Assembly: GCA_023129355.1 (NCBI GenBank) | Contig: JAGMCC010000001.1 | Coordinates: 1 to 28,131 of the forward strand | DNA from: Dehalococcoidia bacterium | Lineage (GTDB): Bacteria > Chloroflexota > Dehalococcoidia > E44-bin15 | Reading direction: 5' to 3' | Length of the DNA: 28,131 nt | In this document: in pieces, positions 1-28,131 of the stretch | Numbering within the stretch: the stretch's first letter is position 1 | Layout: every line of letters begins with the position of its first letter | Notes under the pieces: model-generated | The model's input: the letters and a program-made list of their open reading frames with translations, nothing else | The model's database searches: none | Told to the model about the DNA's origin: nothing | Program-made: the position numbers and the translations under genes

Positions 1-278
1 GAATTCATATCGAGTGCTTTGCCACTATTGGTCAGGTGGGCAATGTTGACCATCGGCATATTAAGCTTGGTAAAGCAGGTCGGAAAAGGCACCTGGGGAT
101 CCGCTCTACAGTGCGCGGCTCGGTGATGAGCCCCAGGGATCACCCCCATGGCGGGGGAGAGGGGAAATCCCCTATAGGTTTGCCTGGTCCCAAGACCCCC
201 TGGGGGAAGCCGGCTATGGGCTATACTACCCGCAGAAACAAGCTCACCGACAGCATGATCGTGAAGCGGAGGAAGTAA
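1..278 (+). CDS. rplB: 50S ribosomal protein uL2, C-terminal part (5' truncated by window edge)
   Basis: Open frame from base 3: [14 protein letters not shown]...[23 protein letters not shown], the uL2 C-terminal signature; directly upstream of rpsS. Confidence 0.98.
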
Positions 279-367
279 GGGGAAGTAAATCTAAGATGTT
301 AGTAGTGCAATTAACAGAGATACTATCGATCTTTAGCAGCTTGGCGCGCAGGTGAGAGGTCGGAAAA

Positions 368-667
368 ATGTCCAGATCCTCTAAGAAGGGACCCTTTGTC
401 GACTCGAAACTGGTGAAGAAGGTGGAGGCACTCAATCAATCGGGAGAGAAGGCAGTGCTCAAGACCTGGTCACGTGCCTCGACTATTCTTCCCGAGATGA
501 TCGGACACACCATCGGGGTGCACGATGGCAGGCGGCATGTACCTATCTTTATTACCGAGAATATGGTGGGTCACAAGCTAGGCGAATTTGCCTTCACCAG
601 ATCCTTCAGGGGGCATTCCGCTAAGTCGGAGAGGGTGGCCACTTTTAAGAAGCGGACAAAGAAGTAG
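368..667 (+). CDS. rpsS: 30S ribosomal protein uS19
   Basis: [12 protein letters not shown]...[26 protein letters not shown]...GHKLGEF; operon position. Confidence 0.98.
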
Positions 668-672
668 GCATT

Positions 673-1008
673 ATGGAGGTAAGGGCTACCGCAAGATATG
701 TAAGGACATCGCCTCGCAAACTGCGACCTATTGTGGGTGTGGTGCGGGGTAAGAAGGTGGAGGAGGCGTTGACTATTCTCAGATTCCTGCCCTCGCCGTC
801 GGCCCGCACTGTAGCCAGGGTGGTAAAGTCAGCCGCAGCCAATGCCGAGAACAACTTCGAGATGACGCAATCGGATCTGAGGATTGTAAAGATCTATATC
901 GATGGGGGACGGAGCATGAAGCGCTATCGCGCAGGACCAAGGGGGCGGGTAAAACCGATCCTCAAACGCTCCAGCCATATCACCGTGATAGTTAAAGAGG
1001 AGGAATGA
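673..1008 (+). CDS. rplV: 50S ribosomal protein uL22
   Basis: ATARYVRTSPRKLR...SAAANAENN...KRSSHITV. Confidence 0.98.
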   Translation: MEVRATARYVRTSPRKLRPIVGVVRGKKVEEALTILRFLPSPSARTVARVVKSAAANAENNFEMTQSDLRIVKIYIDGGRSMKRYRAGPRGRVKPILKRSSHITVIVKEEE

Positions 1009-2037
1009 TTGGGTCAAAAGGTTCACCCGGTAGGATTTAGGCTCGGTGTGAGCAAGGATTGGCAGGCAAAGTGGTATGCCGATAGAAACTATACCGAGCT
1101 ATTGCAGGAGGATCTCAAGATCCGAGCAGCAATTGCGTCGAAGTATGCGGCGGATGATGTATCGCGCGTTGACATCGAGCGTGCTGCCAAGCAGGTGACA
1201 GTGACCGTCTTTACGGCTAGGCCCGGGATCGTTATCGGCAGAGGAGGGCAGCGGGTCGATGTGATGAGGCGTATTTTGGAGCAGGTCGCCGGAAAACGAG
1301 TACGCCTGAACATCATGGAGGTTGCACGACCCGAGCAGGATGCTTATCTGGTGGCCAGGAGTATTGCTCAGCAGATTCAGCGGCGCATTTCTCATCGGCG
1401 TGCCATGAAGCAGTCAATCTCTCGGGCTATGGATAGTGGTGCCCAGGGGATAAAGGTACGCTGCTCAGGTAGACTTACTGGCTCCGAGTATTCGAGGAAA
1501 GAGACATTGTATCAGGGGAGGGTGCCCCTTCATACGCTACGTGCCGATATCGACTACGCCCAGGTTGTGGCACACACCACTCTGGGCTGTACTGGAATCA
1601 AGGTTTGGATATATAAAGGCGACATAATCTCAGAGGCTGAAAAACGCCACGCCGAAGCCCCGCCGGTAGTGCCACATATGGAAGGAGAAGGGCTGGTGGA
1701 GGAGGTTAAGGTGGAGGAAGGGGTTAAGGTAGAGGAGGGGGTTAAGGTAGAGGAGGAGGTGAAGGTAGAGGAGGAGGCTAAGGTGGAGGAGGAGGTGAAG
1801 GTGGAGGAGGAGGTTAAGGTGGAGGAGGGGGTTAGGGTAAAGGAGAAGCCTAAGGCAAAGGAGAAGGCTAAGGCAAAGGAGAAGCCTAAGGTAAAAGAGA
1901 AGCCTAAGACCAAAGAGAAGCCTAATGTAAAGGAGAAGCCTAAGACCAAAGAGAAGCCTAAGGCAAAGGAGAAGCCTAAGACCAAAGAGAAGCCTAAGGC
2001 AAAGGAGAAGGCTGAGATAGAGACGCCCGAGGACTAA
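1009..2037 (+). CDS. rpsC: 30S ribosomal protein uS3 with long repetitive C-terminal extension
   Basis: MGQKVHPVGFRLG...GIKVRCSGRL...VPLHTLRADIDY...GIKVWIYKG. TTG start directly after the rplV TGA, SD GAGGAGG 5 nt upstream; about 130 extra residues after the core. Confidence 0.97.
   Translation: MGQKVHPVGFRLGVSKDWQAKWYADRNYTELLQEDLKIRAAIASKYAADDVSRVDIERAAKQVTVTVFTARPGIVIGRGGQRVDVMRRILEQVAGKRVRLNIMEVARPEQDAYLVARSIAQQIQRRISHRRAMKQSISRAMDSGAQGIKVRCSGRLTGSEYSRKETLYQGRVPLHTLRADIDYAQVVAHTTLGCTGIKVWIYKGDIISEAEKRHAEAPPVVPHMEGEGLVEEVKVEEGVKVEEGVKVEEEVKVEEEAKVEEEVKVEEEVKVEEGVRVKEKPKAKEKAKAKEKPKVKEKPKTKEKPNVKEKPKTKEKPKAKEKPKTKEKPKAKEKAEIETPED
1696..2019 (+). repeat. In-frame 18-bp tandem repeat: 8 acidic units (EE[G/E]VKV-like, 1696-1839) then 9 basic units (KEKPK[A/T/V]-like, 1840-2001) plus one degenerate unit
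   Basis: Read directly: unbroken 18-bp/6-aa register across both blocks, e.g. gaggaggaggtgaaggta and aaggagaagcctaaggca. Confidence 0.95.
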
Positions 2038-2069
2038 GAGGGACAGCGCGCTGAGTAAGGGATAGGATC

Positions 2070-2504
2070 ATGTTACAGCCGAGGAGAGTCAAATATCGAA
2101 AACAGCATCGTGGTCGTCGACGGGGGGTGGCTCAGGCGGGCAATAGCATCTCCTTTGGCGAGTTTGGGCTTCAAGCCCAGGGGGCTTGCTGGCTTACGTC
2201 AAGGCAGATCGAGGCGGCACGGCGTGCCATTATTCGCTATGTGAGGCGTGGTGGCAAGGTTTGGATCCGAGTCTTTCCCGATAAACCGGTGACCTCAAAA
2301 CCTGCTGAGACTCGCATGGGCAGTGGCAAGGGCGCGGTGGACCATTGGGTTTGTGTAACCAAACCGGGGAGGATCCTCTTTGAGATCGCTGGGGTCAAAG
2401 AGGAAGCGGCCAGGGAAGCGATGCGCTTAGCCTCCCATAAACTCCCCATCCCTACCAGGTTTGTGCGCCGGGACACCGATGTCCCTTACAAGGAGGGTTC
2501 ATAG
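2070..2504 (+). CDS. rplP: 50S ribosomal protein uL16
   Basis: [15 protein letters not shown]...IEAARRAI...RMGSGKG...LASHKLP. Confidence 0.98.
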
Positions 2505-2505
2505 G

Positions 2506-2706
2506 TTGAAGATCCAGGAGATTAGAGCCTTTAGCTTGGAGGAGCTTAATAAGCAGCTTAACGATTCCTATAGAGAGCTATTTAATCTAAGATTTCGCCT
2601 GGCAACCAGACAACTGGTGAATTATCATGAGATCCGCAATGTACGGAAGAGGATCGCCCGGATTAAGACCATAATGAAGGAAATAGAGCTATCAATAGAG
2701 GAGTGA
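2506..2706 (+). CDS. rpmC: 50S ribosomal protein uL29
   Basis: TTG at 2506 behind SD AAGGAGGG gives [14 protein letters not shown]...[13 protein letters not shown]...IARIKTI; start moved from the ORF-track 2461. Confidence 0.95.
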
Positions 2707-2713
2707 GGGTGTC

Positions 2714-2983
2714 GTGGTAACGGAAGCTGACAAGAAAAGAAAAATCAAGATGGGTCGCGTGGTCAGCAACAAGATGGATAAGACTGTGGTGGTGACTGTG
2801 GAATCCTATAGGCCCCACCCACTATATAAGAAGCAGGTAAGGCGCATCAAAAAATTCAAGGCTCACGATGATCAAAATTCCTGTAATATCGGGGATGTAG
2901 TGCGGATCGAGGAAATGCGCCCCCTTTCTAAGGAGAAACGTTGGCGGGTGGTGGAGATAGTGTCTAAGGGTGAGTTAGTATGA
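2714..2983 (+). CDS. rpsQ: 30S ribosomal protein uS17
   Basis: [14 protein letters not shown]...HPLYKK...KAHD...[19 protein letters not shown]; GTG start. Confidence 0.97.
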
Positions 2984-3348
2984 TTCAGCACATGACCAGG
3001 GTGAGGGTGGCCGATAACACCGGTGCCAAGAGCATCATGTGCATCAATGTCCCCGGTGGCACCCGGAAGAGATATGCTCGGGTCGGTGACATCATCGTAG
3101 CCTCGGTTAAGGAGGCGACGCCGGGAGGGGCGGTTAAGAGGGGTGAGGTGGTGCGGGCGGTGATCGTGCGCACCAGTAAGCCCTATCGGCGCAACGATGG
3201 TTCATATATCAGGTTCGATGAGAACGCTGCAGTGATCCTCACCGATAAGAATAATCCTAAAGGAACCCGCATCTTCGGTCCGGTGGCCCATGAGTTGAGG
3301 CAGAAGAACTTTATGAAGATCCTCTCCCTGGCTCCCGAGGTGCTATAA
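2980..3348 (+). CDS. rplN: 50S ribosomal protein uL14
   Basis: [17 protein letters not shown]...RFDENAAV...GTRIFGPV...LAPEVL. Confidence 0.98.
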
Positions 3349-3349
3349 G

Positions 3350-3661
3350 ATGAAGATAAGAAGAGATGATACCGTGGTCGTTATCGCCGGCAAGGATAAA
3401 GGGAAGAGGGGGAAGGTGCATCAGTCCCTTAAGAGGGAGAGCTGTGTAGTAGTGGAGGGTGTTAATATGGTGAAGCGACATACGAGGCCGCGGGGAACGG
3501 TGAGGCAAGCAGGCATCATTGAGCGGGAGGCCCCGCTCCATATTTCCAATGTGATGCTCTTGTGTCCCAAGTGTGATCATCCGGTGCGCCTCGGTTTTCG
3601 CATCCTGGAGGATGGTAGTAGGGTGAGGGTGTGCCGTCGCTGCCACGAGGTGATAGATTGA
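3350..3661 (+). CDS. rplX: 50S ribosomal protein uL24 (two CxxC motifs)
   Basis: [23 protein letters not shown] (KOW motif)...EAPLHISNV...CPKC...CRRC. Confidence 0.97.
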
Positions 3662-4197
3662 TTTCCCGATTGAAGGAAAAGTATAAAAAAGAGATAATTC
3701 CCACTTTAATGAGCGAGTATGGCTATAAGAGTGTGATGCAGGCGCCTAGCCTTGAGAAGGTGGTGGTTAATATTGGCCTTGGGGAGGCGACGCAACAAGC
3801 CCACGTCCTGGAGGCGGCGGAGCGGGATCTGGCTGCCATCACCGGGCAGCACCCGGTGATTACTAGGGCGAAGCGGTCGATCGCAGGTTTTAAGCTGCGT
3901 CAGGGGATGCCTATTGGGATGATGGTAACATTGAGGGGAGATCGTATGTATGATTTCTTCGATAAGCTGGTGAACGTAACCCTGCCGCGCCTTCGCGACT
4001 TTCAGGGTATGCCTAGAGACTCCTTCGATGGCCGGGGCAATTACACACTGGGATTAAGGGAGCAGCTTATCTTCCCTGAGATCGAGTATGATAAGGTGGA
4101 CAAGGTACGGGGGCTGGAGATTTCGGTCGTCACCACAGCCCGCACCAATGAGGAAGGGTGTAGGCTTCTTGAGCTCATGGGCATGCCGTTCTCATGA
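3658..4197 (+). CDS. rplE: 50S ribosomal protein uL5
   Basis: TTG at 3658 overlaps the rplX stop (TTGA); RLKEKY...LEKVVVNIG...ITGQHP...[10 protein letters not shown]...RGLEI. Confidence 0.97.
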
Positions 4198-4289
4198 GAG
4201 TTAAACAGGAATAAATAGTGGGAGGGGAGGTCAATCTAGTTGCCAAGGTTCTCTTTAGAGACTGGCGCTAAGGCGAAAAGAGTAGAGGA

Positions 4290-4475
4290 ATGGCGAAGGT
4301 ATCGAAGGTTGTAAAGGCGCAACGAGCACCAAGGTATAAAGTGCAAAAAAGGAATCGCTGTAGCCGTTGTGGCAGGCCGCGAGCCTATATACGCCAGTTT
4401 GGGCTGTGCCGCATATGCTTCAGGGAACTCGCTCTTCAGGGACAGATCCCCGGGGTGAGGAAGTCTAGCTGGTAG
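4290..4475 (+). CDS. rpsZ: 30S ribosomal protein uS14, type Z (zinc-binding)
   Basis: 61 aa; RCSRCGRPR...[11 protein letters not shown]...GVRKSSW. Confidence 0.97.
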
Positions 4476-4486
4476 GAGGTGAAGCG

Positions 4487-4882
4487 ATGGTTACCGACCC
4501 TATCGCCGATATGCTAACCAGAATGAGGAATGCCATTCTCGCCAGGCACGACTTTACGCTCGTGCCTTCATCAAGAATGAAGCTCTCTATTGCCAAGATT
4601 CTCAGTGAGGAGGGTTTTATCAGGGATTACGAGGTCTTGAAGGGCAAGCCGCAGCGGGTAATTAAAGTATATCTCAAATATACGGAGAAGAAGGAGCCGG
4701 TGCTCACCGGACTCAAGCGAGTTTCCAAGCCCGGGCTCAGGATATATGTTAAGCGGAAGGAGATTCCCAGGGTTTGCGGGGGTCTTGGCATTGCGATTCT
4801 CTCCACCCCTAAAGGGGTGATGATGGGGCAGCAGGCGTGGCGCCAGGAGGTGGGCGGCGAGCTGCTTTGTTACATATGGTAA
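4487..4882 (+). CDS. rpsH: 30S ribosomal protein uS8
   Basis: [13 protein letters not shown]...[10 protein letters not shown]...ILSTPKGV...GGELLCYIW. Confidence 0.98.
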
Positions 4883-4894
4883 CGGAGGACATTG

Positions 4895-5446
4895 ATGTCT
4901 CGCATCGGACGGATGCCTATTCCATTGCCTCCAGGTGTTGAGGTCGAGATTAAAGGAAACAAGGTGCGGGTGAAGGGCCCCAATGGGGAGCTTTCCCGCT
5001 CCTTTGACCAGGCGATCGCTATTTCTTTGAACGAGGGTACGCTCACGGTCTCTCGACCGAGCGATAATCGAATTCATCGCTCGCTTCATGGACTAACCAG
5101 GAGCCTTATAGCCAACATGGTGGAGGGGGTGAGTAAGGGGTTTCAGAAGGACCTGGAGCTCGTTGGTGTCGGCTATCGTGCTCAAAACGTCGGCGAGAAG
5201 GTGGTGCTTCAGGTGGGTTACTCCCACCCTGTGGAGATTATCCCTCCCACAGGGGTATCGGTGATCGTAGCGGAGGTGCAGCGCATCAGTGTTCGGGGCA
5301 TCGATAAGCAAATGGTAGGGGACGTAGCGGCGAAGATTCGCGCCGTAAGGCCTCCAGATCACTACAAAGGCAAGGGGATAAGATATGCCGGTGAGCGGGT
5401 TCGACTCAAGCCAGGAAAATCAGGGAAGGTTGGTGCCAAGAGGTAA
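4895..5446 (+). CDS. rplF: 50S ribosomal protein uL6
   Basis: ATG at 4895 behind GGAGG; MSRIGRMPI...VKGPNGEL...GVGYRA...[13 protein letters not shown]. Confidence 0.98.
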
Positions 5447-5811
5447 TGCGCAGAAAAGATGCCGAAACGGCACGCCAAAGAATACATGCCCGGGTGAGGA
5501 GGAAGGTTTCGGGCACCGCGGAGCGTCCTCGCCTATGTGTTTTCCGTAGCCTGAGCCATGTATATGCCCAGGTGATCGATGATAAGCTGGGTCATACCAT
5601 TGTCTCGGCATCGACCCTGGATCCGGGGATAAGGTCTGAGTCGGATGGGAAGCGGAAGGTGGCAGCGGCAGCGCTTGTGGGCGAGCTGGTAGCTAGGCGG
5701 GCTGTGGAGCGGGGAATCACCGAGGTGGTATTTGACCGAGGCGGACACAAGTATCATGGCAGAGTAAAAGCCCTGGCGGAGGCTGCGAGAGAGGGAGGAT
5801 TGGAGTTTTAG
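5446..5811 (+). CDS. rplR: 50S ribosomal protein uL18
   Basis: [20 protein letters not shown]...[28 protein letters not shown]. Confidence 0.98.
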
Positions 5812-6318
5812 ATGGAGGGGATTGATCACAGCGAATTAGACCTGAATGAGAAACTTGTCAATATAAAGCGCGTGGCCAAGGTGGTGAAAGGAGGGAGGCG
5901 ATTTAGTTTTACTGCATTGGTGGTCGTGGGCGATGGTAATGGGCATGTGGGTGCTGGATTGGGCAGAGCAAAGGAGATACCTGAAGCCATCCGAAAGGGA
6001 GGCACCATTGCTCGCAAACAACTGATCAGCGTGCCGATGAAGGATGGCACCATTCCCTATGAGATAGTGGCCAGGTATGGGGCGGCGAAGGTGCTCCTCA
6101 AGCCAGCAGCTCCGGGAACAGGGTTGATCGCTGGTGGTGGGGTGCGCGCGGTGCTGGAGCTTGCCGGGATCACAGACATCCTCACCAAGTCCCAAGGGAG
6201 CGCTAACAAGATAAACGTGGTGCGAGCCACAGTACTGGGGCTCAGCCAGTTAAGGGATCCTCGGGAGGAGGTGGCGAAGCGAAAGTCGAAGCCCCCGGGT
6301 GAGGTATCCATTGGCTAA
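5812..6318 (+). CDS. rpsE: 30S ribosomal protein uS5
   Basis: [23 protein letters not shown]...[12 protein letters not shown]. Confidence 0.98.
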
Positions 6319-6502
6319 GTTGATAGTCACTTGGGTAAAAAGCGGCATTGGCCACCCTAGGGATCAGAGGCGGACACTCCAGGCTTTAGGGTTTCATCGC
6401 CTGAACCAGACCGTTGAGCACGATGATTCGCCAGCGATTCGTGGGATGATCATGAAGGTAAGGCATCTGGTAACCGTGGAGGAGAGCGGTGAGGCAGAAT
6501 GA
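6311..6502 (+). CDS. rpmD: 50S ribosomal protein uL30
   Basis: TTG at 6311 behind GAGGT; [12 protein letters not shown]...TLQALG...[12 protein letters not shown]. Confidence 0.95.
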
Positions 6503-6959
6503 ACTGGCCCCATCCCCCGGGGCGAAACATAGTAGTAAGAGAATCGGACGAGGCCTCGGCAGCGGGCATGGTAGGACCGCTGGAAAGGGCACCAAGGGGC
6601 AGAAGGCGCGTGCAGGGTATAAGATGCGCCCCGGCTTTGAGGGAGGGCAGAACCCGTTGACCAAACGTCTGCCTGAACAGCGGGGCTTTACCAATATATT
6701 TAGGATAGAATATGCGACCATCAATGTCGCCCGCCTTAATCGCTTTGAGGCGGAGAGCGAGGTAACGCCACAGCAGTTGGTGGCGGAAGGGCTGGTAAAG
6801 TCGCTGAAGCAGCCGATAAAGATTCTCGGCGATGGCGAACTTCAAAAACCTCTCACCGTGAGGGCCAATAAGTTCACGCAACCGGCAAGGAGAAAGATCG
6901 AAGCGGCTGGAGGAAAGGCAGAGGAAATTAATAGTGACTCAAGAGCGAAGAGACACTAG
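6489..6959 (+). CDS. rplO: 50S ribosomal protein uL15
   Basis: RIGRGLGSGHGRTAGKGTKGQKARAG...FEGGQNPL...KILGDG...IEAAGG. Confidence 0.98.
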   Translation: MRQNELAPSPGAKHSSKRIGRGLGSGHGRTAGKGTKGQKARAGYKMRPGFEGGQNPLTKRLPEQRGFTNIFRIEYATINVARLNRFEAESEVTPQQLVAEGLVKSLKQPIKILGDGELQKPLTVRANKFTQPARRKIEAAGGKAEEINSDSRAKRH

Positions 6960-8274
6960 GCCCAAGCTGCTTCAGGCAATGATCGATGCCTTTGGTCAGG
7001 CGGACCTGAGGAAGAAGATCCTGATTACCCTGGGCCTTCTGGTAATTTTCCGCTTTGTTGCCCACGTACCTATGCCCGGCGCGGATGTTGAAGCCATGCG
7101 CGAGTTCCTGGGAGGGGGCAGCAGCGTCGGGGCACTGGTGGGAATGATGGACCTCTTCAGCGGCGGGGCGATGAGGAACATGAGCATAGCCGCTATGGGG
7201 GTCTATCCCTATATCACCGCAGTTATTATCATGCAGCTCATGGTGCCGGTGATCCCTCGCCTGCAGGCAATTGCTCGGGAGGGGGAGGCGGGGAGGGCGA
7301 GGATTAACCTGTACACTCACTGGCTAACCGTGCCCTTGGCAGCCCTCCAGGGTTACGGTCAGTTGATAATGCTACAGGGGCAGGGCATCTTCCCCGCGAA
7401 TAGTATCGGCTTCTCCGGGGATGCGCTCATTCCCACAGTCACCATGGTGCTGGCAATGACCGCAGGGACGATGTTCCTTGTGTGGCTGGGGGAGCTGATC
7501 ACCGAATATGGCATTGGTAATGGCATTTCCCTGATAATCTTTGCTGGAATCGTTGCCAGCTTGCCGGAGATGATTGGAAGAGGCTACCTGGCTGGAGGGG
7601 AACTGTGGGGATTATTCATTTTCCTCGGCTTAGCCCTGGCCATTCTGGTCACTATCGTTATCTTTACCGAGGCTCACCGCCGCATTCCGGTGCAGTATGC
7701 CAGGAGCCTGTATCGTGGGGGGCGGATGTATCGGCAATCTGGTGGCACCCACATTCCAATTAGAGTAAACTCGGCGGGGATGATTCCAGTGATCTTCGCC
7801 ATGGCGCTGCTGATCTTCCCCGGGGTGGTCGCCAGCTTCTTCGCCGCTCCACCGGGTGAGGCTGCCAATTTCGCCAACACCATTCAGAATCTCTTCTCCT
7901 CGACAAGCGGGTTATATTGGGCAATGTACTTTTTCCTGGTACTGGGCTTCACCTTCTTCTATGCCATGATAATCTTTCAACAGCAAAACCTAGGGGAGAC
8001 ACTGCAGCGGCAGGGGGCTTTCGTGCCTGGAATTCGCCCGGGCAGGACCACCCAGCAATTCCTTAATCGGGTGATCACCAGGATCACCTGGGGTGGCGCC
8101 CTGTTTCTAGCCTTTGTGGCAATATCGCCCTTTATTGTTCAAAATATAACCGGCGTTCAGGTTTTGATTTTACCATCCATCGGCATGCTAATTGTGGTCG
8201 GTGTGGCCCTGGATACAATGAGGCAACTGGAGGCTCAGCTCATGATGCGCCGCTATGAAGGTTTTCTAAAGTAA
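6934..8274 (+). CDS. secY: Preprotein translocase subunit SecY
   Basis: Multiple hydrophobic segments; GVYPYITA, GIGNGISLIIFAGI, IPGIRPG-like VPGIRPG. The start could also be the ATG at 6979. Confidence 0.97.
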   Translation: MTQERRDTRPKLLQAMIDAFGQADLRKKILITLGLLVIFRFVAHVPMPGADVEAMREFLGGGSSVGALVGMMDLFSGGAMRNMSIAAMGVYPYITAVIIMQLMVPVIPRLQAIAREGEAGRARINLYTHWLTVPLAALQGYGQLIMLQGQGIFPANSIGFSGDALIPTVTMVLAMTAGTMFLVWLGELITEYGIGNGISLIIFAGIVASLPEMIGRGYLAGGELWGLFIFLGLALAILVTIVIFTEAHRRIPVQYARSLYRGGRMYRQSGGTHIPIRVNSAGMIPVIFAMALLIFPGVVASFFAAPPGEAANFANTIQNLFSSTSGLYWAMYFFLVLGFTFFYAMIIFQQQNLGETLQRQGAFVPGIRPGRTTQQFLNRVITRITWGGALFLAFVAISPFIVQNITGVQVLILPSIGMLIVVGVALDTMRQLEAQLMMRRYEGFLK

Positions 8275-8286
8275 GGATGGTTTCGT

Positions 8287-8934
8287 ATGCGTTCTGTGCT
8301 TTTGGGTGCCCCGGGCTCGGGGAAGGGGACCCAGGCGGGAATAATTTCTGAGAGGCTGGGCATTGCTCATGTTGCCTCCGGCGACCTGTTTCGTGAGGCG
8401 GCAAGTAGGGGGGATGAGGTGGGGAGGCAGGCGAAGTCTTACATGGAAAAGGGGCTCCTGGTTCCTGACGAGATAACGATCAGGATGATACTGGAGCGCG
8501 TTGCCGCTCCGGATTGTGCTAGAGGGTTTATCCTCGATGGCTTCCCCAGAACCTTGGAACAAGCCAAGGCCCTGGATATGGCGCTGGGGGAAAGGGGGGA
8601 GGCTATTGATCGGGTGTTTTATATCAAGGTTGCCACAGAGGAGCTGGTGAGGCGCTTGAGCGGTCGGTTTATCTGTCGAAGCTGCCAGACACCCTATCAC
8701 CCGGTATCCTCACCGCCAGAGGTAGCGGACAGGTGTGACCGGTGCGGCGGCGAGCTTTATCAGCGCCCCGATGATTTACCCGAGACGGTAAAAAAGCGAA
8801 TTGAGGTCTACTTTGCGGAGACGGCACCGCTCATCGACTACTATGAGGAAGCGGGCAAACTGGTGGAGATCAATGGACAGGGGGAGATCAGCGAGATAAG
8901 CGAGAGGCTTGTCGCGGCCCTCCCCCAGGATTGA
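8287..8934 (+). CDS. adk: Adenylate kinase (zinc-lid type)
   Basis: GAPGSGKGTQA, FILDGFPRT, LID CRSC...CDRCGGELYQRPDD. Confidence 0.98.
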   Translation: MRSVLLGAPGSGKGTQAGIISERLGIAHVASGDLFREAASRGDEVGRQAKSYMEKGLLVPDEITIRMILERVAAPDCARGFILDGFPRTLEQAKALDMALGERGEAIDRVFYIKVATEELVRRLSGRFICRSCQTPYHPVSSPPEVADRCDRCGGELYQRPDDLPETVKKRIEVYFAETAPLIDYYEEAGKLVEINGQGEISEISERLVAALPQD

Positions 8935-8935
8935 A

Positions 8936-9688
8936 ATGGGAATAATCGTTAAATCGTCACAGGAGATTGACATCATGCGAAAGGCGGGGAGGATTGTGGC
9001 TGCTATACTTGATGTGTTGAAGAAAAGGATTGAACCTGGTATTATCACTGAGGAATTGGACACCATTACGGTTCACGAACTGAGTCGGCATGGTGCCACT
9101 TCATCCTTTAAAGGATACCGGGGCTTCCCTGCCAGCTTGTGCGTCTCCGTTAATGAGGAACTGGTTCATGGCATCCCGGGGAAGCGTGTACTTGAGGAAG
9201 GGGATATTGTTTCTTTAGATTTCGGCGCGCTGTTTAAGGGCTTTCATGGCGATGCTGCTATCACTGTAGGGGTGGGGCGGATCAGCCCCAATGCCAAGGC
9301 GCTTCTGGAGGCAACCGAGGGGGCGCTGAGCGCGGGGATCGCTAGTGCCCGAAGTGGCGCCCGTTTAGGGGATATCTCGGCGGCGATCCAGTCATTTGCA
9401 GAATCGAGAGGTTTCTCTGTAGTGCGTGAATATGTTGGACATGGCATCGGCCGCCAGATGCACGAAGACCCCCAGATACCAAATTACGGTTCCCCAGGGC
9501 AGGGACCCTTTCTCCAAAGGGGGATGACCCTGGCTCTGGAACCCATGGTGAATGCTGGAGGATGGCGCACTAAAGTATACGGCGATGGGTGGACCGTAGT
9601 TACCGCCGATGGTAGCCTCTGCGCGCATTTCGAGAATACTATTGCGATCGAGGACAGCGGGGCAGAGATACTCACCAGTCTTGGTTAG
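8936..9688 (+). CDS. map: Methionine aminopeptidase type I
   Basis: SVNEELVHGIP, SLDFG...HGDAA, GHGIGRQMHEDP, LALEPMVN, HFENTI; start set at ATG 8936. Confidence 0.96.
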   Translation: MGIIVKSSQEIDIMRKAGRIVAAILDVLKKRIEPGIITEELDTITVHELSRHGATSSFKGYRGFPASLCVSVNEELVHGIPGKRVLEEGDIVSLDFGALFKGFHGDAAITVGVGRISPNAKALLEATEGALSAGIASARSGARLGDISAAIQSFAESRGFSVVREYVGHGIGRQMHEDPQIPNYGSPGQGPFLQRGMTLALEPMVNAGGWRTKVYGDGWTVVTADGSLCAHFENTIAIEDSGAEILTSLG

Positions 9689-9697
9689 GCGTAAGAT

Positions 9698-9916
9698 ATG
9701 CCCAAGAAGGAAGCTATTGAGGTCGAGGGGAAAGTGGTTGAGCCTTTGCCAAACACTATGTTCCGTGTCGAGCTGGCCAATGGGCACAAGGTGCTGGCAC
9801 ATATATCAGGTAAGATGAGAATACATTACATCAAGATCCTTCCTGGCGATAAGGTATTGGTGGAGCTTTCCCCATATGACCTAAGCAGGGGCAGGATTAC
9901 CTATCGTTTTAGATAG
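9698..9916 (+). CDS. infA: Translation initiation factor IF-1
   Basis: [17 protein letters not shown]...AHISGKMR...[15 protein letters not shown]. Confidence 0.99.
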
Positions 9917-9943
9917 ATTTATGTGTGGCGTAGGTGGCGAAGA

Positions 9944-10057
9944 ATGAAGGTTCGAGCTTCAGTTAAACGGCGATGTGAAAAGTGTAAGGTGGTGAAGAGA
10001 AAGGGCGTGGTCCGGGTAATCTGCGAGAACCCAAGACATAAGCAGAGGCAGGGATAG
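9944..10057 (+). CDS. rpmJ: 50S ribosomal protein bL36 (below ORF-track size cutoff)
   Basis: Hand translation: [37 protein letters not shown], between infA and rpsM. Confidence 0.98.
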
Positions 10058-10117
10058 TTTTCTTTTTTCGGCTGGGGTAAAGCAAGTAGATAGGGGCGAA
10101 ACGAGAAGGATCAAAAG

Positions 10118-10501
10118 ATGGCAAGGATAGCAGGGGTAGATCTCCCCAAGAACAAACGAGTCGAGATTGGATTGTGTTCCATCTATGGTGTAGGACGCTG
10201 CGTGAGCCAGAGGATCCTGGCGCAAACCGGAGTCGACCCTGATACCAAAGTCAAGGATCTCAGCGAGGGGGATGTCAGCCGGATTCGAGAGGTTATCGAT
10301 CGCGATCACGAGGTGGAAGGAGAACTGAGGCGCAAGGTCAATCTCAACATTAAGCGGCTCATCGAGATCGGTAGCTACCGTGGCATCAGGCATCGCCGTG
10401 GGTTACCCGTTCACGGGCAGCGAACCCGAACTAACGCTCGAACAAAAAAGGGTGCACGCAAGACCGTCGCCGGGCGCCGCCGCACCGTGACCAGGAAGTA
10501 A
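10118..10501 (+). CDS. rpsM: 30S ribosomal protein uS13
   Basis: [10 protein letters not shown]...IYGVGR...[23 protein letters not shown]. Confidence 0.99.
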
Positions 10502-10510
10502 AGGAGCGCT

Positions 10511-10906
10511 ATGCCAGACAAGAAGAAACCGACCCGGGTTAAAAGGAGGGAAAGAAAGGCCATACCCAAAGGTCGCGCCTATATCCAATCCACCTTCAAC
10601 AATACCATCATCACCCTTACCGACCCCTCGGGTAATGCCATCGCCTGGGGGAGTTCAGGCACCGCTGGCTTTAAGGGATCGCGCAAGGGAACTCCCTATG
10701 CCGCGCAGCTAGCTGCAGAACAGACGGCGAGGAGGGGGATGGAGCACGGGCTAAGGCAGGTTGAGGTCTATGTGAAGGGGCCGGGTAGCGGGCGTGAAGC
10801 GGCGATCCGCTCCCTCCAGGCGGCAGGGCTCACGATTACCGGGATCAGGGATGTAACTCCTATCCCCCACAATGGCTGCCGCCCCAGAAAGAGGAGGAGG
10901 GTATGA
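10511..10906 (+). CDS. rpsK: 30S ribosomal protein uS11
   Basis: STFNNTII...[14 protein letters not shown]...KGPGSGRE...[12 protein letters not shown]. Confidence 0.99.
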
Positions 10907-10979
10907 CCACAACCTTCACCAGGATGGAGGCTACCCATGGCCTTTGACCCTGTTTGGGAGAAGGAGTAGAGCGAAAAAA

Positions 10980-11606
10980 ATGGCACGCTACATAGGACCG
11001 GTTTGTCGGCTCTGCCGGCGGCAGAACGAGAAGCTGATGTTAAAAGGGGAGAGGTGCACCAGCCGAAAGTGCGCCGTGGAGCGGCGCAGTCTGCCCCCTG
11101 GCCGGCAGCGACCGCAGCGCCGAAAAATATCCGACCGCGGTCTCCAATTGAGGGAGAAGCAGAAGGCGAGGCATACCTACGGAGTGCTGGAAAGGCAGTT
11201 TCGCAGGCATTTCGTTGAGGCGGAGAAACGGTCCGGGGTCACCGGTGAAAACCTGCTCCAGATTCTAGAGATGAGGCTTGATAACGTGGTCTACCGCCTT
11301 GGTTTTGCTGACTCGCGAAGGCAGGCTCGCCAGATAGTACGCCATGGCCATATTACCATTAATGGGCGTAAGATGAATATCCCCTCTTACGGGGTTAGGG
11401 TGGGGGACGTGATCGCGTGGTGGGAAAAGGGCACCAGAACGGAGTACTACAAGAGGATGGCTGAGCAGATCGCGGATAAGATAGTTCCCCAGTGGTTGAG
11501 CCTGGATGGTGAACAGCTCTCGGGTCGAGTCCTGTCCATGCCCAACCGCAGTGACATCGACCTTAGGATCGATGAGAAAGTCATCGTGGAGTATTATTCC
11601 CGATAG
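10980..11606 (+). CDS. rpsD: 30S ribosomal protein uS4 (Cys-containing N-terminus)
   Basis: ATG at 10980 behind AAGGAG; [14 protein letters not shown]...QLREKQK...[11 protein letters not shown]...ARQIVRHGH. Confidence 0.98.
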
Positions 11607-11624
11607 TTTTTTGGAGGTAGATAC

Positions 11625-12620
11625 TTGTCTGAAATCGTCATGCCTCAAATAGAATGTGCAGAAATCTCTGACAAATATGGCCGCTTCATCACCGAGCCTC
11701 TTGAGAGGGGCTCTGGCATTACTATAGGCAATGCCCTGCGTCGGGCGCTCCTTAGCGCCCTCCCTGGTGCCGCGGTAACGTGGATCAGGATCGAGGGGTT
11801 GCAGCACGAGTTCTCTACTGTCCCCTACATGAAGGAGGACACTATAGACTTCCTCCTGAAAGTCAAGGCGATTAGGCTCCGTCCCCTCTCATCCGAGGGG
11901 GGTCAACTAATCCTTAAAGCTGAGGGCGAGGGTCACGTTCTAGCTGGTGACATCGAGCCCTCGGCCGAGTTCGAGGTGGCGAATCCCGAGCTTCACCTGG
12001 CCACCTTGGATTCCCCCGAGGCCAAGCTGATCGTGGAGTTTAATGTGGAACAGGGTAAGGGATATCGGCCTGCAAGCCAGGGCTATCGCTCGACGGGCCA
12101 GGGCGATGGTCTTCCCATAGGGGTGCTTCCTCTCGATGCTGTCTTCACCCCCGTGCGCAAGGTCAATTATAGTATCGAGAACATCAGCGTGGGGCAAATC
12201 AGCTACGAGAGGTTGATCCTCGACGTGTGGACTGATGGAACCATATCCCCGGTTGATGCGGTAAGCCGGAGCGCCCGTCTGTTAATTGAAGAACTGCAGC
12301 TATTTTATGAACTTGCTAGGGTCCCGTTACGGGTGGGGGAAAAACAGCCTCGCCTCCCCATCCCTCTGGAGCAATACAATGTGCCTATTGAGGAGCTTGG
12401 CCTTTCCGTGCGAACATTTAACTGCTTGAAGAGGGCTGGGATCACCAAGGCAGGGGAGCTATTTGAGAAGAGCGAGAAGGAATTGCTTAACATAAAAAAC
12501 TTCGGGGAGAAGACGATGGAGGAGGTGATGGGGCAGCTTAGGGCGAAGGGTTTCGTCTTAGAGGAGGGTGAGGAAGAGGAGGGCGGCCAGGCTGAAGATG
12601 GACCAGAGGAGGAAGTTTAG
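11625..12620 (+). CDS. rpoA: RNA polymerase subunit alpha
   Basis: EPLERGSGITIGNALRRALLS...LDAVFTPVRKV...IEELGLSVRTFNCLKRAGI; TTG start behind GGAGG. Confidence 0.98.
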   Translation: MSEIVMPQIECAEISDKYGRFITEPLERGSGITIGNALRRALLSALPGAAVTWIRIEGLQHEFSTVPYMKEDTIDFLLKVKAIRLRPLSSEGGQLILKAEGEGHVLAGDIEPSAEFEVANPELHLATLDSPEAKLIVEFNVEQGKGYRPASQGYRSTGQGDGLPIGVLPLDAVFTPVRKVNYSIENISVGQISYERLILDVWTDGTISPVDAVSRSARLLIEELQLFYELARVPLRVGEKQPRLPIPLEQYNVPIEELGLSVRTFNCLKRAGITKAGELFEKSEKELLNIKNFGEKTMEEVMGQLRAKGFVLEEGEEEEGGQAEDGPEEEV

Positions 12621-12623
12621 CGC

Positions 12624-12977
12624 ATGAGGCACCGTGTTGCCGGTCGAAGACTCTCCAGGCCGACAGGTCACCGGGTTTTGATGTATCGGAACCTGGTAAC
12701 CGATCTTTTGAGATATGGAAAGATAGTGACCACCGAGGCCAAAGCGAAACAGGTCCAGGGCATGGCAGAGAGGATAATTACACTGGGCAAGGGCGGCACC
12801 CTACATAGCCGTCGCCAGGCGCTGGCATTTGTAACCGATAAGAAGGTGGTGACGAAAGTGTTTGATGAGCTTGCCCCCAGGTATGCACAGCGCCCTGGTG
12901 GCTATGCTCGGATAATTAAAATTGGCCCTCGCCATGGCGATGGCGCGCGCATGGCACAGCTGGAGTTGGTGGAGTAA
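12624..12977 (+). CDS. rplQ: 50S ribosomal protein bL17
   Basis: [12 protein letters not shown]...IVTTEAKAK...RPGGYARI...GDGARMA. Confidence 0.98.
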
Positions 12978-12979
12978 TT

Positions 12980-13726
12980 ATGAAGATCGCCCTTATTATG
13001 GAATATGAAGGCACCAGATACCATGGATCTCAGATTCAGGAAAGGGTGCCTACCATTCAGGGTGAGCTTGAGCGTGCCCTGATGATGGTTACCGGGAAGA
13101 AGATTCGCACCTCATATGCCTCACGTACCGACCGGGGGGTTCACGCTAAAGGGCAGGTGGTTGCCTTTCCCTCCCATTCTCCACTTCCCCCCAAAACCAT
13201 TGTCCATGCGTTAAACTATTATCTGCCAGAGGATATTGCTATTAGGGATGCTTTTGTGGCGAACGATGATTTCGATCCCAGGAGAGATGCTTTTAGCAGG
13301 GAGTATTGCTACTACATATGGAATAGCGCGACCCCTTCTCCTCTACTGCGGAGGAGTGCCTATTTTGTGCCCAGGCGCCTTGAGGTCGCAGCGATGAACG
13401 AGGCCTGCCAGGCCATTTTGGGGACACATGATTTCGCCCCCTTTGCCAGCTCTCTCAACGGTGGAAAGAATACGGTGCGTACCGTTTATCGGGCGATGGT
13501 GGCCATAGAGGGCGATTTAGTGAGCTGCCATATGGTGGCCAATTCATTCCTACCCCATCAGGTACGCAATACCATGGGCGCCCTGGTGAAGGTGGGACTG
13601 GGGAAGAGCGATGTGGCAGCCTTTTACGATATTTTGCAATCAAAAAAGCCCACTCAAGCGGGGCCTGCCCTCCCGCCACATGGGCTGTGTCTTTTGAAGG
13701 TTAATTACACTAATTGGGTGAAATGA
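12980..13726 (+). CDS. truA: tRNA pseudouridine(38-40) synthase
   Basis: EYEGTRYHG, SRTDRGVHA (catalytic Asp), GTHDFAPF, NSFLPHQVR, GLCLLKVNY. Confidence 0.95.
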   Translation: MKIALIMEYEGTRYHGSQIQERVPTIQGELERALMMVTGKKIRTSYASRTDRGVHAKGQVVAFPSHSPLPPKTIVHALNYYLPEDIAIRDAFVANDDFDPRRDAFSREYCYYIWNSATPSPLLRRSAYFVPRRLEVAAMNEACQAILGTHDFAPFASSLNGGKNTVRTVYRAMVAIEGDLVSCHMVANSFLPHQVRNTMGALVKVGLGKSDVAAFYDILQSKKPTQAGPALPPHGLCLLKVNYTNWVK

Positions 13727-14190
13727 AGACTTATAGAACGAAATCCTCGGACCTCACTCCTCAGTGGCATGTTTTCGATGCATCAGGGAGGATCCTAGGG
13801 CAGCTAGCATCAGAGGTAGCTACACTGCTCTTGGGCAAACACAAGCCTATATACTCCCCTCACCTGAATACCGGGGACTTCGTCATCGTGGTAAATGCGG
13901 CGAAGGTCAGGGTGACCGGTAACAAGGCTCAGCAAAAGTTCTACTATCGTCATTCTAATTATCCCGGCGGACTCAAGGGCACCACCTTTGCCAAGATGAT
14001 AGAGACCCACCCCACTCGGGTGATCGAATCTGCTGTGAAGGGGATGATTCCCCACAATCGGCTGGGCCGGGATATGATGAGGAGGCTTAAGGTCTATACG
14101 GGAGATACGCATCCCCACCAAGCTCAGGTGGAGAAATCCAAGGGAGGTGACGCTCCAGATGGGGACGTACCGAAGAGGAGGCGTGGTTGA
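13723..14190 (+). CDS. rplM: 50S ribosomal protein uL13
   Basis: ATGA overlap with truA; WHVFDA...GKHKPIYSPH..GDFVIVVNA...YPGGLK...AVKGMIP...HPHQAQ. Confidence 0.97.
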   Translation: MKTYRTKSSDLTPQWHVFDASGRILGQLASEVATLLLGKHKPIYSPHLNTGDFVIVVNAAKVRVTGNKAQQKFYYRHSNYPGGLKGTTFAKMIETHPTRVIESAVKGMIPHNRLGRDMMRRLKVYTGDTHPHQAQVEKSKGGDAPDGDVPKRRRG

Positions 14191-14582
14191 ACGATAAGGG
14201 CTACTATTATGCCACGGGAAGAAGGAAGAACGCGGTGGCTCGTGTGAGGCTGTTTCCGGGGGCGGGCGCCATTGTTATCAATGGCGAGCCCTATGAGAAG
14301 CTAATACCTCAGGAGAGGCTCAGGAAGGCGATCATGGAGCCGATGGTGGTAACCGATAGCCAGGAAAGGTTCAGTATTAGCGTTAAGGTGACTGGGGGTG
14401 GGTATGTGGGGCAGGCCGGTGCCATCCGACATGGGATTGCCCGCGCCCTGGTGGTGGCTGATGGGAACCTGCGTCCACTACTGCGCAGTTATGGGCTGCT
14501 TACCCGTGACCCTCGAGTGAAGGAACGAAAGAAATACGGGCTGGTCCGTGCCCGCAAAGCAAAGCAATACACCAAGCGATAA
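14187..14582 (+). CDS. rpsI: 30S ribosomal protein uS9
   Basis: ATGRRKNAVARV...GGGYVGQAGAIRHGIARAL...LTRDPRVKERKKYG...QYTKR. Confidence 0.98.
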   Translation: MNDKGYYYATGRRKNAVARVRLFPGAGAIVINGEPYEKLIPQERLRKAIMEPMVVTDSQERFSISVKVTGGGYVGQAGAIRHGIARALVVADGNLRPLLRSYGLLTRDPRVKERKKYGLVRARKAKQYTKR

Positions 14583-14586
14583 AATT

Positions 14587-15786
14587 TCAGATGCTCCTGG
14601 GTAGCCCCAGCCCCCTCTCAGCGATGATGTTGCGCAGGATCTCCGAGGTGCCCGCAGCGATTAGCATGCCAACTGAGTTCATATACGTATCCGCTATCGT
14701 TCCCTGGAGTGGAGCCCATTTTGAGCCTAGCCATAGCTGCCCATAGAGTCCCATAATCTGGGTCCCCACATCGGTCATCTGCTGAAGGGTTTCAGAGGCG
14801 AACACCTTAATCATAGGAGCTTCATAACCGGGTATCTCCCCTTTTGTTTGCTGCCAAACGATGCGATAGCTCATCACGCGAGCAATCTCGACCTCAATGG
14901 CCAGCTCCGCGAGCTTCTGTCTTATAGAGGGGTCTTTACCCAGGGGCTGCCCATTAACCTTGGTTTCCTTGGCAAACTTTACTAGTTCCTCGATTAGTCG
15001 CCGGGCGCCAGCGGCGAACATAACGCCCATGGTCCTCTCGAAGGCCATGGCAATCATAGTATGATACCAGCCGCGATTCTCCTCACCTATCAAGTTCCTT
15101 TTGGGGACATGCACATCGTCGAAGAAGACCTCGTTAAAAAAGTGATGCCCAGCCATGTTTAACAGGGGACGCACTGTGATGCCCGGGGTCTTCATATCGA
15201 CAAGGAGGAGGCTGATGCCGTGGTGCTTTTTAGAGGCATCGGGATCGGTCTTGACCAGCAGCCAGCCCCAATCGGCAATGTGAGCGGCGCTAGTCCATAC
15301 CTTCTGCCCGTTTATAATGTACTCATCCCCCTGGAGTACAGCACGGCACATCACATTAGCCATGTCCGAGCCAGCGCCGGGCTCGCTATACATGGTGCAC
15401 CACCATTTCTCCCCGGCGGCCAGTGGCGGCAGATGTTCATTCTTCTGTTCCGGAGTGCCCAGAAGGAGCAGGGTGGGGCCAACCCAGGTTATCCCGCCGA
15501 CGCCCATATCTATACCGGGCAATTGGTGATAGGCTGCCTCCTCCTTAAAGATCATGTGCTTAATTGGAGAGACCTCCAGCCCGCCGTACTCTTTGGGCCA
15601 GTTCATGGCAAGCCATTGCTTTTCCCCCAACTTCTTTGCTACCTGCTTGGTTAATTCAAAGTTCTGGGGATCAAACTCGGTCTCCAGATCTCCCCAGTAT
15701 CCTGATGGCAGTTGAAGCTCCTGCTTGATAAAATGTTGCACCTCCTGGCGAAATGCTTCTTCCTCTGGAGTAAATCTAAAATCCAT
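14587..15786 (-). CDS. Acyl-CoA dehydrogenase family protein
   Basis: MDFRFTPEEEAFR...GTPEQK...YSEPGAGSD...INGQKVWTS...FNEVFFDDV...AGTSEILRNIIA. Confidence 0.93.
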   Translation of the reverse strand: MDFRFTPEEEAFRQEVQHFIKQELQLPSGYWGDLETEFDPQNFELTKQVAKKLGEKQWLAMNWPKEYGGLEVSPIKHMIFKEEAAYHQLPGIDMGVGGITWVGPTLLLLGTPEQKNEHLPPLAAGEKWWCTMYSEPGAGSDMANVMCRAVLQGDEYIINGQKVWTSAAHIADWGWLLVKTDPDASKKHHGISLLLVDMKTPGITVRPLLNMAGHHFFNEVFFDDVHVPKRNLIGEENRGWYHTMIAMAFERTMGVMFAAGARRLIEELVKFAKETKVNGQPLGKDPSIRQKLAELAIEVEIARVMSYRIVWQQTKGEIPGYEAPMIKVFASETLQQMTDVGTQIMGLYGQLWLGSKWAPLQGTIADTYMNSVGMLIAAGTSEILRNIIAERGLGLPRSI

Positions 15787-15826
15787 ACCGGTACCCCTTT
15801 CCGCAGAAATGCTTTCTATTTCAGCG

Positions 15827-16894
15827 CTACATCTCCGCTTCAGCGAGTCGTGCCTTCAGATAATCGATGGCGGCCACCGGGGAAGGATCGACTTCATTCA
15901 GAAGTGCCAGGTAGTAGCTAACATAGTCGCCCAGAAGCACCGAACTCATCATATGGCTCAGCGGGCTATCACCTTTAGCCTCCACCACCTCATGGGTAAT
16001 CCCAGCCTCGGCAAGGAGCTCACAAGTAACCGTATAGCGGACTAGGATGCGGGGATGAAGTAAAGCGGAGCGCAGCATTATAATGAAGGCCTTTTGGCCG
16101 AGCCAGGCGGGATATCTATAGCCGACCACAGCATTGTGGTTCAGCTCAGGAAAGCACTCAGCGAAGGCCCAGACCTTGCTACACTCGTTTAACTGGGTCT
16201 TCCAGCGATAGGCCACCTTGGAGAGGTTACCCGCCCCATAGATAGTCACCAAACGCCCCAGAAGCTTGGTGGCTAATTGCTTTGCCGGGTTTGCCTTGAG
16301 CGAGACACCCTTGTCCAGACTTAGCGATAAATCCTCAAGAACTCTTATCGTTTCATCTACATCCTGCTCCTTGATAGCGATAAGCCCTAGCTTTTGAAAA
16401 AATGCCAGGATTGAAAAGAAGCTGTAGCCAAAGGCGGCGCGGGGTTCCGCTTTATAGTGGAAGGTAAACACGGGAATGCCATTTTCTGCAGAGAGGGTCT
16501 GTAATCTGCCCCCGGTAGTGATCGCCAGCTTCTTGGCGGGTGTATGCAGAGCCTGGGAGAAGGCGGAGAGGGTCTCCTCGGTGTCACCGGAATAGCTGGA
16601 GGCGATGACTAGGGTCCGCTCATCTACCAATTGGGGTAGATTGTAGTCCCGATACACCAGAACGGTAATCTTACCCTCCGTCATGGTCAAGGCGCGTACC
16701 AGGTCACCGCCGATAGCGGATCCCCCCATTCCCAGGATTACTACCTTGTCCACATTGGAGTAATCAGAGGGCAGAGGGAGGTCGAGAGCGCTCTGCCATG
16801 CCTGGAGACACTGCTTAGGCAATTCGCCGATTCGCCCTATCATATTAGAGGTATCGAGCCTTTGGTACACCTCGTGGGCATCCAGGTTTACCAT
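15827..16894 (-). CDS. Bifunctional phosphoglucose/phosphomannose isomerase (SIS-domain PGI/PMI)
   Basis: ILGMGGSAIGG, SSYSGDTEET, PRAAF, RWKTQLNE, PELNHN, IDYLK. Confidence 0.9.
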   Translation of the reverse strand: MVNLDAHEVYQRLDTSNMIGRIGELPKQCLQAWQSALDLPLPSDYSNVDKVVILGMGGSAIGGDLVRALTMTEGKITVLVYRDYNLPQLVDERTLVIASSYSGDTEETLSAFSQALHTPAKKLAITTGGRLQTLSAENGIPVFTFHYKAEPRAAFGYSFFSILAFFQKLGLIAIKEQDVDETIRVLEDLSLSLDKGVSLKANPAKQLATKLLGRLVTIYGAGNLSKVAYRWKTQLNECSKVWAFAECFPELNHNAVVGYRYPAWLGQKAFIIMLRSALLHPRILVRYTVTCELLAEAGITHEVVEAKGDSPLSHMMSSVLLGDYVSYYLALLNEVDPSPVAAIDYLKARLAEAEM

Positions 16895-16897
16895 TAC

Positions 16898-18322
16898 CTA
16901 AACCCCCGCCATTCTTCTTCCCGTGGCGAGGAGCTCCTTAACCCGGGCGGGGCTATCGCTCTCGGCGTAGATGCGAAGAATAGGCTCGGTCCCCGAAAAG
17001 CGGATGAGCAGCCAGGTGCGATCCGCCAGCAAGAAGCGGAAGCCATCGCTGGTATCTAACCCGGTGACCGTGGTGTTCTCGATATGGCTGGGCTTGCTAA
17101 TGGAGAGGCGTTGGGTGATTGCTTCCCGTTCCCCAGAGGGGAATTCGACGTCAATACGCTCGTAGTAGTGGGGCCCCACCTTGCTGAAGAGGTAGTCTAC
17201 TAGTTGGGAGGGGCTCTTTTGCTCTCTGACCATCAGGTCGAGAAAGAAGAGGCCGGAGAGGATTCCATCACGCTCCGGCATATGGCTGCGGAAAGCGAAG
17301 CCGCCGCTCTCTTCACCTCCGATCAGGGCACCCTCGGCGATCATCTTTGGGGCCACATACTTGAAGCCCACGGCAGTTTCGTGTACCGGCACCCCATAAA
17401 GCTCTCCTAATCGATAGAGCATGCTCGTCGATGTTATCGTCTTGATGATGGCGCCACGCTGGTCGCAGACCTCCAGAAGGTATAGGGCAAGCAGTGCAAA
17501 GACCTGAAGGGGGGTAAGAAATTCTCCCCGCTCATCTAGGATGCCGATGCGGTCGGCATCGCCATCGGTGGCCAGGCCCACGCTGGCCCCGTCCCCTTTC
17601 ACCCTGGCGGAAAGCTCGATCAGGTTTGAGGCTATGGGTTCAGGCTGGAGGCCAGGGAATAGCGGATTTCGCTCGCCGTGTATCTCGGTGACCTCCGTGG
17701 CGCCCCCGCTCAGAATGCTACGGAAGTATCCCATCCCCGCCCCGTACATCGAATCCACCAGCACCTTCAGTCCGCTCTGGCGCAGCCTCTCCAGGTCAAC
17801 CAACTCCCCGATATGATGAACATAGGGAGGGGAGGGGTCGAACCTCGCCACTATTCCCTCATTTAGTGCTTTATCCAGGGGCATCTGCTTCACCATACCA
17901 CTGGCCTGGATCCGGGAGATATGCCTCTCCAGCTCGGCGATAACCTCTGGAGAGGCGCTGCGGGCGCTTTCCAGCTTGTACTTGAAACCATTCCATGCTG
18001 CCGGGTTGTGGCTTGCAGTGATCACGATCGCCCCACCAGCCTGTTTCACTAGGATGGCGTAACTAATTAGCGGTATGGGGGTAGCCTCTTGGCAAAGGTG
18101 AACCCTGATCCCATTGGCGGCAGCAACCTCGGCGGCGGCGGCAGCGAAATCCTCGGATGCGAACCTGGTATCATAACCCACAATCAGGCCTCGAGGGGCA
18201 AGACCCGCACCATTAAGGTAATCGGCCACGCTCTGGGCACATATCCTCACGTTATCAAAGGTGAAATCATCGGCGATAACCCCTCGCCAGCCATCGGTGC
18301 CAAATCTAATGGGAGTGGCCAA
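16898..18322 (-). CDS. Phosphoglucomutase/phosphomannomutase family protein
   Basis: FGTDGWRG, ITASHNP (phospho-Ser loop), ATDGDADR, GEESGG, RFSGTEP. Confidence 0.95.
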   Translation of the reverse strand: MATPIRFGTDGWRGVIADDFTFDNVRICAQSVADYLNGAGLAPRGLIVGYDTRFASEDFAAAAAEVAAANGIRVHLCQEATPIPLISYAILVKQAGGAIVITASHNPAAWNGFKYKLESARSASPEVIAELERHISRIQASGMVKQMPLDKALNEGIVARFDPSPPYVHHIGELVDLERLRQSGLKVLVDSMYGAGMGYFRSILSGGATEVTEIHGERNPLFPGLQPEPIASNLIELSARVKGDGASVGLATDGDADRIGILDERGEFLTPLQVFALLALYLLEVCDQRGAIIKTITSTSMLYRLGELYGVPVHETAVGFKYVAPKMIAEGALIGGEESGGFAFRSHMPERDGILSGLFFLDLMVREQKSPSQLVDYLFSKVGPHYYERIDVEFPSGEREAITQRLSISKPSHIENTTVTGLDTSDGFRFLLADRTWLLIRFSGTEPILRIYAESDSPARVKELLATGRRMAGV

Positions 18323-18323
18323 T

Positions 18324-19343
18324 CTAAACCCTTTCTCGCCAATAGTCTAGGAGGTCCTTCAGGGTCTTTTCGAAGGGGATTTGAGGCTGCCATCCGGTGA
18401 ACTTACGGAACTTGGTGGCGTCGCAGATAAGTACCTTCGCATCGGAGGGACGAAGCCGAGCGGGATCCAACTTGACCTCGATGCTGGCATCGGTCATGCC
18501 TAGGAGCATATCAAGCATCTCCCTCACCTCCCTTGCCACACCGCTGCCGATATTATAAACCTCCCCGGGGGTGCCCTTTTCTACTACCAGCCAGTATGCC
18601 TTCACGAAGTCCCGTACATCAGACCAGTCTCGCTTGCTAGAAAGGTCGCCGGTATAGAGCACCGCATCTTTAAGCCCCTTCTCGATCTCAGCGATCTGCT
18701 TTGCCAGGCTTGAGGTGACGAACACCTCCCCTCTCCTCGGTCCCTCGTGGTTGAACCCACGACTGACAATGGTCTTCAGGCCATAGCTCCTGAAGTATTG
18801 ATAGGCGAGCATCTCCTGGGCTACCTTACTCACACCGTAGGGGCTTAAGGGGCGAAGGGGATTGGACTCCGTCACCGGCAGCTCATTGGGCAGGACGTAG
18901 CCATACTCCTCAGAGGAGCCTGCGATATGTATTATCGGGTCGATACCCGCGGCCCGCACCGCCTCTAGGAGGTTAACCGTTCCAACGATATTTGTGTGGA
19001 GGGTTTCCGCAGGGGCAATCCATGAGACAGGGACATAGCTTTGGGCGGCAAGATGAAAGATGCGATCCGGTCTTACCATGGCGACCACTCGCTTCATGGA
19101 GAATGGATCAGTTATGTCCGCCTCCATGAGGTTAAGTTTCGATGAATTGATTCTATTGGGCAGCGTCGGCTCGAGGTCGCTGGCGATGATGTTTAGCCTC
19201 CCATCCTCTTTCAGCTTATCGAGGTTATCCATTCTGCTGCGCCAGCGAAATGTGCCATAGACCTCCAACCCTTCCCCTTGTAGCAGATATTCCGCAAGGT
19301 GACTGCCTGCCATCCCTGTAACACCGGTGATAAAGATGCGCAC
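18324..19343 (-). CDS. GDP-mannose 4,6-dehydratase / GDP-4-keto-6-deoxy-D-mannose reductase family SDR
   Basis: ITGVTGMAGSHL, HLAAQSYV, GSSEEYG, YGVSK (YxxxK), FNHEGPRRG, RDWSDVRD. Confidence 0.85.
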   Translation of the reverse strand: MRIFITGVTGMAGSHLAEYLLQGEGLEVYGTFRWRSRMDNLDKLKEDGRLNIIASDLEPTLPNRINSSKLNLMEADITDPFSMKRVVAMVRPDRIFHLAAQSYVPVSWIAPAETLHTNIVGTVNLLEAVRAAGIDPIIHIAGSSEEYGYVLPNELPVTESNPLRPLSPYGVSKVAQEMLAYQYFRSYGLKTIVSRGFNHEGPRRGEVFVTSSLAKQIAEIEKGLKDAVLYTGDLSSKRDWSDVRDFVKAYWLVVEKGTPGEVYNIGSGVAREVREMLDMLLGMTDASIEVKLDPARLRPSDAKVLICDATKFRKFTGWQPQIPFEKTLKDLLDYWRERV

Positions 19344-19345
19344 CT

Positions 19346-20461
19346 TTACCTCCTTGTAGGCTTGGGAGAGGAGTGAATTTCCTCAGGCCAAACCTTGGTG
19401 CCTTGGGCTATTCTTTGATTGCTCCCCACGATCACATTATTGCCCAGGACGCAACCCTCCCTAACCTGAGTTCGTTCTCCTATAACTACATTTTCCGCGA
19501 TCACACAATTCTTGAGCGACACACCCTGGCCGAGGTGGGTGTTCTGCCAAACTACTGACCTCTCAATAAGGCTATCCGCACCGACTCTGCAATCTTGACC
19601 GATGGCGCAGGGCCCTTTTACCCGTGCCCTGGAACCAATAAAGCAATTTCTGCCAATAACCACCGGCCCCTCGAGCTCAGCATTAGGATGGATATCACTG
19701 CCCTCCTCAACCCATATCCCCGCTCCAGCACGCTCACCGGGGAAACTCCTGGTGATTCGTCCTGTGAGCAGGTCATGGTGAAGCTTCAGGTATTTCTCGG
19801 GGGTGCCGATATCGATCCAATAGGCATCGGATTGGTAGCCGTATACCGGATCGCCACGCTCCAGAAGAAGGGGGAAGAGCCCTTGCTCAAAGGTGAAGCT
19901 CAATCCTTTGGGGATGTGGCTTAACACCTCAGGCGCAAGGATGTAAGCACCGGCGTTGATCATATTGGTGGTCACCGAATCCCGTCGCGGTTTCTCGATA
20001 AAACATTGCACCCTTCCCTCAGAGTTGGTCTCAACCACTCCATAGACGGTGGGATCCTCCACCGGGGTTAGGGCGATTGTGGCCTTTGATCCCCGCTGCC
20101 GGTGAAATTCCATCATCGCCGTAAGGTCGATGTCGGTGAATATATCGCCGTTAAAGACAAAGAAGGTTTCATCAAGATACTCCGCAACGTTTTTCACTGC
20201 CCCCGCTGTTCCCAGGGGAGGATCTTCCACTGCATAGGTTAGTTTTATTCCGAGGTTGCTGCCATCGCCAAAATAGCGCTGGGTGCGATCTGGAAGGTAA
20301 CAGAGGGTCAGGATAATGTCATCGATGCCGTGCCCCTTAAGGTATTCGGTCATGTGCTCCAAGAATGGCCTGTTCGCAATAGGCACCATAGACTTGGGCG
20401 TATTAAAGGTGAGGGGGCGAAGCCTTGTCCCCTCACCGCCGACCAAGACCACCGCCTTCAC
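19346..20461 (-). CDS. NDP-sugar synthase, probable mannose-1-phosphate guanylyltransferase with C-terminal hexapeptide beta-helix
   Basis: LVGGEGTRLRPLT...PKSMVPI, EDPPLGTAGA, FNGDI, WIDIGTPEKY, hexapeptide repeats; neighbours PMM, PMI and Gmd. Confidence 0.88.
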   Translation of the reverse strand: MKAVVLVGGEGTRLRPLTFNTPKSMVPIANRPFLEHMTEYLKGHGIDDIILTLCYLPDRTQRYFGDGSNLGIKLTYAVEDPPLGTAGAVKNVAEYLDETFFVFNGDIFTDIDLTAMMEFHRQRGSKATIALTPVEDPTVYGVVETNSEGRVQCFIEKPRRDSVTTNMINAGAYILAPEVLSHIPKGLSFTFEQGLFPLLLERGDPVYGYQSDAYWIDIGTPEKYLKLHHDLLTGRITRSFPGERAGAGIWVEEGSDIHPNAELEGPVVIGRNCFIGSRARVKGPCAIGQDCRVGADSLIERSVVWQNTHLGQGVSLKNCVIAENVVIGERTQVREGCVLGNNVIVGSNQRIAQGTKVWPEEIHSSPKPTRR

Positions 20462-20508
20462 CTTTTCACCTTTCTCCGCCGCATGCTCCCGGGTTTAGCC
20501 TTATTCAT

Positions 20509-20537
20509 ACTTTAGCCAGTTGTGGGTCGTGCGTCAA
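20509..20537 (-). promoter_or_regulatory. Candidate sigma70-type promoter for the GDP-mannose module
   Basis: Minus strand TTGACG (20537-20532), 17-nt spacer, TAAAGT (20514-20509), in the 78-bp gap between the metK stop and the next GTG. Confidence 0.55.
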
Positions 20538-20539
20538 CT

Positions 20540-21757
20540 CTAGGCTCGCCCTTTAAGCCCGGCCTCGGCCCTGAGAGTGGCTGCCTTGTCGGTCTTTTCC
20601 CATGGGATATCGATATCGGTGCGACCGAAATGACCGTAGCAGGCGGTCTGCCTATAGATGGGACGCCGTAACTGCATGGACTCAATGATGGCCCCTGGTC
20701 GAAGGTCGAAGTGCTTATGGATCAGGTCAATAATAACATCATCGGGAACCTTCCCGGTGCCGAAGGTCTCTATACAGATGGAGAGGGGGCGTGCTACTCC
20801 GATGGCATAAGAGACCTGGAGTTCGAGGCGATCGGCGAGACCCGCCGCAACCAGGTTCTTGGCGACATATCTTGCCGCATAGGCTGCGGAGCGATCCACT
20901 TTGGTGGGGTCCTTTCCGGAAAAGGCTCCGCCGCCGTGTCTGGCGATACCACCATAGGTATCGACCAGTATCTTACGCCCGGTGAGTCCGGCATCGCCCA
21001 TTGGGCCACCGGTCACGAAGCGACCGGTGGCGTTGACATAAAACTTCGTCCCCTCGTCCATTAAGGCTACGGGAAGAACCGGCTTGATAACATGCTCTAT
21101 GATATCTTGTTTGATGATGTCATGATTGGATTTGGGGTCGTGCTGAGCGGCGATGAGCACGGTATCTATCCGCCTGGGAACGCCTTTAGAATACTCCACC
21201 GTAACCTGTGATTTGCCGTCAGGACGCAGATATTGCAGGGTGCCATCTTTCCTCACCTCGGCGAGGCGGCGGCACAGCTTGTGGGCCAGGGAGATGGTAA
21301 GGGGCATGAGTTCGGGGGTCTCGTTGCAGGCAAAGCCCACCATCATTCCCTGGTCACCAGCGCCCAATGTCTCGATCTCATCCTTGCCGTTCTCTTCTCT
21401 GGTCTCCAGCGCTTTGTCTACCCCCATGGCGATATCCTTTGACTGCTCCTTTATGGAGACCATCACACCGCAGGTTTCGCAGTCAAATCCGTACTTGGCG
21501 CGTGTATAGCCCACATCACGCAACACCTTGCGCACGATGTCCTGTATTTCTACATAGCAGTCGGTGGTAATCTCTCCTAAGACGATAACTAAGCCGGTGG
21601 TCACGGCGGTCTCGCAAGCCACCCTCGCCATCGGGTCGCAGGTCAGGATTTCGTCAAGTACAGCATCGGATATCTGGTCACAGAGCTTGTCGGGATGGCC
21701 TTCAGTAACCGACTCAGAAGTGATAAACAGCGAGGGTGCAGTCATAAAAGTTGTCAT
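20540..21757 (-). CDS. metK: S-adenosylmethionine synthase
   Basis: [49 protein letters not shown]. Confidence 0.99.
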
Positions 21758-21774
21758 TTTGTCTCCTTTTCTAT

Positions 21775-23945
<2,171 letters not shown>

Positions 23946-24001
23946 CCGGTTACCCCTCTCACTCCTTCTTTGCCCGCGATTTCATCAGCTCTGTGTTCAT
24001 A

Positions 24002-24565
24002 TTAACCATCATTTATCGGCGAATCCAGCCATTGGAGCACCTGCTCCAGAACCTCCTGATGATTCGTTCTGGTAACTGTGATGGTAACCACGTTGGGGTG
24101 TTGCTTTATCTGGTCGGCCCAGGGGTGTGAGGAGAGCATGATAGTGCCCAGTACCCTCTTCTCGCTATTTATTGCAGCTAAGACAACTTCCTTGAAATAG
24201 GGTGAAAAAAGTTCCATCTTTCCAATCTCGTCGATCACCACTAGATTGCGATCCCGAGCCGCTTCTCTGATTGCGGCGACGCCCACCCTATCCAATCCTT
24301 CGGTGTCCACGCCATACTTGCTAACCCGATATGGACTTTTAATACCGATATGGGCCAGGATGGCGCTTTGCCCGTCCAGGGTGACGATCCTGAAGCCTTG
24401 CCTTACCCCGCCCGCTCTTATCTCCTCGGTGAAAAATCCCCCTGCCATTGCCTGTCCGCCTTGCGGACTCCGATACATCGCTCGGAGGGACTTGTCTAGT
24501 GCTTGCTTAATAATCGTGGTCTTGCCCACGCCAGGGCCACCGGTGAGAAGATAGGCCTTGCTCAT
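24002..24565 (-). CDS. THEP1/NTPase_1-family nucleoside triphosphatase
   Basis: LTGGPGVGKTT (Walker A), GFFTEEIR...RQGF, VSKYGVD, VVIDEIGKMEL (Walker B). Confidence 0.92.
   Translation of the reverse strand: MSKAYLLTGGPGVGKTTIIKQALDKSLRAMYRSPQGGQAMAGGFFTEEIRAGGVRQGFRIVTLDGQSAILAHIGIKSPYRVSKYGVDTEGLDRVGVAAIREAARDRNLVVIDEIGKMELFSPYFKEVVLAAINSEKRVLGTIMLSSHPWADQIKQHPNVVTITVTRTNHQEVLEQVLQWLDSPINDG
24454..24491. repeat. Double-hairpin palindromic element inside the NTPase CDS
   Basis: GTCCGC-CTT-GCGGAC (24454-24468) followed by TCCGA-TACATCGC-TCGGA (24469-24486); element begins GTCC and ends GGAC. Confidence 0.7.
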
Positions 24566-24651
24566 GCGCCCCTCTCTGCCCTCCTCTTCTCCTTCACCTT
24601 CTTCATTCTCTTGCGATGCTTTAGCTGTGCGACTCTCTTCCTTTTGTTCAT
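24562..24651 (-). CDS. Small basic protein, 29 aa, bS22/mS38-like spacing (missed by ORF track)
   Basis: Hand translation MNKRKRVAQLKHRKRMKKVKEKRRAERGA*; its TGA overlaps the NTPase ATG (ATGA coupling) and it fills an otherwise empty gap. Confidence 0.65.
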   Translation of the reverse strand: MNKRKRVAQLKHRKRMKKVKEKRRAERGA

Positions 24652-24672
24652 ATCACCGCTGAGGAACCTAGA

Positions 24673-24780
24673 TCAATGTTTCGATGCTAAGATGGCTGCT
24701 GCCTCCTTGAGCTTAGCCGGTATATCAAGCTGGGCGGGACAAACCTCTCCACAGGACGCGAACTCATCGCAGAGCGTCAC
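24673..24780 (-). pseudogene. Remnant or mini-ORF with a degenerate 4Fe-4S motif
   Basis: GTG-started frame VTLCDEFASCGEVCPAQLDIPAKLKEAAAILASKH*; CxxFxxCxxxCP, where F is TTC, one base from TGC. Confidence 0.45.
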
Positions 24781-25009
24781 CGGGGCCTCGCTGCTTTCCG
24801 CTGCCGAAAACCTCCACAAATTTAGCGAAGGAGCGATCGTAGGTTCTCTCAACCTCCGGCGGGAAGAGGCAGCCCGGCAGCTCGCCAAGATTTTTATGGT
24901 AGCGGATGCAATCACAGCACTTCCCCTTCCGCTCACAGGGCTCGTAGGTGCAGATGCATCCCTCTTTGTTGGCATTGATGCTACATTCCAAATAATTCGC
25001 TCCCTTCAT
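24764..25009 (-). CDS. Small cysteine-rich protein (DUF6485-like)
   Basis: CICTYEPCERKGKCCDCIRYH...ELPGCLFPPEVERTYDRS; 8 Cys. The start may instead be the TTG at 24991 behind GGGAG. Family name from recall. Confidence 0.75.
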   Translation of the reverse strand: MKGANYLECSINANKEGCICTYEPCERKGKCCDCIRYHKNLGELPGCLFPPEVERTYDRSFAKFVEVFGSGKQRGPGDALR

Positions 25010-25014
25010 TCCTC

Positions 25015-26040
25015 TTAGACATGTCGCTTTCTAAATTCTTTGGAAACACCAGCCAGGAGTTCCAGGGCCCATGCTGCTGCCTCCTCAGAGAGCGACCCCA
25101 GGCCACAGGAGGGGGTAACCAGACACTGCTCTGTTAGCAGGCGGAAACTGACCCCTTTCCGATTAAGTGCTCCTATGGCCTCCTCCAGGCGGTCGATAAG
25201 GCTTTTTACTATCTCACCTTTCAGGTCTTGTTCATCGTGGGGCACTATGCCCCAGGCGATCACGCCACCGCGCTCTAGAAATGCTTTCACCTCTTCAGGA
25301 TAGAGGACAATGGTGTAGCTATAATTATAGGCATCGAAGCTCAGAATGTCGAGGGGTGTGGAAAGCAATATTGACCAATCGGTATTGCCGCAGCAGTGGA
25401 TCCCCTTTAGCCCGCTGATGCCAGAAAAGACCTCCTCCAAAAGGCTTGTTACCTGCTCCCGAGCGAGTGAGACAAAGGCGGAGCCAATGGAGGCCATATA
25501 GGGCTCATCGACGAAGATGATGGTGTTGGGTGAGATAGCCTTAAGCTCCCGTTCCTGCCAGGCCGCCTTTAGATGGAGGTGCTTGGCCAGGGCATCGGCA
25601 AGGGTATCGTCATAGAGGACGGGGCGACGGTTCTCATCGGTCACCGTCAACCCCCAGGTAACCGGCCCGGTCACCTGTCCCTTGGTGGCAAAGGGTGCCC
25701 CAAGCTCCATTTTGAGGAATTCGTGAAGCCCTGCGGCATGGTCAGGGCTTATGGCGTATTTTTCGACCTTGTTCTCTAGATAATAGGCATAGAGCTGCTC
25801 CAGGGGCTTCTCCAGGTCTTTAGCGCGATCGACATAAATTCGATCCCCTTCGATGACCACGCCGGGGAATCCATCGCTGAACTGGGCATACATGTTCTCC
25901 AGGAAGGAGCGTTTGGGCAACTGGGGCCAGGCAGGTATTTCAGGCAAGAACCTAGCCACCAGTGAGCAGGCCTCTTTGGGGTCGGTGTGAGGCATGCTTC
26001 CCACCGCAGTAGCTAGTCCGCTGAGCTCGAATCGGGACAG
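25015..26040 (-). CDS. mesB: Folate-independent core methionine synthase (MetE C-terminal domain only, MesB-like)
   Basis: TAVGSMP, KGQVTGPVT, FVDEP, GIHCCG (HxC), LSFD, IAWGIVP, VTPSCGLG; about 340 aa with no folate-binding half. Start extended from GTG 26004 to CTG 26040. Confidence 0.75.
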   Translation of the reverse strand: MSRFELSGLATAVGSMPHTDPKEACSLVARFLPEIPAWPQLPKRSFLENMYAQFSDGFPGVVIEGDRIYVDRAKDLEKPLEQLYAYYLENKVEKYAISPDHAAGLHEFLKMELGAPFATKGQVTGPVTWGLTVTDENRRPVLYDDTLADALAKHLHLKAAWQERELKAISPNTIIFVDEPYMASIGSAFVSLAREQVTSLLEEVFSGISGLKGIHCCGNTDWSILLSTPLDILSFDAYNYSYTIVLYPEEVKAFLERGGVIAWGIVPHDEQDLKGEIVKSLIDRLEEAIGALNRKGVSFRLLTEQCLVTPSCGLGSLSEEAAAWALELLAGVSKEFRKRHV

Positions 26041-26123
26041 TTTTTCGCTCCTCCCTAAGAAATTCGCCCACAGCTCTACTAATCACTCAGTTAACACTGC
26101 GAGAGCTATTACTGGGGCCACCA

Positions 26124-26987
26124 CTACTTAATATACTTTCCAATCAGAAGTTCTAGATCTTTTTTCATCCGCTCAGGAATCTTCTGCGGAGCGGTGATTA
26201 TTGCATTCTTAAGCGCTTCGGCACATCCGCATTCCCGCTCCTCTGGTATACGTGCCGCGACAAGTCCAATAATTTTCTTTGCCGTGTCGGCATTACGCAG
26301 CAGGTTAGCAAGTGCCATGTCGATGGTTACTGAATCCTCGGTTTCATGCCAGGTATCGTAGTCGGTGATGCAGGCCAGGGTAGCATAGCATATCTCGGCC
26401 TCCCTTGCCAGCTTTGCTTCCGGTAATGCTGTCATACCGATGATACCTGCCCCCCAGGAGCGATAGAGGTTCGATTCCGCCTTTGTGGAGAAAAGTGGCC
26501 CCTCCATCACGATATAGGTACCCTCCTGGTGGACATTGGCTCCCACATCGAGGGCTGCCTGATAGAGTATATTGCTGAGTATCGGGCAGAATGGCTCGGC
26601 GAAGGTGACATGAGCGACCAGACCCTCGCCAAAGAAGCTGTTCACCCGGCTTTTAGTACGGTCGATGAGCTGGTCCGGTATGACAATGTCCAGGGGATGG
26701 ATACCCTCTTTCAAGCTTCCTACCGCATTGACAGAGATGATCCACTCCACGCCCAGCGACTTCAAGGCATAGATATTGGCGCGGGATGGGATCTCGCTGG
26801 GGCTGATGCAGTGTCCCCTGCCATGGCGGGGCAGGAAGGCGATGCTCTTCCCTTCCAGCTCGCCGATAATGATCTCATCGCTGGGCTCGCCGAAGGGCGT
26901 CTTTGGCTTCACCTTCTCGATATTGGTCATCCCCTCGATCTGATAAAGGCCGCTTCCACCAATAACCCCGATCTTGGCTTCAGGCAT
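26124..26987 (-). CDS. mtnP: S-methyl-5'-thioadenosine phosphorylase
   Basis: IGVIGGSG, TPFGEPS, FLPRHG, MEGPLFSTKAES, GMTALPEAKLAREAEICYA, TDYD. Confidence 0.96.
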   Translation of the reverse strand: MPEAKIGVIGGSGLYQIEGMTNIEKVKPKTPFGEPSDEIIIGELEGKSIAFLPRHGRGHCISPSEIPSRANIYALKSLGVEWIISVNAVGSLKEGIHPLDIVIPDQLIDRTKSRVNSFFGEGLVAHVTFAEPFCPILSNILYQAALDVGANVHQEGTYIVMEGPLFSTKAESNLYRSWGAGIIGMTALPEAKLAREAEICYATLACITDYDTWHETEDSVTIDMALANLLRNADTAKKIIGLVAARIPEERECGCAEALKNAIITAPQKIPERMKKDLELLIGKYIK

Positions 26988-27020
26988 TAGATCTCCTCAA
27001 ATAACTACTTATTTCAATTT

Positions 27021-27764
27021 TCAATACACAGGGACATCATCCAGAGTTGACTGAAGAACCTCTTTATCTAGCTTATATACTTTTGTGACTGACTTAATCA
27101 ATCCAAGTAGCCATTGGGGGCTTGTAGGCGCTACGTATATTTTATCTACCAATACATCTAAATCTACTTGCACGTATATCCCATCATCAAACGGAGGTTT
27201 TGACAAATTGATTTCACCATTCTTACTATGGGAGAATTTCTGAATTATTGCTCTTAATTCTTGTTCATGTTCAAAACTCTTTCTTTTGTGAACAAAAGGA
27301 TAAAAACTATTTCCTTCAGGCATCCAATCCTTTTCATAATCAATATATTTCACTCTGCCGATATAGATATCGTGATTTTCATCCTTAAAGCAACTCTTTA
27401 GCCGGTTAAAGCTTGATCTTATAGCAATACCTTCGTTGCTTTTAAGATATAGTTTCCACATGGCAGCGGATTCATATTCGTTCAAGTGCCAGCAATTGAT
27501 GGCAGTACATTTTATAAACTTTTTCCAAAATTGACCAAGGTATTTTAATTCATTCGGTGTTATTTTATCTTTATACACTTCAGGTCTCAGCTTTACATTG
27601 GCTTTCGAGTATGAGCCCTCGAAAGGGTCTCCTAGTCCGTCAGCTCTCGCAAAGAAAAGTGTTTTTTTATCTAATAAACTTACGAATTTGGTAAAATCCA
27701 CGTATCTCCATATTGTTGCATTTTCGTCTCTTGGTTTTTCAAAAACGGGGTGCTCTTTGTACAT
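27021..27764 (-). CDS. Hypothetical protein, DUF2971-like, low GC
   Basis: 247-aa ORF with WRY, DPFEG, NCWH..EYESAAMWKLY, GRVKYIDY, KRKSFEHEQELR; three sampled 60-nt lines are 28-37% GC versus 53% in a sampled mtnP line. Confidence 0.8.
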   Translation of the reverse strand: MYKEHPVFEKPRDENATIWRYVDFTKFVSLLDKKTLFFARADGLGDPFEGSYSKANVKLRPEVYKDKITPNELKYLGQFWKKFIKCTAINCWHLNEYESAAMWKLYLKSNEGIAIRSSFNRLKSCFKDENHDIYIGRVKYIDYEKDWMPEGNSFYPFVHKRKSFEHEQELRAIIQKFSHSKNGEINLSKPPFDDGIYVQVDLDVLVDKIYVAPTSPQWLLGLIKSVTKVYKLDKEVLQSTLDDVPVY

Positions 27765-27790
27765 TCTCTACCTATTTACTTCTTAATTTC

Positions 27791-28131
27791 TTAATCTCTG
27801 TAAATATATCTTGCCATCTTCCCCAGCCTCATCTCATAAGGCCCCCTGATTATGCCCCGCTCGGTAATTATAGCAGAGATGTAGCGATGGGGGGTAATAT
27901 CGAAGGAAGGGTTTGCCACTCTCACTCCCTCCGGGGCGATGGGAATACCTCTAATGTGGGTGACCTCTGCGGCGTTTCTCTCCTCGATGGGGATCTCATC
28001 CCCCGATGCCAACGATATGTCGATGGTGCTTGTCGGGGCAGCGACATAGAAAGGGACGCTATTTTCCATCGCCAGCACCGCCAGATTGTAGGTGCCGATC
28101 TTGTTGGCGACATCGCCATTTGAGGCAATCC
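27791..28131 (-). CDS. mtnA: Methylthioribose-1-phosphate isomerase, C-terminal part (5' truncated by window edge)
   Basis: Frame open to the edge: [20 protein letters not shown]...[12 protein letters not shown]...IPIEER...NPSFDITP...IITERG; two genes from mtnP. Confidence 0.92.

What the first reader, a model, noticed from the sequence alone, without database searches (positions are those of the whole stretch)
24562..24651. Hidden 29-aa basic ORF with the residue pattern of ribosomal protein bS22/mS38
Seen: MNKRKRVAQLKHRKRMKKVKEKRRAERGA (8 Lys, 7 Arg, 2 Glu), stop overlapping the NTPase start. It has RKR-x4-KHRK-x8-RR. Known (from recall): mycobacterial bS22, [33 protein letters not shown], has the same spacing, and bS22, mS38 and eL41 occupy an equivalent pocket near the decoding centre. 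Ungapped alignment gives 9 identities including the His, plus matching hydrophobic positions. Inference: a previously unannotated small-subunit protein or RNA-binding peptide in Chloroflexota, placed in a SAM-cycle operon rather than the r-protein operon. Caveats: basic peptides align easily by chance, and the SD-like GGTGAT sits directly against the ATG.
Basis: partly seen in the sequence, partly recalled or inferred. Interest (0 to 1): 0.75.

Follow-up and report, generated by a model that had tools for sequence, protein, structure and literature searches.

The report
Conserved tiny basic protein, not bS22
The 29-codon frame is a real, strongly conserved gene for a very basic single-helix mini-protein of an unnamed family found in Chloroflexota and at least two other lineages; it looks like ribosomal protein bS22 but sits in genomes beside the true bS22, so it is a separate protein, probably RNA- or ribosome-binding.

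Summary
Observation confirmed. Window 24562..24651 (-) encodes the stated 29-residue peptide (8 K, 7 R, 2 E), and its TGA overlaps the ATG of an NTPase_1 (THEP1-type) gene.

It is a real gene.
- Orthologues sit at the same operon position in many Dehalococcoidia.
- Synonymous changes are near saturation while replacements are few (pN/pS about 0.27).
- The N-terminal motif MNK+K+VAxxKH occurs in about 56 of 150 sampled Chloroflexota genomes, and in Dormiibacterota and Ignavibacteria. Short variants turn up in MAGs labelled Paceibacterota and Proteobacteria.
- The family has no Pfam or NCBIfam model. Where it has been called, it is named 'hypothetical protein'.

The bS22 reading is only partly right.
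- PF08213, NF047430 and both bL37 models miss it.
- The 9 identities to M. smegmatis bS22 are reached by 25% of shuffles.
- Profile-profile scores of 14-19 beat 97-99% of shuffles. That is the same size as the score between the two structure-proven bS22 types.
- Canonical bS22 co-occurs with this gene in at least 16 Chloroflexota genomes, sometimes on the same contig. Ignavibacteria carry the Flavobacterium-type bS22 as well.

So it is not the bS22 orthologue. It is either a paralogue or an analogous RNA-binding micro-protein. It has been lost in some close relatives.

Earlier notes of this scan describe what is probably the same family on other DNA.

The parts
24562..24651 (-). Gene for a 29-residue hyper-basic single-helix micro-protein (stop codon included). 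Family motif M1 N2 K3 x K5 x V7 A8 x x K11 H12.
   Evidence: ORF and translation. Conservation and synteny. Invariant columns. pN/pS about 0.27. AF2 helix over residues 3-33 with pLDDT 92.9, modelled on a 34-aa family member.
24652..24657 (-). GGTGAT directly 5' of the ATG. A Shine-Dalgarno-like stretch complementary to the AUCACC part of the usual 16S 3' end (inference).
   Evidence: Sequence. Relatives carry purine-rich GGAG/GGGG/GAGA stretches 3-12 nt upstream of the start.
24562..24565 (-). ATGA overlap: the stop of the micro-gene overlaps the start of the NTPase gene, a translational coupling junction.
   Evidence: The same ATGA junction is kept in 12 of 18 orthologous loci (11 onto the NTPase gene, 1 onto PfkB); the other 6 have a gap of about 10-20 nt.
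24002..24565 (-). Downstream gene: a 187-aa NTPase_1 / THEP1-type P-loop NTPase.
   Evidence: PF03266, E 5.6e-44. Syntenic in most Dehalococcoidia loci.
24673..25009 (-). Upstream neighbours: the Cys-rich DUF6485 gene (24764..25009) and an overlapping frame (24673..24975). The conserved C-terminal coding stretch of that frame ends 21 nt before the micro-gene.
   Evidence: PF20095. The conserved '..AAIL(G/A)S' coding end in relatives explains the TAGGGTC-like motif upstream of the micro-gene.
20540..26987 (-). Surrounding co-directional SAM/methionine-salvage cluster: MTAP-like phosphorylase, a 329-aa protein without a Pfam match, DUF6485, the micro-gene, NTPase_1, PfkB kinase, AdoHcy hydrolase and SAM synthetase.

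Best explanation
SHOWN. Window 24562..24651 (-) is a translated, selected gene for a roughly 30-residue peptide with net charge about +13, predicted to be one continuous alpha-helix. It belongs to an unnamed family with N-terminal signature MNK(R/T/K)K(R/K)VAxxKH(R/L)K followed by a variable basic tail. A few lineages add a 70-190-residue Lys/Ala/Pro/Glu-rich tail. The family is spread through Chloroflexota (Dehalococcoidia, Ktedonobacteria, Chloroflexia, Limnocylindrales), Dormiibacterota and Ignavibacteria. Its neighbours differ from lineage to lineage, so it works as a stand-alone protein, not as a leader peptide or a fixed partner of the SAM-cycle genes. It is not the orthologue of bS22, because genuine bS22 of either known type is encoded elsewhere in many of the same genomes.

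INFERRED. The conserved N-terminal 14 residues are a contact module for structured RNA. The most likely role is an accessory peptide embedded in a ribosomal RNA pocket, in the manner of bS22, eL41, bL37 or Thx. It may be an old paralogue of bS22. In the window's order of Dehalococcoidia its synthesis is tied to the operon and coupled to the NTPase_1 gene through the ATGA overlap. It is dispensable, since close relatives have lost it.

The confidence given (0.45) is for the inferred ribosome/rRNA-binding mechanism. The shown part (real gene, distinct family, not the bS22 orthologue) I hold at about 0.9.
For: - Real gene: 26 of 41 relatives have it at the same operon position. In L001 vs L003 there are 10 synonymous and 3 replacement changes. 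Summed pN/pS is 0.27, and entropy is highest at codon position 3.
- Family size: 255 clusters at 90% identity and 188 representatives at 50%.
- Specificity: all 120 loci returned by a degenerate DNA pattern scan of GTDB genomes open a short basic ORF, mostly 25-52 codons and a few with long tails.
- Phylum sample: 56 of 150 genomes at E<=1e-3.
- Variable neighbours: TPR and PucR regulator; response regulator; Lon_C; DeoC and EamA; PP-loop ATPase.
- Structure: a single helix with pLDDT 92.9.
- Similarity to bS22 profiles in one consistent register: hhalign 19.4, reached by 1/300 and 3/300 shuffles. With a 149-sequence profile the score is 14.3 against the mycobacterial type (6/200) and 15.7 against the Flavobacterium type (3/200).
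- The two structure-proven bS22 types score only 15.9 against each other.
- Proven bS22 of F. johnsoniae and B. burgdorferi also match no Pfam or NCBIfam model.
- Precedent: unannotated bS22 genes were found only by cryo-EM (PMC10618245, PMC7797042).
Against: - No experimental link to ribosomes exists.
- There is no conserved neighbourhood with translation genes.
- bS22 and bL37 models all miss it, as does a PDB profile search.
- The profile-profile signal is marginal (p about 0.003-0.03) and comes from short low-complexity helices.
- Co-occurrence with bS22 shows no sign of exclusion: 16 genomes observed against 13.4 expected. Two peptides for one pocket is therefore unlikely unless they alternate.
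- The gene has decayed or been deleted in close relatives that keep the operon.
- The Lys/Ala/Pro-rich long tails would fit a DNA-binding, histone-H1-like protein equally well.
Confidence: 0.45

Rival explanations
1. It is a true member (third branch) of the bS22/mS38 superfamily. It binds the same h44/h45 pocket near the decoding centre, either replacing bS22 where bS22 is missing (as in the window's own family) or alternating with it under some conditions.
For: - The window peptide has the same RKR-x4-KHRK-x8-RR spacing as bS22.
- The three-way register is consistent: family V7-A8 aligns with M/V12-S/A13 of both bS22 types, and K11-H12 aligns with K16-H17.
- hhalign scores equal the score between the two accepted bS22 types.
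- The window's own family shows no PF08213 match over the cut-off in 24 genomes, while 17 of 24 carry this gene.
- The protein atlas places a COX24_C cluster among the nearest named neighbours, but at 0.79, which is a lead only.
Against: - PF08213 and NF047430 give no match at E<=10.
- The peptide lacks the MGSV(I/L)KK N-terminus.
- It co-occurs with canonical bS22 in at least 16 of 150 Chloroflexota genomes, three times on the same contig (G035 C12, G142 C2, G177 C6).
- It co-occurs with the Flavobacterium-type bS22 in three Ignavibacteria and one Bacteroidota MAG, and with a PF08213 hit in a Dormiibacterota MAG.
- The distribution shows no anticorrelation.
- The single-sequence identity is at chance level.
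Confidence: 0.2
2. It is a general nucleic-acid-binding polycation acting off the ribosome, for example a nucleoid-associated, DNA- or tRNA-binding peptide.
For: - Extreme charge, a single helix and no conserved partner genes.
- Variants carry long Lys/Ala/Pro/Glu-rich tails reminiscent of histone-H1-like bacterial DNA binders.
- The gene is dispensable in close relatives.
Against: - The invariant, position-specific N-terminal motif (M1 N2 K3 A8 K11 H12 in 28 of 28 diverse members) argues for one specific docking site, not unspecific charge binding.
- No known DNA-binding family matched.
Confidence: 0.2
3. It is a functional partner, regulator or translational-coupling device for the NTPase_1 (THEP1) gene and the SAM-cycle operon.
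For: - The ATGA overlap with the NTPase gene is kept in 11 of 18 orthologous loci.
- The position between the 329-aa/DUF6485 genes and NTPase_1 is conserved across the order and in parts of the class.
Against: - Outside Dehalococcoidia the gene has entirely different neighbours and no NTPase_1 next to it.
- In L022 it is followed by PfkB instead.
- G017 and G019 keep the operon and the NTPase without the micro-gene, and genus g8 keeps only a decayed copy.
- Conservation is at the amino-acid level, unlike a pure coupling ORF.
Confidence: 0.1
4. It is a chance ORF, or a nucleotide-level element (RNA structure or opposite-strand gene), and not a protein gene.
For: The ORF is very short. Long spurious frames exist on the opposite strand.
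Against: - Variation is biased to third codon positions and replacement rates are low.
- The start and the length are conserved across phyla.
- There is no Rfam match.
Confidence: 0.01

Closest known systems
bS22, mycobacterial type (Pfam PF08213 COX24_C, NCBIfam NF047430; M. smegmatis 33 aa, PDB 5o5j; mitochondrial mS38/AURKAIP1/Cox24)
   Same: About 30 residues, pI above 12, helical, and a stand-alone gene with patchy distribution. bS22 is dispensable in M. smegmatis (PMC10081302). The window peptide shares the basic-x-basic-basic / hydrophobic-small / x2 / K-H-R-K core spacing. Profile-profile score is 14-19 in one register.
   Different: No match to either curated model. The MGSV(I/L)KK N-terminus and the C-terminal R-W/V-Q-R-R are missing. 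It starts with an invariant MNK. It is encoded in addition to true bS22 in many genomes, so it is not the orthologue.
bS22, Flavobacterium/Borrelia type (Fjoh_1533, bb0822; PMC7797042, PMC10618245)
   Same: Tiny, hyper-basic, overlooked or called 'hypothetical' by annotation pipelines, and unmatched by Pfam and NCBIfam. Shares a K-V-A / K-I-S core. hhalign score 15.7, reached by 3 of 200 shuffles.
   Different: The His lies two residues closer to the V-A pair in that type. Ignavibacteria and a Bacteroidota MAG carry both that protein (76-86% identical to Fjoh_1533) and a member of this family at separate loci.
bL37 (NF047428 mycobacterial, NF047429 planctomycete) and the N-terminal extension of Borrelia uL30
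   Same: Small basic helix with an M-x-K-R start. By eye it shows 7 of 14 identities to the Borrelia uL30 extension. uL30 in this window is the short form, as in mycobacteria, which have a separate bL37.
   Different: No model match. hhalign gives no signal above shuffles.
eL41 / Thx class of rRNA-embedded micro-proteins
   Same: Same physical kind: a peptide of 25-40 residues, more than 50% Lys and Arg, presumably folding only on RNA.
   Different: No detectable sequence relationship. One family member hits PF05162 at E 5.5 only.
DUF6800 (PF20607)
   Same: Small basic proteins of Chloroflexota. Atlas clusters nearest to this family contain 12-19% of members flagged DUF6800.
   Different: None of the 28 family members nor the own genome match PF20607. 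True DUF6800 proteins of another Chloroflexota family are about 55 residues with a different sequence. hhalign gives no signal.

Membership tests
bS22 / mS38 (PF08213, NF047430) | Match to the curated family profile over its cut-off | tested here: not met
   hmmscan of the peptide gave no family at E<=10. Six-frame search of the own genome with PF08213 and NF047430 gave no match at E<=10. None of 28 diverse family members match. Positive controls score 39-63 bits.
bS22 / mS38 (PF08213, NF047430) | Being the single bS22-type gene of the genome (orthology) | tested here: not met
   The gene co-occurs with canonical bS22 at other loci in G039, G124, G142, G178, G041, G051, G066, G068, G071, G089, G094, G112, G123, G132, G177 and G186, and in G034, G035 and G037. 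It co-occurs with the Flavobacterium type in Ignavibacteria.
bS22 / mS38 (PF08213, NF047430) | Conserved core K/R-K/R-x-K-M-x-K-x-K-H/Y-R/K-K in register, better than composition-matched shuffles | tested here: inconclusive
   hhalign 19.4 (1/300 and 3/300 shuffles). With the broad profile 14.3 (6/200). The positive control between the two accepted bS22 types is 15.9. Single-sequence identity is at chance level.
bS22 / mS38 (PF08213, NF047430) | About 30-residue, hyper-basic, helical peptide | tested here: met
   29 aa with 15 K+R. AF2 gives a single helix, pLDDT 92.9.
bS22 / mS38 (PF08213, NF047430) | Sits between 16S h44/h45 at the subunit interface | not testable with these tools
   No ribosome structure from any carrier is in the PDB as far as a profile search sees.
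bL37 (NF047428, NF047429) | Match to a curated profile, or profile-profile similarity | tested here: not met
   No match at E<=10 in the own genome. hhalign vs M. smegmatis bL37 scores 6.2, reached by 179 of 200 shuffles.
DUF6800 (PF20607) | Match to the Pfam profile | tested here: not met
Leader peptide / regulatory upstream ORF of the SAM-cycle operon | Exists only in front of the regulated genes, with the peptide sequence itself not conserved | tested here: not met
   Amino-acid-level purifying selection. The same protein is encoded next to unrelated genes in other classes and phyla.

The most novel reading that the evidence does not exclude
The MNK+K+VAxxKH family is a so far unnamed ribosomal (or ribosome-associated) micro-protein. 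It would be either a third, paralogous branch of the bS22/mS38/eL41 line or the occupant of another rRNA pocket. It is present in Chloroflexota, Dormiibacterota, Ignavibacteria and possibly some CPR bacteria, and it co-exists with bS22.
Probability: 0.3. Interest if true: 0.8.

Novelty: new variant of a known kind. Interest (0 to 1): 0.55.

Why it matters
New bacterial ribosomal micro-proteins (bS22, bL37, bL38) have so far been found only by chance in cryo-EM maps, because gene callers and family libraries miss them.

This report defines a family from sequence alone. Its N-terminus is invariant across at least three lineages, and it is present in cultured strains (Thermogemmatispora, Dictyobacter, Ktedonospora, Dehalogenimonas-like genomes). 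That makes the question directly testable by top-down mass spectrometry or cryo-EM of their ribosomes.

If the peptide is ribosomal, it would add a component to the ribosomes of a major but structurally unexplored phylum. It would also show that the bS22-like solution evolved, or duplicated, more than once.

If it is not ribosomal, it is still one of the most conserved unnamed micro-proteins of Chloroflexota.

The work also corrects the tempting shortcut that it 'looks like bS22, hence is bS22'.

Tried and rejected
- Pfam and NCBIfam scans of the peptide and of 28 family members found nothing useful.
- PDB sequence searches with the peptide and with the family profile found only a chance repeat protein at E 0.9.
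- bL37 and the Borrelia uL30 N-extension looked similar by eye, but hhalign shows no signal and the models miss.
- DUF6800 was suggested by the protein atlas. It proved to be a different ~55-residue family.
- Replacement of bS21 is rejected: bS21 is present in the own genome and in other carriers.
- The upstream 'TAGGGTC' motif is not a promoter. It is the conserved 3' coding end of the upstream frame. The consensus promoter/terminator scan found nothing on the minus strand.
- There is no riboswitch or other Rfam family in the window.
- Foldseek of the AF2 helix against the PDB gave no match, as expected for a single helix.
- The search for related loci could not use the alignment, so a degenerate DNA pattern was used instead.
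- Exact look-ups of the long-tailed and cultured-strain versions were not in the protein collection, so no locus tags were obtained for a proteomics literature search.

Full report
**1. The observation**

On the minus strand, window 24651..24562 reads ATG ... The composition is 8 Lys, 7 Arg and 2 Glu. The TGA shares its last bases with the ATG of the next gene (ATGA). That gene is a 187-aa NTPase_1/THEP1-type P-loop protein (PF03266, E 5.6e-44). GGTGAT lies directly 5' of the start at 24657..24652. The RKR-x4-KHRK-x8-RR spacing is shared. The best ungapped alignment gives 9 identities at offset 5, but 25% of shuffles of the peptide do as well.

**2. It is a real gene**

- A six-frame search of 41 related genomes found the peptide in 26 of them, almost always as a 26-41-codon frame beginning MNKRKRVA..KHRK.
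- In the window's family and order it keeps one position in a co-directional cluster. The cluster runs MTAP-like phosphorylase, a 329-aa protein without Pfam match, DUF6485, micro-gene, NTPase_1, PfkB kinase, AdoHcy hydrolase, SAM synthetase.
- Among 18 orthologues, synonymous sites are near saturation while replacements are few. For example, L001 vs L003 shows 10 synonymous and 3 non-synonymous differences. Summed pN/pS is 0.27, and column entropy by codon position is 0.49, 0.49 and 0.84.
- Selection thus acts on the protein in this frame.

**3. Extent of the family**

- A profile search of 5.8 billion proteins returned 255 clusters. All are unnamed or 'hypothetical protein', and none has a Pfam domain.
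- An exhaustive HMMER search of 1.84 billion representatives gave 188 hits at E<=0.001.
- In an even sample of 150 other Chloroflexota genomes, 56 have a match at E<=1e-3, across many families and genome sizes from 1.7 to 7 Mb.
Every one opens a short basic ORF, mostly 25-52 codons with a few long-tailed forms.
- The record titles name Dehalococcoidia, Ktedonobacteria (including cultured Dictyobacter, Thermogemmatispora and Ktedonospora), Chloroflexia and Limnocylindrales.
- Outside the phylum they name Candidatus Dormiibacterota (a 27-28-aa form), several independent Ignavibacteria MAGs (a 32-33-aa form) and a Bacteroidota MAG.
- A 25-26-aa form appears in MAGs labelled Paceibacterota and Gammaproteobacteria and in an unclassified bacterial MAG. 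Bin labels of single MAGs should be read with care.
- In 28 diverse members M1, N2, K3, A8, K11 and H12 are invariant, and K5, V7 and K18 nearly so.
- AlphaFold2 with this alignment predicts one helix over residues 3-33 at pLDDT 92.9.
- Some lineages append a long Lys/Ala/Pro/Glu-rich tail. These include two complete 1.7-1.9 Mb genomes of the same class.

**4. Context outside the window's lineage**

Neighbours are conserved within lineages but unrelated between them:

- a TPR protein and a PucR-type regulator in Ktedonobacteria and Chloroflexia
- a response regulator or a Lon_C/PDZ protein elsewhere in the phylum
- DeoC aldolase and an EamA transporter in Ignavibacteria
- a PP-loop ATPase or DivIC in Dormiibacterota

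No translation genes recur. The protein therefore acts on its own. The SAM-cycle and NTPase association is a property of Dehalococcoidia only. Within that group the ATGA overlap is kept in 12 of 18 loci, 11 of them onto the NTPase gene. That implies coupled translation there.

**5. Is it bS22?**

Library tests fail.

- PF08213, NF047430 and both bL37 models (NF047428, NF047429) give nothing at E<=10, for the peptide or for the own genome in six frames.
- The family profile finds no bS22 or mS38 chain in the PDB.
- These negatives are weak on their own. The cryo-EM-proven bS22 of F. johnsoniae and B. burgdorferi (sequences from PMC10618245, supplementary note 1) also match no model.

I therefore collected canonical bS22 genes from Chloroflexota itself. 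PF08213 is over its cut-off in 31 of 151 genomes, typically M/L/V-GSVIKKR+KKM.KHKH+K.L+.TRWQRR and often with TTG or GTG starts. I then ran profile-profile comparisons with column-shuffled controls.

- The first family profile scores 19.4 against bS22 (probability 56%, P 1e-4). Only 1 of 300 and 3 of 300 shuffles reach that score.
- With a broader 149-sequence profile the score falls to 14.3 (6 of 200). Against the Flavobacterium/Borrelia type it is 15.7 in the same register (3 of 200).
- The two accepted bS22 types score 15.9 against each other.
- bL37, the Borrelia uL30 extension and DUF6800 give no signal.

Sequence alone can neither establish nor exclude a distant relationship.

**6. The decisive point is distribution**

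- Canonical bS22 and this gene lie at different loci of the same genome in at least 16 of the 150 sampled Chloroflexota. Independence would predict 13.4.
- The same holds in G034, G035 and G037 among the relatives.
- In G035, G142 and G177 both genes are on one contig, which excludes binning artefacts.
- G039 has the canonical gene and, at the syntenic operon position, a long-tailed member of this family.
- Three Ignavibacteria genomes and a Bacteroidota MAG that carry the family also encode a protein 76-86% identical to F. johnsoniae bS22 at a separate locus.
- A Dormiibacterota genome also has a PF08213 hit of 33.6 bits.

The family is therefore not the bS22 orthologue of these organisms. 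It is a separate protein, at most an old paralogue. In the window's own family no canonical bS22 was found in 24 genomes. A substitute role there cannot be excluded.

**7. Dispensability**

- In genus g8 of the same family both species keep only a decayed copy at the syntenic site. The two copies share a TAA at codon 10 and have lost N2 and K11-H12.
- G017 has the DUF6485 gene abutting the NTPase gene with no micro-gene between them.
- G019 has unrelated sequence at that position.
- bS22 itself is dispensable in M. smegmatis (PMC10081302), so this does not argue against a ribosomal role. It does mark the protein as accessory.

**8. Mechanism**

Shown:

- a selected, stand-alone, hyper-basic helix
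- an invariant N-terminal module
- a variable tail
- translational coupling to NTPase_1 in one order

Inferred:

- Such a peptide is unlikely to fold on its own, so it most plausibly binds a specific structured nucleic acid.
- The precise, phylum-spanning conservation of 6-9 positions favours one fixed docking site such as an rRNA pocket over unspecific charge binding.
- In the bS22 register the invariant K11 corresponds to bS22 Lys-16, which contacts the h44 backbone (PMC10081302). This is a lead, not a test.

I put the ribosome- or rRNA-bound reading at about 0.45, of which about 0.2 is a bS22 paralogue in the same pocket. A non-ribosomal nucleic-acid binder is about 0.2. An NTPase or operon-specific role is about 0.1. 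The remainder is unknown.

**9. Novelty and earlier notes**

No Pfam or NCBIfam model and no paper found here describes the family. Earlier notes of this scan describe what is very probably the same family on other DNA.

- e1-1163035 describes a basic micro-ORF upstream of THEP1 in a Dehalococcoidia SAM operon.
- e1-1474413 describes a 32-codon gene of an unnamed Chloroflexota family.
- It also adds that the family co-exists with both known bS22 types, and that its similarity to bS22 equals the similarity between those two types.

Noticed in passing
window 24673..25009 (-): The DUF6485 Cys-rich gene (24764..25009) is overlapped by a second frame (24673..24975). The C-terminal stretch of that frame (..CP.QLDIPAKLKEAAAIL..) is conserved at the amino-acid level in relatives and ends 21 nt before the micro-gene. 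This may be a frameshifted or two-frame gene. Another first-reader note (e1-5316429) concerns it.
   Followed up: partly
L023 (G009) and L025 (G023), about 90 nt upstream of the NTPase start: A decayed copy of the micro-gene is shared by two species of one genus. Both have the same TAA at codon 10 and have lost the invariant N2 and K11-H12, so this is an inherited pseudogene. G017 (L209) has a clean deletion.
   Followed up: yes
L192 (G095), L193 (G107), L027 (G039), L194 (G142), L014/L133, L075, L127, L143: These are long-tailed members of the family: the conserved 25-residue head followed by 70-190 residues rich in Lys, Ala, Pro and Glu, like histone H1. They include two complete 1.7-1.9 Mb genomes of the same class.
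   Followed up: partly
L030, L034, L035, L038-L048 (canonical bS22 loci of Chloroflexota): Canonical bS22 genes of Chloroflexota mostly start with TTG or GTG and lie in frames open far upstream. This probably explains why annotation misses them. Family f41 has a variant ending ..KYRRR.. that scores below the Pfam cut-off.
   Followed up: partly
window 25015..26004 (-): A 329-aa protein has no Pfam match at E<=0.001 yet is strongly conserved (50-96% identity) next to the MTAP-like phosphorylase in the SAM/methionine-salvage cluster across the class.
   Followed up: no
L083, L094, L107, L151, L179: A 25-26-residue sub-type (MNK+KKVA.+KH.K..GK+..SLRH/VRY) occurs in MAGs labelled Paceibacterota, Gammaproteobacteria or unclassified. 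It may be a candidate-phyla-radiation branch of the family, and the bin labels are uncertain.
   Followed up: no
L195-L198 (Chloroflexota family f26): True DUF6800 (PF20607) proteins are about 55-residue basic proteins ending ..KI.+I.PF..IP... They occur in a Chloroflexota family where the MNK family was hardly found (1 weak hit in 9 genomes).
   Followed up: partly
window 6299..6502 (+): uL30 in the ribosomal-protein operon of this window is the short form, without the N-terminal helical extension described for Borrelia. No bS22 gene lies in this genome's S10/spc operon region, unlike the Dehalococcoidia group of note e1-3522692.
   Followed up: partly
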